DNA of 64,000 nucleotides from Promethearchaeia archaeon (GTDB lineage: Archaea; Asgardarchaeota; Lokiarchaeia; Sigyniarchaeales; SOKP01), in the NCBI GenBank assembly GCA_046483985.1, contig JAWOCD010000006.1, positions 1 to 64,000 of the forward strand, given 5' to 3'. The translations under genes and the position numbers were made by a program. This document shows positions 1 to 64,000 of the stretch, one piece after another; position 1 is the first letter of the stretch; each line of letters begins with the position of its first letter. The notes under the pieces are model-generated. The model saw only the letters and a list, made by a program, of their open reading frames with translations. It was not told where the DNA came from and made no database searches.

Positions 1-109
1 AGGATCTTTTTAATTTTTAAGGGTAGAATTTTAATCAAAAAGACCACAAGTTATTAAAGATGCAATAACCTGAAATTTTAAAGAACATTCGAATTGATTC
101 GGAAAAGGG

Positions 110-245
110 TGGGAGATCTGCCCACATATGAGCCCAGAAAATGTATGAGCTCTCGAACGGTATAGGTAAAGGAGGGCAAAATCAATCACGCGATAAGCGC
201 GTAATAACCAAAAGACAAAAATCCAGGGCGTAGCCAGATCTCCCA
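110..245. other. Putative structured element (ncRNA or MITE-like) closed by an 11-bp inverted repeat
   Basis: TGGGAGATCTG (110-120) pairs with CAGATCTCCCA (235-245). There is an internal hairpin ACGCG-ATAAG-CGCGT. The segment is GC-richer than its flanks. Confidence 0.35.
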
Positions 246-305
246 TATTTTAATATTTTAACTATAGATATTCACGACATGCATAATACTACATCTTTAG
301 GTATG

Positions 306-338
306 TTATATTCACATATAGTGAAAAAGTGAATATAA
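306..338. promoter_or_regulatory. Nested inverted repeat, possible operator
   Basis: TTATATTCAC (306-315) / GTGAATATAA (329-338), with inner TTCAC-N5-GTGAA (311-325). Confidence 0.3.
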
Positions 339-569
339 AAATTACTATAAATCTATAAATATCGATTTTTTCATAGAGAGAAATACCGAGATATTAATAA
401 TTCAAAACCGATCTTTGAACTTATGCAGATAATGGATAGATTGCGGATCTAATAGACACCCTAAATAATGCTCGGAGTTGTTCCCAATCCAGATTTACCA
501 AATGTGCCTGTAGCACGGAATAAAAAGCAACAATGGATGGTATCTTTGCACTCTTAGAAATTCACTGAA

Positions 570-719
570 TCACTCTTCTATCTTCTCAAATTGATCTTTT
601 GGAGCTCCGCACACTGGACAAGTATAATCGTCCGGCTGGTCTTCAAACTTTACTCCTTGTTCTTCCTCATCGTAAATCCATCCACAAACAAGACATTCCC
701 ATTTTGCTATCTTTATCAC
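570..719 (-). CDS. Rubredoxin (not in the ORF track)
   Basis: Manual translation (V)[48 protein letters not shown] has the CxxCG(W/Y)xY and CPxCG rubredoxin motifs. AAGGAGGTGA RBS upstream. Confidence 0.92.
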
Positions 720-760
720 CTCCTTTCAATTATTTGATTATAAAATGTTTGTATAATATA

Positions 761-801
761 CGAAATTCATCCCCACCCTAAAGGGATGGGGACTTCTTTC
801 G
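761..801. mobile_element. IS200/IS605-type end hairpin (solo end or REP-like)
   Basis: CGAAATTCATCCCCACCCTAAAGGGATGGGGACTTCTTTCG is an imperfect hairpin with a CCCT-AA-AGGG tip, resembling the hairpin at the tnpB remnant (55545-55575). Confidence 0.55.
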
Positions 802-808
802 CAGATCG

Positions 809-1393
809 TTAAAAATGTCCCACCCAACCTGGCTTTAATTTGTCTACTGCAAGGTTTCTGCGATCTATGAAATTCATAACAAAATCCTTATAATGTCTAT
901 GAATCATATGTCTGTCGAAAACCTTTCCCTCTCTAAGCAGCTTTTTTTTCTCTTCTTCTGTAAAATAATCCATGACAGGAAGGAAAAAATTCTTGTCTTC
1001 TTTCTCAATGTGTTTAGGATAAAATTCCACCAATTTTTCTATCGCGTCGATGACAGAATTAAGTTCACTTCCTTCTCCTTGCAAATACTTTTCTTTTGCA
1101 GATAACAATTCACTTGTTGTTTTTCTCGCAAATTTATGTTCTTCGATAAGTTCATTCATAGTCGTTTGATGGTCCTCTGCAACCTCTTTTTTCTCTAATT
1201 CTCGAAATAGAATATCTTCTTCCTTTCCATGGTGCGTTTGGTCTGCGTAAGTTCGTATAAAATCAGCAGCATTATCAATAAATACGGGGTCAATATCCTC
1301 CGTTGCTTGAATTTTTTTAAGTTCATCTTTAAGAATTGCAATCATTCTCTCAATTAACCTATGTTCCATCATTAACGGTCCAATCGGTAACAA
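809..1393 (-). CDS. Hemerythrin/HHE cation-binding domain protein
   Basis: EHRLI, HHGKEEDILF, EEH and HIEKED di-iron ligand motifs. Confidence 0.9.
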   Translation of the reverse strand: MLPIGPLMMEHRLIERMIAILKDELKKIQATEDIDPVFIDNAADFIRTYADQTHHGKEEDILFRELEKKEVAEDHQTTMNELIEEHKFARKTTSELLSAKEKYLQGEGSELNSVIDAIEKLVEFYPKHIEKEDKNFFLPVMDYFTEEEKKKLLREGKVFDRHMIHRHYKDFVMNFIDRRNLAVDKLKPGWVGHF

Positions 1394-1620
1394 ATCTAAA
1401 TCATCTACTCTTTTCTTAATTTGAATTTATGTAGCTTATTTCTTCCAAATTCCATTTATAGATATCGTTTATGATCTATAGATTAGTCAATATCTATGTA
1501 AGTTTCGTTTAGAGATCTTTTAATAATATTAAGATTATATAAAGAAATTTTGAATAAAAACCCCCTCATAATTTCATATATGCCAGTTGTACATATAAAA
1601 TGAAAGAAAAAGGTATCTAA

Positions 1621-2964
1621 CTATCTTTTGTTAATAAGCTTGCACCAAGATAGTAGAGAGAAAGAAATACTACTATTCCCTGTTTGAAGCCTTTTCTGTA
1701 ATTTAATGGACGAAGTAATAGAAATTGCTTCTTGTGGACACACTTTTAGGCATTGGGGTTCTGGTTCTCCTACCTCGGGATCAATAAATTTCTCTTTCAT
1801 ACCTTCGCATAAATCACATATAAGAGCCGTTTGGCTCTCTAAATGTAGCGAGATTACTCCGAAATCACATGCACGCACACAAAATCCACAACCAATACAT
1901 CTTTCATCTTCTACCATGATTAAACCATTTTTATCCTTAACTAAAGCGTTGTGCGGACAAACTCGAACACAAGGAGCATCTTCACATCTTTGACATGTTA
2001 ACGCCGTATTTAATGTCGGTTCAATACGGACTCGATGTATTCGTGTATTAATTGGATTAAATTCTCCTTCATGCACAAAAGAGCATACAGATTCACAGAT
2101 TTCACATCCAGTGCAGTTTTTTGAATCAATTGAGATATTTTCGGGGCAAACTTCAATACATCTTCCGCAAAAATAGCATTCTTTCTTTTTGCTATCTCTT
2201 GAAGCCTCATTAGTGGGACAGATCTCCTCACATAATTCGCAATCCGTACATTGGGGTGTTCTAGTATATTTATATTCACTAAATCGAGAGAGGAGGCTTG
2301 CTAATGCCCCAAACGGACATAAAAAGCGGCAATAAGGACGATAAATAAAGAAACTTAATGTGAATATTACAAGCAGGGTAATTAAGGGGATGATCATCAT
2401 CATTATTGTGGGAGTATTTATCCTCAAAAATGAGAAACCCAAAAACGGATTTAATAATTGAAGCAAAGGGACTCCCCAAATTAAAGATGTAACTATAGAA
2501 ACAATTAAAAAACCCCATCTGATTTGGTTTGACTTCTTCTGGGGTATATTTCCATAGATGTTCCTTTGTTTCTGTTCTTCCACGTCCGATTTAAAATTAA
2601 CTTCAGAAGCTAGCTCTTGAAGAGCACCCATAGGACAAGCAAAACCACAAAAGAGCCGGCCAATTATCAAAGTGCTAGCAAGAAGTACAGCTAAAATTAT
2701 AATCATTGGAATGACCGTTTTCAGAAGGGTTTTACCAGCTAAAACCAGCATTATTTCTTGAAAAGGCATAATTGCACTTGGGATTCCACCCAAAATGACC
2801 CCTCCAATAACAACAGAAACGAAATATAGAATCGTCAAATTCTTTTTTGTATCTTTATTGTTGAATATAAAATAAAGCGAGGTTCCAATCAGAAATGCCC
2901 ATAATGCAAACATTGGTAAGGCAATGGCAAGGGAAAAATTACTATTCATTTGCTGAAGAAACAT
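1621..2964 (-). CDS. Membrane polyferredoxin: NapH/MauN-like membrane domain fused to a DmsB/CooF-like 4x[4Fe-4S] domain
   Basis: Several TM segments, two CxxxCP motifs (CGFACP, CRFLCP), then six ferredoxin-type Cys clusters including CQRCEDAPCVRVCP. Confidence 0.85.
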   Translation of the reverse strand: MFLQQMNSNFSLAIALPMFALWAFLIGTSLYFIFNNKDTKKNLTILYFVSVVIGGVILGGIPSAIMPFQEIMLVLAGKTLLKTVIPMIIILAVLLASTLIIGRLFCGFACPMGALQELASEVNFKSDVEEQKQRNIYGNIPQKKSNQIRWGFLIVSIVTSLIWGVPLLQLLNPFLGFSFLRINTPTIMMMIIPLITLLVIFTLSFFIYRPYCRFLCPFGALASLLSRFSEYKYTRTPQCTDCELCEEICPTNEASRDSKKKECYFCGRCIEVCPENISIDSKNCTGCEICESVCSFVHEGEFNPINTRIHRVRIEPTLNTALTCQRCEDAPCVRVCPHNALVKDKNGLIMVEDERCIGCGFCVRACDFGVISLHLESQTALICDLCEGMKEKFIDPEVGEPEPQCLKVCPQEAISITSSIKLQKRLQTGNSSISFSLLSWCKLINKR

Positions 2965-3088
2965 TTTTTAAATCACTTATTCTTGAAGTTAATTAATAGT
3001 CTTTATGCTATTAAACCGATGAAAAGTAATTTTTATATGGCTTTCCATGTAAAAGAGTTTTAAATATAAATACTTATTTTATATCCAT

Positions 3089-3727
3089 ATGAGAAAAGAT
3101 TTTGTGCAAGCAAAAATAGAAATTGAGATTCCCGATTCTAAATGGCTTTCAAATTTCAACCAGCAATTCCCCGATTTAAAGATTAGCATAATCTCTAAAT
3201 TCCTTCTGGAAAACAATATCGGAAATACCCTCATTGAAATTCAAGGACCAAATATCCAGAAGTTTATCTATGGTCTGAGAGAAATGAAAAATCCTCCCGA
3301 ATTTCAAATTCTCTTTGAAGGAATCGATCTGGTCATCCTGAATGTAAAAGTAAAAGATCCATGGATTTTGACAGCCTTAGTTGAAACGGAATTACTTGTA
3401 GAATATCCTATCCGGGTCAAGGAGGGGCATCTTTATATGGAAACAATAACGGATCGAAAGATAGTGAATGACTTTCTCAAGAATTTGGGAGAAAAAGGAA
3501 TCAATTATGAGTTAAAAAGCGTCGGTTATTATCACAGAAACTCTATTCTCACGGAAGAGCAACAAAAGTTATTGCGATTTGCATATAAAGAGGGATTTTA
3601 TCAAATTCCCCGAAAAGTTTCGATGAAGGACATTGCAAAAATAAAAGGAAAATCTCGTTCAGCAGTCTCCGAAATGTTTCGAAGAATTAATCGAAGCTTG
3701 GTTGAAAATTATCTTAATATTAAGTAA
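3089..3727 (+). CDS. Bacterio-opsin activator-like (HTH_10) transcription regulator
   Basis: C-terminal LTEEQQKLLRFAYKEGFYQIPRKVSMKDIA...SRSAVSEMFRR is typical of HTH_10. Confidence 0.85.
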   Translation: MRKDFVQAKIEIEIPDSKWLSNFNQQFPDLKISIISKFLLENNIGNTLIEIQGPNIQKFIYGLREMKNPPEFQILFEGIDLVILNVKVKDPWILTALVETELLVEYPIRVKEGHLYMETITDRKIVNDFLKNLGEKGINYELKSVGYYHRNSILTEEQQKLLRFAYKEGFYQIPRKVSMKDIAKIKGKSRSAVSEMFRRINRSLVENYLNIK

Positions 3728-4083
3728 TTAATAATTTAAGATCGTGGAACATGTTCGTACATATTTTTAAATATATAAAGAAACATCAAAGGAACTTTTG
3801 AGAAATAACAGTAAAGATATTTTCCGTTTTTTAGTAATAAAGACTCCAACTCCAACAAAAGAAACAAAGATCCTATAATTTTTATGCTAATTTTATATCT
3901 TTTTTATTCTTGAATGTATTTTCCAGTCAGAACTAAAGTTCCAATCATTTGATTAATAATTGATGGAATTAATATCCATATATATAATTATAATTTGAAA
4001 AACATAAACAGAAAGGAAATGTTTATAAATGATTCTAAATAAATGATCAATAACTAAGTATTAAAAAAAGTAGAAAAATAAAA

Positions 4084-5439
4084 ATGATGTTAAAAGACGA
4101 CCCTAATCGGAAAGAAGTTTGCGAGAAAGTCATTGAAACAGTAATAGAAGAGGATATCAAATTCATTTACCTCCAATTCACAGATATTCACGGGATCTTG
4201 AAATCATTTGAAATAAATTCCAAACGCATTGAAGATTTTTTAGAAGATGGAGAGAATTTTGACGGCTCTAGCATCACGGGATATGGAGCGATTGAAGAAT
4301 CCGATAAAGTCGCTCTCCCAGACCCAAGCACATTTTACATCTTGCCTTGGAGAAAAAAAAATAAAGTTGCCCGCGTTATCTGTGATATCTATAAACCCAA
4401 TGGAAATAGATTTGAAGGTGACCCACGTTATATCTTGCAAAAAGCCGTAAAAAAGGCAAAAGATCACGGATTTAAATGTTTTTGTGCTCCAGAAATGGAA
4501 TTCTTTGCCTTAGATAAAGAGGTAAAGGAGCAAGCATTTAAACCAAGTGATATGCGTGGGTATTTTGATTTTGATCCGTATGATATTAGTGAAAAAATGC
4601 GTTATACAATCGCACAATATTGTGATAAGATGGGGATTGAAATTGAAGCACTTCACCATGAAGTGGCTTACGGTCAACATGAAGTCGATTTCCAGTATGA
4701 TGAAGCCGTCAATTCTGCGGATAATACAATAACGATAAAAACCATCATAAAAATGGTAGCTGCTTCAAACGGAATGGATGCAACATTTATGCCAAAACCA
4801 TTCTCGGGTATTAATGGATCCGGTATGCATGTCCACCAGAGTTTATGGAAGGATGGAAAAAATGTATTTTATGATGAAAACGATGAGAATTTTATATCGG
4901 TAACTATGAGGAAATGGATTGCCGGACAACTGAAACATGCAAAAGCGATGGCTGCGGTACTCAGTAGCTGGCCGAACTCATATAAACGATTAGTACCTGG
5001 ATATGAAGCTCCCGTATATATAGCATGGGGATTCCGAAATCGTTCCCCGTTAATTCGTGTTCCTGACTTTCATAGAAAACCAAGTTCTGCTCGTTGCGAA
5101 ATTCGATGCCCCGATCCTGCAGGTAATCCTTACCTTCAGTTCGCTGTTCTGTTACAAGCAGGACTTGACGGAGTTCTTTCAGACGAAATAAAGATTCCAG
5201 AAGCAACGGATAAAAATGTATATCACTTCTCTACAAAGGACCTAGAAAAGGCTGGAATCGACGCTTTACCACCAAGCCTTGGAGTCGCATTAAATGAATT
5301 TAAATCTTCAGAGTTTATGAAAGAAGTTTTTGGAGAGCAAGCGTTTAAAAACTATTATTATGCAAAGCTTGAGGAAAATGACGAATATCGAGTAAATGTT
5401 TCTCAATGGGAACGCGATAGATATATAACTCGTTTATAA
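4084..5439 (+). CDS. glnA: Glutamine synthetase type I
   Basis: FDGSSI, HHEVAYGQHE, ATFMPKP..GINGSGMHVHQS, NSYKRLVPGYEAP, NRSPLIRVP, EIRCPDP. Confidence 0.97.
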   Translation: MMLKDDPNRKEVCEKVIETVIEEDIKFIYLQFTDIHGILKSFEINSKRIEDFLEDGENFDGSSITGYGAIEESDKVALPDPSTFYILPWRKKNKVARVICDIYKPNGNRFEGDPRYILQKAVKKAKDHGFKCFCAPEMEFFALDKEVKEQAFKPSDMRGYFDFDPYDISEKMRYTIAQYCDKMGIEIEALHHEVAYGQHEVDFQYDEAVNSADNTITIKTIIKMVAASNGMDATFMPKPFSGINGSGMHVHQSLWKDGKNVFYDENDENFISVTMRKWIAGQLKHAKAMAAVLSSWPNSYKRLVPGYEAPVYIAWGFRNRSPLIRVPDFHRKPSSARCEIRCPDPAGNPYLQFAVLLQAGLDGVLSDEIKIPEATDKNVYHFSTKDLEKAGIDALPPSLGVALNEFKSSEFMKEVFGEQAFKNYYYAKLEENDEYRVNVSQWERDRYITRL

Positions 5440-5470
5440 ACAAAGTCCAAATTATCATAAATCTGTCATA

Positions 5471-5486
5471 TTCTTTTTTTTTTTTA
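5471..5486 (+). terminator. Oligo-T archaeal terminator candidate after glnA
   Basis: Long T tract about 30 bp after the glnA stop codon. Confidence 0.5.
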
Positions 5487-5657
5487 AAACATTTGATTAT
5501 AAAAAAAAGCTCTTTTTATCAATCCGGAAAGGACATTCCATAATGGATAAAGTTGTGGAGAAAATGCTTAAAATATTTGGATACCGAGGTGTTACGAATA
5601 TTGATAATATAATTATTAACTATTTTAAAAAGATACTTAACATAAATAAGGGAAGGA

Positions 5658-7475
5658 TCATCTATTCTCTTTCATCTCTTTTACTTTTTCAATATATTCA
5701 AGCGATTGATGCCTAAAGTAGGTATTATATAATTGAGCATATTTGCCTCCTTTATTCATCAGTTCTTGGTGGTTTCCCTCTTCAATAATTTCCCCATGGT
5801 CCAGTACAATAATTCTCTCAACATGACGCACAGTCCAGAGGCGATGAGCAATAATAATAGATGTGCGATTTTTCATTGTCTCTTCCAATGCATCTTGAAT
5901 CCGAGTTTCTGTAAAGGGATCAACAGAAGCGGTAGCTTCATCAAGAATCAAAATAGAAGGATCTTCCAATAAAATACGCGCAAATATTATAAGTTGGCGC
6001 TGTCCCATGGATAAAAGACTACCCCGTTCTCGGATATTTGTTTGGAGTCCTTCAGGTAAATCCTCAATCCAATCATATCCACCAGCTTTATTAATAGCTT
6101 CATAAACTTCCTCTGTAGATGAGGTAAGGCAACAATATTTAATGTTTTGCTCCACGGTTTCTGCCCATAAAAAGGGCGTTTGGGGAATGAGACCAATTTG
6201 TTTTCTATAATCAATTAAATCATATCTCCGGATATTTGTTCCATCGATTAAAATTTTCCCTCCTTGAAATTCATAAAAACGAGCAATGAGATTAGCGAGT
6301 GAACTCTTTCCAGCTCCAGTATGACCCACAATTGCTACTGATTCTCCTGATTTTATCTTCAAATTAAAATTTTGAAAAACGGGATTGTTCGCCTCATATT
6401 GAAAATCTAAATTTTTAATTTCTATTTCTCCACTTAAACGACCTGGCTTTATATCATCTGTTTGGACAACAGCGGGTTCCGCATCAATTAATGAGAAGGC
6501 TCGCTCCGCAGCTGCAAGTCCCGCTTGGAATGAAGGCCAGAATGCTGCAATTTGAAAAAGCGGAAATAACAGGATCCATACGCTTTGTATAAAAAGATAG
6601 AGATCCCCTCCACTCACTATATTTTCTAATACACCTAAACCACCAGAATAGACTAATAATGCAATTACTACACCTTGTACCATGCCTAATGTTGGGAAGA
6701 TACCGTTTAGAACCCAAGCTCTTCTTAAATTTACTTCATAAGATTTTTCATTAACATTTTTAAATTTTTTATAAATTTTTTCTTCTCTTCTGAAGGTTTT
6801 AGCAATTTGGATGCCATTTATTCCTTCTTTTACAAAGGAATTCACTTTAGCAAGTGCTCTTTGTCCTTGAAGCGTTCTTTTCCGAGCAAGTTTTCGGAAT
6901 GAGAAAGCAATTAGAAAGAAAAAAGGAAAGGAAATTAAAAATGCGATAGTGAGCAAAATATTAATGATAAACATGAAGATAATAAGAATACTTATTAACA
7001 ACAGAGAGGAGATCAGTTGAATAGACAATTCAACAGTTTGTGCAAAATCCTTTCCGTCAGAATTAATACGACTGACGATTTTTCCTGTTGATTGATCATC
7101 AAAAAAGGAGAGATCATGATTAAGGGTTGCTCTTACTGCATCTCGTCGTAGGTTTAAGAGAACGCCTCCAATCATCTTAGCAGAATTTATTTGTCGAAAA
7201 TAATTAAAAATCCAGTTTAAAAGGTTAACCACCAAAATAATGGTTATAATGAAGACTAAATAAGTGAAGTTTCTGTTCTCTTCTAGATAATTGATGGCAA
7301 CACGAGCTAAAAGGGGAAAAATTGAATTTGTTAGGGAAAATAACGTTAAGAAAATAACCACAATCGACAATTCACGTTTATGGGGGGAAAAATATGAGGA
7401 AATACGCTTTAAAAGTTCCCAATCTTCATATTTTCGATCATATTCTTCGGCCTCCAATCCTATACTAAATGACAT
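5658..7475 (-). CDS. ABC exporter half-transporter (TMD+NBD)
   Basis: Walker A GHTGAGKS, non-canonical signature LSMGQ, Walker B LILDEA, H-loop AHRL, N-terminal TM domain. Confidence 0.93.
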   Translation of the reverse strand: MSFSIGLEAEEYDRKYEDWELLKRISSYFSPHKRELSIVVIFLTLFSLTNSIFPLLARVAINYLEENRNFTYLVFIITIILVVNLLNWIFNYFRQINSAKMIGGVLLNLRRDAVRATLNHDLSFFDDQSTGKIVSRINSDGKDFAQTVELSIQLISSLLLISILIIFMFIINILLTIAFLISFPFFFLIAFSFRKLARKRTLQGQRALAKVNSFVKEGINGIQIAKTFRREEKIYKKFKNVNEKSYEVNLRRAWVLNGIFPTLGMVQGVVIALLVYSGGLGVLENIVSGGDLYLFIQSVWILLFPLFQIAAFWPSFQAGLAAAERAFSLIDAEPAVVQTDDIKPGRLSGEIEIKNLDFQYEANNPVFQNFNLKIKSGESVAIVGHTGAGKSSLANLIARFYEFQGGKILIDGTNIRRYDLIDYRKQIGLIPQTPFLWAETVEQNIKYCCLTSSTEEVYEAINKAGGYDWIEDLPEGLQTNIRERGSLLSMGQRQLIIFARILLEDPSILILDEATASVDPFTETRIQDALEETMKNRTSIIIAHRLWTVRHVERIIVLDHGEIIEEGNHQELMNKGGKYAQLYNTYFRHQSLEYIEKVKEMKENR

Positions 7476-9308
7476 TTAATTATCCTCTTGAATTAATTTA
7501 TCTACATCAATATCGAACCGTTTCACGAAGATCTTATTATATTCCTCCGATGTTTCCAAAAGCTCTTTATGCGTCCCTTTAGCCGCAATTTTCCCTTTCT
7601 TCAATACAAGAATGTGGTCAGCCCAGCGAATTTGTGCTAAGCGATGGGTTATTAAAAAGGTAGTTCTATTTTCTAATACATTATTTATGGCAATTTGAAT
7701 TTTATCTTCGGTTTCTGAATCAATTGCGGATGTAGAATCATCGAGCACCAATATTCGGGGATCAGAGAGAAAAGCACGGGCAATTGCAATTCTCTGTTTT
7801 TGTCCTCCACTCAGTGTAACTCCCCGCTCTCCAATCTTCGACTGATATCCCTTTGGAAGTTCTGAAATAAATTGATCCGCTTGTGCTTGTTTCGCTACTC
7901 TTTTTGCTTCTTCGAGGGAACTGGTCCTTCCAAATGTAATGTTATAAAAAACTGTATCAGAAAAGAGAAAAAGATCTTGCTCTATGTAAGAAATCTGTTT
8001 GCGGAGGGATTTGAGTGAATATTCTCGAATATCAATATCATCTATTAAGATTTGGCCTGATTTCAAGGGATAAAGATAAGAGAGTAGTTTGGTTAGAGTT
8101 GTTTTCCCAGAACCTGTAGTTCCTACAATCGCGACCGTTTGATTGGGCTCTATGGTAAAGGAAAGATCTTTTAAAACAGCCTTATCTCCGCCCGGATAAG
8201 AAAATGTGACATTTTTAAACTCAATTTTTCCTTGAATCACCCTTTCTACTCCTTCCTTATTTTCATTAATTTCTGTTGTTTGGGTCATAATATCAATTAA
8301 ACGGTCTGCACTGGACAATGAAAGTTTCCACTGAGCGAAGATAAAGATGGAAATATTAGTTGGAAATCTTAAGAGGGAAAGTAAGCCAATATAGCCAATA
8401 ACGTCCCCAATATTGATAAGTCCCTCGAGATAAAGGGTTAATGCATGAGCGAGGCCCAAGGTGATGGTCAATGCAAATAGTAGAATAGGCAAATATGTTG
8501 CTTGCACCTTCCCTTGTTCCACGTAAAAATCCTTGTATTTTTTAGCATATAAATAATATTTTAGAGTTTCTGAATTCTCTTGGGCGGTGGCTTTCACAAC
8601 CTCTATTCCAGACAATGTTTCATTTAGAGCACTATTCATATCTCCATATGTTCTTCTCAGATTTTTAGTAATCGGTCCCACCTTTTGACTATAAAATCTT
8701 AAGGTAATCAAAAAGAATACGGTAAAGATTAAGGGAAAAATTAATAAATCATTTGGATAGAATAAATAGATATAGATAATAGGGATTATCAATTGGGTAA
8801 ATGACTCTAAGATGAGAGAAATAGCAGGACTCATCAAAAAATTAAGATTGCGGACATCATCCGTTGCTCTTGCCATAATGTCCCCCATCTTTTGCCTATC
8901 ATGAAAAGATTGACTCTTACCTAATAGATTTAAGAAGAATTCTTTTCTCGTGTCACGTTCCATTCGTTGAGCTAGAATTTCACGCAACATAAAATTGGCT
9001 AATCGGGTGAGCGAAGAGCCCACGTTCAGGATTATAATCAATACTATAAAAAAAATGAGGTTTGAAGCGTTTCCTATAATAAATTGAGAGATTGCATCAC
9101 CAATAATCACTCTTCCAGCAGAAGCAAGGTTTGCCGATAAAATTGTGGTGAATAGAACTATAAGAAGAATGTATTTATTTTTACCGTGGATGGTATGTTC
9201 GAAAACCCACCAATTTCTGCCTTTATTTCGTGCTTTTGCAAATTCGTCTTCTTCGGGTAAAAATTCCGAATGCTGACGCTGGGAAAATGATTTTATAGTA
9301 GGTGTCAT
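7476..9308 (-). CDS. ABC exporter half-transporter (TMD+NBD), partner with degenerate Walker B
   Basis: GTTGSGKT, LSGGQ, Walker B LVLDDS (catalytic E to D). Abuts the partner gene, as in TM287/288-type heterodimers. Confidence 0.93.
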   Translation of the reverse strand: MTPTIKSFSQRQHSEFLPEEDEFAKARNKGRNWWVFEHTIHGKNKYILLIVLFTTILSANLASAGRVIIGDAISQFIIGNASNLIFFIVLIIILNVGSSLTRLANFMLREILAQRMERDTRKEFFLNLLGKSQSFHDRQKMGDIMARATDDVRNLNFLMSPAISLILESFTQLIIPIIYIYLFYPNDLLIFPLIFTVFFLITLRFYSQKVGPITKNLRRTYGDMNSALNETLSGIEVVKATAQENSETLKYYLYAKKYKDFYVEQGKVQATYLPILLFALTITLGLAHALTLYLEGLINIGDVIGYIGLLSLLRFPTNISIFIFAQWKLSLSSADRLIDIMTQTTEINENKEGVERVIQGKIEFKNVTFSYPGGDKAVLKDLSFTIEPNQTVAIVGTTGSGKTTLTKLLSYLYPLKSGQILIDDIDIREYSLKSLRKQISYIEQDLFLFSDTVFYNITFGRTSSLEEAKRVAKQAQADQFISELPKGYQSKIGERGVTLSGGQKQRIAIARAFLSDPRILVLDDSTSAIDSETEDKIQIAINNVLENRTTFLITHRLAQIRWADHILVLKKGKIAAKGTHKELLETSEEYNKIFVKRFDIDVDKLIQEDN

Positions 9309-9565
9309 TTTCTTTTTCCTTTTATTGTTATTAGGTAAGTTTTGTCCAAAATTTTTAAATTTTCTAATTATAAATTAGAAATAAGCTAGCACTTCCGCAA
9401 AATTAGGAGTTACTAAGGAATTTCGCGACCGATATAAAGTTCTCACAAGATCTAATTTATGAAAAGCCATTTAAAGTAATAAACCTAATTAGCAAACGAC
9501 CCTTTGGCGGTAACTGTTGCGACAGATCATTTAAACATGTAATTTGAAAAATAAGAAGAAATAAA

Positions 9566-10081
9566 CTATTTTGTACTTTTTTCTTTCCTACTTCTTTCCT
9601 TTTCCATCAATGCAGAAAAATCTGCTCCCTCTTTTATAACATTTAGAATCAGATGAGTATTTGTACGGATAACGTACTCTAACGAGTTAATCTTTTTGAC
9701 CATATCACTCAAATCGGTGCGTGATCGAAAACGTGCCAGAATAATGGCATCATATTCTCCCGTCACATCCAATACACCGAAGATATTAGGATCTTGGGCG
9801 ATGTCTCTCTCAACTTCAAGCATTTTCCCTTTCGAGATGGTAATTTCAATCAATGAAATGATATCGAACCCCAATTGTTCGTAATTAATCTTCGCCCCGT
9901 AATTTTGGATTATCCCTTTTTCTTGAAGGGACTCCACATGTTTTTTAACTGTGATGGGTGATTTTACAAAATCTTTTAGGTCTCTCTCAATTTGTCGGAA
10001 GGACTTGCGGGCATCCTTAGTAAGCAATTTAAGTATTTCAATATCAATCTTATCTATATTCGAAAAGCGATCATCTACCAT
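9566..10081 (-). CDS. Lrp/AsnC family transcription regulator
   Basis: IDKIDIEILKLLTKDARKS HTH start and VTGEYD RAM-domain motif. Confidence 0.92.
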   Translation of the reverse strand: MVDDRFSNIDKIDIEILKLLTKDARKSFRQIERDLKDFVKSPITVKKHVESLQEKGIIQNYGAKINYEQLGFDIISLIEITISKGKMLEVERDIAQDPNIFGVLDVTGEYDAIILARFRSRTDLSDMVKKINSLEYVIRTNTHLILNVIKEGADFSALMEKERSRKEKSTK

Positions 10082-10186
10082 ATAAAATCTTCTAATATTT
10101 GATTACATAAAAAAATACATTTATAAAATAAATAGGAAAATGGATATATTTATTTTTACCAAAAATTGGGTAAAATATTTTTTTGA

Positions 10187-12589
10187 TTAGAAATTATCAT
10201 CATTCCTTAAAGAGATGAAAACATTTTTCATCGCCGTTTTAGCAAATTCAAGTGTGATGATTAAAAGGTTATTTTGATATACGAAATTCTCTCCACATAA
10301 TGTTTTACCATCTACCGAAATATCAGAGGGGTCGTGAACGGAATAAATAAGTATTTCTGAGACTTCCCCTTCAATATTTTCTAAATGAAGTTTAAGTGAA
10401 GAATCATCATAAGAGAGATGAGTAAACTCTTTAGAACTCATTGTGACATATTTACTCCTATCCCCAATAAGCGCTGTTCCATTAGGGAGTATAGGTGCAT
10501 AGACACAGTATTGATAATCTAAATTTGCTTTATCATACGGAATTGGTTCATCGTCAGCCCTGACCGTGACTGTTTGTTCTAACCAATCGTATTCTATAAA
10601 ATTGCCATGAACATCTATCTCCTTTAAAGTATAATCTGAACGAATCTCTTCGGCCCATAATGAGAAGTTTACAACATAATACCAAGTCAAATCGTTTAGG
10701 TTTGACTCAGTATAAGCAACATAACAGGTTTCATGAGGGATAAACATCAAATCAGGCGCTCTAATTGGATAATCGGGTTTATAAATTAAGCCATCCTTTC
10801 GTGTAATCTTGCGGATAATATCGTTATCTACTTCCCCAATCGGATCTCCAACTGCTACGGGACCTCCCCCTAAGGTAGACATAATCGCCCGTAATTCCGG
10901 GTAAGGCTCTTCTGCATATTCAGCATTATGTTTTCCAGAGAAAAATACATCCAAAAAAGGCCATAATCCTAACGCATTAAGAAAAATACTATTTTGTGTA
11001 AAATCGGGATAATAGAGTTTCCAATTCTTCCAGCTTTGGTAATCTTCCGTATTTCTTACGTTTATCACATTGGGTAAATAAATCGCTTCCATTACTTGCG
11101 CCGGAGTGGCCATACAATATTGAATTTTGATATTATGTGCCTTGGCTGCATCGTGCATATCTTCCAACCATCGACTATGAGCTCCGAGTTCCGCCTTAAG
11201 GTGAGTAAAATGAGCAAATTGATTTTGCATCCAGTCTTGTTCATAAATAATAATATTATACTTCTCTGCAATATCCATTATGTGCTCCCAAAAACTTAAG
11301 GTGGTCGGTATTGCCCATCCATCCTCGATTATCATCTCAAATTTATCCTTATATGGCGTTTTCTCATTGAACCATCGACTATGAGCGGTCAATGGTTTGT
11401 TATGCAATTTTTTAGATAATTTTTCAAGTGGCTTCGACCATACATTAGCATCTGGTTCCCATCGTAGACAGCCTCCGGGGGTAGTACCGTCCTTCTTTCG
11501 CTCCCTTAGAAAAGTATTAAGGCTTACCTTTTCATACCACCACGAATCCAAATGATAATAGGCGAACGGTATAAGTTCTTTTTCTGAATAATACTTTTCT
11601 ATTTGAATTAAAGTTTCATCATATGTCCCGCCATCCAGAGGAAAATAGTAATAATAAGCTCCATTATCAGTGAAGTATCCTAAATGGCTGTTCATAAGAT
11701 CCTTGTATGGATTTATGGATTTATGTTCTATCCTATGGAATTCATGGAGAAGATTTCCCCATGTTTTAAAACATTTATTAATTCCATGTTCAAAGACAAA
11801 CAAATAACTATAAGAATATTCAGGTGAGATTTCATTTATTAGTCCATTCGGGCCCGTTTCAAAGACTGCATCTTGATAAGAAAGCGCATTTTCCCTTGAT
11901 GCAGTAATTATATTAGTGGCAAAATCGTTACACGCCGAAAAAATAACGGCATTTTTCTCATCATCGTATAAACAGACAGGCGCACTTACATAAGAAGGCA
12001 TTCGTTTGGTGGGAGGACAAAAAGTTTCATCCTTAAATGATAATAACCTGGAATTAAGACTTTCATTATTGAACATGGGAAACTTAATAATTTGGTTGGT
12101 AAAATCATCCCTAGCACATTTTTCCAAGCCTTTAGGAAGATTAACCTGAAAGAGGCAATAATTTTTGTTTGAAAAGGTAAGTATTCGAGTATCAATAAGA
12201 AAAGAAGTTTCTGGGATTTGCCAAGAAAATACAGTAGCCTCTGCTTTCCCTAAGGGTGTGTGAATCTGCGGAGTAGATACACCCATTAAGAGGAGTCTTT
12301 TACTCTCATCGAGATGATCGGGTCGAAATTTTGTTCCATCATAAAATACTTCTAAATTTCCATTGGTCAATGCTCGATGTTTCCCAAATTCTATCTTGTA
12401 GTCAAAATTATGCTCTGCAATTTTTACGGAAACTTCATTATTTTGCGGAAAATCGCTAGGGTCTAACTCAGATTTAATGTTATCTTGCAAATGACAAGAA
12501 GCATCTTCATATGTTCTTAATAGATACCAATTGATAATTCTCTCAATAATTCTCTTGAGTACAGAAACCATATCTTGTGAAATCTCCAA
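10187..12589 (-). CDS. Putative glycoside hydrolase, clan GH-D-like (GH27/31/36) TIM barrel
   Basis: YFTDNGAYYYY, YYHLDSWWY, YEQDW and GGPVAVGD resemble clan-D motifs (xDxxW; GGPVxVxD of GH36 raffinose synthases). Confidence 0.55.
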   Translation of the reverse strand: MEISQDMVSVLKRIIERIINWYLLRTYEDASCHLQDNIKSELDPSDFPQNNEVSVKIAEHNFDYKIEFGKHRALTNGNLEVFYDGTKFRPDHLDESKRLLLMGVSTPQIHTPLGKAEATVFSWQIPETSFLIDTRILTFSNKNYCLFQVNLPKGLEKCARDDFTNQIIKFPMFNNESLNSRLLSFKDETFCPPTKRMPSYVSAPVCLYDDEKNAVIFSACNDFATNIITASRENALSYQDAVFETGPNGLINEISPEYSYSYLFVFEHGINKCFKTWGNLLHEFHRIEHKSINPYKDLMNSHLGYFTDNGAYYYYFPLDGGTYDETLIQIEKYYSEKELIPFAYYHLDSWWYEKVSLNTFLRERKKDGTTPGGCLRWEPDANVWSKPLEKLSKKLHNKPLTAHSRWFNEKTPYKDKFEMIIEDGWAIPTTLSFWEHIMDIAEKYNIIIYEQDWMQNQFAHFTHLKAELGAHSRWLEDMHDAAKAHNIKIQYCMATPAQVMEAIYLPNVINVRNTEDYQSWKNWKLYYPDFTQNSIFLNALGLWPFLDVFFSGKHNAEYAEEPYPELRAIMSTLGGGPVAVGDPIGEVDNDIIRKITRKDGLIYKPDYPIRAPDLMFIPHETCYVAYTESNLNDLTWYYVVNFSLWAEEIRSDYTLKEIDVHGNFIEYDWLEQTVTVRADDEPIPYDKANLDYQYCVYAPILPNGTALIGDRSKYVTMSSKEFTHLSYDDSSLKLHLENIEGEVSEILIYSVHDPSDISVDGKTLCGENFVYQNNLLIITLEFAKTAMKNVFISLRNDDNF

Positions 12590-12633
12590 AATTAAAAAAG
12601 ATTTTTACTTAGTGGAACTTGAGTTTTTATTGT

Positions 12634-13572
12634 CTAAGCTGATTGGGTCTTGAGATTATATAACTTTCCAGCTAATTCTTTTATATACTCCAAATTCTCA
12701 AGCTTTTGAATCCATTCTTCTGGAATTGCATCCACACCGAGATAAGCTCCCAATAAACCACACACCATTGCACCGACTGTATCGCGATCTTCGCTGACAA
12801 GTGCGGTATTTATTAAACAATCCTTAAAAGAATCGGGTTCATTCAGAAAAGAATAAATAGTAAATGGAACAGACTTGAACGATAGTACATTTGAACCTAA
12901 TGTTCTCGCACAATATCCTAAATCCTTCTCTTGGCCGAATAAATTCTTTGCGGTCTTCAGACGATTTTCATATTCGTCCGTCTTAGCAAACGCGATAAGT
13001 GTATCAATAATTTCATCTCGGTCGTCTTGTATACTGGACGATGTTGGATCACGTTTAACCACCAAACTTATGGCTTTTGCAAGAAGAGCAGCTCCATCAA
13101 TTCCTAAAGGATTGGTATGGGTTGGAATAGCAGATAATTTCACTTTCTCATAAATATCCGGCGTGTCATAATAAAATAGGGCAAGCGGGGTAATTCGCAT
13201 TGATGCGCCATTTCCATAGGACCCCGAGCCATTAAATAAAGATTTTGCAACTTCTGTGTAAGATTTTCCGGTCTGTTCTACGGTTTTAAATATGGTGGGT
13301 GGACCCCTTCCGTAACCGCGTCGGGGCTCTTTATTATAATTCCGATGAAAGATTTTTCCCAATTGATTAGGTTTGATTGATCCGCCGTTTTCTACGATTG
13401 CCTCTGCCAATCCAATAGCCATTGCGGTATCGTCCGTGTAAGAAACAACCGATCTGGAATTTACCCTGGCTAACAATTCCTCCTTATCGCTGCAAAAAAA
13501 GGCAATTTCTCCGATTGCATCGCCTAACGCACATCCAATAAATCCTCCTAAAAATTTGGACCTAACATTCAT
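12634..13572 (-). CDS. ADP-ribosylglycohydrolase (DraG/ARH family)
   Basis: GDAIG, YTDDT, GNGASMR and DRDT motifs. Start moved to the in-frame ATG at 13572 (MNVRSKFLG). Confidence 0.92.
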   Translation of the reverse strand: MNVRSKFLGGFIGCALGDAIGEIAFFCSDKEELLARVNSRSVVSYTDDTAMAIGLAEAIVENGGSIKPNQLGKIFHRNYNKEPRRGYGRGPPTIFKTVEQTGKSYTEVAKSLFNGSGSYGNGASMRITPLALFYYDTPDIYEKVKLSAIPTHTNPLGIDGAALLAKAISLVVKRDPTSSSIQDDRDEIIDTLIAFAKTDEYENRLKTAKNLFGQEKDLGYCARTLGSNVLSFKSVPFTIYSFLNEPDSFKDCLINTALVSEDRDTVGAMVCGLLGAYLGVDAIPEEWIQKLENLEYIKELAGKLYNLKTQSA

Positions 13573-13629
13573 CTCATATAAGAGTGAGAAGCATTTGAAT
13601 TTAAATTTAACAATTTTAAAAATATAAAA

Positions 13630-14691
13630 ATGTTTAATCATTGGAAACTTCGCGTTAGATTTAAATATTCTTGCATAATTACTTTTCTAAGGTGTATACG
13701 GATTACCAACCTAAAAAAGAAAATCAGCACCATCATCCTTTTGGTATTTCTCACAATTATTTTTATCACTTATTTTTCAATCAAAAAGTCCATTCCCATT
13801 AATGAATTAGATAATAGAACGGATTTTTCTTTGGTTAGAACAATTAGCATAGTGGGAATCAATTTTGGATTCTTAATTTTGATGTTTCTAATCGATATTC
13901 ATTACTATAAGAGAGTATTAATAATTGTCATAGTAATCGGAATTTTAGTATATGTTCTAAAGATTTCAGGAAGTTATGTGCGCGTTTTTTCTTTAAATGA
14001 AGATATCCTTGAATTTATAGTATTTCTTACCTATGCAATCGTGCCCCCAGGAATTATTTGTAATACCCTTTATTATATAAGAAGATTTAGTAATGAGTAT
14101 ATTGATAAAACCTATGGGGAAAGATGGCATATACATGAATCTTTTCTCGGAATTCTTCTCATAAGTGGAGGTATGTCTTTAATTATATCTAATCATTATA
14201 TGAATTCATTCCAGATTTTCCATAAACAGCTTAATTTTGTTCTTTCGATAACAAGCGTTTTTCCTTACTTTTTTTTATTCTTTGGAGGCTTTTTGCTCGC
14301 TCGTGATTGGAATGATTTTATTCACCTACAATTTGTTGAAAAAAATGGCGGCGCTGAACAGACAGAAAATGAAAAGACCTACACCTCTGAAGTATTTAGC
14401 ACAATCAGCATAGAAGACATAGAATTTTTCGAGCGAACAAAACATCAAATATACCCGCTCGGACTCATTCTTACCACCCTTTCCTTAAGTTTTGTCACTT
14501 ATAGTGATTCCTTTTTACCATCCGAAATTTTTTTTATCACGGCGAGGATGATGAAGATCATCGGATATGTAATCGGGTTTACTTCAGGAGCCATCCTAGG
14601 GAAAGATTGGGTGAGATTATTCGGTAAGTTCTATCCTCAAGTTAGAAAGAATTTAGATAAGATTATAAAAAAGTTAAAAAAAAGAAATTAA
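13630..14691 (+). CDS. Hypothetical multi-pass membrane protein (start uncertain)
   Basis: Long ORF with several hydrophobic segments, an HIHE motif and repeated GxxLxxDW motifs. Confidence 0.7.
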   Translation: MFNHWKLRVRFKYSCIITFLRCIRITNLKKKISTIILLVFLTIIFITYFSIKKSIPINELDNRTDFSLVRTISIVGINFGFLILMFLIDIHYYKRVLIIVIVIGILVYVLKISGSYVRVFSLNEDILEFIVFLTYAIVPPGIICNTLYYIRRFSNEYIDKTYGERWHIHESFLGILLISGGMSLIISNHYMNSFQIFHKQLNFVLSITSVFPYFFLFFGGFLLARDWNDFIHLQFVEKNGGAEQTENEKTYTSEVFSTISIEDIEFFERTKHQIYPLGLILTTLSLSFVTYSDSFLPSEIFFITARMMKIIGYVIGFTSGAILGKDWVRLFGKFYPQVRKNLDKIIKKLKKRN

Positions 14692-14693
14692 AA

Positions 14694-17177
14694 TTAGCCT
14701 TGTAACTTCTTTTCTCTCTCTTTTGAATTTTTAAGATTCGAAGGCAAATTTTCCATTATAAATTTCGCGTAGGTCAGGGATTGAAAGACAATCCATGTTA
14801 TCGCAAAAAGGAGCATTCCGTTATTAAGGAATAGATCCAACCAGAAATTTCCAAACACCGAACCCATTGGATTTTCCAAATATTTGATATTTCCCATAAA
14901 GGTGGCACTTCTGCTGTATTTGAGATTTAATTTATCCCAATCATTAATTTTTTCTGCGATTATATCAAGCACTTCGACTCCATCGTATTGTTCCTCATAC
15001 AGTTCAAGCATGGCATCCAATTTAAATATGATGACTTCAGAAATCCCCAGAGCATCACAAATTCGGAGATCCCAAATTAATTGATCCAAACCATCTTTCT
15101 CATTCGCATATAATCCCCTGTCCGAAGATGTAACACCGATGCTCACGGATAATTTATCATCATATTTACCATGGTATATCTCGGAAACTGTCTCTTGGAG
15201 TTCGGTCACCCAGACATACGTAAAATACGGGCTTTCTTCCTCATAACTGGTGGCCGATTCTGTTCGGTATATCATCCAGTTCCATGAATCCCAATCATGG
15301 GGCGGGAAAGAATGGATTTGGTGAAAGATTGACATGTCCATATCGCCATCTCTCTGATCATTTATGGTAGTATGCATGGCGGTAAAATGTTGTGAAAAGT
15401 TGTGCTGATGAACATAATCAATTAATTCCTCATATTCCGTTCGCTTTTGAACATTTTTCGTCCTATTAAACTCATATAGACTCCCCCCATCTTCAATATC
15501 CTCAATAAATCCATCAACCGGACACTTATTCCAACTTTCATTCACTTTTTGATCTTCAATCCATTGAATCCATCCATAATTATCCCCTGTAGGCCTCACT
15601 TTTATCCCTCGTTCATAATACCATTCCATGCGCGTCGTATTATTAGACGGAGCATAACCTCCATAAATATTCATATCATACTCTTCCAGTTTGTCGAGTG
15701 TGGCATTATCATGATCATCCCATCCCTGGTCCCATTCCCAGAATGAAATTTGAGGGGAAAAATCCTTGTTATTTTCTAATGTAATTGAACCTCCAAAACC
15801 ATTATAAGCAATAAAAGAAAACACAATGGAAACTGCTAAGATGCCTATAAAAATTTTGCTTGAAAGGCTAAAGTGAAAGATATTAAAATATTCTTTCAGC
15901 GATTTTTTACTATTAGTCGAAACGGGTAAGAGATTCTTCTTTAAGCCAATCAGGGAAGTCATACTGGTAAAGAACAAAAGAAAAAGGACCAGATATTGTC
16001 CCGGCTTGAAAAGGAACCCTGGGGCAATAGTAAGATAATGGACTTTTCCCGTAAAAAATATTGAAAACATATAGTTATTAAGTAAATCGGTGTATGAAAA
16101 GATCGCAAGAGTGAAATAAAAAAAGCTAATTAGAGAGATAATTAGGAAACATTTTTTGAGAATCCATTGCCATATGGGCTTTTTAGCGTTTAAAAGCGCA
16201 AATATCGGGAAGATCAATACCAGAATTCCCAAGAGAAAATAAAATCCCCAATCATACCACGGATTTCCTACACCATAGTTAAAGGTTGAGCCGAACCATA
16301 AAACGCCGAAGAAGAGCAAACTGAAGAGGATCGATATTTGAATAATTCTCTGAAAGTACTTCTGTTTTCGTTTATTGGCCCGTTCTTCCTTACGAAGGTC
16401 TGCATAATTACTTTTAAATGGGATCTCGAAGACTTTTTCAGAGTAGATTTGGAGTAAAGCATAACAATAAAAAATAGTAAGAATCCCATGGATTAATAAC
16501 CCTATGAGAAGTGGAGCAAAATAAGAGATTAAAAATTGGAGGCTCCAAGCAATTCCAAACGTTTTGAGAATTACGGGTCTTGAGCCACTTTCTTTATTTT
16601 CTTTATAGGATCCATAATGGGAGAGCAATCTTCCCATATAAAAATTGGTGAACACCATGCCTAGCATAAAAAATGTTCCGAAGAGGATTACCCAAACAGC
16701 GGCATAGATAAGATGCGTATCAAGGAGCACTTTTGCCTTATCTTCCCCTAGATTAAAAATCTCTTGGTATGATTGACGTGCAGAATCTGCACTGTATATG
16801 TATTGATTAGCGATTATATCAAATCGGGTTTGAATAAATAGGAAGAAGGTGGCGACGATGAGGATGCCAAAAATGAAGCCAATTCCAGAAGTTTTCTTAG
16901 CTTTCATTATCGTTTCATTATTTTCTCTTTCTGGATTTTGTTCCATATAGAGGCAAATCCGATTAATACAGAAAAAAGAAATGGTTTGTGTTAACAAAAT
17001 AATAAAAACGATTACAGCCGAATCGGAAACGGTTGCTTGAAAACTTTCAGTAATTTTCATTCCTTGAAACTCCGGGATAAATAAAGCCACTAATAAGGAA
17101 AGTATATACGCCGCAGCAGTTAAAAAAATTAAGAGTAATATCAAACATTTAATTGCTTTTTGTTTATTCTCGATCAT
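14694..17177 (-). CDS. Large membrane protein with a soluble, possibly glycoside-hydrolase-like domain
   Basis: About 10 N-terminal TM segments, an acidic ~320-aa soluble domain (VDGFIEDIE, WMIYRT) and a C-terminal TM helix. Confidence 0.65.
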   Translation of the reverse strand: MIENKQKAIKCLILLLIFLTAAAYILSLLVALFIPEFQGMKITESFQATVSDSAVIVFIILLTQTISFFCINRICLYMEQNPERENNETIMKAKKTSGIGFIFGILIVATFFLFIQTRFDIIANQYIYSADSARQSYQEIFNLGEDKAKVLLDTHLIYAAVWVILFGTFFMLGMVFTNFYMGRLLSHYGSYKENKESGSRPVILKTFGIAWSLQFLISYFAPLLIGLLIHGILTIFYCYALLQIYSEKVFEIPFKSNYADLRKEERANKRKQKYFQRIIQISILFSLLFFGVLWFGSTFNYGVGNPWYDWGFYFLLGILVLIFPIFALLNAKKPIWQWILKKCFLIISLISFFYFTLAIFSYTDLLNNYMFSIFFTGKVHYLTIAPGFLFKPGQYLVLFLLFFTSMTSLIGLKKNLLPVSTNSKKSLKEYFNIFHFSLSSKIFIGILAVSIVFSFIAYNGFGGSITLENNKDFSPQISFWEWDQGWDDHDNATLDKLEEYDMNIYGGYAPSNNTTRMEWYYERGIKVRPTGDNYGWIQWIEDQKVNESWNKCPVDGFIEDIEDGGSLYEFNRTKNVQKRTEYEELIDYVHQHNFSQHFTAMHTTINDQRDGDMDMSIFHQIHSFPPHDWDSWNWMIYRTESATSYEEESPYFTYVWVTELQETVSEIYHGKYDDKLSVSIGVTSSDRGLYANEKDGLDQLIWDLRICDALGISEVIIFKLDAMLELYEEQYDGVEVLDIIAEKINDWDKLNLKYSRSATFMGNIKYLENPMGSVFGNFWLDLFLNNGMLLFAITWIVFQSLTYAKFIMENLPSNLKNSKEREKKLQG

Positions 17178-17412
17178 TATTCTTCCACATTTTTAGAAAT
17201 TGATAAATTCAATGTTATATACAAATTTGTGCTACGTTTATTTAATTCTATGTTTTCTGATATGGAGCAATACTTCCTTGAAATGAATTCTGCATACTTT
17301 TTAAAAACTCAGAATTAAAATCTATAAAATAAATATTAATTAATTATATCATATTAATTCCGATAATAAGAAAAAATAACAATAATTCTAACGAGAATTA
17401 TCCTTATTTTAA

Positions 17413-18522
17413 GTGAAAATAGGAACGTGCCTAAAGATGAGAAAGGAAAATGAAATTTTGAAAACCATGATCAATAATACTCCTATTTTAATGGCATATC
17501 TTGATGAGGATTTTAATTTTATTCGAGTTAATAGGGCTTACGCCGAAGCAGACGAGAAAAAAATCAGCTTCTTTCCAGGCAAGAATCATTTTGATCTGTA
17601 TCCCAATGAGGAAAATGAAAAAATATTCCAAAAAGTGGTGAACAGGGGGGAAGCTTTTTTTATAAGAGGGAAGCCGTTTATGTATCCTGAGAATCCGGAA
17701 CGAGGTGTGACATACTGGGATTGGAGTTTAATTCCGGTAAAGGATTCTAAAAAGGAAGGAAAGGGTTTAGTTTTTACTCTAAACGATGTCACAAAAAGGG
17801 AGATAGCACGGCAAAAATTGAAGCAATCAAATAAAGACCTTAATTTCTATAAGGATCTACTGGCTCATGATATGCGCAATATTCTTATGGTTATTCAGTC
17901 TTCCACAGAATTATTAAAAATGGGGCAACAAAAGTCTAATTTCTCCATTAATATAGCTGACTTATTGGAAAAAATTAAGGAGCAAGTGGAACACGGGGTC
18001 TCCTTAATTTCGAATGTTCAAAAACTTTCATATGCCGAAAGAAAAAATAGGGAAATTAAAACGGTTAAGCTTCAACCAATCGTAAATGAAGCGGTCTCGT
18101 ATATAAGGAATCGATTCAAAGAGAAAAACACCGTAATAAAAAAAGATTTTCCTACCAATCCCATAAGGGTCAAGGGGGGAAAATTGTTACTCGATGCTTT
18201 CGAAAATATCTTAATAAATGGAGTTACTCATAATAACCGCGATAATATAAAACTCTGGATTGCTATATCACAAGTTAAGGTCGACGGAAAAGATTTTGTT
18301 AAGATTGAGTTTAAAGATAATGCAGGCGGCATACCGGATGAGGACAAAGAGAAGATATTTAAGCGAAGCGTTAAATCGACAAATTCTAACGGGATGGGGA
18401 TTGGTCTAACACTTGTAAAAGAGATTATTGAAGGGTACGATGGTCGAGTATGGGTTGAAAATCGGATACCAGATGATCAGCCCAAAGGAAGTAATTTTAT
18501 CCTTTTATTACAAGCAGCATAG
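17413..18522 (+). CDS. PAS-domain sensor histidine kinase
   Basis: PAS fold, H-box LAHDMRN, N-box ENILING, G1 DNAGGIP, G2 GMGIGL. Confidence 0.93.
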   Translation: MKIGTCLKMRKENEILKTMINNTPILMAYLDEDFNFIRVNRAYAEADEKKISFFPGKNHFDLYPNEENEKIFQKVVNRGEAFFIRGKPFMYPENPERGVTYWDWSLIPVKDSKKEGKGLVFTLNDVTKREIARQKLKQSNKDLNFYKDLLAHDMRNILMVIQSSTELLKMGQQKSNFSINIADLLEKIKEQVEHGVSLISNVQKLSYAERKNREIKTVKLQPIVNEAVSYIRNRFKEKNTVIKKDFPTNPIRVKGGKLLLDAFENILINGVTHNNRDNIKLWIAISQVKVDGKDFVKIEFKDNAGGIPDEDKEKIFKRSVKSTNSNGMGIGLTLVKEIIEGYDGRVWVENRIPDDQPKGSNFILLLQAA

Positions 18523-18570
18523 AAATCTTCTAATAAAATTGTTAAATTATGTATCCTTTTTACTAATGGT

Positions 18571-20268
18571 ATGCCAAAAAAATTTGAATGGTGGGAAAAG
18601 ACTGTCGTCTATCAGATATATCCGCGCTCATTTATGGATACGACTGGGACGGGAATCGGCGATCTCCGAGGAATTATTAAAAAATTAGATTATTTAGACG
18701 ATCTAGGGATTGAAACCATCTGGTTTAGTCCTTTTTATCCCTCACCGACCTATAAGCCTTACAGCAAGCATGATTGCGGGTATGACATCATGAACTATAA
18801 AGAAGTTCACCCTCTTTTCGGCACCATGGAAATATTCGATGAAATGGTTGACGAGATTCACGCACGAGATATGAAAATTGTTATGGATATGGTTTTGAAT
18901 CACACCTCGATCGAACATCCATGGTTTGTCGAATCACGGAAAAGTAAAGACAATCCTAAGCGAGACTGGTATATTTGGCGAGATGGGCAAAAATCCAATG
19001 GAAAGAAGCCACCTAATAATTGGGTTGGAATGACCGGTAAGTGCTGGGAATATGATAAGTTAACCGACCAGTGGTATTATCATGCATTCTTGCCTTTCCA
19101 ACCGGATTTGAATTACAGAAACCCGGACGTAAGGAAAGAAATGCTGGACACTGTCCGATTCTGGCTTGAAAAAGGAGTAGACGGCTATCGATTAGATATT
19201 ATCAATACGCTTTTTGAAGACGAAGAATTTCGTGATGCGCCATTTACCTTTAAATTGTATTCGAAGGATCTGGATTTGTTATTCAAAAGTGGAGAACGAA
19301 ACTTTAATCATCCCGACACCGTGAAATTTTGTAAAACCTTACGGAAAACAATTGACGAATTCCCAGAGAAAAAATTTCTGGTTGGCGAAGTATCAGCCTC
19401 CTACAAGACACTTAAGAAATATCTTGGCGAAAAAAGAGAGAATGGGCATTCTCATGACGGATTAAACTTAGTTTTTCTCTTTGATTCGGTGACCACCTCA
19501 CTACAAGCAAAAAAGTTCCGAAAATTAATAAAAACATATGAGAAATGGTTTCCGTATCCATATACACCAACGTGGGTGTTTGGAAATCACGATCAAATGA
19601 GACGGATTTCGCGGTTGGATAATGATCTTGGTAAAGCAAAATTAAATGCAACTCTTCAATTAACCGCACGTGGGGTTCCTTTTATTTATTACGGCGAAGA
19701 AATAGGTATGAAAAATGCGAAGATTCCTAAAGACGAGAGTAAAGATGCTGTTTCGCACCATGTTGATTGGATCCCCCAGTTTATACGAAATCTCGCTAAT
19801 AAATTTGGAGTAATGATTAACCGCGATGGTTGCCGGACCCCAATGCAGTGGGACGATTCAGAAAATGCAGGATTTTGTTCTCCCGATGTTGAGCCATGGT
19901 TGCCAGTAAATGAAAGTCATGATAAACGGAATGTGAAAAGTGAACAAAAGGATGTAGGTTCATTACTCAATTGCTATAAAAGGTTACTGAAGTTGCGAAA
20001 GGAACATGAAGTATTACAAGTAGGGAAGATTGAACTCATTAACCTCGGATGGATCACCAACAGAAAATGTCTTGCCTATAAAAGAAAATTAGATTCCGAT
20101 GTTTTCTATGTTTATTTGAATTTCACAGACACCTCATTAAAGATTGATATTCCGAGACAAGAGGCTGAATTTTTATTCTCTACGCTCCCGAACCGCGTTG
20201 ATATCGAGTTAGAGGCATACGAAAATCGATTAGGTCTTTTTGAGTATGAAGGGATAATTTTTCGCTGA
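18571..20268 (+). CDS. Alpha-glucosidase / oligo-1,6-glucosidase (GH13)
   Basis: YQIYPRSF, DMVLNHTS, QPDLN, DGYRLD, VGE, NHDQ, GVPFIYYGEEIG, RDGCRTPMQW. Confidence 0.95.
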   Translation: MPKKFEWWEKTVVYQIYPRSFMDTTGTGIGDLRGIIKKLDYLDDLGIETIWFSPFYPSPTYKPYSKHDCGYDIMNYKEVHPLFGTMEIFDEMVDEIHARDMKIVMDMVLNHTSIEHPWFVESRKSKDNPKRDWYIWRDGQKSNGKKPPNNWVGMTGKCWEYDKLTDQWYYHAFLPFQPDLNYRNPDVRKEMLDTVRFWLEKGVDGYRLDIINTLFEDEEFRDAPFTFKLYSKDLDLLFKSGERNFNHPDTVKFCKTLRKTIDEFPEKKFLVGEVSASYKTLKKYLGEKRENGHSHDGLNLVFLFDSVTTSLQAKKFRKLIKTYEKWFPYPYTPTWVFGNHDQMRRISRLDNDLGKAKLNATLQLTARGVPFIYYGEEIGMKNAKIPKDESKDAVSHHVDWIPQFIRNLANKFGVMINRDGCRTPMQWDDSENAGFCSPDVEPWLPVNESHDKRNVKSEQKDVGSLLNCYKRLLKLRKEHEVLQVGKIELINLGWITNRKCLAYKRKLDSDVFYVYLNFTDTSLKIDIPRQEAEFLFSTLPNRVDIELEAYENRLGLFEYEGIIFR

Positions 20269-20382
20269 GCATTAAACGGATAATAAAATTTAGTGATGAA
20301 ATTTAAATAATTTTCCTAACAATCTTATATGAAATAAAATTTTAAGGTCTAAAAAAAAGAATATTTGTAGGATAAAGAAACA

Positions 20383-20721
20383 ATGGCGAATGTTTTAGTT
20401 AATGAAATTACTAAGTTTTTAGAGATCATCGCAGACCCCATTCGATTGGAAATAATCAGATTAATGAAGGATAAACCGATAAACGCTAAGGAAATAGAAG
20501 AAGAATTGGAAATAAGTCAATCCTACACCTCGCAACAGTTAAAAGCCCTGAAAGAGGCTCATTTGATTGATGTACGAAAAGAAGGAACCTTAAAACATTA
20601 TAGTATAAAAAATAAAAAGATTTTCAAGGTTTTATCTGGAATTCGTGATTTTGTAGTTGAAAAAGAAGAAAATAAATTCGCCGAGTTAAAAAAACTCGAT
20701 AAACTGAATGCCTTGTTTTAA
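20383..20721 (+). CDS. ArsR/SmtB family transcription regulator
   Basis: ADPIRLEII...ISQSYTSQQLKALKEAHLI winged-helix. Confidence 0.88.
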   Translation: MANVLVNEITKFLEIIADPIRLEIIRLMKDKPINAKEIEEELEISQSYTSQQLKALKEAHLIDVRKEGTLKHYSIKNKKIFKVLSGIRDFVVEKEENKFAELKKLDKLNALF

Positions 20722-20755
20722 AAAAATAAAATCACTGTTCCCTACCATTGAAAAT

Positions 20756-21235
20756 CTAAATAAATTTACATTTTTTCTGATCTAAATCCACAGGTAAGAT
20801 TAAATCATTAATGTAGTTTGTAATAAGATTCATTCGGACTAGATCCACATCTGGATCCTTTCTAAAATGGATTTCAATGACATCATTCAGTTCTTTGACA
20901 CTTGACCCAATTATAATTATTGAAAAATTATAGTCCCCAGTCAATCTAAAGCCATGAACCATAAAAGGACAGTTTCTAATTATCTTCTCGAACTTTTCTG
21001 GAGCATTCGTTCGGATTTCCACTTTTGCTAATTGGTCATCTGACTTAGTTACGTTAGTTCCTGCTTGGAATTGAAGGAGGCCAGAATCCTTAAGCCGCCT
21101 TATTCTCAATCCCACTGTAGGTTGACTGCGATCTACTTTCTTCGCGATAGTTGTATGTGTCATCTGGGGATTTTTTTGGACCAATTCAATTATTTTTTTA
21201 TCTACTTCATCTAAACTAAATTTTTTAGCTAACAT
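20756..21235 (-). CDS. Lrp/AsnC family transcription regulator
   Basis: LDEVDKKII HTH and LTGDYN. Paralog of 37391-37858. Confidence 0.9.
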   Translation of the reverse strand: MLAKKFSLDEVDKKIIELVQKNPQMTHTTIAKKVDRSQPTVGLRIRRLKDSGLLQFQAGTNVTKSDDQLAKVEIRTNAPEKFEKIIRNCPFMVHGFRLTGDYNFSIIIIGSSVKELNDVIEIHFRKDPDVDLVRMNLITNYINDLILPVDLDQKKCKFI

Positions 21236-21501
21236 TTTATATTCTCACTTCTTTTTTACTTTTAAATGGTGATCATGAATATTGGATTTGATAACTTAAA
21301 GAGATTAGATGTTTTTAATGAGAACTCTTTTTTTATAATTAAAAATTATCTATATAAATATTATGTTAATATAATATTTAAATATTATGGATTAGCAATA
21401 TTCTGATATTTAACCTAAATAATATATAAATTTTAGTCTTATATAGAATCAAGGGTTAAAATAAATTAGAATATGAAATTTGAATAAGTGTAAATGAAAA
21501 A

Positions 21502-22035
21502 ATGAGTGATCAGGAAAAAAAGAAAATCGTCCTTATGGGGTTAGATAATAGCGGCAAAACTTCAATAGTTCTCAACCTAATGGATAGAGTAAACCTCTTG
21601 GATTATTTATCATTAGGTCCCACTACTGGAGCTGATGTGATGGATTTTAGTACAAAAAATAAAGAATTCAACATTTGGGATCTAGGAGGTCAGAAAACTT
21701 ATAGAATAGATTATCTTGAAAACTTGGATAAATATGTAACCGGAATCAATAAACTCATCTACGTCATCGATGTGCAAGATGTTGACAGATATGATGATGC
21801 TCTTAACTTTTTGGAAAAGATACTCAATCATCTTCACGAGAACGATTATAACCCTGATCTCAATGTTTTTATCCATAAGTACGATCCACATCTGTTCGAA
21901 GTTTGCCCTGACGTAAATAAAGAGATTATAAATAATTTAATTAAAGATATAAAAAATATTATCCTTGAGCAGTTTTACTATGAAATCTATAAAACGACAA
22001 TTTTTACAACTTTTGAAAAACGTTATGTGCATTAA
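21502..22035 (+). CDS. Arf/Rag-like small GTPase
   Basis: G1 GLDNSGKTS, G2 PTTG, G3 WDLGGQ, G4 HKYD. Confidence 0.9.
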   Translation: MSDQEKKKIVLMGLDNSGKTSIVLNLMDRVNLLDYLSLGPTTGADVMDFSTKNKEFNIWDLGGQKTYRIDYLENLDKYVTGINKLIYVIDVQDVDRYDDALNFLEKILNHLHENDYNPDLNVFIHKYDPHLFEVCPDVNKEIINNLIKDIKNIILEQFYYEIYKTTIFTTFEKRYVH

Positions 22036-22122
22036 TTTGCCTTACATTGTTGGCATGTTCTTAGAGATCAATAAGGTATGAAAATCAAAAAGAAATAAAA
22101 AATTTAAAAATATAATTAAAAT

Positions 22123-25100
22123 TTACCAATAAATCTTTTTTAGGGACTTATGGTATTCGCTTAAGGATTTCACTGAAGGTGGTTGTTTTCTGATCTTTTC
22201 TATGGCGTTGATAATTGCTTCTGCCAAGTGTAGGTTTACAATCACCGGAATATTATAATCAACAGCCATCCTTCTGATTTCGTACTCATCCTTCATAATT
22301 TGTCTGAATTTTTCTTTCGCCGTAGTCGGCAAAGGTATATTTATTACCATGTCAATCTTTCCCTCTTGGAGGCATGCCTTAATATTTGGTTCCTTTCCGT
22401 ATTCGTGAATTTTGTATAATTTCACGGCTTCTATTCCATTATTTTCAAGCGATTTTGCCGTATCTTCAGTAGCAAAAATAGAAAATCCCAGCGAACTGAT
22501 TTTTTTCGCGACCGGTATGATCTCTTGTTTTAATTTCTTTCCCCCCACAGATATTAAAATATTTCCCCCTTCAACGGGAATATCTTGTTCAGCAGCTTGG
22601 AGTGATTTAATTAATGCGTCTGAAAGAGTATCCCCCAAACAAGCAACTTCCCCTGTACTGGCCATTTCGACTCCTAAAATTATATCTGCTTTATCCAAGC
22701 GCATAAAAGAAAACATCGGAGACTTTACGCCTACAAAGTCTCCATAAGGTAAATTCAGAATATCCTCAGGTATTTTATTACCCATAATTACCTGGGCTGC
22801 GAGTTTCATTAAATTAATTCCCCTACATTTTGAAACATAGGGCATACTTCGGCTTGAACGAAGATTACACTCAATAACGTAAACTTCTTCATTTTTTACA
22901 AGATATTGGACATTAAACGGTCCCTTAATTTTGAGCGCTAGGGCAATTTCCTTGGTATATTTCCTAATTTGCTCAATTACTTTATTAGAAACTGTATGTG
23001 GAGGGATTGTCATTGTTGCATCGCCGCTATGGACTCCCGCATTTTCAATATGCTCTACGACTGCCCCAATAAGTACATTCTCTTGGTCACTAACCCCGTC
23101 ACATTCGACTTCCCTGGCATCTCTAAAGAATTTGGTCACGACAACGGGATACTCCTTTGAAACTGCTGCTGCAAGGTCAAGGGTATCCTTAAGAGTTTCC
23201 TCATCGTAGCAGACTCTCATAGCCGCTCCACTTAATACATACGAAGGACGAACAAGTACTGGATATTCTACTTCCTTCGCGAATTCCAAGGCTTTACCCT
23301 TTTCCGTTAATGCTGCCCATCTCGGTTGTTTTATGCCAAGTTGATCTAAGAGTGTGCTGAATTTCGCTCTATCTTCAGCCATATCAATCCTTGACCCGTG
23401 TGTTCCAAGAATCTTTACATTAGTTTTTCGATAGAAATCCCGATACTTGGCAAATTTTGCCGCGAGATTTTGGGCAATTTGGCCTCCTGCCGATAGCACA
23501 ATACCCTTAGCCTTTTCTAATTCGCAAATATCTAAAACTTTCTCCCCCGAAAGTTCTTCAAAATATAATCTGTCGGAGACATCGTAGTCTGTACTCACGG
23601 TTTCTGGATTGTAATTTATAAGGATTGCCTTATCCACTCCAAGTTCTTGTAAACCCCATAAGCAATTCACAGAACCCCAATCAAATTCAACACTGGCGCC
23701 AATTCGGTAAGTGCCAGAGCCTAATACAATAACTTTATTGATATTTTGTTTATTCTCTTTTTGATAATCAATATCATGTTTACAACCCCAATAGGTCAAA
23801 TATAGATAATGTCGCTCGGGAGCACATTGTCCAGCAAGTGTATCAATTTGTTTAACATAGGGCTTAATCCCAGTTTTCTTTCTAAAGCGTCTAATTGCTG
23901 TAGTTTCCAACCCCATTATTTTTGCAATCTGCCCATCTGAAAAGCCATATCGTTTTGCTTTATGGATTAAATACTTTTTGTCACGTTTTGAAGATTTTAA
24001 GAAATTATGCTCGCGCAATTCATTCTCAATATCCACAATATTTTCCAATTTATAGAGAAACCATTTATCAATGCGGGTTCTATCGTATATTTCATCTATA
24101 GAGAGCCCTCTCTTAATAGCCTCGGCAATACGTAAAAATCGTAAGTCTGTGGGATTGCGTAGGATAAATTTTAATTCATTAATATTCTCTAATGGCTCAA
24201 CATCATTCCCAACAAACCCTTTTAACCCAATATCAAGCATCCGTAAAGCTTTTTGACATACCTCTTCAAAATTACGGCCAATACTCATACATTCCCCGAC
24301 ACTTTTCATTTGAGAGCCGATATGTCTGTCTACTTCTTCAAATTTTGTTAAGTCAAACCGCGGAAATTTTAACACCATATAATCAGTGGCGGGTTCGAAA
24401 TTAGCCGTTGTTTTAAGGGTAATCTGATTTTTCAATTCGGGTAAATCATATCCAATCGCCAATTTAGCAGCGATATAGGCCAATGGATAACCTGTTGCTT
24501 TTGAAGCAAGAGCGGATGATCGAGATAAGCGCGCATTTATTTCGATCCCCCGATATTCCTTTGAGGAAGGATCCAGTGCCCACTGAATATTACATTCTCC
24601 AACAATACCAATGCTACGAACTACTCTAAGAGAAGCAGATCGTAACATTTGTAATTCTTCATCCGTCAAGGTCTGAGCAGGTGCACAGACAATACTATCT
24701 CCCGTATGAATCCCGCAAGGGTCTATATTTTCCATGCTACAATTAATAAAGCAATTATCTTGGGCATCTCTGAGAATTTCAAATTCAATTTCTTTCCAAC
24801 CCCAAACCGATTCTTCAATTAAAATTTGATGGATTCGGGATTGAGCAAGACCACGTTTGGCCATTCGCTCGAATTGATCCCAATCACGAATAATGCCAGA
24901 TCCTTTACCCCCGAGAACATATGCAACTCGTAACATCAAGGGAAAGCCGAATTCTTCTGCCGCCTTTTTTGCTTCGACATAAGAATTCACAGCCCGACTC
25001 CGACAGACGGGTGCTTTAGCTTTATTCATTGCCTTGACAAACTGATCTCTATCTTCAGTAGCTTCAATTGCGTGAATGGGGGTTCCCAAGACTCTGAGAT

Positions 25101-25434
25101 TGTATTTGTCTAATATACCAGCCTCTTTTAATTCAACTCCTACATTTAATGCCGTTTGACCTCCAAATGATAAGCAAATCCCATCAGGCTTTTCCTTTTT
25201 AATTATATCTTCCACATAGTTTATATCGATGGGAACCAAATAGACCCGATCAGCCATTTGGGGATCAGTTTGGATGGTAGCAATATTTGGATTAACCAAA
25301 ACTGTCTCGATATCCTCTTCATTAAGAGCCTTTAACACTTGAGAACCGGAATAGTCAAATTCTCCTGCTTGCCCTATTCGGACCGCGCCAGAACCCAGTA
25401 CCATTACTTTCTTTAGTGATTTATCCAACGGCAT
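22123..25434 (-). CDS. carB: Carbamoyl-phosphate synthase large subunit (copy 2)
   Basis: IGQAGEFDYSG, GIHTGDS, IEINARLSRSSALASKATGYPLA, VRPSYVLSG, GVHSGDA, IECNLRSSRS and an MGS domain. Confidence 0.97.
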   Translation of the reverse strand: MPLDKSLKKVMVLGSGAVRIGQAGEFDYSGSQVLKALNEEDIETVLVNPNIATIQTDPQMADRVYLVPIDINYVEDIIKKEKPDGICLSFGGQTALNVGVELKEAGILDKYNLRVLGTPIHAIEATEDRDQFVKAMNKAKAPVCRSRAVNSYVEAKKAAEEFGFPLMLRVAYVLGGKGSGIIRDWDQFERMAKRGLAQSRIHQILIEESVWGWKEIEFEILRDAQDNCFINCSMENIDPCGIHTGDSIVCAPAQTLTDEELQMLRSASLRVVRSIGIVGECNIQWALDPSSKEYRGIEINARLSRSSALASKATGYPLAYIAAKLAIGYDLPELKNQITLKTTANFEPATDYMVLKFPRFDLTKFEEVDRHIGSQMKSVGECMSIGRNFEEVCQKALRMLDIGLKGFVGNDVEPLENINELKFILRNPTDLRFLRIAEAIKRGLSIDEIYDRTRIDKWFLYKLENIVDIENELREHNFLKSSKRDKKYLIHKAKRYGFSDGQIAKIMGLETTAIRRFRKKTGIKPYVKQIDTLAGQCAPERHYLYLTYWGCKHDIDYQKENKQNINKVIVLGSGTYRIGASVEFDWGSVNCLWGLQELGVDKAILINYNPETVSTDYDVSDRLYFEELSGEKVLDICELEKAKGIVLSAGGQIAQNLAAKFAKYRDFYRKTNVKILGTHGSRIDMAEDRAKFSTLLDQLGIKQPRWAALTEKGKALEFAKEVEYPVLVRPSYVLSGAAMRVCYDEETLKDTLDLAAAVSKEYPVVVTKFFRDAREVECDGVSDQENVLIGAVVEHIENAGVHSGDATMTIPPHTVSNKVIEQIRKYTKEIALALKIKGPFNVQYLVKNEEVYVIECNLRSSRSMPYVSKCRGINLMKLAAQVIMGNKIPEDILNLPYGDFVGVKSPMFSFMRLDKADIILGVEMASTGEVACLGDTLSDALIKSLQAAEQDIPVEGGNILISVGGKKLKQEIIPVAKKISSLGFSIFATEDTAKSLENNGIEAVKLYKIHEYGKEPNIKACLQEGKIDMVINIPLPTTAKEKFRQIMKDEYEIRRMAVDYNIPVIVNLHLAEAIINAIEKIRKQPPSVKSLSEYHKSLKKIYW

Positions 25435-26573
25435 TATTTTTTCACCTCCAGAAAGTCTAAAAATTTGTCAAATATCAGTTTTCTCATGTCTAATGCTCCA
25501 GGTGAAGCTTCAGGATTAAAATTAACCCCAAATATGGGTTTTTCCTCGTGAATAATTCCTTCATTGGATTCATCATCCTTATCATGAAAAAATCCAGTAA
25601 ATTCATTGATATCTCCTTGCTCTAAACAGTAATCATGATTTTGAAAGGTAATATAACACTGACCCGTTGCGGTTTCAACCGTAGTCCTTCCGCCTCTATG
25701 CTCAGCGGTCATTTTATACACTTTTCCGCCAGCAGCCAATCCGAGAACACTAGTTCCCAATCCGATTCCCATGGTTGGAAATGATTCTTTAATCAACTGG
25801 TTCGCTAATTCAATAGGACTTTCATAGATTGAAGGGTTCCCAGGACCATTCGGAAATATAATTCCATCGGGCTGGAGTTCCATAATTTTCTTGTAATTAT
25901 AGAGGTAAGGTACCACAATCACATCCAAATTCCTTGATAACAAGGTGCGAATGATATTATTTTTGATTCCTAGATCAAGGATAACTACTTTTCCACGTGG
26001 ATCCTTGACTTTATATTTGATCTTGTCATCCGTAGAAACTCTTTTTACTAAATTCTCATCCAGATTTAATGATTTGTCTTGAATCTCTTGTTTCAGTTTT
26101 TCAAGGTCAAGATCTTGTCCAGATTCAGCAACATTAATTAATCCAAACATACTTTCCTCTTGTACAAGACGTTGTGTAATCACTCGAGTATCAACCCACT
26201 GAATTCCGGGAATATCCTCTTCGATTAGCCAATCTTCTAATGTTTTTATAGATTCATAGTGACTGGGTTTGTCGCAGTATTCATTAACAATTATTCCCGC
26301 TGGATGGATCTCTTGAGATTCAAATTGTTCAATAATTCCGAATTCATCCTTTTTTTTGGCGGGAACCCCGTAATTTCCAATAGAGGGATAGGTAAAGTTT
26401 ACCATTTTTCCTTGAAACGCAGGATCTGTAAGTGACTCAATGTATCCAGCACCGGGGATGCTACAGAACGTAAGTTCCCCCGATACTTTTTTAGTTGAAC
26501 CAAAACCGATACCTTCAAACACAGTTCCATCTTGAAGCACAAGAACTGCTGGCCTTTCATTCTTATATATCAT
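25434..26573 (-). CDS. carA: Carbamoyl-phosphate synthase small subunit homolog lacking the catalytic Cys and His (copy 2)
   Basis: LTDP, TYPSIGNYG, NGPGNP and QNH are present. The nucleophile elbow reads GIGLG and FHPE reads FNPE. Confidence 0.92.
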   Translation of the reverse strand: MIYKNERPAVLVLQDGTVFEGIGFGSTKKVSGELTFCSIPGAGYIESLTDPAFQGKMVNFTYPSIGNYGVPAKKKDEFGIIEQFESQEIHPAGIIVNEYCDKPSHYESIKTLEDWLIEEDIPGIQWVDTRVITQRLVQEESMFGLINVAESGQDLDLEKLKQEIQDKSLNLDENLVKRVSTDDKIKYKVKDPRGKVVILDLGIKNNIIRTLLSRNLDVIVVPYLYNYKKIMELQPDGIIFPNGPGNPSIYESPIELANQLIKESFPTMGIGLGTSVLGLAAGGKVYKMTAEHRGGRTTVETATGQCYITFQNHDYCLEQGDINEFTGFFHDKDDESNEGIIHEEKPIFGVNFNPEASPGALDMRKLIFDKFLDFLEVKK

Positions 26574-26720
26574 AATCGCATTTAATCTTTCATTATATAA
26601 TTGATTAACCTAATTAAATCAACTTAAAGAATATAATTATCATTCGTTAAATAAATAAGAATTTGAAGAAATAAAAAAAAGTTCTAATCAAGAGTAAAAC
26701 ATTTAGAAGAGGTCATAAAT

Positions 26721-27440
26721 ATGAGAATTAGAGAAAAGAAGTGTATCGGTTGCGGTCAATGTGCAATTGTTTGCCCTGTGGGAGCAATAGAAATAAAGAA
26801 TGAAAAGGCAGTAATTGATGATAATTTATGCGTAGAGTGTTCCGTTTGTTATCGAGATGCAAATTGTCCCACCAGTGCAATCCGACCTTCCCGACTAAAA
26901 TGGCCAAGAGTAGTCAGAAATCCATTCAGCGATGTGATTTCGACCCATAAATTAACGGGGGTTCCTGGGAGAGGTACAGAGGAAATGAAAACAAATGATG
27001 TGAGTCATCGGTTTAAGCTTGGAGAAGTAGGATTCTCCATTGAAATCGGTAGACCGGGTGTAAGTACGGTATTAAAAAATGTAAATTTATTTACCGAAAG
27101 ATTAACTCCTTTAGGTGTTATCTATGAGGAGGCAAGTCCGGTTACTGTATTGCTTAACGAAGAAGAAACTAAGATTAAAGAAGATATCGAGGAGGAGAAA
27201 GTACTTTCTGTCATAATCGAATTTAAGGTCCCAAGGGAAAAACTTGAGGAGGTCTTAAAAATAATCGAAGAAGTGGATCAAGAGATCGATACCGTGTTTA
27301 CAGTGGGAGTAATATCTACCTTTGAGGACAACGATCATCTCCCAATACTTGAAGAGATTCAAGATTTGGGGTTTTCAGTAAGACCAAATGCAAAAATTAA
27401 TGTGGGACTCGGGAGAGATTTAATGGAGGAGGAAGCCTAA
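26721..27440 (+). CDS. 2x[4Fe-4S] ferredoxin-domain protein with an uncharacterised C-terminal domain
   Basis: CIGCGQCAIVCP and CVECSVC...CP motifs, followed by TGVPGRGTEEMKTNDV. Confidence 0.85.
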   Translation: MRIREKKCIGCGQCAIVCPVGAIEIKNEKAVIDDNLCVECSVCYRDANCPTSAIRPSRLKWPRVVRNPFSDVISTHKLTGVPGRGTEEMKTNDVSHRFKLGEVGFSIEIGRPGVSTVLKNVNLFTERLTPLGVIYEEASPVTVLLNEEETKIKEDIEEEKVLSVIIEFKVPREKLEEVLKIIEEVDQEIDTVFTVGVISTFEDNDHLPILEEIQDLGFSVRPNAKINVGLGRDLMEEEA

Positions 27441-28022
27441 ATGACGCATTCATTACATCGGACGGGAGCAAAATCACAATTAAAAAACGATTATGTGATA
27501 TTAACCATGTTAGCTGCGGGTTACAACGATAAAGCCCTTGATTCGCGGGAACGACTCATTAGCATTGCAAAAATCATGAAAAATCACAATCCCGTCAATA
27601 TTATGACAAAACGAGCTTGGACTGTATCAACAGTTATCTCTGCAGCATATGATGATAAAGAAGTGGTGAAAGATGTAGTTAATGAGATTAAAGAAGCAGA
27701 CCTTGGCATCTCAATCGTTGTCGAAGGGATAATTGATGAAGTTAGAGAGATCGCAAATGAAATTGGATTAAATCTTAATTCGGCTCATCTTTCACTTGGT
27801 ACGTTTGGTAAAAAAGAACTTCTCCCGTCAGAAAAGGTACTGGAAATCACAAGCATGTGCGGACATCACTGTATTTCTCCCCAATCGGTCTTGCATTATG
27901 TTGATCTCATAAAAAATGATAAGATTAGCGTCGAAAAGGCAGCTGAAAAGATTGCAGAGCCGTGTATCTGTGGGATCTTTAATACGGAAAGAGCAAAAGA
28001 AACTCTAAAGAAATTAAAATAA
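27441..28022 (+). CDS. Hypothetical protein with His/Cys motifs, coupled to the upstream Fe-S gene
   Basis: MTHSLHR N-terminus, MCGHHC and PCICGIFN. Starts 1 bp after the previous stop. Confidence 0.8.
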   Translation: MTHSLHRTGAKSQLKNDYVILTMLAAGYNDKALDSRERLISIAKIMKNHNPVNIMTKRAWTVSTVISAAYDDKEVVKDVVNEIKEADLGISIVVEGIIDEVREIANEIGLNLNSAHLSLGTFGKKELLPSEKVLEITSMCGHHCISPQSVLHYVDLIKNDKISVEKAAEKIAEPCICGIFNTERAKETLKKLK

Positions 28023-28230
28023 TCTATACTTTTTTTTATGAACTGTTTGTTATATTGAAAGAGAAGCAGATTGATGTATGCAATATTCATATATGATCAT
28101 ATTAGATCCTTCCTTAATTTAAGATCTATATTTAAAATAATTTAGAAGAGGAAAAAAATTATCTGGAGAAGGATTAGAAAACTAAATAGAGATAACTTTT
28201 AGCGCTTTTATACTATCAGCAATTTAGGAT

Positions 28231-31200
28231 TTACCAATAAATCTTTTTCAGAGTATCATGATATTCATTCAGAGATTTAATTGTAAGACCATTTGTCCTT
28301 ATATTTTCAATAGCATCTATAACCGCTTTTGCTAATTGCAAGTTTATTATAACGGGAATGTTATAATCGACAGCCATCCGCCGAATTTTGTATTCATCTT
28401 TCATAATCTGTTTAAATTTTTCTTCAGCGGTGGTAGGTAATGGTATATTAACGACCATATCAATTTTCCCCTCTTGAAGGCAACGCATAATATTCGGTTC
28501 CTTTCCATGTTCATGGACCTTATAAAGTCGAACAGCTTCAATTCCGCCTTCCCGTAATGCAATTGCGGTATCTTCAGTGGCAAAGATTGTAAAGCCCAAT
28601 TTCTTAATCCTTTTAGCGATTGGCAAAATTTCCCTTTTTAATTTCTCTCCTCCTACAGAGATTAATATATTTCCTCCTTCAACTGGAATATGCATATCAG
28701 CGGCTTGAAGAGATTTAATCAACGCATCGGGAAAAGTATCCCCCATCGCAGCGACTTCGCCTGTAGAGGCCATTTCCACACCCAGAATAGGATCTGCATT
28801 ATCTAATCGCATAAAGGAAAACATCGGAGACTTAATCGACACATAATCTCCTTGTGGTAAATCCATTATATCTTCTGGAATTAAGTTCCCCATAAATATT
28901 TCAGCTGCCAAACGCATTAAATTAATTCCTCGGGATTTGGAAACATAGGGCATACTTCGACTCGATCGCAAATTACATTCTATTACATATACGGAATCAT
29001 TTTTAACTAAATATTGCAAATTAAATGGCCCACGAATTTTCAGGGCAAGGGCAATTTGACGCGTATAATCTCGTATCTTTTCTATTACAGGATCAGAAAT
29101 CGTTTGAGGGGGAATTGACATTGTTGCATCTCCACTATGTACTCCAGCATTTTCGATATGTTCAACGATTGCTCCAATGAATACTTTCCGTCCATCACAC
29201 ACACCATCACACTCTACTTCCCGAGCATCTGTAAAAAACTTAGTCATTACCACAGGATATTCTTGAGATACGGAGGCTGCTAAATCCAAAGTATCTGTGA
29301 GGGTTTTTTCATCATAACATACTCGCATGGCTGCCCCACTTAATACATAGGACGGACGAACCAGAACGGGATAATTTACCTTATCCGCGAATTTCAAGGC
29401 TTCTTTCTTGGTGGTTAGTGCCTTCCATTGAGGCTGCTTTATATCCAATTGATCTAATAAAGAACTGAATTTACTTCTATCTTCTGCCATATCAATTCTT
29501 GTTCCATGAGTTCCTAAGATATTCAAACCCGCTTTTCCAAAAAACTCAGAATACTTTACAAACTTAGATGCCAAATTATTTGCAATCTGTCCTCCAACTG
29601 AGACCACTATACCATAGGGATTCTCAAGATCGCAGATATCGACTACCCGTTCACCCGAAAGTTCCTCAAAATAAAGTTTATCACTAATATCATAGTCAGT
29701 AGACACGGTTTCGGGATTATAATTAATAATAATGGCTTGATCAACATCTTGTTCCTTTAACCCCCATAAACAGTTTACGGAACCCCAGTCGAATTCCACA
29801 CTGGCACCGATTCGATAGGTCCCACTTCCTAACACAATGATTTTCTTTAGATTTTCTTCTTGTTCCTTTTCATAATTTATATCATGCTCGGAGGCTGAAT
29901 AGGTTAAATATAGATAATTCGTCTTGGCAGGCCATTCTGCTGCTAGAGTATCGATTTGTTTTACAAAAGGACGGATCTGGCATTTTTTCCGGCGGGTACT
30001 TCGTACCGTAATAGTGTCCACATTCATTATGTTCGCAATTTGTCCGTCAGAAAATCCAAACCTTTTTGCTCTTGTAAGCCAATACTTCAATTCTTCCGTT
30101 TCATCTTTAAGGATATTGACATTTTTTAGTTCTTCTTCAATTTCGATAATATGCTTTAATTTATATAAGAACCATTTATCTATCCGGGATAATTCATAAA
30201 TTTCATCAATAGATAGGCCTCTTTTCATAGCCTCCGCTAAGCGAAACACGCGAAAATCAGTGGGGTTACGTAATTCATATTTCAGTTCATTGATATCTTC
30301 AATCGGTTCTAAATCATTTCCTACAAATCCCTTCATTCCGATATCAAGCATGCGAATTGCCTTTTGAATTACTTCCTCAAAAGTTCTACCAATTGACATA
30401 ACTTCACCCACAGATTTCATCTGAGAACCAATGTGGCGATCTACTTTCTCAAACTTGGTTAAATCCCAACGCGGGATCTTTAGGACCAGATAATCCAATG
30501 CAGGTTCAAAGCATGCGGTGGTTACTTTTGTTATTTTGTTTTTTAATTCGTATAAATTATAGCCGATAGCCAACTTGGCCGCGATAAAAGCTAAGGGGTA
30601 TCCAGTCGCTTTTGATGCAAGCGCAGATGAACGTGAAAGACGAGCATTGACTTCGATTACTCGAAATTCTTTGGATTTTGGATGAAGAGCATACTGAATA
30701 TTACACTCTCCAATGATACCTAAACTTCGAATCACGCGAATGGATGCAGAACGGAGCATATGATATTCTTCATTAGTCAATGTTTGACTAGGCGCGATCA
30801 CGATACTTTCTCCCGTGTGGATTCCTACGGGATCAAAATTTTCCATATTACAATTAATAAAACAATTATCTTCTGCATCGCGAACAACTTCATACTCCAC
30901 TTCTTTCCACCCCCACACGGATTCTTCGATTAATATCTGATGTATACGGGACTGTGCGAGTCCTTTTTTGGCCATACGCTTGAAATCTTCCATATTTCGT
31001 ATAATTCCAGAGCCTCTACCCCCTAAGGTATAGGCAACTCGTAGCATTAAAGGAAACCCAAACTCTTCAGCAGCTTTTAAAGCGTTTTGATATGAAGTAA
31101 CAGCCTTACTTTTGCATACTGGTGCTCTTGCCCGATGCATTGCTTGAACAAATTCATCTCTGTCCTCAGTAGCTTGAATTGCCTCAATTGGGGTTCCAAG

Positions 31201-31545
31201 TACGCGTACATCATATTTTTCCAATATCCCATTTTCCTTTAACTCTACACCTACATTAAGAGCAGTTTGACCTCCAAATGCTAAAAGAATGCCATCTGGT
31301 CTTTCTTTTTTAATTACTTCTTCAACATATTTCAGAGTGAGAGGAAGTAGATATACCCGATCCGAAAGCTGAGGATCTGTTTGGATGGTGGCTACATTCG
31401 GATTAATTAAAATCGTTTCTATTCCCTCTTCCTCCAATGCTTTCAAGACTTGTGAACCGGAGTAATCAAACTCTCCCGCTTGACCAATACGAATTCCGCC
31501 CGAACCCAGAACTAATGCCTTTTTAATACTTGTATCCAAGGGCAT
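28231..31545 (-). CDS. carB: Carbamoyl-phosphate synthase large subunit (copy 1)
   Basis: All CarB ATP-grasp motifs present, plus KQIDTLAAEWPAKTNYLYLTY. Confidence 0.97.
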   Translation of the reverse strand: MPLDTSIKKALVLGSGGIRIGQAGEFDYSGSQVLKALEEEGIETILINPNVATIQTDPQLSDRVYLLPLTLKYVEEVIKKERPDGILLAFGGQTALNVGVELKENGILEKYDVRVLGTPIEAIQATEDRDEFVQAMHRARAPVCKSKAVTSYQNALKAAEEFGFPLMLRVAYTLGGRGSGIIRNMEDFKRMAKKGLAQSRIHQILIEESVWGWKEVEYEVVRDAEDNCFINCNMENFDPVGIHTGESIVIAPSQTLTNEEYHMLRSASIRVIRSLGIIGECNIQYALHPKSKEFRVIEVNARLSRSSALASKATGYPLAFIAAKLAIGYNLYELKNKITKVTTACFEPALDYLVLKIPRWDLTKFEKVDRHIGSQMKSVGEVMSIGRTFEEVIQKAIRMLDIGMKGFVGNDLEPIEDINELKYELRNPTDFRVFRLAEAMKRGLSIDEIYELSRIDKWFLYKLKHIIEIEEELKNVNILKDETEELKYWLTRAKRFGFSDGQIANIMNVDTITVRSTRRKKCQIRPFVKQIDTLAAEWPAKTNYLYLTYSASEHDINYEKEQEENLKKIIVLGSGTYRIGASVEFDWGSVNCLWGLKEQDVDQAIIINYNPETVSTDYDISDKLYFEELSGERVVDICDLENPYGIVVSVGGQIANNLASKFVKYSEFFGKAGLNILGTHGTRIDMAEDRSKFSSLLDQLDIKQPQWKALTTKKEALKFADKVNYPVLVRPSYVLSGAAMRVCYDEKTLTDTLDLAASVSQEYPVVMTKFFTDAREVECDGVCDGRKVFIGAIVEHIENAGVHSGDATMSIPPQTISDPVIEKIRDYTRQIALALKIRGPFNLQYLVKNDSVYVIECNLRSSRSMPYVSKSRGINLMRLAAEIFMGNLIPEDIMDLPQGDYVSIKSPMFSFMRLDNADPILGVEMASTGEVAAMGDTFPDALIKSLQAADMHIPVEGGNILISVGGEKLKREILPIAKRIKKLGFTIFATEDTAIALREGGIEAVRLYKVHEHGKEPNIMRCLQEGKIDMVVNIPLPTTAEEKFKQIMKDEYKIRRMAVDYNIPVIINLQLAKAVIDAIENIRTNGLTIKSLNEYHDTLKKIYW

Positions 31546-31547
31546 CT

Positions 31548-32684
31548 TTATTTAACCTCCATCAATTCTAAAAATTTATCAAATAGATATAGATTATCTA
31601 AGGGTCCCGGCGATGCTTCTGGATGGAATTGAACCGCAAGCAGCGGTTTGGTCTTATGTATTAAGCCCTCATTTGATTCATCATCGATATTTTTGAGAAA
31701 TTCCCGGAATCCTCCTTTTTCAAAATCTCTTACACAGAAGCCATGATTTTGGGATGTAATATAACATTCATTGGTATCTATATTAATGACAGTCTTATTC
31801 CCCCCTCGATGTCCGTATTTTAACTTGTAAGATTCTCCCCCTGCCGCCAGTCCAATGATTTGGTTGCCCAAACAAATTCCAAAAGTTGGAATTTCATTTG
31901 CGATTAATTCTTTGCATACTTGAATCGCGTTCGAATATATAGCGGGATCTCCAGGACCATTAGAAATAAACACTCCATCAGGATTACAGGACATAATCTG
32001 CTCGTAACTATAATTATAGGGAACTAAAATAACCTTAATACCCCGTTTGACAAAGTTCCGTAAAATATTATATTTTACGCCTAAATCCAATACAACAACA
32101 GTTCCTCGCGGATTCGGAGGACTAAATATCTTTACTTCTTTAGTAGATACTTCGCTTGCCAAATGCCGTTTATTGGGATCTTCTGATTCAGCGACAATTT
32201 TCTTTAGATTTTCGATATCGGGAGTTTCACCTTCCTCATATACTGCCAATAGAGCCACTTGGACGCCTTCTTCTCGTAAAATCTTGGTCACTGCCCGGGT
32301 ATCAATCCATTCAATCCCCGGAATATCTTGTTCTTTAAGAAATTCATCCAAGGTCTTCACACTTTGGTAATGGTGAGGATGTTTACAGCATTCATTAACA
32401 ACAAATCCAGAAACTTTAATAGAGTCTGATTCGAAATATTTTGTGATACCATATTGGTCTTTCTCCCATGGAGGGACTCCATAATTTCCAACCAAGGGAT
32501 GGGTCATACATACAATTTGTCCTTGATAAGAGGGATCGGTGAGTGTCTCATTATATCCCGCGCCCGTAATTGTGTTGAACACCAGTTCCCCAGTTATAAT
32601 TTTAGTAGCACCAAAACCAATACCTTCAAAATATCGACCATCTTTCAGCATTAGAATAGCAGGTTTTTCATTTTTATAAAGCAT
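31548..32684 (-). CDS. carA: Carbamoyl-phosphate synthase small subunit, glutamine-hydrolysing (copy 1)
   Basis: Intact SNGPGDP, GICLG, TSQNHGF and QFHPE. Confidence 0.97.
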   Translation of the reverse strand: MLYKNEKPAILMLKDGRYFEGIGFGATKIITGELVFNTITGAGYNETLTDPSYQGQIVCMTHPLVGNYGVPPWEKDQYGITKYFESDSIKVSGFVVNECCKHPHHYQSVKTLDEFLKEQDIPGIEWIDTRAVTKILREEGVQVALLAVYEEGETPDIENLKKIVAESEDPNKRHLASEVSTKEVKIFSPPNPRGTVVVLDLGVKYNILRNFVKRGIKVILVPYNYSYEQIMSCNPDGVFISNGPGDPAIYSNAIQVCKELIANEIPTFGICLGNQIIGLAAGGESYKLKYGHRGGNKTVINIDTNECYITSQNHGFCVRDFEKGGFREFLKNIDDESNEGLIHKTKPLLAVQFHPEASPGPLDNLYLFDKFLELMEVK

Positions 32685-32753
32685 AAGGAAATCAGTTATG
32701 AATAGTTATTCTCTAATTCTCTTGTTCTTTAAAATCTTTAAATGAAAAAAGCA

Positions 32754-32855
32754 AAGACAACTAATATTTTTTTCTAAATCCCTTTATGATATCTCTTGTA
32801 GATAAGACAACAAATATTTTTTTCTAAATCCCTTTATGATATCTCTTGTAGATAA
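32754..32855. repeat. 50-bp tandem duplication upstream of carA copy 1
   Basis: 32754-32803 and 32804-32853 are identical except for one T/A mismatch. Confidence 0.95.
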
Positions 32856-33296
32856 TATAAGTAAGATATATTAATCCTAAAATTTGAAAAAAAGCATAGA
32901 GTAATTTATACTACTTACTTTTCTTGAACTCTATACACGCTTTAAGTTAATTAATTTTAATAAGTTTAAACCTTCATAGATTTTACTGTTATATTCTATT
33001 TTTAGTTTCATTAGAAGAAGATACAAGTAAATCCATATATTTATCCAAAGTGTAGGAAAAATAGTAGATTTTTACTTAAATTAAATATCTTATAATTTAC
33101 TTTTTCGTTTCTCCCTTTTTCTTTATAAGCATTAATGAAATTTATGTGAATAATTGAATATCCTTCTTAATAAAATTAGGGGTTGGTTAGATTTTATCTC
33201 ACATTAGAAGAAAAATTTTAAAATTCGGAACTAATAAGGATTATTCCTATCTGTTAAAGGGTTTAGAATTTAAAAAGATAACAGAGTTTAAGAATC

Positions 33297-35006
33297 TCAA
33301 TCTTTATTCTTGAAGTTAATGCTCTCTTTTAAGAAAGCTCTGTATACTGGATGAGGATCCCATGGACGATTTTTGAACTCGGGGTGGAATTGAGTGCCAA
33401 GCATAAAATGATCTGGTCTATTTAATTCGATACTGTTAACAATAGTTCCTTCTGTATTCATGCTGGAGATAACCAGCAAATCTCCTTCTGGCTTTCCCTC
33501 TAAATATTGAGGTTGGATATGATATCGATGTCTAAATCGTTCTGTAATTTTTTCTTTGCCATATGCCTTATATAGTTTGGTTCCTTTTTCAATTGAGATT
33601 TCAATTCCTCCTAAACGCATGGTACCTCCCTTTTCTGTTATATCTTTTTGCGATTCCAATAGATCCACCACCGGATAAGGAGTGTCTGGGTCAATTTCAG
33701 TGGAATTAGCATTCTTTAACCCTAAAATCTCTCTACAGAATGCTATATAGAATAATTGCGCTCCAAAACAGATCCCCAAAAAGGGAATTTTGTTTTTTAT
33801 GGCATATATGGCAGATTCAATCATTCCCTCTACGGCTCTTTCACCAAACCCAGGCGTTAAGAGTATTCCGTCGCAGTCAGCTAATTGTTGTTCAACATTT
33901 GTATTGGGAGTTATATTTATCATTTTTAAATTGGCTTCATAGCCTTCATGGGCCGCAGCATGCTCTAATGCATCATTAATGGAAATATAGGAGTCTGAAA
34001 TATTAAAATATTTCCCAGGCATTCCGATTCTCACGGACTTTTTAGGACCCTTAAACAAGTCAACAGTCTTTTTCCACTCAGAATAGTTATTTACTTTACT
34101 GTAGGATACTAATTTGGCCCGTAAATCAAGTTTTTCGCATAATAAGTCTCCCAATTTCTGTTCTTCGAATAAAAGCGGTAATTCATAGATGCATTCGAGA
34201 TCGGGATTGGAAACCACTGCAGATTCGGGAACATTCGAAAAAAGGGATATTTTTGACTTAATATCGGATTCCAAGGGTTCTTCGCTTCTTCCGATAATAA
34301 TATCTGGTTGTAAACCAGCACTTTGCAGCATTTTTACGGAATGCTGGGTGGGTTTTGATTTTTGTTGTCCTACGGCCTTGGAATACGGTACTAATGTGAC
34401 ATGTACAAATGCCGTGTTATGTTTAGGACGTTCTAACCGAATTTGGCGGAAAGCCTCCAAGAAAATACTAGATTCTAAGTCACCGACGGTTCCCCCACAT
34501 TCGACAAGTAAAACGTCCAATTCTTCATTATCTGCAATTTCAATTAGGCGGTTTCTAATCATATTCGTGCAGTGTGGAATAATCTGAACAGTTCTGCCGA
34601 GAAATTTCCCTTTTCGTTCTCTAAGAATGGTAGATAAATATATCTGGCCACTAGTAATATTATGGCTAGGGTGAATAGTTATACCAAGAAAACGCTCATA
34701 GGTGCCGAAATCTTGGTCAATTTCACTAATACGATACACCCGTTCTTCTGATGCGGTATCTTCGGACTCGGACACAGCGGAAGGAACTGGCTTAAAATCC
34801 CATACTTCTTCGGTAATAAAACACTCTCCGTGCTCAATAGGATTAAGAGTCCCGGGATCCACATTTAAATAAGGATCTATTTTCACGACCGAAACATTAA
34901 AACCGCGAAATTGAAGAATCTTTCCTAAACTTGCCGTTACAACGCCTTTTCCAATGCCAGACATGACTCCGCCGGTTACGAACACAAATTTACTATTCTG
35001 AGCCAT
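33297..35006 (-). CDS. pyrG: CTP synthase
   Basis: FVTGGVMSGIGKG, KIDPYLNVDPGT, GGTVGDLES, KPTQHSV, GICFG, ERFRHRY, QFHPEF. Confidence 0.97.
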   Translation of the reverse strand: MAQNSKFVFVTGGVMSGIGKGVVTASLGKILQFRGFNVSVVKIDPYLNVDPGTLNPIEHGECFITEEVWDFKPVPSAVSESEDTASEERVYRISEIDQDFGTYERFLGITIHPSHNITSGQIYLSTILRERKGKFLGRTVQIIPHCTNMIRNRLIEIADNEELDVLLVECGGTVGDLESSIFLEAFRQIRLERPKHNTAFVHVTLVPYSKAVGQQKSKPTQHSVKMLQSAGLQPDIIIGRSEEPLESDIKSKISLFSNVPESAVVSNPDLECIYELPLLFEEQKLGDLLCEKLDLRAKLVSYSKVNNYSEWKKTVDLFKGPKKSVRIGMPGKYFNISDSYISINDALEHAAAHEGYEANLKMINITPNTNVEQQLADCDGILLTPGFGERAVEGMIESAIYAIKNKIPFLGICFGAQLFYIAFCREILGLKNANSTEIDPDTPYPVVDLLESQKDITEKGGTMRLGGIEISIEKGTKLYKAYGKEKITERFRHRYHIQPQYLEGKPEGDLLVISSMNTEGTIVNSIELNRPDHFMLGTQFHPEFKNRPWDPHPVYRAFLKESINFKNKD

Positions 35007-35144
35007 ATCAAATCAATTTGTTTTTATTTCTTTAAATAAAAATTAATAAATTTTACACATTATAAAAAGATCTAGGCATGACTTATTTTTTTCGGTTATT
35101 AATGCAATAATAGTCCATATGTATAGTTCAAGAACATTTGATTG

Positions 35145-35250
35145 TAAAGCCATCGTTCCTCCTTTTCTTATAAGTTTCAAGGAGTTCATAAATGTTTCCG
35201 GGAGACCCACACAATCAAAGATGTAGTCGGGACCAATTTTCTTCGTAAAT
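35145..35250 (-). pseudogene. Fragment of a Zn-dependent alcohol dehydrogenase (MDR family)
   Basis: Manual translation FTKKIGPDYIFDCVGLPETFMNSLKLIRKGGTMAL matches the MDR Rossmann segment GxDxxFDCxG...LxRxGG. Confidence 0.7.
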
Positions 35251-35258
35251 TTCGTAAA

Positions 35259-35340
35259 GTTCTTGAGGTTTTGCTACTTTTTCACCATAACAACCAAAAC
35301 CTTGGGCACAATCTGCAAAGTTAAAGGGTGGGAAATCAAC
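35259..35340 (-). pseudogene. Fragment of a ThDP-dependent enzyme C-terminus (acetolactate synthase-like)
   Basis: Manual translation VDFPPFNFADCAQGFGCYGEKVAKPQEL matches the DF...AEGFGxxGxxVxxPxEL pattern. Confidence 0.65.
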
Positions 35341-35487
35341 AAGAAGATTTTCTCAATTTGTAACAATACTGTTACAAAAGATTTTTAAAAACTTGAGAAT
35401 AAGGATATAATTTTTAGAGTGAAATTTCCTCGTAAGGAGGTCTATGTATTTAATAAAAAAAATATGATAAATTACAATAAAAAGAAA

Positions 35488-36735
35488 TTAGGAACGCTCG
35501 GAAATATCCCTATACTGTTTATCCAACTTTCCTACATATTTCAGGCGTGGGCGGATAAGTTTGTTATCTTCTAATTGCTCTACAGCATGGGCAATCCATC
35601 CTGCACTCCGTGAAGCTGCAAATAAGGGTGTGAATGCTTCAATCGGGATTCCTAAGGTATGTAATAGACCCGCAGAGTATAAATCGACATTTGGATAAAT
35701 ATGCTTATTTTCTATCATCCAATCCTTGAGAATTTCCGTCATTTCAAATATATAGTCAACTTCACTATGATCGTGAGCAAGTTCGGAATTGGTTGTGCTG
35801 GTGTCAATCCGGTCAATTTGACCATTATTTAAATATTCCTCAATTAGATTCTTAGAGAATTTTCGTAATATGATTGCCCTCGGGTCCCAAGTTTTATAAA
35901 CTCGATGACCAAATCCCATTATCTTTTCTCCATTCGCCAGCTTCTTTTTAGCCCACGGGATAACATTTTCCTTCTTCTTAACTTCCGTAAACATATATTT
36001 TCCAACTTTTTCATTAGCACCTCCATGTAGTGGTCCTCTTAACGTACCAATTGCAGAAGTTATGCCACTATACAGATCAGAAAGCGTGGATACAGTAACT
36101 CTACAAGCGAAGGTAGAAGCGTTAATTGAATGATCAGCATGGCACATCAAGATCTTATCAAAGGTCTCTTCAAATTCCTTAGTTGGTTCTTGTCCCGTCA
36201 TCATATAATAATAGTTTCCTGCATGAGAAAGAACATTTGCTGGCTCAACTAATGGTTGGTTCTGTTGGATGTGGTGAGAGAATGCAATAATCGTAGGAAT
36301 CTTTGCCATAATTCTTAATCCTTTCCTAATATTCGCCTCCTTTGTATAAATATAATCCTCAGGATCATATAATGACAAAGCGGAAATAGCAGTTCTTAAT
36401 AACTCAATCCGTGTGGTGTTTCTTGGGAACGACTTGAGGATCCGTAAAACATTATCTGGAATGTCTCGTTCTTTAATAAGTAAATCTTTATGATTTTGTA
36501 ACTGATTCTTGGTGGGTAACTTTCCATAGATTAACAAATATGACACTTCTTCGAAACTGGAATTCTCCACAAGGTCTTCTATAGGATAACCTCGGTAATA
36601 AAGTTCCCCTTTCATTCCATCAATATAGGAGATATTACTTTCATCCACATATACACCTACAAGCCCTTTATGCACCTCAACATCTTTATGATATTCCTTA
36701 AGTTCTCCTTTTATTGGTCTAGTGTCGCCTTTCAC
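35488..36735 (-). CDS. gltA: Citrate synthase / 2-methylcitrate synthase
   Basis: LYYRGY, HADHSINASTF, GPLHGGANE, MGFGHRVYK..DPR, PNVD, LIRP. Confidence 0.9.
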   Translation of the reverse strand: MKGDTRPIKGELKEYHKDVEVHKGLVGVYVDESNISYIDGMKGELYYRGYPIEDLVENSSFEEVSYLLIYGKLPTKNQLQNHKDLLIKERDIPDNVLRILKSFPRNTTRIELLRTAISALSLYDPEDYIYTKEANIRKGLRIMAKIPTIIAFSHHIQQNQPLVEPANVLSHAGNYYYMMTGQEPTKEFEETFDKILMCHADHSINASTFACRVTVSTLSDLYSGITSAIGTLRGPLHGGANEKVGKYMFTEVKKKENVIPWAKKKLANGEKIMGFGHRVYKTWDPRAIILRKFSKNLIEEYLNNGQIDRIDTSTTNSELAHDHSEVDYIFEMTEILKDWMIENKHIYPNVDLYSAGLLHTLGIPIEAFTPLFAASRSAGWIAHAVEQLEDNKLIRPRLKYVGKLDKQYRDISERS

Positions 36736-37008
36736 TTTTTTACAACCGATATTAATATAATTATCTTTCTATTTACTTTTGTATACTAAATTAAGAACTA
36801 ATTAAATATTTTTAGTTTTTCTTGGTATTTTTTAACATTTCTAAAATGTTTTTAAAATAATCTGAAAAATCTTCATTTATTTGAATTCTAATGAACTTTT
36901 TTCAAAAAATATAGCTAAGTTTTTAGAACGTTGAAAAATGAAATGAAAAAATTTCAACTTTTCCATATAGAAATTGATTCCTACATGATTTATTTAGAAT
37001 AAAATAAA

Positions 37009-37116
37009 ACCTCGTCGGGCCAATCATAGAAGCCTTCACCAGTTTTCTTACCGAGTTTTCCCTCTTCATATAGCTCAGTCAAGACTTTTCTGGGCTTAAA
37101 GTCTTCAGACAATGTT
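37009..37116 (-). pseudogene. Fragment of a 3-hydroxyacyl-CoA dehydrogenase C-terminus
   Basis: Manual translation TLSEDFKPRKVLTELYEEGKLGKKTGEGFYDWPDE contains the GxLGxKxGxGFY motif. Confidence 0.8.
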
Positions 37117-37390
37117 TTTAAACTTAAGATTTATAAATCATTTAATTTCATTAATAATTTCTGAGATTATTTAAAGATTCGCGAGAAAGCATTATCTATA
37201 CGCAAAATTACGTCTTTTAAAATGTGTGGGGGCCCTTTTAGCGATTCTAATAGATTTTTAAAAAGATGAAAACATATTTAAATGAAACTATAATAATAAT
37301 AGCTCTGAAATCATTTTAGAAAAAATCAAATCCAATGCATTTTTTGTTTGGTTTGGTTTGGTTTTTTTTCCAGAGGGAGTGAAAATAAAA

Positions 37391-37858
37391 ATGTCGGAAT
37401 TTCTTTTAATGGATGAGATTGATAAAAAAATAATGAATATCATCCAAGATCGACCAAATATCACTCATACCGAAATTGCAAAAAAAGTAAAACGCAGCCA
37501 ACCAACGATAGGACTCCGAATTAAAAAACTTATGGAAACGGGATTATTAGATTTTCAAGCGGGAATTAATATAAAAAAATTCCAAAATGTACTCGTTCGA
37601 GTAGATCTGCAGACCGATAAACCAAAAACCATATTTCAATTTGCAGAAGATTGTCCAAATGTCTTAAATGCTTACCAAGTAAGTGGTCTCAAAAATGTAG
37701 AATTGTTAATGACCGGATCAAATTTAAAAACCTTAGAGAACCTTATAAATCATCATTTTAGAAAGAATGAGTTAGTTAAGCGAGTTTCGATAAGGGTAAT
37801 CACTAATATCCTCAATAAATTTGTCATTCCCGTAAATCTCGGCAATAAACTAGGTTAA
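37391..37858 (+). CDS. Lrp/AsnC family transcription regulator
   Basis: MDEIDKKIM...THTEIAKKVKRSQPTIGLRI. Start moved to the in-frame ATG at 37391. Confidence 0.88.
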   Translation: MSEFLLMDEIDKKIMNIIQDRPNITHTEIAKKVKRSQPTIGLRIKKLMETGLLDFQAGINIKKFQNVLVRVDLQTDKPKTIFQFAEDCPNVLNAYQVSGLKNVELLMTGSNLKTLENLINHHFRKNELVKRVSIRVITNILNKFVIPVNLGNKLG

Positions 37859-38129
37859 TGTGTAGGAAAATTATTTTTCAATTTTATCCATAAAAATTAA
37901 ATGCAAAAACCCCACAGAAGCTTAATATTCTGTTAATCAGCCAGTTTTATCCATTATCTTGTTCTATCACAGATCAGAGAATAAACATTGATACACCTCA
38001 TCTAATAGTAACAACTTTTTATTTTCAAGGGAATTCTATCAATAAATTCCTCACACCATGAACAGAGACAATTTAATCTTTGATATGCTAATATATCTTA
38101 AAAATTCATACCCAGTTCTTGAGAAATAT

Positions 38130-39104
38130 TTAAAGGATACAGAGAGCAAGCTTCTTTTTATCTGTTAAAGAATCCACATTCAGCTTGGGGTGTTCTTTAA
38201 GATATTCATCAATTGGGTTTCCATTTTTAAAGATTTCAGAGAACTTCCCTTCAAAAATTTGATATATATTCCGATTTCGTGAAATATAGGAACCAATCAG
38301 CTGATTGGACGGATCAAAACTGGGTTGGATCAGTTCTCCTTGAGTTAAAATAAAATTACTAAAATTCTCTTTTGTAATATGAACTTTGATCTCTTTAATA
38401 GAGAATTCTATTTTATTAATAAATGGACTCAATATTTTAAACTCCTTGCTCTGTAGGAGGTTTTCAAGAATTTCATCGTTAAAAATGATATGGATTATGA
38501 GGGTCTTAAGATCATCTTTAATCTTTGTTATTCCCTCCAGTATTACATTTTTTAATTCGTCCGTCAAGGAATCTTCTGAGTCCTCCAATATCTTTGCAGC
38601 TAAAGGGTTCTCATAACGAATACCCACCGCAATCTTGGTATGAGTATTATTTGGAACGCTAAACGGATAAAGAATCTCATCCAGACTCTCCCACCTGTAA
38701 TTAATGAATTCAACTGGTTCTTGCTCGGGCAATTGTTCTTCTTCTAAATTATAGTTTTCAAAAAAGTTTTCGAGTGTTTCCTCGCATCGTTTTTTTTCTT
38801 CTTGGAATTTTATCCGTAATTCTTCGATTCGGTTGTTAACTATTTTTTGCCAGAGGGGAATCACAGGTGTGTTGAGATGAATTTTCATAGGACGATCATA
38901 AATTTGAACCAGTTCTAAATCATTTAGCACCGAAGCAATTTTATAACCACGCTTTAATGTTAAATCATATTGATTACAGACTTTTTTCAGATTCTCTATT
39001 TTCTTATATAATAAGAGATGATGATAAATACGAGATATACCCTTCTCAATTATTCCTATCGCATCGAACAGAGAGTTTAAAGGTAAAAAGTCGCTGTCAT
39101 CCAT
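38130..39104 (-). CDS. Hypothetical protein, possibly a TrmB-like regulator
   Basis: N-terminal HTH-like segment (IYHHLL...RGYKIASVLNDLELV...RPM) followed by a coiled coil, as in TrmB. Confidence 0.6.
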   Translation of the reverse strand: MDDSDFLPLNSLFDAIGIIEKGISRIYHHLLLYKKIENLKKVCNQYDLTLKRGYKIASVLNDLELVQIYDRPMKIHLNTPVIPLWQKIVNNRIEELRIKFQEEKKRCEETLENFFENYNLEEEQLPEQEPVEFINYRWESLDEILYPFSVPNNTHTKIAVGIRYENPLAAKILEDSEDSLTDELKNVILEGITKIKDDLKTLIIHIIFNDEILENLLQSKEFKILSPFINKIEFSIKEIKVHITKENFSNFILTQGELIQPSFDPSNQLIGSYISRNRNIYQIFEGKFSEIFKNGNPIDEYLKEHPKLNVDSLTDKKKLALCIL

Positions 39105-39117
39105 ATTTATCCACCTA

Positions 39118-39666
39118 CTATGCTGTCTCTACATTTTCTCGTTCTTGTATCCGCTCCAGTGTGAGTTTAGTAAGCAGATCAAATGATTTATTCACATTTA
39201 TATTCTCTTTTGAAGATATTTCTGAGAATGCAGCAAAATCATGCTTTTCACTAATTTGGATACCTAGCTCACGGGGAACCTCTCGTTGATTTTCGGCTAA
39301 ATCTAATTTTGCACCAATTAACATAATTGGTATATCTCCGCCCTTGGAACGAACAATATTTGCCCATTTAGGAATATTATCTAAAGTTGATGATCGGGTA
39401 ATATCATATAATAAGAAAGCCGCATTTGCGCCTAACACATATGTAGGGAGAAGAAACCTAAATCGCTCTTCTCCTCCTATATCCCAAATTTGAAGCTTTA
39501 TTTTTAGATCATCAACTATATTAACACGAACATGAAAATCTACTCCAATAGTAAGCTTTTCGCCAGGATTAAAAACTTGGTAAACATAACGTTTGGTAAA
39601 ACTGGTTTTACCCACACTTGCATCACCAAGTAAAAGTACTTTTAGAGTATAATCGTAGTTTGGCAT
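39118..39666 (-). CDS. Rab-like small GTPase
   Basis: YDYTLKVLLLGDASVGKTS, TIGVDF, KLQIWDIGGEERF, LYDIT, GAKLD, EISSK. No C-terminal Cys. Confidence 0.93.
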   Translation of the reverse strand: MPNYDYTLKVLLLGDASVGKTSFTKRYVYQVFNPGEKLTIGVDFHVRVNIVDDLKIKLQIWDIGGEERFRFLLPTYVLGANAAFLLYDITRSSTLDNIPKWANIVRSKGGDIPIMLIGAKLDLAENQREVPRELGIQISEKHDFAAFSEISSKENINVNKSFDLLTKLTLERIQERENVETA

Positions 39667-39667
39667 T

Positions 39668-39727
39668 CTAATTCACCATTTTATCAAATAAATGAATAAT
39701 TATGAAAGCATAATGGTAGTTTGGCAT
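39668..39727 (-). other. 19-codon upstream ORF resembling the Rab N-terminus
   Basis: MPNYHYAFIIIHLFDKMVN*. Its stop ends 1 nt before the Rab ATG. Confidence 0.5.
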
Positions 39728-39871
39728 TCTGATCAAATATTCTTATTATTTAAGATGATATTAAAATATTATTATGAATGTTATTTCAAATTATCCTTTA
39801 AGAAAAATAGGATAAATTCTTATTTAATTTTTTAATCTATTTATCATTTTTAATTTTATCCTAAATTGAAT

Positions 39872-40696
39872 CTATAAATATTGTCGAAATTTTTTACGTA
39901 AATTCACTAATTTTCTCAAGCAGTCATAATCATAGAGTTCAAAGGAAAAAGGACGCTGATAATCTCTTTTTCTAAGGAACTTGATAAACTTTTTAATCGG
40001 ATAATCTCCCTTTCCAGGAGGAAGCCTTCCTTTGTTACTCGTCTTGATTAATTCTTTTGGAGAGGTATATTTTAAATCACATAATTGAACGAGGTATATT
40101 AATGAAATAATATCTGATAATTGAGAGATCTTCCCTTCACTTTTAGCAAATTCAAAAACGTCAATGATATATCCTAAATTTTCTATATGCGCCAACGGCT
40201 TTAAAACCTTTTTACTCTGAGAAATTGTTCTTATCGAACTCATCTTTGAATATTCAAATTCAAAACCTATTTTTACATCCCAATCGTCGGCGATTTTGCA
40301 AATCTTTTCCAACTTTTGCTTACTTCTTCTTATAATTCGCCATTTTGGAATTCGGTGAGGGTTTTCAAATCCTTCCAACGTTGAAGGCTCAACAAGAATA
40401 AGATAACAACCTAATTTGTAGCACCATTTCAGCATTTTTTCCAACTTAGGAATAACTTCTTTTTTAAAAGTTCTCTCAGAGCATAATGTAAAATTTTTCA
40501 ATTTGAATATGCTTGCTACTTCAAGATCATAGGTTTCTAAGGATTCTAATATCTCTTTCTTGCTATAGCCCTGACTTTCTAAGTCACTCAGTTTCTCAAA
40601 GTTTAATTCCAAGCCATCAAAATCCTTAGCTAAGGCAATTAAATCATCAAATGACGCGTTTTTACAAGTATTTTGATTTAATATAAGGGGATTCAA
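39872..40696 (-). CDS. Sugar phosphate isomerase/epimerase-like TIM barrel (AP_endonuc_2)
   Basis: FDGLEL, IGFEF, LVQLCD, RLPPGKGD, SFEL. Confidence 0.8.
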   Translation of the reverse strand: MNPLILNQNTCKNASFDDLIALAKDFDGLELNFEKLSDLESQGYSKKEILESLETYDLEVASIFKLKNFTLCSERTFKKEVIPKLEKMLKWCYKLGCYLILVEPSTLEGFENPHRIPKWRIIRRSKQKLEKICKIADDWDVKIGFEFEYSKMSSIRTISQSKKVLKPLAHIENLGYIIDVFEFAKSEGKISQLSDIISLIYLVQLCDLKYTSPKELIKTSNKGRLPPGKGDYPIKKFIKFLRKRDYQRPFSFELYDYDCLRKLVNLRKKFRQYL

Positions 40697-40829
40697 TTGA
40701 TTTTAAAAACCTTTTTGATTTAATTGTATTATATTTGGATTAACATAATGTTTGCTAAATAAAAAAATTTGCAAAACTTTAAGCGAAATAATAGAATTAA
40801 TTTGCTTTAATCGAGAAGGTAATTTTTGA

Positions 40830-40955
40830 ATGAGAAATAAACACGTGTTATTTGTTTGTACTGCAAATGAATTAAGAAGTCCCACAGCGGAAGAAGTTTC
40901 AAAAAAAAAAAGAAAAAATAGATGTGAAATCTGCCAGCACTTCCCACCGCCCTAA
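40830..40955 (+). pseudogene. Truncated low-molecular-weight protein tyrosine phosphatase
   Basis: MRNKHVLFVCTANELRSPTAEEV has the CX5RS P-loop. After an A11 tract another frame reads IDVKSAST (cf. VxSAGT), then homology ends at an IS-like hairpin. Confidence 0.75.
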
Positions 40956-40965
40956 AGGGCAATGG
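40944..40965. mobile_element. Degenerate IS200/IS605-type end hairpin
   Basis: CCACCGCCCT-AA-AGGGCAATGG shares the CCCTAAAGGG tip with 776-785. Confidence 0.4.
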
Positions 40966-41094
40966 ATTCGTAATTCATCGAGAATTTTGGAAAAAAAAAG
41001 TAATTCCATATCTAAATAGATTATTACAAAGAAGTGATTAGGCGATATAAAGTTTAAAAGAAAGAAAAGAAGAATTGGTTTTTCTCAATATTGC

Positions 41095-41667
41095 TCAAGA
41101 TATAGCTAAATTTTCTTGAATCTCTTTCCTTATAACAGAATTAGATTCTCTTTCACAATGCTTTTCCAATAGATGTTTAAAATTATGATGATTCACCAGA
41201 TTATGAGAAATTAGGGCTCTAATTAAGGCATACCGTACAGAATCATCCGGATCGGTTAAAAAGGGGGTTATAAGTGGTAAATTATTTAGTATTTCTTTCT
41301 TATCGAGTTGCATAAAGGATCTTGCACGAATATTAAAATCTGGATGATATAACTTAAATAAATTGGAATTCACCTTCTCGTCTTTTAAGATTTCTGAGAG
41401 TTTCTTGATTAAAGAGATATGATATTCATCTGATTTGGAATGAAGATTGAGAAATTTTTCAACCGCTGTCCCTGCCTTTTTTCCAATTTTGAGCAAACTC
41501 TCTAAGGATATAAACACATGTTCTGATAAATTGGTCTTTAAATTAGATAATAACCTTTCAATAATTTTGTCGCCAACCTCTGAGACTTGCATTAATTGCC
41601 AATTCTGTTCTTCCAAGTTTCTATTATCCCTTAAATAATTCAATTTTATTCCTCTATGATCGGTCAT
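41095..41667 (-). CDS. HEAT-repeat protein
   Basis: LYHPDFNIRARS and LTDPDDSVRYALIRAL HEAT-like repeats. Confidence 0.7.
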   Translation of the reverse strand: MTDHRGIKLNYLRDNRNLEEQNWQLMQVSEVGDKIIERLLSNLKTNLSEHVFISLESLLKIGKKAGTAVEKFLNLHSKSDEYHISLIKKLSEILKDEKVNSNLFKLYHPDFNIRARSFMQLDKKEILNNLPLITPFLTDPDDSVRYALIRALISHNLVNHHNFKHLLEKHCERESNSVIRKEIQENLAIS

Positions 41668-41891
41668 AATTTTGTTGATTACTAAAAAGTTAACCTATTT
41701 TATTTATATTATTATTAAAGCAAAAATATGGAAACTGAGCTTTAATTATTCCATTAATAATTCAAAAAGATTATGTAATCGACAGAAATATGTGAAATTC
41801 AATTGAATAATCTTTTCAACATTTTCCATCCACGATAAATTAATATGAATGGTTTGTGAATGGTATATTAAGAAATTCTTATAGAATGTTT

Positions 41892-43367
41892 CTATACTAA
41901 AAATTCTCTATTATTTTCTTTATCAAACATCACTTTTTGGGAGCTAGTGAAATATTTTCCATAAACTTCCTTATTTTTAATCATTTCAATAATAATTTCC
42001 TCTACGAATTCCAATTTTTTCGAGGGGATATTACAATACTTCCGTATATCTTCCAAACTCATCAAAGTCTCTTCCTTGCTTAACCGCTTCACATTCTTTT
42101 TGATCAAATCTTTCAATTTATCACTTTTTTCCTTTTGAACTCGTTTCTTCTGCTTAAGAAAGATAACTCTTTCATTCGCTTTCGAAATTTTATCCGCAAT
42201 TAAATTAATATAATGGGTATCTCCAATGGTTTTTGCAAACTTCTGCGCTTTTTCGTATTTTCTGATGGCCTTTTCAGGCTTATTAAGCATTTCATCTCCT
42301 GATTTAATGGAACGGTTAATTGATCGATAAATTCCAATATTCGTAGCAATATCCTCAATCTTCTCAAGAGCAGTATCTAATTCTTCCTTAGATTGAGCGT
42401 AATTTTTGAGTTTTTCTAGTTCTGTCATTGCGTAATCAAACTTCTCTTCGTAAATAAGGTCTTTAATCCTCTGTATTTCGTCATAGAGTGGAGAACCAGG
42501 AACTGTAGAGCCAAGATTCACAGATTTCAACTCTTGTTTATCTAATTTCTCATAATTCATCGGCGTAACAGCCGGTTTATCAAGTTCTTTGGCTATTGTT
42601 TTTATGGATTCCATGTGAGACCTTGTCTTTTGTTCAGGTGCTAAGGATTCAATTTTAGAGGGCTTTTTTTGGGGTTTTGGTTTTTTCTGTTTTTTTGATT
42701 TAGTTGCATTTGGGTTAGGGGAAATTGAAAGCGATTTTTTGTCAGAAACTCCTTTTACCTTTAATTTTTTGGGGGAAGTATTTATTTTCTTCTTAATAGT
42801 CTCAGCTTGGGTGGGTTTTGCTCCATTTTTTGATTCCTTTGGTTTTTCTTTTTCTTCCAGTGATTTTTTCGATGGAGTTGTCTCTCCAATTAACGAAGAA
42901 GGAATTGCCACACCATTCAATGAGGATTTCTCTTCTTCTTGCTTTAAAGACTCATTTTGTAACGTTGATCTCTCCCCTCTTCCTTGTTCTTTTTCTTCGG
43001 AAGGGTTTATGAAAATTCTTATGAACTTTTTGCGTAAAATCGTAATTCCTGAAAGAATAAATTGATCTATATTGATTTGTCCATCGGAGAATTGTTCCCA
43101 TGCACCATAAATCCTATTAAAAAAGGAATCCAAATTATTTTTAAGATAATTTTCTAAATTCCCTTGTTCTTGCAGTTCCTCCACTTCTTGCCGAATTGTG
43201 GGTCCAAATTTGTCTATTAGATCATCAACTGATTCATTTCCTTCATTACAAAATTCCGTAACACAGCGTTTCTGGGTAACCTCTTCAAGATCTTCTCCCT
43301 CTTTTTTTTTATCATCAGACGATTTCATTAACTCATTAAATATATCCTCTGGGTCTTTATCTGGCAT
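41892..43367 (-). CDS. Hypothetical protein with a disordered K/P/E/S-rich linker, helical repeats and a C-terminal PCI-like winged helix
   Basis: Low-complexity centre, TPR-like AIRKYEKA, C-terminal MSLEDI...VEEIIIEMIKNKEVYGKY...VMF. Confidence 0.6.
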   Translation of the reverse strand: MPDKDPEDIFNELMKSSDDKKKEGEDLEEVTQKRCVTEFCNEGNESVDDLIDKFGPTIRQEVEELQEQGNLENYLKNNLDSFFNRIYGAWEQFSDGQINIDQFILSGITILRKKFIRIFINPSEEKEQGRGERSTLQNESLKQEEEKSSLNGVAIPSSLIGETTPSKKSLEEKEKPKESKNGAKPTQAETIKKKINTSPKKLKVKGVSDKKSLSISPNPNATKSKKQKKPKPQKKPSKIESLAPEQKTRSHMESIKTIAKELDKPAVTPMNYEKLDKQELKSVNLGSTVPGSPLYDEIQRIKDLIYEEKFDYAMTELEKLKNYAQSKEELDTALEKIEDIATNIGIYRSINRSIKSGDEMLNKPEKAIRKYEKAQKFAKTIGDTHYINLIADKISKANERVIFLKQKKRVQKEKSDKLKDLIKKNVKRLSKEETLMSLEDIRKYCNIPSKKLEFVEEIIIEMIKNKEVYGKYFTSSQKVMFDKENNREFLV

Positions 43368-43504
43368 GAAAATTTAGAACCTCTCTTTATTTGTTTAAAA
43401 AATTTCCCAATTATATAAAAAACATAAGGTTTACTTATAAAAACTTTTGTTAAAACCCTTATAATAATTTTAGATTCTGAAAAAACAAAATTTAAGGATT
43501 GATT

Positions 43505-44371
43505 TCACGAAAAAAGCTCTTCAGCGTTATTATAGAAAATGTCCCTTTTTTGGTCATCTGTTAGGGGGAGTGAATGAATTTTATTGACTTCCAGAGAGAG
43601 AGGATTAGTTATAGGAGCATCAGAACCGAAAAGAATCCTTTTACTTCCCACCATTTTCACTAAGCTAAAGATTGCATAGGGAATACTGCAAGAAGTCTCA
43701 AAAAAGACATTTTCAAATTTTTTCAAACTTAAGCCAACATCAATCCCATATTCCATGGCATATCCTGCATGACCCAGAATAATCCGTAATTGGGGAAATT
43801 GTTTTGCTAGTTTAGCAATATCTTTAGTCATTACCCCGCGAAAATAAGAAACTTTTGGCGTTGAATGTATAAAAAGAGGGATTTCCTTATCGTAATCTTG
43901 CATAAAGGAAACCAGTTCTTCGATATCACGGGGAATCTTTAGCAAATGAATACCAGAATGAATTTTAACTCCTCCAAATCCCGCTCTAAAATGGTCTTTT
44001 AGTATTTCGTAACTTTCAGCTTTTTTATCGTCATCGATATTTGGATTAAACCAAAAAAACGGTATGAATCTTTCGGGTACTTCTTCTACGATCTCTTTTA
44101 CATCAGCATGATCTAATTGTCCCTCTGGCATCATTCTTTTAAATTTTTTAAATGCTTGGCTTACCTTATTCCCTTTAGTGTCTGTCTTATTTCCTTTCTT
44201 ATCTGCATACACCTTAGAACTTGCAGCTCGATTCGTCGTGGTTAACGCAGCCTTTTTGATATTGTATTTATCCATATATTCGATTAAACTCATTTCAGAA
44301 GGGAGGAAGTTCCCTATAGTATGTAAATGTGCATCAAAAATCCCTAAATCTTTTTTCATTACTTTACACAT
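43505..44371 (-). CDS. Amidohydrolase (Amidohydro_2 family)
   Basis: DAHLH, GVKIH, LFIHS, ILGHAG, LFGSDAP. Confidence 0.9.
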   Translation of the reverse strand: MCKVMKKDLGIFDAHLHTIGNFLPSEMSLIEYMDKYNIKKAALTTTNRAASSKVYADKKGNKTDTKGNKVSQAFKKFKRMMPEGQLDHADVKEIVEEVPERFIPFFWFNPNIDDDKKAESYEILKDHFRAGFGGVKIHSGIHLLKIPRDIEELVSFMQDYDKEIPLFIHSTPKVSYFRGVMTKDIAKLAKQFPQLRIILGHAGYAMEYGIDVGLSLKKFENVFFETSCSIPYAIFSLVKMVGSKRILFGSDAPITNPLSLEVNKIHSLPLTDDQKRDIFYNNAEELFS

Positions 44372-44374
44372 CCC

Positions 44375-45193
44375 TTAAGGTATTAGAGAATTGAAATTAT
44401 CATAAAAAACTTGTTGCGTAATTTTTTCATTGAGATTAAGCATTCTGATTTTATTAATTTCGATATCTGGATTGGTGGCTGCGGGCGCGTCTGAACCATA
44501 GATGACCCTGTCTGTTCCCATGGCCTTTATTAACGTCATTATACCGTAAGGGATTGAACAAGAAGTTTCAAAATATACATTAGAAAAATTTCTGAAATAA
44601 TATAATAGATTTATTGTGTTTTCCATTGTAAAAGCAGCATGACCAAGAATAAGTTTAAGGTCTTCATACTTTTTGGCAAGATCATAATAACTTTTAACAC
44701 GGACGGGGTTTTGGAAAAAAAACGGTGAACCAGAATGAATAAAAAGAGGTAAATCATGGTCTATACAAAATTCAGCTAAGGAGTACAAATCTCCGGGTAT
44801 GGATAACTGGTCTACGAAAGTTTGCGTTTTAACCCCTTTAAATCCATATTTTTCGATATATGTCTTCAGTACATTCCAATCTTGCTCTTCAGCAGTTGCT
44901 GGATTAAACCAAAAAAAGCCGATGAGACGATCTGGATGCTTTTTTACTAATTTTCTAACTGTCTCATGGTTATATTGCTTTGGTTGGAAATGTCGTTCTA
45001 ATTCATTTTCATCATTTGGATTTCCATTACTGGATGCTAAAAATGCCTTTAAACTGGCATTTTGATTCAATGTCGTGATCGCTGCTTTATCTATTTCATA
45101 TCTGTCCATATATTCCAATAGAGATTCATCGCGGGATTTAAATCGTCCTATGTAATGCATATGCGCGTCAAAAACCTTAGATCCATCAATCAT
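44375..45193 (-). CDS. Amidohydrolase (Amidohydro_2 family), tandem paralog
   Basis: DAHMH, GVKTQ, LFIHSG, ILGHA, IYGSDAP. Confidence 0.9.
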   Translation of the reverse strand: MIDGSKVFDAHMHYIGRFKSRDESLLEYMDRYEIDKAAITTLNQNASLKAFLASSNGNPNDENELERHFQPKQYNHETVRKLVKKHPDRLIGFFWFNPATAEEQDWNVLKTYIEKYGFKGVKTQTFVDQLSIPGDLYSLAEFCIDHDLPLFIHSGSPFFFQNPVRVKSYYDLAKKYEDLKLILGHAAFTMENTINLLYYFRNFSNVYFETSCSIPYGIMTLIKAMGTDRVIYGSDAPAATNPDIEINKIRMLNLNEKITQQVFYDNFNSLIP

Positions 45194-45272
45194 AATGAAA
45201 AATATTCTGTAAGAATAATTACATAGTTGAGCATTTCAATTTGGTACTTAATACATTGGGAAAAAATATCGT

Positions 45273-45677
45273 CTATTCTCCTTGGATTTGAATATATACG
45301 TTCCTTGAACGAGGGCCATCATATTCTGTGAACATAATTCCTTGCCAAGTCCCAAGTACTAATTTCCCTTCATGTATGAGAACGAACAATGAGGGACCCG
45401 TGAGTGTTGATTTAATATGCGCATCAGAATTTCCTTCCCTATGAGCAAAGCTTGACTTTTTTGGAACTACTTCTTTTAGATGAGAAATAATATCCTTTTT
45501 TACTGAAGGATCGGCATTCTCATTAATTGTTATGGCCGCCGTGGTATGCGGTACGAAGATTCGACATATTCCCTCGATAACATTTGCCTCATCAATAAGC
45601 TCTTGGATTTGGCTGGTAATATCCACTAACGTTTCTCGTTTTGAAGTTTTTACTCTAATCTTGTTAAATACAATCAT
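45273..45677 (-). CDS. yjbQ: YjbQ/UPF0047 family protein
   Basis: HTTAAITINENADP, GNSDAHIK, LGTWQGI...EYDGPR. Confidence 0.92.
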   Translation of the reverse strand: MIVFNKIRVKTSKRETLVDITSQIQELIDEANVIEGICRIFVPHTTAAITINENADPSVKKDIISHLKEVVPKKSSFAHREGNSDAHIKSTLTGPSLFVLIHEGKLVLGTWQGIMFTEYDGPRSRNVYIQIQGE

Positions 45678-45858
45678 TTTTTCTCATTAATTTAATATAG
45701 GGGTTTCCCGATAAAATAAAATTGTTTTTATTTTCTTAAATATTTTTCTACACTATTTTTACTCCATAAATGTAGATCGAAATCCAATTTTTATTGTTTT
45801 TATTTATTGAATCCCCTCTTCCATTAACTTAAGTCCTAAAAAATAATATTTCAAAATT

Positions 45859-46629
45859 CTAGACTTCTAAATCAAACTTCCCGTGCTTTCCCTTTCCTCG
45901 TCTAAACTCCTTACTCCCCTCCAGATATTCTTCGCTGCTTAAAGTCTTTAATCCATGTTTGAATTCATTTTTTAGAGCATCTTGCATATCCATTCCAAAT
46001 TGCTCATAAACAGACATCCTGTCATGTTGCATACAAGTTTGAGGAAATTGGGCGATCTTTCTAGCAAGTTCCTCGGCCTCTTGTCTGGAAGTACCTTCTT
46101 CTACAATTCTATTAGCTAATCCCCACTGGTAGGCTTCTTTTGCCGAAACAGGTCTTCCAGTTAAGATCATATCCATTGCTCTGCTTAATCCAATAAGACG
46201 GGGGAGTCTTATAGTCCCCCCATCAATTAATGGAACTCCGAATCTTCTGCAAAAGACGCCAAAAATAGCATCATTCTCCACGACTCTAAGGTCGCACCAG
46301 CAAGCTAATTCCAAACCTCCAGCAACAGCGTATCCCGCCACCGCCGCAATAATTGGCTTTGAAAGCTGCATTCGGGTTGGACCCATAGGACCATCTCCAG
46401 TCGGATCTATTCGATTCTGGTTTTCAGTACCTATAGATTTCAAATCTGCTCCAGCACAAAAAGTGCCATTTGCCCCCCATAAAACGGCTACTAATGCATC
46501 GTCATCTTTCTCAAATTTCCGAAATGCATCAGCAAGTTCCTGGGCGTTTTTTCCATCAATCGCATTTTTCACTTTTGGATTGTCCAGTATAATGGTATAT
46601 ACTGGGTAGTTTCGCTCAATTATTATCAT
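45859..46629 (-). CDS. Enoyl-CoA hydratase/crotonase family protein
   Basis: FCAGADL, GYAVAGGLELA, RAMDMILTGR. Confidence 0.93.
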   Translation of the reverse strand: MIIIERNYPVYTIILDNPKVKNAIDGKNAQELADAFRKFEKDDDALVAVLWGANGTFCAGADLKSIGTENQNRIDPTGDGPMGPTRMQLSKPIIAAVAGYAVAGGLELACWCDLRVVENDAIFGVFCRRFGVPLIDGGTIRLPRLIGLSRAMDMILTGRPVSAKEAYQWGLANRIVEEGTSRQEAEELARKIAQFPQTCMQHDRMSVYEQFGMDMQDALKNEFKHGLKTLSSEEYLEGSKEFRRGKGKHGKFDLEV

Positions 46630-46732
46630 ATTCTAAGAATCCTCTCCTTTTAAATTTCTATATTAAATATTTAAGTAATTAACAATAATTTAACGGATAA
46701 TATAATATCTTTTTTCCCCAAAAGGGATAATT

Positions 46733-47113
46733 ATGCTTGAAGATTCTAATTTCAAGAATAAAGCATTACGCAAAGGTCAAGATTATTTCAAAGATGTGCA
46801 TATGACTCAAGAGCAGCATGAGATCTTCAACGATTTTATTAAAATCTTTTTAAAACATGTACCTATAGAGAAAATGACAGCAAAAGGGATCGGATGGCGT
46901 TCTATTCGTAAATGGCAGCTTAAACATAAACGTGATTTATTGGGATTAATAGATGAAGAGTCAGAAGAACGAGTGAAATCAATTAACCAATTACTGCAAA
47001 TCATAAAGAAAGAATTAATCGGAGATTTAGTATCTGATGATGACATCCCTTTAGTTGATGAAGCAATAGACGATATTTTAGATTTCTATAAAGACAAATA
47101 TGCGAATCGCTAA
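46733..47113 (+). CDS. Hypothetical protein
   Basis: 126-aa ORF with normal composition, isolated between genes. Confidence 0.7.
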   Translation: MLEDSNFKNKALRKGQDYFKDVHMTQEQHEIFNDFIKIFLKHVPIEKMTAKGIGWRSIRKWQLKHKRDLLGLIDEESEERVKSINQLLQIIKKELIGDLVSDDDIPLVDEAIDDILDFYKDKYANR

Positions 47114-47249
47114 AATATTATAAAAATCACTTTCTCTTTCTTCATTATATTATATTCGAAACTTAAAAAAATGAATTTTGAAAATCTTAGTCTCAAGTAT
47201 TTCAATGGAAATAATGTGATCAGTAATTAAAAATAAAAAAAATATATGA

Positions 47250-48338
47250 TTATTTTTGGAATTTAAGCATATCTGCCATCTCAACAAAACTACTGGTTCG
47301 AATGAGTGCTGCTTTTAAGAATTGGAATCCGATATCATAGGTGGAACCATCTCCACCAATGTGAATAACATACGGAATTTCTCCATCAAATATTCCCTTC
47401 TTTTTCTGGATCTTATAGGAAGTTGAAATTGCATCAGCTACGGTCGCGCCAGATTCAAAAAGATGATGCATCCATGGAACTCTCCATGAGCTTACATTGT
47501 CTTTTGATGTGGAAACTTCTGAACAACTGGTGTTGTTGACATAGATAAAATTATCTTCAGAAACTTGGGTAGCCGCTGTACTAAGCTGGAATAAAACCAT
47601 TCCCGCACCGCACCCAGGACATAAACCATGACCAGGTAATAGATGTTGTTGGGGTTTAAGCTTTTTCTTGTTGATTTTGTATAATTCATGCGGTTTTTCT
47701 TGCTTGAAAGTCTCAATTAACCGTTTCAACTTTTCATTACGTCTCTCTGTGTAGTAAATGATCCTATTTATTTCTTTTTCTCGGAATCTTGGTTTAAAAA
47801 GATGCTTAAACCGTCCCATTGAGCGTAGATATTCCACAAACTTATCTTTATCGATGTCTAAACCCCGATAATAAGAGAAACTGGGAATTCCATCCTCTAC
47901 TCTAATCGTATATAAGGGCCAATAACCAGAATCTGTTGCTAATTTTGAAATTTTCACCGCATCTCCAGCATCATGTCGCCAGCCCCGCATACAATCAGAA
48001 TAAGCTTGAATAAAAGCAGAGCCATTAGATTTAAGTGCATCCATGACCTTACCCATAAAATCGTTTGAATAGGCGGGATTCGCAGTAGCCAGAAACATTT
48101 TTTTCTGACCGTAAAATGCAAAAGGAGTAACTAAATCTTGTTTAATCCCTACTTTTCCAGGAATTTTTTTTCCTGCCGGTCCCGTTGTGGTACTTGCGTA
48201 TGGGGGCGTTCCTCCGCTTTCTTGAATACCAGTATTCATAAAAGCTTCATTATCGTAGTTTAAGAAGAGAACATTACTCTTTTCATCCCGTGCTAGGATA
48301 TCATCCATTTTAATAACTGTCGTTTCTTTACTTACCAT
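47250..48338 (-). CDS. porB: Pyruvate/2-oxoacid:ferredoxin oxidoreductase beta subunit, circularly permuted
   Basis: Contains YDNEAFMNTG, GRFKHL, GHGLCPGCG, NNTSCSE and GGDGSTYDIGFQ, but in permuted order. Confidence 0.93.
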   Translation of the reverse strand: MVSKETTVIKMDDILARDEKSNVLFLNYDNEAFMNTGIQESGGTPPYASTTTGPAGKKIPGKVGIKQDLVTPFAFYGQKKMFLATANPAYSNDFMGKVMDALKSNGSAFIQAYSDCMRGWRHDAGDAVKISKLATDSGYWPLYTIRVEDGIPSFSYYRGLDIDKDKFVEYLRSMGRFKHLFKPRFREKEINRIIYYTERRNEKLKRLIETFKQEKPHELYKINKKKLKPQQHLLPGHGLCPGCGAGMVLFQLSTAATQVSEDNFIYVNNTSCSEVSTSKDNVSSWRVPWMHHLFESGATVADAISTSYKIQKKKGIFDGEIPYVIHIGGDGSTYDIGFQFLKAALIRTSSFVEMADMLKFQK

Positions 48339-48339
48339 T

Positions 48340-49563
48340 TTACATGTTCACCCCATAAATTTTATCCTTTGTTTCACGTACACCTAAGTACATGTATAGT
48401 CGTCCATCCATATCATCCACCTTTTTCATCTTCTTCTTCGCGATATCAAACTCATCTCTGGTCACATCTCTTCCTCCTAATCCTACAATAAAGGAGCGGA
48501 AGATTGTGCCCAATGGATAAAGCGCTGTCGCAACCGAGCTCGAGAAGGGTGGTAATAAATTATTCAAGGAATCTACTTTTTCGAGTATCATAAGTTTTTC
48601 TAATCCATATTCTTCGACTATATCTTGAAGTTCCTCATAGGGGAATGGACGAAAAGTGCGAATTTTAATTAATCCGACATCTTGATTTTCAGTCATCCAG
48701 CTGATAATATTTCCGCACATAGATCCCATCGTGACAAACGCCATATTGGACGAATTATCCAAATTATAAGTTTCAATTGTATTATATTCTCTCCCCGTTG
48801 CTTTCTCGAACCGATCAAATGCATCTCTCATCTTATCTAAAACATCTTCCTTATCAACGTCTAAGCTTTTACGAAATTCTTGAAAATAGTCTGGTGTAAC
48901 GATTCCTCCCCATGTCCCTGGTTTTTCGGGAGTAATGGTATGTCGAGTTCTTTTCGGTGTTAATTGTCGAACTGTTTCATCGGGAATCAATGTGAGTTTT
49001 TGTACCGAGTGAGATATAATAAAACCATCATGAACAAACATGGTTGGAAAGAGAGTATCCTCTGAAATCATGACGGAAAGTATGGCTGCATCGTAGGTTT
49101 CTTGAACGTTCTCGCTCACAAGAGTATTCCAGCCATAATCAACGATAGTATATTCCCAATAATTCCAAATTGAAAGATTGGGTGCATTGAATGCACGGGC
49201 AGAGATCATCATCGTAAGCGGTACTCGCCACCCTACCGCCATTGGTAAGGCTTCTTGCATTAATAAATATCCTTGGGATGCCGTTGCAGTAAATGTCCTA
49301 GCTCCAGCAGCACAAGCTGCGGTGGAGTAACTCATTGCAGCTAATTCAGACTCTACATTGACAAAAGCAGCATCCAACCTTCCTTGGTGTACCACATCGC
49401 TTAAACCCTCAACGGATTGTGTCTGAGGAGTGATTGGAAAAGCACAGACTACATCGGGGTCTGTCTGAGTAACTGCCCCTGCAACTGCGTAGTTTCCAAT
49501 CATAGCTGTTTCTATTGGCTCTTTAATTTCTTTAAAAAATAACTTCATAGGTTCTATACTCAT
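48340..49563 (-). CDS. porA: Pyruvate/2-oxoacid:ferredoxin oxidoreductase alpha subunit
   Basis: AFPITPQT, VESE, TATASQG, DGFIISH, FRPFP, GLGGRD. Confidence 0.93.
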   Translation of the reverse strand: MSIEPMKLFFKEIKEPIETAMIGNYAVAGAVTQTDPDVVCAFPITPQTQSVEGLSDVVHQGRLDAAFVNVESELAAMSYSTAACAAGARTFTATASQGYLLMQEALPMAVGWRVPLTMMISARAFNAPNLSIWNYWEYTIVDYGWNTLVSENVQETYDAAILSVMISEDTLFPTMFVHDGFIISHSVQKLTLIPDETVRQLTPKRTRHTITPEKPGTWGGIVTPDYFQEFRKSLDVDKEDVLDKMRDAFDRFEKATGREYNTIETYNLDNSSNMAFVTMGSMCGNIISWMTENQDVGLIKIRTFRPFPYEELQDIVEEYGLEKLMILEKVDSLNNLLPPFSSSVATALYPLGTIFRSFIVGLGGRDVTRDEFDIAKKKMKKVDDMDGRLYMYLGVRETKDKIYGVNM

Positions 49564-49576
49564 TATATTCTACCTC

Positions 49577-50569
49577 CTATTCCTCTTCCTCTGGTACGGC
49601 ACATGATGCCGGACCTTGTTTTAATTTTTTACTTAAAGCGTTAACCGGACAGATATTTACGCAATTCAAACAACTCTTGCAATGTTTTCTGTCAATACCA
49701 ACCATATGCCATAGGCCATCTTCTCCTTTTTCTCGGAGAATGGCAAAATCTGGACAAATAAACCAGCACTGACCGCAATCCGTACATGTTTCTTCGTCCC
49801 AAATGATATCATATTCTCCCCAAGAACCCGTGTTTACTTGATCACTCCCTACACGTATAATATCCGAATCGGTATACCAGACACCAGCTTTATCTAATTC
49901 CTTAAATCCAGGTTTTCCCAGGGCGACTTGTTGCCATTCAACTTTTGTGTCTTCCGCAAAATTTGGTTGATATTTCGTTTCATAAATGCATACTTCTTCC
50001 ATAGCTTTTTTCACTGCTTCAACATTTTTACTGGCAATCTTATCTTTAAAGCGTCTCATTATAGCTTCTGAGAGTTGCTTTAGTGTGAAAAGATTAGACA
50101 CTTTTAGTAACGCCCCAAGGATAATTGTGTTAGTAATATTTCGTCCAAGAATGTCAAGAGCAATTCGGGTTGCATCTGCCGTTGCGACATTGATATTTTT
50201 TCTGCCTACAATATCTTGAATTTCCTTTTGATTCAATACCGTATTTACGATTAACCACCCGCCTTCCGGCATACCAGCTGTGACATCTACCTCACCTAAT
50301 AAAGAAGGATCTAAAACAGAGACAAATTGAGGTGCATAAACTTGCTCGTTACTCCGAACTAAATCATCATTATGTGAAAGGCGTACATAACTCTGAGTTG
50401 GACTGCCCATCCTTTCAGCTCCAAATTTAGGCTGACAAACTCCATATCCAGTAAATGCTTCAACACATAGATTTGACGCCGTAACACCTCCTTGACCGCC
50501 ACGAGCGTGAAATCTTAAATTCACCTTATGTTTCTGGAGAATTTCCTCCATTTCCTCGAATGTGTACAT
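49577..50569 (-). CDS. porC: Fused gamma+delta subunit of pyruvate/2-oxoacid:ferredoxin oxidoreductase
   Basis: Gamma: RFHARGGQG, FGAERMG, NTIILGA. Delta: TGSW...CTDCGQCWFICPD...CKSCLNCVNICP. Confidence 0.9.
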   Translation of the reverse strand: MYTFEEMEEILQKHKVNLRFHARGGQGGVTASNLCVEAFTGYGVCQPKFGAERMGSPTQSYVRLSHNDDLVRSNEQVYAPQFVSVLDPSLLGEVDVTAGMPEGGWLIVNTVLNQKEIQDIVGRKNINVATADATRIALDILGRNITNTIILGALLKVSNLFTLKQLSEAIMRRFKDKIASKNVEAVKKAMEEVCIYETKYQPNFAEDTKVEWQQVALGKPGFKELDKAGVWYTDSDIIRVGSDQVNTGSWGEYDIIWDEETCTDCGQCWFICPDFAILREKGEDGLWHMVGIDRKHCKSCLNCVNICPVNALSKKLKQGPASCAVPEEEE

Positions 50570-51016
50570 ATTGTTTTTCCCTCGTTCTTTTTATTTTTAA
50601 AATATGTTAAATTTTTTATTGAATCGAAAGATTATAAATTTTACCAACATAAAATTTAAACATTATTTCAAAAATTATGTTGATTGTGAAGATTAATGTT
50701 TGATGATTAATGAGATTTTTGCTCAATAGAAGAATCCAATTTAAAGGGGCGTATTTGTTACTTTCTCTTATCAATGTTCTTTAACCTTAAATTATCATAA
50801 TTAATAGTGTCGATTAAGGAATTCCTTTAAATTTTTATGTTTTAAATTAATCTATTGAATTTTTATGTTTAAAATCTATAGATTAATTAATTCTTGAAGT
50901 AAGAAGAAGGAAAAATTTTAAAAATTATTTAACGATGAAAGTTAAATAAAAATAGAAAAAATCATTTAACTCAATGATTTTCTTTTTATCAACTAAAAAG
51001 GTGAAAGAGAATAAAA

Positions 51017-51274
51017 ATGTCAAAAATTTTTCAATCAGAAATTTTTCGAAAGACCTTTTCTCTTCTTCTCAGAATACTGATTTTTCTAGGTGCTGCTTTA
51101 GCCGTAGCAGTTCGGATTCTTACCATAATTCCGATCCTTATCGGGATTATAATAATTTGGAAGGATTCTAAAAAGTATGGTCAATTTTTAGGATGGCTTT
51201 TAGCAGTGGGAGGTTTAACGGCAACTATAATTTATCATATTACATATGTTGTGGAAGGAGGTTTATTATATTGA
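51017..51274 (+). CDS. Small membrane protein
   Basis: 85 aa, hydrophobic. Its stop overlaps the next start (TTGA). Confidence 0.65.
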   Translation: MSKIFQSEIFRKTFSLLLRILIFLGAALAVAVRILTIIPILIGIIIIWKDSKKYGQFLGWLLAVGGLTATIIYHITYVVEGGLLY

Positions 51275-53130
51275 AGTTTAGAAACAATGAAGACTCGGAT
51301 AAGGAAAAGAGAGGTTTTTTCCAGAGTATTAAAAAGAAATTGAGTAACCGAAATACACTCATTAAAACTATAATCTTGATGGGGATCTTAGTCACATGGT
51401 TTGGTTTAATAATTACTCCTAGTGTGGCATTTGATAACGAGCCAGTACAACTATGGGTGCATTGTCCCAGTTATGAAAAATCTGGAGAGGAATTTGAATT
51501 TACCGTCCAAGCATGGGATTGGTCCGAACGGCTCAGTAAATCATATAAGGGGAAAGTCTCATTTAGTTTAATTTCCTTTGATTTAGATGACCCCAATAAC
51601 GAGTTAGAATCTGTGGATAAAGATCTTCCCGATGATTATCGTTTTGATGGTACTTGGATCAACACTGGCGGATTACCACCCTCATTATTTCTAGGAGATG
51701 TTGGAAAGAAGACTTTTAATATGAAAATCAATACCCCAGGAATCCATTATGTCCAGGTTCAAGATGACCAAGGTTTTGAAGCAATAAGCAGCCCCATCGT
51801 TATTCTCAATGAAGAACCAAAACAAGAGTTATTATGGGGAGACATTCATACACATTCATTTATTAGCGATGGATCTGGTTTACCAGAACAAGTAATGGAA
51901 TTCGCAAGAGATAGCGCCTTATTGGATTTTTATTCTTTGACAGATCATGGAGAAGGGACAGGGTTAAACACGGAAGAACGTGCACAATGGAGAATTGATC
52001 ATAACCAACGGGTAACTGAGGGGTTTAATAAAGAAAATGAATTTGTCTCATTTCAAGGGGTTGAATGGACCACAAATTTTGGTCTTGTCGATAAAGAATA
52101 CGGATATGGGCATTATACATTAGTTTCAGATGCAAACGAACCTATCCGAATAGCTCGCGGTAAACAAACTTCCCCCGAAGAGCTCTGGAACTACTTAGAT
52201 GAATATTGTGAGGAAAATGATGCGCATGTCATCGCCATACCCCACCATCTGACTCAAACCAATTTTGAAATGGACTGGGCAGGAGCAAATGAAAAATATG
52301 TGAAAACTGCTTCAATATTTTCAGTACACGGTGCATCACTTCTCCGGCCGGATCAAGAGGAGAATCATTTAGGCATGGTCCATGTTCATAAAGATTCTCC
52401 AAAGGGAATTTCCGCTGCAGATGCATTAAAGATGGGATTTCGATTCGGCTTAGTAGCTAATTCGGATGGACATGATGGACATCCTGGTCATGCAATCTGT
52501 CATAAGGCGACGCATTATCCTGATCAATATCCAATATTGAGTTGGACACCTCGTTATGGACACCCCTATCCGGGCGGACTTACTGGTGCATGGGTCGAGA
52601 ATTTCAATCGAGATGGCATAATGGAATCCATAAGAAAAGGAAAAGTATGCGCAACACGGGCACCTTATCGCCCCATCGTTAACTTTTCAGTCAACGGAGT
52701 GATGGTGGGAGAGAATGATTCTTTAACCACGGTTCAAAATAATACGAGTGAGCGAAATATTGAATTTCAACTATTTCGGGATGGCTTGGAGTTGGGATGG
52801 GAAGGAAAAGCAAATATGAATGAATGGGAAACCTTGACCGTGGAAATCTGGAAAAATTCTGAGATTTGGAACAGTACTACATCTGAAGATGCAATAATCG
52901 ATTTGAACTTTTCCGATGAGGCACAAATTAACGGCACAGCATATACAGACTATGATATACGAGATGGGAAATATTATATGCACGAACGTGCATTGGAAGA
53001 AGTAGAAAATCCAGATGAATTAAATACAGGCGGAAAAGACTACTATTTTGCAAGGGCGTATAGCGGAGAAGGTACAAAGGATGATTTCTATCTCTGGATT
53101 GGACCTATCTGGGTCGATCCGCTTTCTTAA
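51271..53130 (+). CDS. Membrane-anchored PHP-like metallohydrolase (DUF3604-like)
   Basis: WGDIHTHS..SDG, LTDH, GVEWT, AIPHH, NSDGH and an N-terminal TM helix. The in-frame TTG start at 51271 follows AAGGAGG. Confidence 0.82.
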   Translation: MKFRNNEDSDKEKRGFFQSIKKKLSNRNTLIKTIILMGILVTWFGLIITPSVAFDNEPVQLWVHCPSYEKSGEEFEFTVQAWDWSERLSKSYKGKVSFSLISFDLDDPNNELESVDKDLPDDYRFDGTWINTGGLPPSLFLGDVGKKTFNMKINTPGIHYVQVQDDQGFEAISSPIVILNEEPKQELLWGDIHTHSFISDGSGLPEQVMEFARDSALLDFYSLTDHGEGTGLNTEERAQWRIDHNQRVTEGFNKENEFVSFQGVEWTTNFGLVDKEYGYGHYTLVSDANEPIRIARGKQTSPEELWNYLDEYCEENDAHVIAIPHHLTQTNFEMDWAGANEKYVKTASIFSVHGASLLRPDQEENHLGMVHVHKDSPKGISAADALKMGFRFGLVANSDGHDGHPGHAICHKATHYPDQYPILSWTPRYGHPYPGGLTGAWVENFNRDGIMESIRKGKVCATRAPYRPIVNFSVNGVMVGENDSLTTVQNNTSERNIEFQLFRDGLELGWEGKANMNEWETLTVEIWKNSEIWNSTTSEDAIIDLNFSDEAQINGTAYTDYDIRDGKYYMHERALEEVENPDELNTGGKDYYFARAYSGEGTKDDFYLWIGPIWVDPLS

Positions 53131-53250
53131 AAGCATTAATTATCTTACTTTTTTTTTTATTAAAGCTGATTATTACTGATAAAAATCCTTTAAAGTGAAA
53201 ATAGAGCATATATGCCAGAAATCACTTAAATTTGAAAAAAAGAAAAAAAG

Positions 53251-54459
53251 TTATTGATACCGATTATCCAATTTCTTAACTGCATTAATTGTCAATTGTA
53301 AACCGTTTCGTAAGCCCTCTTTAGTTACCAGTTTCAGAGTATCTTTTGGAGTATGTACATACGATACTCCCTCTTGAGAAGCTAACCAACATGCTTTAAA
53401 TCCCTTTTTTACCATCGGCATGAAATCAGACCATGCTCCTGTAGGGAGATAAATGTCCCGAAGGGGGATTTCTAAATCCTCCGCTGTTTCAGTAAATAGT
53501 CGATTAAGTTCCTTGGAAGAGGTTTTTCGCGGAATACCATAACTTGTAATTAACCGAATAAAACCACTCCCGCCTATCCCATCATAATTGATAAAGTAAG
53601 TGGTATCTCTATTAAAATCATCTGCATGCCGCTGAATAAAATCTTTAGCCCCTCCTAGATTCAGTTCTTCCGAACTGGTTGATAAAAAAATGCAACTTAA
53701 GTTAGCAAGTGGATTACTCTTATAATATCTTGCCAATTCTATAACTGTTCCTACGCTGGCTGCATTATCAAAAGCTCCGGGCGAATTATTTCCCGTTTTA
53801 TTAAAATAATTCAATAACCCAATGATTGATAGAACGATACAGATAATCAATAAAGTGTGGTTTAACATAGGATTCTCAAACGGGAAAAAAATTTTCAAGA
53901 TACTTAAGATAAGCAGAACTAATAAAAGTGCAAAACTTCCCACAGCTGCGATGACAAGAATTAAGATCCGTACTGCGGAGGGAAATGTTTGACTTTTGGA
54001 GTCCCAATGTGCCATAAAAATGACGGTTCCTTTAGGATCTTTATTTTCTAAAACCGTATAGAAATTTTCGGTTTCAAAATTATTTTCCTCGTTTTTGGAA
54101 AGTGTGATCGTTGAGGAGTCCATAAAAATAAGAACCCTCATTAGGATTAATACGGTAATCCCAATAAAAATCAAGGTCACCCAATGGTTAAAATAAAATG
54201 AAAGGGTTGTAAGAATAAGAAGAGCCGCAATTGGAATAAAAATATAGCGCGCAAGAATCCAATTAAATAATGAAGTCTTAAATTGTTCTCTTTCAACTTT
54301 ATTATATCCTGCTTTCTTAAACTCATCAAAGACTACTTTTTTGGCTTTTTTTTCCCCGTCCGATCCGACTAATCGAGGAAACGATAATCGTTCTGTGATT
54401 CTATAAGCATTTTCTTCATTTATTGACATTTCAAATTCACTTTTGTTTGTTAAAATCAC
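53251..54459 (-). CDS. Membrane M28 family metallopeptidase
   Basis: AHWDS, GAFDNAA, SEE, NYD, HTPKD and TM segments. Confidence 0.88.
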   Translation of the reverse strand: MILTNKSEFEMSINEENAYRITERLSFPRLVGSDGEKKAKKVVFDEFKKAGYNKVEREQFKTSLFNWILARYIFIPIAALLILTTLSFYFNHWVTLIFIGITVLILMRVLIFMDSSTITLSKNEENNFETENFYTVLENKDPKGTVIFMAHWDSKSQTFPSAVRILILVIAAVGSFALLLVLLILSILKIFFPFENPMLNHTLLIICIVLSIIGLLNYFNKTGNNSPGAFDNAASVGTVIELARYYKSNPLANLSCIFLSTSSEELNLGGAKDFIQRHADDFNRDTTYFINYDGIGGSGFIRLITSYGIPRKTSSKELNRLFTETAEDLEIPLRDIYLPTGAWSDFMPMVKKGFKACWLASQEGVSYVHTPKDTLKLVTKEGLRNGLQLTINAVKKLDNRYQ

Positions 54460-54542
54460 TTTCAGCGCAACTTACGGCTAAAAATTAATAGATTAAAGAT
54501 TAGTCTATAATTCAATTTTGCTATAGGACATTTAAAATTTTC

Positions 54543-55409
54543 TTATCCTTCCTCTTTACTTTTTTCAATTTCAATCATTTTTTTGGCTACATAGTCCTTA
54601 GAGATTAATTCTAAGGCTTCGATAACATGCCAAAGTCGAGGGATAAAGATTTCTTTTTTATATTTACGTGATGCTTTCAAAGTTTGTGACGCGACATCTT
54701 CGGGCTCCACTAATTTATAGAGGCCTCCTTTATCCTCATAAAGTTCAACCCATTCTGCAGTGTCTGGATCTCCTTCCCAAAAGTTAGTTTTGACTGGCGC
54801 GGGACACAGAGTAATGACTTGAATATTATGACCTTTCATTTTATATTCTCTTCTTAGTGAGTCTGCTAAGCCAACAACGGCATGTTTACTTGCTGTATAA
54901 GCTGCCATATTAGGGATTCCAGTTTTTCCTCCAGAACTTGAAGTAAATATTAATTGTCCTTCTCTTCGGTCTGGAGCCCCATCAGTAGGGGCTGGGCGTC
55001 CAATATAAGGTCGTGCAGCTTGAAGAACTAGCCAAATACCATCAATATTTATGGACATAATTTTTCGATACTCTTCGAAGGTACCCCCATTTGTTAGAGA
55101 ACACATTGAGCCGACTCCGGCATTATTATGCAAAATATCAATATATTTTTCTTTTTTGCCGATCCTTTCTATCACGCTCTCTACTTGGCTTTGATTAGTC
55201 ACATCCATTTCCATGGTTTCAACATAATGTGCTCCTAAGTCCCTTAATTCATTTGCTAATTTGACTAATTTAGGATTTGGAAGATCCAATAGATACATCC
55301 GCATTCCTAATCTGGCAAATTCGCGACAGACAGCGCTACCAATATCACCGCTTGCCCCTGTTATTACAAAAACCTTATCTTCATACCAATCCTTTTTCAA
55401 AATCATCAC
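54543..55409 (-). CDS. Short-chain dehydrogenase/reductase
   Basis: TGASGDIG, NNAG, YTASK. Confidence 0.93.
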   Translation of the reverse strand: MMILKKDWYEDKVFVITGASGDIGSAVCREFARLGMRMYLLDLPNPKLVKLANELRDLGAHYVETMEMDVTNQSQVESVIERIGKKEKYIDILHNNAGVGSMCSLTNGGTFEEYRKIMSINIDGIWLVLQAARPYIGRPAPTDGAPDRREGQLIFTSSSGGKTGIPNMAAYTASKHAVVGLADSLRREYKMKGHNIQVITLCPAPVKTNFWEGDPDTAEWVELYEDKGGLYKLVEPEDVASQTLKASRKYKKEIFIPRLWHVIEALELISKDYVAKKMIEIEKSKEEG

Positions 55410-55541
55410 CCAACTATCTAATTCTATCCTTAAAGGATAGTTTACAAATTTGTAAATAGGTAATAAATTTTATCTTTATCAAAAAGTAGTATAGGCGAGT
55501 AGTCAATGTGAGAAATCTTACCTTCAGAATCTCCCAAAAAA

Positions 55542-55890
55542 TTGAAGTCCCCCCTCTCTAAAGGAAGGGAATTCCTACGATTCCACTAAGCGTTCGCTGG
55601 TGGGCATATCTTGGGGGGTATGTCGTAGAAAATCCTTTCCATCTATCCAAAAAGGACTCCTTCTTCAAAGAGAGTTGATGCGAGAGGTCAGCAGACATAA
55701 GAAACTTGCCTAGGATGTTAATGGCTGAATTCAAGTCCCGATCCATCTTATGACCACACTCGCGAGTAATAATGCGTTCGGACTATTCCCGCTTGACTCG
55801 TTTCCCGCAGTTCGCACATGTTTGCGTTGTATAGGATTCATCAATTTTTATCCCTTTTTTACCTATTTTCCGTGCCTTATAGTCAGAGAG
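55542..55890 (-). mobile_element. tnpB: IS200/IS605 tnpB 3' remnant (pseudogene) with right end and omega-RNA region
   Basis: Reads DYKARKIG...DESYTTQTCANCG...*SERIITRECGHKMDRDLNSAINI, with an in-frame TAG at 55783-55785. Terminal hairpin ends in TTCAA at 55542. Confidence 0.88.
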
Positions 55891-55891
55891 T

Positions 55892-56428
55892 TTAAGTCAG
55901 ATTAATACTATCTTTATTATTTTGATTGACTTCCTTCACATAGTCAGGGGTATAGGTCGTTTTTAATAAATTTGCATTCCCTTTGGCAATTAGGGTTTCC
56001 TCCATATTTCTTATTTCTACGACTGTATGGACAACATTACGGCCCTCTCTGACCATTTCCGCAATAACTTTTACACTTTCTCCGATCCTCACCTTTCCGA
56101 GATAATCCACATGGAAGTCTAACGTAATTAAAAATCCTTCATAACCAAGAGTAGCGGTCATCATTCCAATAGTATCATCCATCATTCCACATTGCATTCC
56201 TCCATGCAGTAAGTTAGTTGGATTGCCCATCTCATGGCGAACTTCAAATTCAAGTTCAATATATCCTCGTTCTGCTTTAATCATTTTTCCATTTAACCAT
56301 TTTGTAAACGGTGGAATCATTTTCAAGTCAAATTCTCCCATACGCTTCCCTTTGATTGAATTGAAAAGTTTAACCATACGTTGGGAGCGTTTTTTAATTT
56401 GCTTTTTTTCCTTTTCATTAGGTATCAT
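55892..56428 (-). CDS. PaaI family thioesterase
   Basis: NPTNLLHGG...DDTIG hotdog-fold motif. Confidence 0.9.
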   Translation of the reverse strand: MIPNEKEKKQIKKRSQRMVKLFNSIKGKRMGEFDLKMIPPFTKWLNGKMIKAERGYIELEFEVRHEMGNPTNLLHGGMQCGMMDDTIGMMTATLGYEGFLITLDFHVDYLGKVRIGESVKVIAEMVREGRNVVHTVVEIRNMEETLIAKGNANLLKTTYTPDYVKEVNQNNKDSINLT

Positions 56429-56441
56429 TATATGATCTGGT

Positions 56442-56703
56442 TTACTTTAATTGTTTTTTAAAATTATTATTATTAATCTTTAAGAGAGATGTATACCATT
56501 CTAAATACAATCTCTCCTCCACCTTTTTCAGAAATTGACGAATAGATAATATTCCTAAATCAGAGATAATCCCCGAGAGATATTCCGGCGGAGTTTTGTC
56601 AAAATAAAAATTATGAATTTTTAAATTTTGAATTTTTGGATTAAAAACCTCATTTTTATCCCTTTTTTCGATGAGAACTTCCCTATCGAAATGACTTTTT
56701 AAA
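56442..56703 (-). pseudogene. C-terminal part of the IS-interrupted eIF2B-family gene
   Basis: Reads KSHFDREVLIEKRDKNEV...NFYFDKTPPEYLSGIISDLG...LK*, in frame with 59542-58842 once the IS is removed. Confidence 0.92.
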
Positions 56704-58841
56704 CTTAACTTCCAAAGTAATTAAATTTAATCATGAAAAATATTAAACTTTTTCCTTCTCTTCTTGTTTTCCTACACATTTAGACGTGTCTTGGACCCAG
56801 AAATGTCCATATTCCATTCTTTTATTCCGTCATGATTTTGTCGCTTTGTGGCTGTAGGCTTAAAACTCTCCTTTGTAGGATGAAGTAATTCTTATTTCTT
56901 CCTCAATCTAAAGAAGTTTAAGATCCTAAGACTTATATATAGGTTAGTCCTACATTTATACATGAAATACTTTTTACACAAAAACAGGACAAAATATGGA
57001 ATTTACTACTCTTACCGGCATAATTACAGGGAAGGAGATAAAGTAAAGACCAAGTCGGTTTATTTAGGAAACGAAAAAACCGCTTTAGAGATATTATCTG
57101 ATTTTAATTCGGAAAAGCCCCAAAATGAGCGCCTTTTGTCTTATTCGGGCGAGTTAATCCTCTCCAGGGTGCTTGAATTGCTTAACTTTCGGAAGGTGTT
57201 GGATGAAACAAGTGAGGCAGAGGCGGAATGGGAGATCGGACGCTTCCTCGAGATGGTCGTCGTCGAGCGCGTCTTGAATGCGTATAGCAAGTGGCGACTG
57301 GCAAGGGTAGCCCACAGCAAGTCATTTTATTCGCTGGATAAGAACATCCCCGCCGAGAAATTCACGGAAGATAACATCTACAATTATATGGATTACATCC
57401 ATCCGGGGCTCGACTTGATGAAGGAAAAACTCGTGAAAAACTTGCTTGAGCTGAATTTCGTGGAATTAGACGAGTTAATCTTGGATGGGACCTCGTTGTA
57501 CTGTTTCAGTTCCGATGAGGAGGATGAGGTGCTTGAACCCGGAGAAAGCCCCGAAGAATCGTCGGAGCCGCTGAGGCGGACGCACGGCTACAGCCGCGAC
57601 CATCGCCCGGATCTCCCGCAGATCAACTTGATGCTGGGCGTGAGTAATCAGTATCTGCCGCTATTGTTCGAAACCTTTTCGGGGAATGTTCCCGATGTGG
57701 TCATGTTTGAAAAGGTCCTTGAGAAGTGTCAAGATACCTATCAAGCCCTTTTAAAACGCGTACGGAATAAGTACGTGGTGTTTGACAAGGGAAATAATAG
57801 CAAAGACAATTTCAAGGGCTTGGATGAGCTCTGTACTCGGTGGGGGTTCCACTTTGTTACCAGCGTCCGTCCCAGTATGACCAAGATCAAGAATGCCCTG
57901 AAACCCCTCAACGTGGAGGACTTGCCGGTCATTTATAAGCAGCGAAGGACTACCTTGAGAGGAAAAACGGTAATGTTAGAGTTGTATGGAGAAAAGAGGA
58001 GGGCATTGCTGTACGTGAATGAAGAGATAAGGGAAAAGAAGCGGCAAGCGTATATGGAAAAACTGAACGGAATCCAAGAGGAAATCAGGAAAATCAACCA
58101 AGAGAAAAAGAGTGTAAAGGAGAAATCGGAATTGGTGGAAGATTTACTCCGAAAAAACCGAGTATTGACCTATTTCAAGCAAGAAGAAGATGGGGGGGAG
58201 ATCCATTGTGTGCCCATCGACTCGAAGGTTGCGGACAAGATGGGCTTGTTCGGGAAATTTGCCTTGATCACGGACGATTTCACGCTGGATGCGGAGGATA
58301 TGGCCCGCATCTATAAGAGGTCCATCGTGGTGGAGCACGAATTTCACCTTTTAAAGAGCTTGCTCTCCATTCGCCCCTTCAATCATCGGAAGCCCGAAAG
58401 GATCGACGTCCACGTGGCGATAGTGCTGTGGGGGATCATGGCGCTGGCACTCTTGAGGGTGATGCTCGACGACCACGGTATGGAGCTTAGCTTTGAGCGA
58501 TTAAGGGAATTGATCGGGGACGGCTGCATTTCCATCGGGGATTACTTGTATCCTGAGCGCAAGTCCTTTCGGATCAAGCGAACGTTGAATATCCATTCTG
58601 AACTCCAAGAAATCTTGAACGTCCTAAACTTAGAATGGGATTACTTTGATATCGATGTTATACCTACGGTTGAGGAAAAAAAGGACGGGGGAAAATGACC
58701 TCGAGGTGGTTTTGAGGAAATAAAATAAAGTAGGGTCGGAAAACCAATTATCTCCATCTATCGATGATGGAAATTGGCTTGGGATATTGCCAAGAGTCTG
58801 AACTCTAAACAAGAAAATATTTACCCACTTTGGAAGTTAAG
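56704..58841 (+). mobile_element. IS1634-family insertion sequence (2138 bp)
   Basis: 15-bp perfect TIR CTTAACTTCCAAAGT (56704-56718 / 58827-58841). 6-bp TSD TTTAAA (56698-56703, 58842-58847). Confidence 0.93.
56962..58698 (+). CDS. IS1634 family DDE transposase
   Basis: LDGTS, HGYSRDHRPDLPQI, GNVPD, VFDKG, YKRSIVVEHEFHLLK, RPFNH. Visibly GC-richer than the host genes. Confidence 0.93.
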   Translation: MKYFLHKNRTKYGIYYSYRHNYREGDKVKTKSVYLGNEKTALEILSDFNSEKPQNERLLSYSGELILSRVLELLNFRKVLDETSEAEAEWEIGRFLEMVVVERVLNAYSKWRLARVAHSKSFYSLDKNIPAEKFTEDNIYNYMDYIHPGLDLMKEKLVKNLLELNFVELDELILDGTSLYCFSSDEEDEVLEPGESPEESSEPLRRTHGYSRDHRPDLPQINLMLGVSNQYLPLLFETFSGNVPDVVMFEKVLEKCQDTYQALLKRVRNKYVVFDKGNNSKDNFKGLDELCTRWGFHFVTSVRPSMTKIKNALKPLNVEDLPVIYKQRRTTLRGKTVMLELYGEKRRALLYVNEEIREKKRQAYMEKLNGIQEEIRKINQEKKSVKEKSELVEDLLRKNRVLTYFKQEEDGGEIHCVPIDSKVADKMGLFGKFALITDDFTLDAEDMARIYKRSIVVEHEFHLLKSLLSIRPFNHRKPERIDVHVAIVLWGIMALALLRVMLDDHGMELSFERLRELIGDGCISIGDYLYPERKSFRIKRTLNIHSELQEILNVLNLEWDYFDIDVIPTVEEKKDGGK

Positions 58842-59542
58842 TTTAAATTATATTTCAAGGAATTTCCAACAGCATAAATATCCACATCGTTCTCATGGGA
58901 AAGAACAGCGAGCGGATACGTACCAATCTTATTAATAAGAGTTCCATCTTTAAGGATACTGTCAATTCCTACCAAGACCACATCCATTGATTCGATAAAG
59001 TAACCAAAAGCGGCGTCAATAATTAAATTTGTTTCGAAAAAAGATGATAATTCTTTAGCTGTTCTGCGTCCCTCAAACATGGGGCGAGACTCTAAAACGT
59101 ATAATTCAATATTTTTACTCCTGACCTTCTTTAAAACTCGAATGATGGTGGAGCTATAGGAAATAAGCATGACTTTAGTGGGTCCTTTGGAACCATAAAA
59201 ATCACGTATAAATTTTAGAAAATTCTTTTCGATGTCTTGAGTTATTGTATTTTTAACTTCTTGGAAATGTTTTATATTATTTAAAATTCTTTTTTTGGTG
59301 ATATTATTGGAATCTCCAATCAAAAATCCAAAAACATTAAGTAAAGGGGCCATACTCGGGCGTGTATCGATAATAGATTTTGCTAAATGAAGAAAGGGAA
59401 CTGTTATAGTTTTATGTTCATCATCTATTGAATTTAAATATGTATAAACGATATCAAGGGCCATTTCTATAAATTCATTTGCGCCAGATTCATTATCCTT
59501 TCTTAATCTCTCTAATGACTTTTCAATTATATTAGAAATCAT
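58842..59542 (-). pseudogene. N-terminal part of an eIF2B alpha/beta/delta-family gene, IS-interrupted
   Basis: TRPSMAPL, ISYSST, ESRPMFEG, VGIDSI, NKIGTYPLA. The last ~11 aa of the track ORF come from the IS end. Confidence 0.9.
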
Positions 59543-59545
59543 GTT

Positions 59546-59713
59546 TCACCCACTTTTGAATTTTTCTTCATATTTTTTGCATTTTTGATAATACAGATTA
59601 CAGCGTGGAGCTTTTTCTGCACTGCTGCATATATCTGAATTGGGACATTTAACATTCTTTTTTTCGAGTTGAATTTTAACACGATGCAATCTTTTTTTGA
59701 CATCTTCTCTCAT
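59546..59713 (-). CDS. Small basic four-Cys protein (not in the ORF track)
   Basis: MREDVKKRLHRVKIQLEKKNVKCPNSDICSSAEKAPRCNLYYQKCKKYEEKFKSG*. Its stop (GGGTGA) doubles as the RBS 3 nt before the next ATG. Confidence 0.7.
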   Translation of the reverse strand: MREDVKKRLHRVKIQLEKKNVKCPNSDICSSAEKAPRCNLYYQKCKKYEEKFKSG

Positions 59714-59770
59714 AATACATTTTAGATAAGATTTTATTTAATTTGAAAATTTTATTTATAATATTGGAAT

Positions 59771-61207
59771 ATGAATTCAAAAAGAAAGCAGTTGGAAGAG
59801 ATAAAGGATATATCCTTTCTGAATAAGATTAAAAATATTGCAATAATAGGTCCGTCAAAGAAAAGAGATTTTTTCTTTGTTAAAAACCACCAGGAAAACT
59901 TTAAAGGGGAAAACCTTTATGTTGTTCATCCATCCGTGCAACATATCCCAAATTTTGATGACGATAACATATACCGCTCCGTGTTAGATATTCCAACCGA
60001 AGTTGATTTTGTATTTATTGCGGTACCTCCCAAACATGTAATCACTGTAATAGAAGAATGTGCAAAGAAAGAAGTAAATTTAGCCAGTATATTTACCGCC
60101 GAATTTTCCGATGCAGGAACAGAGGAAGGTAAAACCTTAGAGAGGAAATTACTGGAAAGAGCTAATGATCAAATAAGGATCTTAGGGCCTAATGGTATGG
60201 GGCTTTATTATCCCAAACTAGGAATTGCTTGGCGTCCACATTTTCCCAACAAGTCAGGAAAAATTGGATTTATTGCACAATCTGGTGGAATCTGCAACAT
60301 TTCAATTTATATGGGATCTGAGATTAGGTTGTATTTTTCGAAAGTCTTTTCGTTTGGGAATGGAGCAGACTTAGATTTTGTAGATCTTCTTTATTTTTTA
60401 AGCAATGACACCGAAACGGATATTATCATATGCTATCTCGAAGGAATTGATAAAGGGCGTGGAAGAATTTTAAAAAAGGTTTTAAAACAAAATAAAAAAC
60501 CAGTCATAATACTTAAAGGAGGGAAAAGTACAAAAGGAAGTCAAGCAGCAAGGACGCATACTGGTTCAGTGACAGGAACACATACAATATGGGAAGCTGC
60601 GTTCAGACAATTTGGAGTGATCAGTGTGGAATCACTTGAACAACTTCTGAATACAGCTAGAATCATAAAGAATTACGGAACATTTCATTTAGAAGATTTA
60701 GCAGTTTTTAGTATAAGTGGAGGGTACGGGGTTATTTTAGTTGATTTAATCGAAAAATATGGGATGGAAGTGCCTCCGTTTAGTCCTAAGATTCAAGAAA
60801 AATTAAAAGAGAAATTTTTTACGTTGGGAACCAGTTCGAAAAATCCTCTAGATGTCTCCGCTCAAGTTTATTACAGTGATGTAATGCATGATATAATTGA
60901 CATCGCTCTGTCAGATCCTAAAATAGATGGACTTATCATGGATTTGCCCAGTTGGTATTTTAATATGGATTATCATCTCAAGAAAGATGAGTCATTTGAA
61001 CCGAATATGATCGAAAACCTCACCTTAGGACATAAATACAACAAACCTCTTTTTCCAATAATTCAGAGGGTTAATTGTCCAGAAGACAGAAGACGTGTTA
61101 CTAAAAAATTAGCTGCTAATAATGTTCCCGTATTTGGCGAGCCACTTGAATTTATTCCGGTCCTAGAAAAAATTAATGATATTCAGAGAAAATCCCGCAA
61201 GCGATAG
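59771..61207 (+). CDS. ADP-forming acyl-CoA synthetase alpha subunit (CoA-binding)
   Basis: ILGPNGMG, AQSGG, SFGNGADL, YLEG, ARTHTGS (phospho-His), SISGG, NPLD. Confidence 0.9.
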   Translation: MNSKRKQLEEIKDISFLNKIKNIAIIGPSKKRDFFFVKNHQENFKGENLYVVHPSVQHIPNFDDDNIYRSVLDIPTEVDFVFIAVPPKHVITVIEECAKKEVNLASIFTAEFSDAGTEEGKTLERKLLERANDQIRILGPNGMGLYYPKLGIAWRPHFPNKSGKIGFIAQSGGICNISIYMGSEIRLYFSKVFSFGNGADLDFVDLLYFLSNDTETDIIICYLEGIDKGRGRILKKVLKQNKKPVIILKGGKSTKGSQAARTHTGSVTGTHTIWEAAFRQFGVISVESLEQLLNTARIIKNYGTFHLEDLAVFSISGGYGVILVDLIEKYGMEVPPFSPKIQEKLKEKFFTLGTSSKNPLDVSAQVYYSDVMHDIIDIALSDPKIDGLIMDLPSWYFNMDYHLKKDESFEPNMIENLTLGHKYNKPLFPIIQRVNCPEDRRRVTKKLAANNVPVFGEPLEFIPVLEKINDIQRKSRKR

Positions 61208-61765
61208 GTGAAATTCATAATGGGAAAGTTCTATGTTTCAATGTCCAAATTTCTCTCCTACATGTTAAGACACCATCCCGAGAAATTTAATATTCAGTTA
61301 GACACCCACGGATATGCAGATTTAGAGAAAGTTCTTAAAGTTTTAAATGATAGGTATGAAAAAAGAAACATTACCAAGGAAACCATCGAAGAGATGATAA
61401 AAAGATCCAATAAGAAACGGTTCGAAGTTGAAGAACAGCAAATCCGTGCATATTATGGTCATAGTGTCGATAAGAAAATTGAAATGCAAAAAGCAGAAAA
61501 TTTACCGAATAATTTATACCATGGCACAACTCCAAAAGCGTATAAAAACATTCAAAAGTCTGGTTTACGAAAAAAGAATCGCCAGTATGTGCATTTATCT
61601 AAAAACTTGAAAACGGGCATTAACGTTGGAAAAAGAAGGACGGATACTCCTGTGATACTGAAAATAAAGGTGCAAGAGGCAAAAGATGAAGGTATTATTT
61701 TCTATCGCTCGGGAGATATATATTTGGCGAACTACATTCCACCTAAATTTCTAGAAAGAGTGTAA
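61208..61765 (+). CDS. kptA: RNA 2'-phosphotransferase (Tpt1/KptA)
   Basis: LSYMLRH, KKRF, IRAYYGHS, LYHGT, RQYVHLS, VGKRR. Confidence 0.95.
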   Translation: MKFIMGKFYVSMSKFLSYMLRHHPEKFNIQLDTHGYADLEKVLKVLNDRYEKRNITKETIEEMIKRSNKKRFEVEEQQIRAYYGHSVDKKIEMQKAENLPNNLYHGTTPKAYKNIQKSGLRKKNRQYVHLSKNLKTGINVGKRRTDTPVILKIKVQEAKDEGIIFYRSGDIYLANYIPPKFLERV

Positions 61766-61780
61766 AATAAAGAATTATTT

Positions 61781-62758
61781 TTACTCATTAGGGTTAATCA
61801 TCAATTTAAAGGTGGATTTTTGATTGAGCGTGGTTTCTGTCGGGTTAGCGGGGATAAGTTTTATCAATGGATATCGAAAGGCTAAAAATAAGGAAATACC
61901 CCTTAGCCTTTTATTATCGAGGTAAAGCGGTAAGTTTTTGAATTTATAAAAGTAAAAATTATTATACCCTCCATTTATATGACCAACTTCCTTTGTTCCT
62001 AAATATATTGGGCTATGTAAATATTCGTTATCAAATTTTCGATTGAAAAGAGCAATCCCCTTTTCATAAATAGGAAATCCACCATCTAAGATACATTTAT
62101 CCTCTTTTAGGTGGCCAGAAAGACCAAATATGCCACTAAATTGAGTATAAAAGCGAGTGGATGCTTTTGCTAAATAATATTGTGAATATATTGACTCAAT
62201 TTTTACAGGAATAGGTAGAGGTGTATAATTATGATTATTTTCTTCCTTTTCATGGAGCTTAAACGACAAGTGAGATAAATTGAGGGGAATTTCCACCCCT
62301 CCTCGAGCACGGAAAGGATTTTCTTTCCTTCGAATTTCCAAATGTATGTGGGGGCTCGACCACGGGGCAAAATACCCATTTTTAATCGTCGTTCCCAATT
62401 CATCTCCAGTATTAACGAAGGTTCCTTTCTTAACCTTTGGTTTAACATGAAGAATTTTATATATAATCTCTGGGTCCTTTGTATTTTTTATAAGAATTAC
62501 ATATTCATTAGAAATCCCTCCTTCGAATCCAGGAGTTGGTGCCTTCAAGATCCTTGTATCTATGACTTCCCCGGTAACAGGACTAAAAGCTGTAAAGTTT
62601 TTTAGAGAAAGATCCTGATAGATATCGAGAGCAACGCCATGTTGGTGAGCATGATAAGGGGATGTTGCAAAACTAAAATAACTAATTCCTTGTAGAGAAA
62701 TCTGTAAAGTATCACTTTTTATCAATGTAACAAAATTTGAACATTTCATATCACTCAT
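61781..62758 (-). CDS. M23 peptidase-like hypothetical protein
   Basis: HxxxxxxD (HQHGVALD), SPVTGEV, LHV and PHIHLE resemble LytM/M23 motifs. Confidence 0.6.
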   Translation of the reverse strand: MSDMKCSNFVTLIKSDTLQISLQGISYFSFATSPYHAHQHGVALDIYQDLSLKNFTAFSPVTGEVIDTRILKAPTPGFEGGISNEYVILIKNTKDPEIIYKILHVKPKVKKGTFVNTGDELGTTIKNGYFAPWSSPHIHLEIRRKENPFRARGGVEIPLNLSHLSFKLHEKEENNHNYTPLPIPVKIESIYSQYYLAKASTRFYTQFSGIFGLSGHLKEDKCILDGGFPIYEKGIALFNRKFDNEYLHSPIYLGTKEVGHINGGYNNFYFYKFKNLPLYLDNKRLRGISLFLAFRYPLIKLIPANPTETTLNQKSTFKLMINPNE

Positions 62759-62792
62759 CTTATCTTTGTCTGGAAACCTATTTTAAGCAAAA

Positions 62793-63287
62793 TTATTGTT
62801 CAAGAACATATTGACGGATTAAGTCTCTAACTTCCTCCGCCAAACTTTGGTCTAAATTCTGTTTTTTATATTCTTCCTCCACCCATGTACAATAGGAATT
62901 TGGAAAATAAATAGACCTAAGCAAATTGACTGGTTTTCCTTGAAATGTCATATTTACCAATTTGAAGTCAAAGGGAAACGCAAAACAATAAAGCGGTTTT
63001 ATTTCATGGATGGTACATAATCCTTCTTTTTTATCATAATAGTAGCAATGGTTTTTTTTATATAGCCTCAATAAATGGCACTGTCCAGTTTCATACAACT
63101 TAACCCCTCCTAAATCTGCTTCATTATTTAAAAGCAGTTCATAATCACCTTTCAAAAGCGGGATCCGTTCAATATTTCGAGTGCAACAAGATTTTTTACA
63201 TTGTAAACATTCAAACTTAGCTTTTCTTTGCAATTCAAGGATCTTTTCTCTGATAATTTTGTATAAAGATGAGTTTTTTTCTCCCAT
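62793..63287 (-). CDS. YkgJ-family cysteine cluster protein
   Basis: CLQCKKSCC ... CYYY....LCTIHEIKPLYCFAFPF. Confidence 0.85.
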   Translation of the reverse strand: MGEKNSSLYKIIREKILELQRKAKFECLQCKKSCCTRNIERIPLLKGDYELLLNNEADLGGVKLYETGQCHLLRLYKKNHCYYYDKKEGLCTIHEIKPLYCFAFPFDFKLVNMTFQGKPVNLLRSIYFPNSYCTWVEEEYKKQNLDQSLAEEVRDLIRQYVLEQ

Positions 63288-63522
63288 ACTACCACTTAAT
63301 ACGAATAAATATAAGAAAATTTTAAAATGAATTTATGAAAAAACAAATGCTAAAAGAATAAATCGCATTACCATTTTAAAGGCGAAAGTTTATAATTTTC
63401 TAATTCTTATATAAAATAGCTCATTTAGAGCAATTTAATATTTAACACCAATTTTTGAGATTGGTTCAACTTGGAACATTAAAATAACCAATACTCAAAA
63501 ATTGCAAAATAAATGAATAGAA

Positions 63523-63789
63523 ATGAAAGAAGGTACAGTAAAGTGGTTTGATAGCCGTAAAGGCTACGGTTTTATTACTACAGAAGAGGGAGAAGATGTT
63601 TTCGTTCATTATTCCGCAATTGAGGGGGATGAAGACGATTTTAAAACCCTCAATGAGAACGATGTTGTTGAATTCGAAGTCACTGAGGGAGATAAAGGCC
63701 CTCAAGCAAACAATGTTGTCGTTGTAGAAAAAGCAAATCCTTATGATCAAGGCGAAGGCGAAGGCGAAAATCGAAGATTTCGATTTTAA
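63523..63789 (+). CDS. cspA: Cold-shock domain protein
   Basis: [27 protein letters not shown]. Confidence 0.95.
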
Positions 63790-63968
63790 ATTTGTTTTTA
63801 ATTTTGTAGCAATAACCTATCTGAAGAAATAAATGAATAAGTAGTAAGTAAACTGTTATTGAAACTTATCTTTTTTTTTAAATTTTTTTTATTTTTTTTT
63901 GTTGTAGGTAATATATTTTTGTCAGCTCTATCCTATCAGTAATGAAATTCACTAGGTGTCACTATTCT

Positions 63969-64000
63969 TTAATTAGCAGGCCGGCGAGGTACACCAAGAA
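63969..64000 (-). CDS. Probable 3' end of a gene continuing beyond the window
   Basis: GC-richer tail reading LGVPRRPAN*. Confidence 0.3.
   Translation of the reverse strand, partial: LGVPRRPAN

Follow-up and report, generated by a model that had tools for sequence, protein, structure and literature searches.

The window, a stretch of 64,000 nucleotides from a Promethearchaeia archaeon (contig JAWOCD010000006.1), carries two carbamoyl-phosphate synthetase (CPS) operons, and the second of these, carA2-carB2, appears likely from its sequence to encode a CPS that runs on ammonia and retains a pseudo-glutaminase subunit in a structural role; arginine synthesis is the probable reason for the pair's retention. 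An ammonia-fed enzyme is the most likely reading because the small subunit is glutaminase-dead, yet strongly conserved, and replaces the normal enzyme in some relatives. The pair would have arisen by tandem duplication of carAB within one Lokiarchaeia family, and its two-subunit CPS would take free ammonia instead of glutamine. CarA2 may have been retained as a folded partner docked on CarB2, where it would stabilize the bicarbonate-phosphorylating domain and shape the ammonia entry route, while CarB2, with its residues intact, would carry out the usual sequence from carboxyphosphate through carbamate to carbamoyl phosphate. The relevant genes are as follows.

22123..25434, minus strand: carB2, dedicated large subunit with intact catalytic residues, in its own clade (B2), 1103 aa
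25434..26573, minus strand: carA2, CPS small subunit of full length (379 aa), a pseudo-enzyme whose glutaminase site is dead
28231..31545, minus strand: carB1, large subunit partnering carA1 in the glutamine-type pair; identity to carB2 75%
31548..32684, minus strand: carA1, small subunit with an intact glutaminase, the sister paralog of carA2 (49% identity)
33297..35006, minus strand: pyrG (CTP synthase), upstream of carA1, a recurring neighbor of the live operon
26721..28022, plus strand: Fe-S gene pair between the two operons, probably a local insertion outside the system
4084..5439, plus strand: glnA (glutamine synthetase), which many relatives also carry on their carAB contig

CarA2 has both the sequence and the fold of a CPS small chain: it scores 340.5 bits on TIGR01368 (cut-off 307.35), and its predicted model (pLDDT 91.7) matches E. 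coli CarA (1JDB) with a TM of 0.90. The first-pass annotation had described an intact 379-aa frame overlapping the carB start, GIGLG and FNPE motifs in this copy, and an intact triad in the nearby CarA1. All of this is borne out, with a 1-base overlap of the carA2 stop and the carB2 ATG (TAATG, at 25434) and a complete CarA1 triad (Cys271, His354, Glu356). The main substitutions in CarA2, with their state in the 104 proteins of the glutaminase-dead clade, are these.

25761..25763, minus strand: Gly271 (GGA, in GIGLG), replacing the nucleophile Cys (E. coli Cys269); Gly in 104/104
25515..25517, minus strand: Asn353 (AAT, in FNPE), replacing the triad His (E. coli His353); Asn in 104/104
25749..25751, minus strand: Ser275, where E. 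coli has the glutamine-binding Gln273; no member of the clade has Gln
25644..25646, minus strand: Phe310, replacing a small residue (E. coli Ala309), and an inferred candidate pocket filler; Phe or Tyr in 99/104

Of the Cys-His-Glu triad, only Glu355 is left in CarA2, and every one of the 104 proteins lacks both Cys and His. The glutamine-site residues (Ser47, Gln273, Gln351, Gly313/Phe314) are likewise not preserved as a set. Further changes in CarA2, in E. coli numbering, are Gln351 to Asn, Ser47 to Ala, deletion of Asn294, Ser35 to Pro and Pro360 to Ala; we take Pro360 to be a small-subunit tunnel residue and have kept it out of the evidence. Across the clade Ser47 has become Thr or Ala, position 273 is variable and Gln351 is mostly Ala. 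Changes beyond Cys and His, such as those at Gln273, Ala309 and Gln351, had been missed in the first reading. Neither chance nor sequencing error accounts for the replacements: Cys-to-Gly requires two base changes relative to the paralog codon (TGT versus GGA), relatives use every one of the four Gly codons and either Asn codon at the two sites, and both changes are shared by the whole clade. Cys269 and His353 are indispensable for glutamine hydrolysis (PMC6245113). By sequence and established chemistry, a glutamyl thioester cannot form on CarA2, and the protein probably no longer binds glutamine.

A survey of CarA lacking Cys and His, as proposed in the first-pass annotation, covered 135 genomes of one Lokiarchaeia family and located dead carA in 18 of them, from 8 genera. 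Named homologs of CarA2 belong to Promethearchaeota/Lokiarchaeota, and both Cys and His are kept in all 210 complete outgroup CarA sequences. Could the pair be a decaying duplicate, or a complex with a function other than carbamoyl-phosphate synthesis? Most genomes of the family are without it, and across genera carA2 dN is about 1.8 times that of carA1. However, the dead-clade proteins are 365-406 aa long with no broken frames seen, CarB2 is constrained to the same degree as CarB1 with both kinase sites intact, and dN/dS stands at about 0.1-0.2 in carA2 and at 0.03-0.06 in carB2, with dS near saturation in most pairs. The values for the window against close relatives are 0.09-0.10 for carA2 and 0.025-0.028 for carB2; in genus g11 they are 0.095-0.119 for dead versus 0.054-0.126 for live carA, and 0.045-0.063 for carB2 versus 0.058-0.073 for live-type carB. 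Purifying selection on both genes is supported, and decay or another function is hardly credible. The suspicion that the substitutions are strain-specific and under relaxed selection fails, given their presence in the whole clade and a dN/dS near 0.1. The proposed old duplication into glutamine-type and glutaminase-dead pairs, the view of CarA2 as a structural pseudo-enzyme subunit and the intact synthetase are likewise supported.

CarB2 is a CarB by sequence (1412 bits on TIGR01369, cut-off 1027). As expected from the earlier report of both ATP-grasp motif sets, the ATP, K+, gate and carbamate-tunnel residues that were checked are all retained in both halves, and the listed catalytic, gate and tunnel residues are identical in 10 B2 and 17 B1 sequences. 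The ammonia-gate residues C232/A251/A314, as defined in PMC8674909 and PMC4655335, are present. What distinguishes CarB2 is a set of 38 diagnostic sites, all within residues 10-552, of which 12 fall at the predicted small-subunit interface versus 3.7 expected; for CarA2, the corresponding figure is 11 of 35 diagnostic sites versus 5.0 expected. One of these regions is the following loop.

23821..23832, minus strand: carB2 loop 535-538, GQCA (AEWP in carB1), specific to the clade and located where the small subunit is predicted to dock

CarA2 and CarB2 are therefore predicted to have changed together at their interface. The modeled complex scored 0.90 (best control 0.00; partner pLDDT 90), on a test whose mark was reached by 58 of 80 solved pairs and 2 of 110 mismatched pairs, although CarA-CarB is a textbook pair that the model may already have learned; repeat runs had at least 89% of contacts in common. 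Perhaps CarB2 works instead with the live CarA1, and CarA2 is an inhibitory competitor or passenger. The two large subunits are indeed similar enough to invite such mixing, and 14 of the 18 genomes with dead carA hold both pairs, mostly in tandem. Yet the interface changes are joint, carB2 always lies directly 3' of carA2, and four genomes have no live carA that could be found, with both genes constrained in the three measured; subunit mixing is thus very improbable.

If ammonia is the substrate, it needs a way in. For CPS1, an external ammonia path with entrance residues Glu82 and His142 has been proposed (PMC4655335), and these align with CarA2 Glu46 (97/104) and His105 (104/104); neither is diagnostic, because live CarA keeps both too. 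E. coli CPS requires very high ammonia (PMC6245113), and no residue found in CarA2-CarB2 proves a lower Km. A tentative proposal, less likely than not, is that the pair forms an NAG-independent prokaryotic CPS with high ammonia affinity: paired changes in CarA2 and in the bicarbonate-phosphorylating half of CarB2 would shut off glutamine and bring the Km for external ammonia down to a CPS I-like level, sufficient to replace the glutamine enzyme, with the old active site possibly turned into a regulatory pocket. A related idea is that the defunct pocket now binds a regulatory ligand, such as an amino acid or a nitrogen signal, and that CarA2 thereby gates CarB2, itself still fed by ammonia, instead of serving as a scaffold alone. 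Conservation of the old active site is non-random (Gly271, Asn353, Arg296, His292, His313 and the GPG oxyanion loop do not vary among the 104 proteins, and Phe/Tyr310 hardly does), and since the CarB2 allosteric domain has no paralog-specific change, separate control of this CPS would need another site. The packing of a closed pocket also predicts fixed Gly, Asn and aromatic residues, however, and positions 275 and 314 vary freely, unlike a specific binding site. Such a regulatory site, which would extend the ammonia-CPS explanation with the same chemistry, is on balance unlikely.

Alternatively, another enzyme (an amidase or glutaminase) might channel ammonia to the pair, or some other donor might be hydrolyzed without Cys. 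Cytosolic ammonia may be low, with no match to the transporter Amt in genome G000; the genome has further class I glutaminases (weak tblastn matches); and the uncharacterized Fe-S gene pair between the operons is also found in the window's closest relatives. On the other side, the invariant Gly leaves no alternative nucleophile at the elbow, and the recurring neighbors of carA2 among relatives are carB2 and the live operon only. The 193-aa member of the Fe-S pair is encoded apart from CPS, on different contigs, in G016, G019, G196 and G208 and has no match in seven two-copy genomes; without linkage beyond the closest relatives, the Fe-S pair was rejected as a nitrogen supplier. Another nitrogen source is, all told, improbable, somewhat more so than a regulatory pocket, and direct use of free ammonia remains the preferred reading.

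The argG gene was found in 13 of 13 verified two-copy genomes versus 4 of 29 single-copy genomes, although kin are not independent and the link largely tracks genus boundaries; it is absent from all four genomes with only the dead pair. G000 carries OTC, AOTC, argG and LysW-type genes, and no arg genes are adjacent to carA2-carB2. The second CPS copy may well be kept where arginine synthesis adds demand; genomes that have lost arginine synthesis retain a single CPS, of either type. Other metabolic explanations did not hold up. Loss of glutamine synthetase as the cause of dead CarA was rejected, the enzyme being found in 45 of 47 genomes, including the three dead-only ones tested. Amt matches (6 of 10 two-copy, 1 of 25 live-only and 0 of 3 dead-only genomes) are not decisive, because Amt presence tracks genus. 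A urea cycle was rejected, since neither an arginase over the cut-off nor a urease match was found in five genomes; the same five gave no convincing match to arginine deiminase.

The dead pair is the only CPS found in G196, G208, G302 and G336, which are 92-99% complete and have no match to live carA. In the first three it occupies the position taken by the live operon in sister genomes, and at one replaced locus a recombination junction is visible: G302 and the live-type G339 are about 85-99% identical (with one 69% window) until about 190 nt into carA, and 60-79% identical thereafter. The argument from a sole CPS falls short of essentiality, because OTC and carbamate kinase are present in the three dead-only genomes tested and carbamoyl phosphate can be obtained from arginine in archaea (PMC13260591). 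Certain relatives with 99% completeness lack any match to carA.

A literature search, which covered few subscription journals, found no description of a glutaminase-dead prokaryotic CarA. In reviews, the nitrogen donor of bacterial-type CarAB under physiological conditions is glutamine (PMC6245113), and all CPS but CPS1 are said to use it (PMC4655335). If the reading is correct, nature has switched CPS from glutamine to ammonia a further, independent time, in a two-subunit enzyme. Because a glutamine-type sister lies adjacent, with a CarB 75% identical, the 38 plus 35 fixed sites would make a short list for determinants of ammonia affinity, which are hard to dissect in vertebrate CPS I/III. 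The annotation of CarA2-type proteins, currently labeled glutamine-hydrolyzing, would be corrected, as would models of Lokiarchaeia nitrogen metabolism, since direct ammonia use would spare the ATP of glutamine synthetase.

The closest functional parallel is CPS I (human CPS1, EC 6.3.4.16; PDB 5DOT/5DOU/6UEL), in which an inactive glutaminase-like part is also kept whole with its nucleophile Cys replaced. Both have lost Gln273, have GPGNP in place of GPGDP, conserve the ammonia gate and have a probable link to arginine synthesis. The position of the lost nucleophile holds Ser in CPS I and Gly in CarA2, however, the His is kept in CPS1 (FHPE) and lost in CarA2, and CPS I is a single fused chain whereas CarA2-CarB2 are two subunits with a stop codon between them. 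The full NAG pocket (Trp1410, Asn1449, Gln1368, Thr1391, Thr1394, Asn1437) is not found in CarB2, where Lys1008 aligns with Trp1410 and Glu1050 with Asn1449; the Thr/Thr/Asn residues are kept, yet likewise in E. coli and CarB1. With key pocket residues absent, NAG activation was rejected. In the CarA and CarB trees with eukaryotic CPS that the first-pass annotation had suggested, the dead clade is nested among Loki CarA, and eukaryotic CPS groups with Bacteroidota and other prokaryotes. AU tests rejected a grouping of the dead clade with CPS I/III-type sequences (p 4e-12) and of Loki with eukaryotes (p 4e-05), the CarB tree being concordant, and trees and tests together rejected the dead clade as ancestor of eukaryotic CPS I. 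The high PDB score of CarA2 to human CPS1 reflects a broad subfamily in common; identities of 43-47% to most eukaryotic CPS matches are reached by the live CarA1 as well. The earlier parallel with the CPS I/CPS II split thus stands as convergence, and falls as kinship and for the NAG pocket. CarA2-CarB2 is convergent with CPS I and of independent origin, so the parallel has no bearing on the origin of eukaryotic CPS I, nor, since eukaryotic CPS is not sister to the Loki lineage in these trees, on eukaryote origins.

CarA2-CarB2 shares its fold, operon layout and large-subunit chemistry with E. coli CPS (CarAB; TIGR01368/TIGR01369; EC 6.3.5.5), and databases label it glutamine-hydrolyzing because it passes both HMM cut-offs; it differs in lacking the catalytic triad and glutamine-binding residues and in an interface remodeled on both subunits. 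E. coli CarA mutants provide direct counterparts, C269S in PDB 1C30 and H353N in 1A9X, the latter being the same His-to-Asn change as in CarA2. The E. coli C269G and C269S mutants have lost glutamine use and retained ammonia-dependent synthesis. Unlike these laboratory mutants, the changes in CarA2 are natural and clade-fixed, and come together with the 38 fixed substitutions in CarB. Dual CPS systems (Bacillus subtilis CarAB/PyrAA-AB and fungal CPS-A/CPS-P) likewise have two paralogous CPS, and here too one pair lies beside a pyrimidine gene (pyrG) and the second co-occurs with argG. Both B. subtilis enzymes use glutamine. So do fungal CPS-A and CPS-P (PMC6022934). In contrast to those systems, the copies here are mostly in tandem, and the second pair lies outside any arg operon. 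The 41-kDa CPS of M. smithii, the carbamate-kinase-like CPS of Pyrococcus and ArcE/ArcB of Thermococcus are other archaeal ammonia routes, and these too yield carbamoyl phosphate with no glutaminase subunit involved (PMC6022934, PMC13260591). In these routes CarA is absent or the fold is another, whereas the Lokiarchaeia system has a full CarA-CarB pair with a pseudo-enzyme subunit.

Downstream of pyrG, the minus strand of the window carries two carAB operons, and these two pairs are the only copies of carA and carB in the genome (97% complete). Below, carA1/carB1 is called the live (glutamine-type) pair and carA2/carB2 the dead pair, a carbamoyl-phosphate synthetase (CPS) with a glutaminase-dead small subunit. 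The relevant features are as follows:

31548-32684, minus strand: carA1, class I triad Cys271-His354-Glu356 present
25434-26573, minus strand: carA2, 379 amino acids, 49% identity to CarA1
25761-25763, minus strand: GGA, Gly271 of CarA2, at the position of CarA1 Cys271
25515-25517, minus strand: AAT, Asn353 of CarA2, at the position of CarA1 His354
26721-28022, plus strand: a 2x[4Fe-4S] protein of 239 aa, then a 193-aa protein that is rich in Cys and His and has no Pfam match
21502-22035, 39118-39666 and 56962-58698: two small Ras/Arf/Rag-like GTPases (Asgard-typical) and a DDE transposase

The first-pass annotation had described an intact Cys-His-Glu triad in CarA1, Cys-to-Gly and His-to-Asn changes in CarA2, and a full-length CarA2 overlapping the start of its carB. 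All of these are borne out, the carA2 and carB2 reading frames sharing one base. CarA2 is further substituted at Ser35, Ser47, Gln273, Ala309, Gln351 and Pro360, and Asn294 is deleted (E. coli numbering). Glutamine hydrolysis requires Cys269 and His353 of CarA (PMC6245113), and from this established chemistry and the CarA2 sequence it follows that glutaminase activity has been lost. The predicted fold is intact (pLDDT 91.7; TM 0.90 against E. coli CarA). Just upstream of carA1, at 32754-32853, lie two 50-bp head-to-tail copies (98% identical), possibly a duplication in the promoter region. Of 61 family genomes, 27 encode the 193-aa protein (55-69% identity), and only in the closest relatives does its gene lie between the CPS operons. 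These relatives also carry a heliorhodopsin gene after carB1 (L187:3501-4343, L189:3346-4212), which the window lacks.

The substitutions are not strain-specific. A protein search gave a dead clade of 104 clusters, including that of the window, every one of which carries Gly in place of the Cys and Asn in place of the His, and none of which has Gln273; Cys and His are kept in all 210 complete CarA and fused CPS sequences of an outgroup from other archaea, bacteria and eukaryotes. Among the 135 genomes of one Lokiarchaeia family, 107 have a carA match and 18 a full-length dead copy (motifs verified in 18/18), spread over 8 of the 13 genera, and no member of the clade turned up in the other sampled Asgard families. 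Every dead carA directly precedes its own carB, and these carB genes form one clade. In genus g9 the live carA and carB are separated by inserted opposite-strand genes (398 and 166 aa; L041 in G019 C56, L046 in G008 C37). In a phylum survey at E 1e-50, CarA matches were nearly absent from several large Asgard families (0/76, 0/28, 0/19), suggesting that these have other carbamoyl-phosphate routes or a distant CarA type.

Both dead genes are under selection by simple Nei-Gojobori estimates. Median dN/dS across genera was about 0.21 for carA2, 0.09 for carA1, 0.06 for carB2 and 0.07 for carB1, with dS close to saturation, and the apparent relaxation of carA2 is no longer seen in closer pairs. 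Within genus g11, dead carA gave 0.095-0.119 versus 0.054-0.126 for live carA, and carB2 0.045-0.063 versus 0.058-0.073 for carB1; between the window and its closest relatives the values were 0.09-0.10 (carA2) and 0.025-0.028 (carB2).

The first-pass annotation had seen both ATP-grasp motif sets in CarB2; of the ATP, K+, carbamate-tunnel and gate residues (C232, A251, A314) checked, CarB2 retains every one, the gate being defined from PMC8674909 and PMC4655335. The 38 sites diagnostic of CarB2 versus CarB1 all lie within residues 10-552, leaving the carbamate kinase half and the allosteric domain free of them. A predicted complex of CarB2(1-560) with CarA2 scored 0.90 (best control 0.00), a score reached by 58/80 solved and 2/110 mismatched pairs; at least 89% of contacts were common to the runs and partner pLDDT was 90. 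CarA and CarB being a textbook pair, a pass of this model indicates likeness, not binding. Of the 38 CarB2 diagnostic sites, 12 fall on the predicted interface against 3.7 expected (p 9e-5), and for CarA2 the figure is 11 of 35 against 5.0 expected (p 0.005); these p values overstate the enrichment because the sites are non-independent. The modelled pattern suggests that CarA2 and CarB2 have been re-fitted to one another.

Could CarB2 simply borrow the live CarA? The dead pair is the sole carA and carB found in G196 (92% complete), G208 (99%), G302 (93%) and G336 (97%), and in the three such loci examined it is flanked by the genes that surround the live operon in sister genomes. G302 and live-type G339 share about 85-99% identity (one window at 69%) upstream and through the first ~190 bases of carA, beyond which identity drops to 60-79%; the N-terminus of G302 CarA is live-type. 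The shared neighbours and this junction therefore indicate that the live operon was replaced in place and is not just unassembled, the route being tandem-array collapse or homologous exchange. In dead-only genomes carB2 is still constrained although no glutaminase CarA was found; this speaks for an enzyme that works by itself rather than for subunit mixing. This argument is qualified by the presence of OTC and carbamate kinase in all three dead-only genomes tested, by the arginine route to carbamoyl phosphate in archaea (PMC13260591), and by some near-complete relatives in which no carA is seen.

The distribution of argG, which mostly tracks genera, points to a role for the second CPS. In the first genome set argG was present in 10/10 two-copy, 4/25 live-only and 0/3 dead-only genomes; of the additional genomes, two-copy G327, G330 and G331 have it and dead-only G336 does not. 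Within genus g8, two-copy G327 has argG, whereas the three other genomes tested lack argG and have no more than one CPS. Carbamate kinase runs opposite (1/10 two-copy versus 22/25 live-only genomes). Possession of two CPS thus accompanies arginine synthesis. G000, apparently the window's own genome, encodes ATCase, argG, an ordinary OTC and LysW-type genes and, away from the last two, the following:

L177:6410-7441 (G000 C116): N-acetylornithine carbamoyltransferase, above the NCBIfam cut-off

A similar third transcarbamylase class is present in 8 of 10 two-copy genomes. The live operon is often downstream of pyrG. We infer that arginine synthesis is more likely served by the dead pair than by the live one, although no arg gene adjoins the dead pair. 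In genus g5, G004 (99% complete) and G024 (92%) match neither carA nor carbamate kinase, but both possess argG and transcarbamylases. Matches to carA, carB and carbamate kinase are likewise missing from G010 and G020 (99% complete). In G003, G004, G036 and G327 the N-terminal argG match holds one or two stops each and spans a longer stretch, which may reflect an insertion or a frame artefact. In G036 only, an ammonium transporter gene (C6:143059-144273) lies ~4 kb downstream of carB2.

Judged from sequence, the dead pair is probably an ammonia-dependent CPS: glutaminase chemistry is absent, synthetase residues are intact, both genes are selected, the interface has co-changed and the live operon has been replaced. 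A variant of this reading in which the dead site is a regulatory pocket seems rather improbable. As an ammonia-dependent enzyme, CarB2 would draw NH3 from the cytosol, and CarA2 would stabilise the bicarbonate-phosphorylating domain and shape ammonia entry. E. coli CPS variants with the glutamine tunnel blocked or perforated are still active on outside ammonia, and in human CPS1 the proposed outside ammonia path begins at Glu82/His142 (PMC4655335). These residues align with CarA2 Glu46 (kept in 97/104) and His105 (104/104), both conserved in live CarA as well.

The first-pass annotation had drawn a parallel with the urea-cycle enzyme CPS I, and here likeness in working and kinship must be separated. 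The CarA tree places the dead clade and live Loki CarA as sister groups (98/90) within the family (99/96), and in it eukaryotic CPS clusters with Bacteroidota and other prokaryotes; the CarB tree is concordant. In both trees the fused eukaryotic CPS falls with Bacteroidota, Thermoplasmatota, DPANN and CPR, not with Loki or Jordarchaeia CarAB. Grouping the dead clade with CPS I/III-type sequences was rejected (AU topology test, p 4e-12), as was grouping Loki CarA with eukaryotes (AU p 4e-05), for a eukaryotic set of invertebrate, fish and protist sequences, all Cys-bearing; human CPS1 was compared by alignment only. The genomes examined show no sign of a urea cycle, and we found no publication describing a glutaminase-dead prokaryotic CarA, literature coverage being incomplete. 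The dead pair most likely works like CPS I, yet is not a member of it: it consists of two chains and, like the glutamine-type paralog, has Lys and Glu at the positions of the N-acetylglutamate residues Trp1410 and Asn1449. The dead pair is a real finding whose chemistry has precedent; the link to eukaryotes fails.
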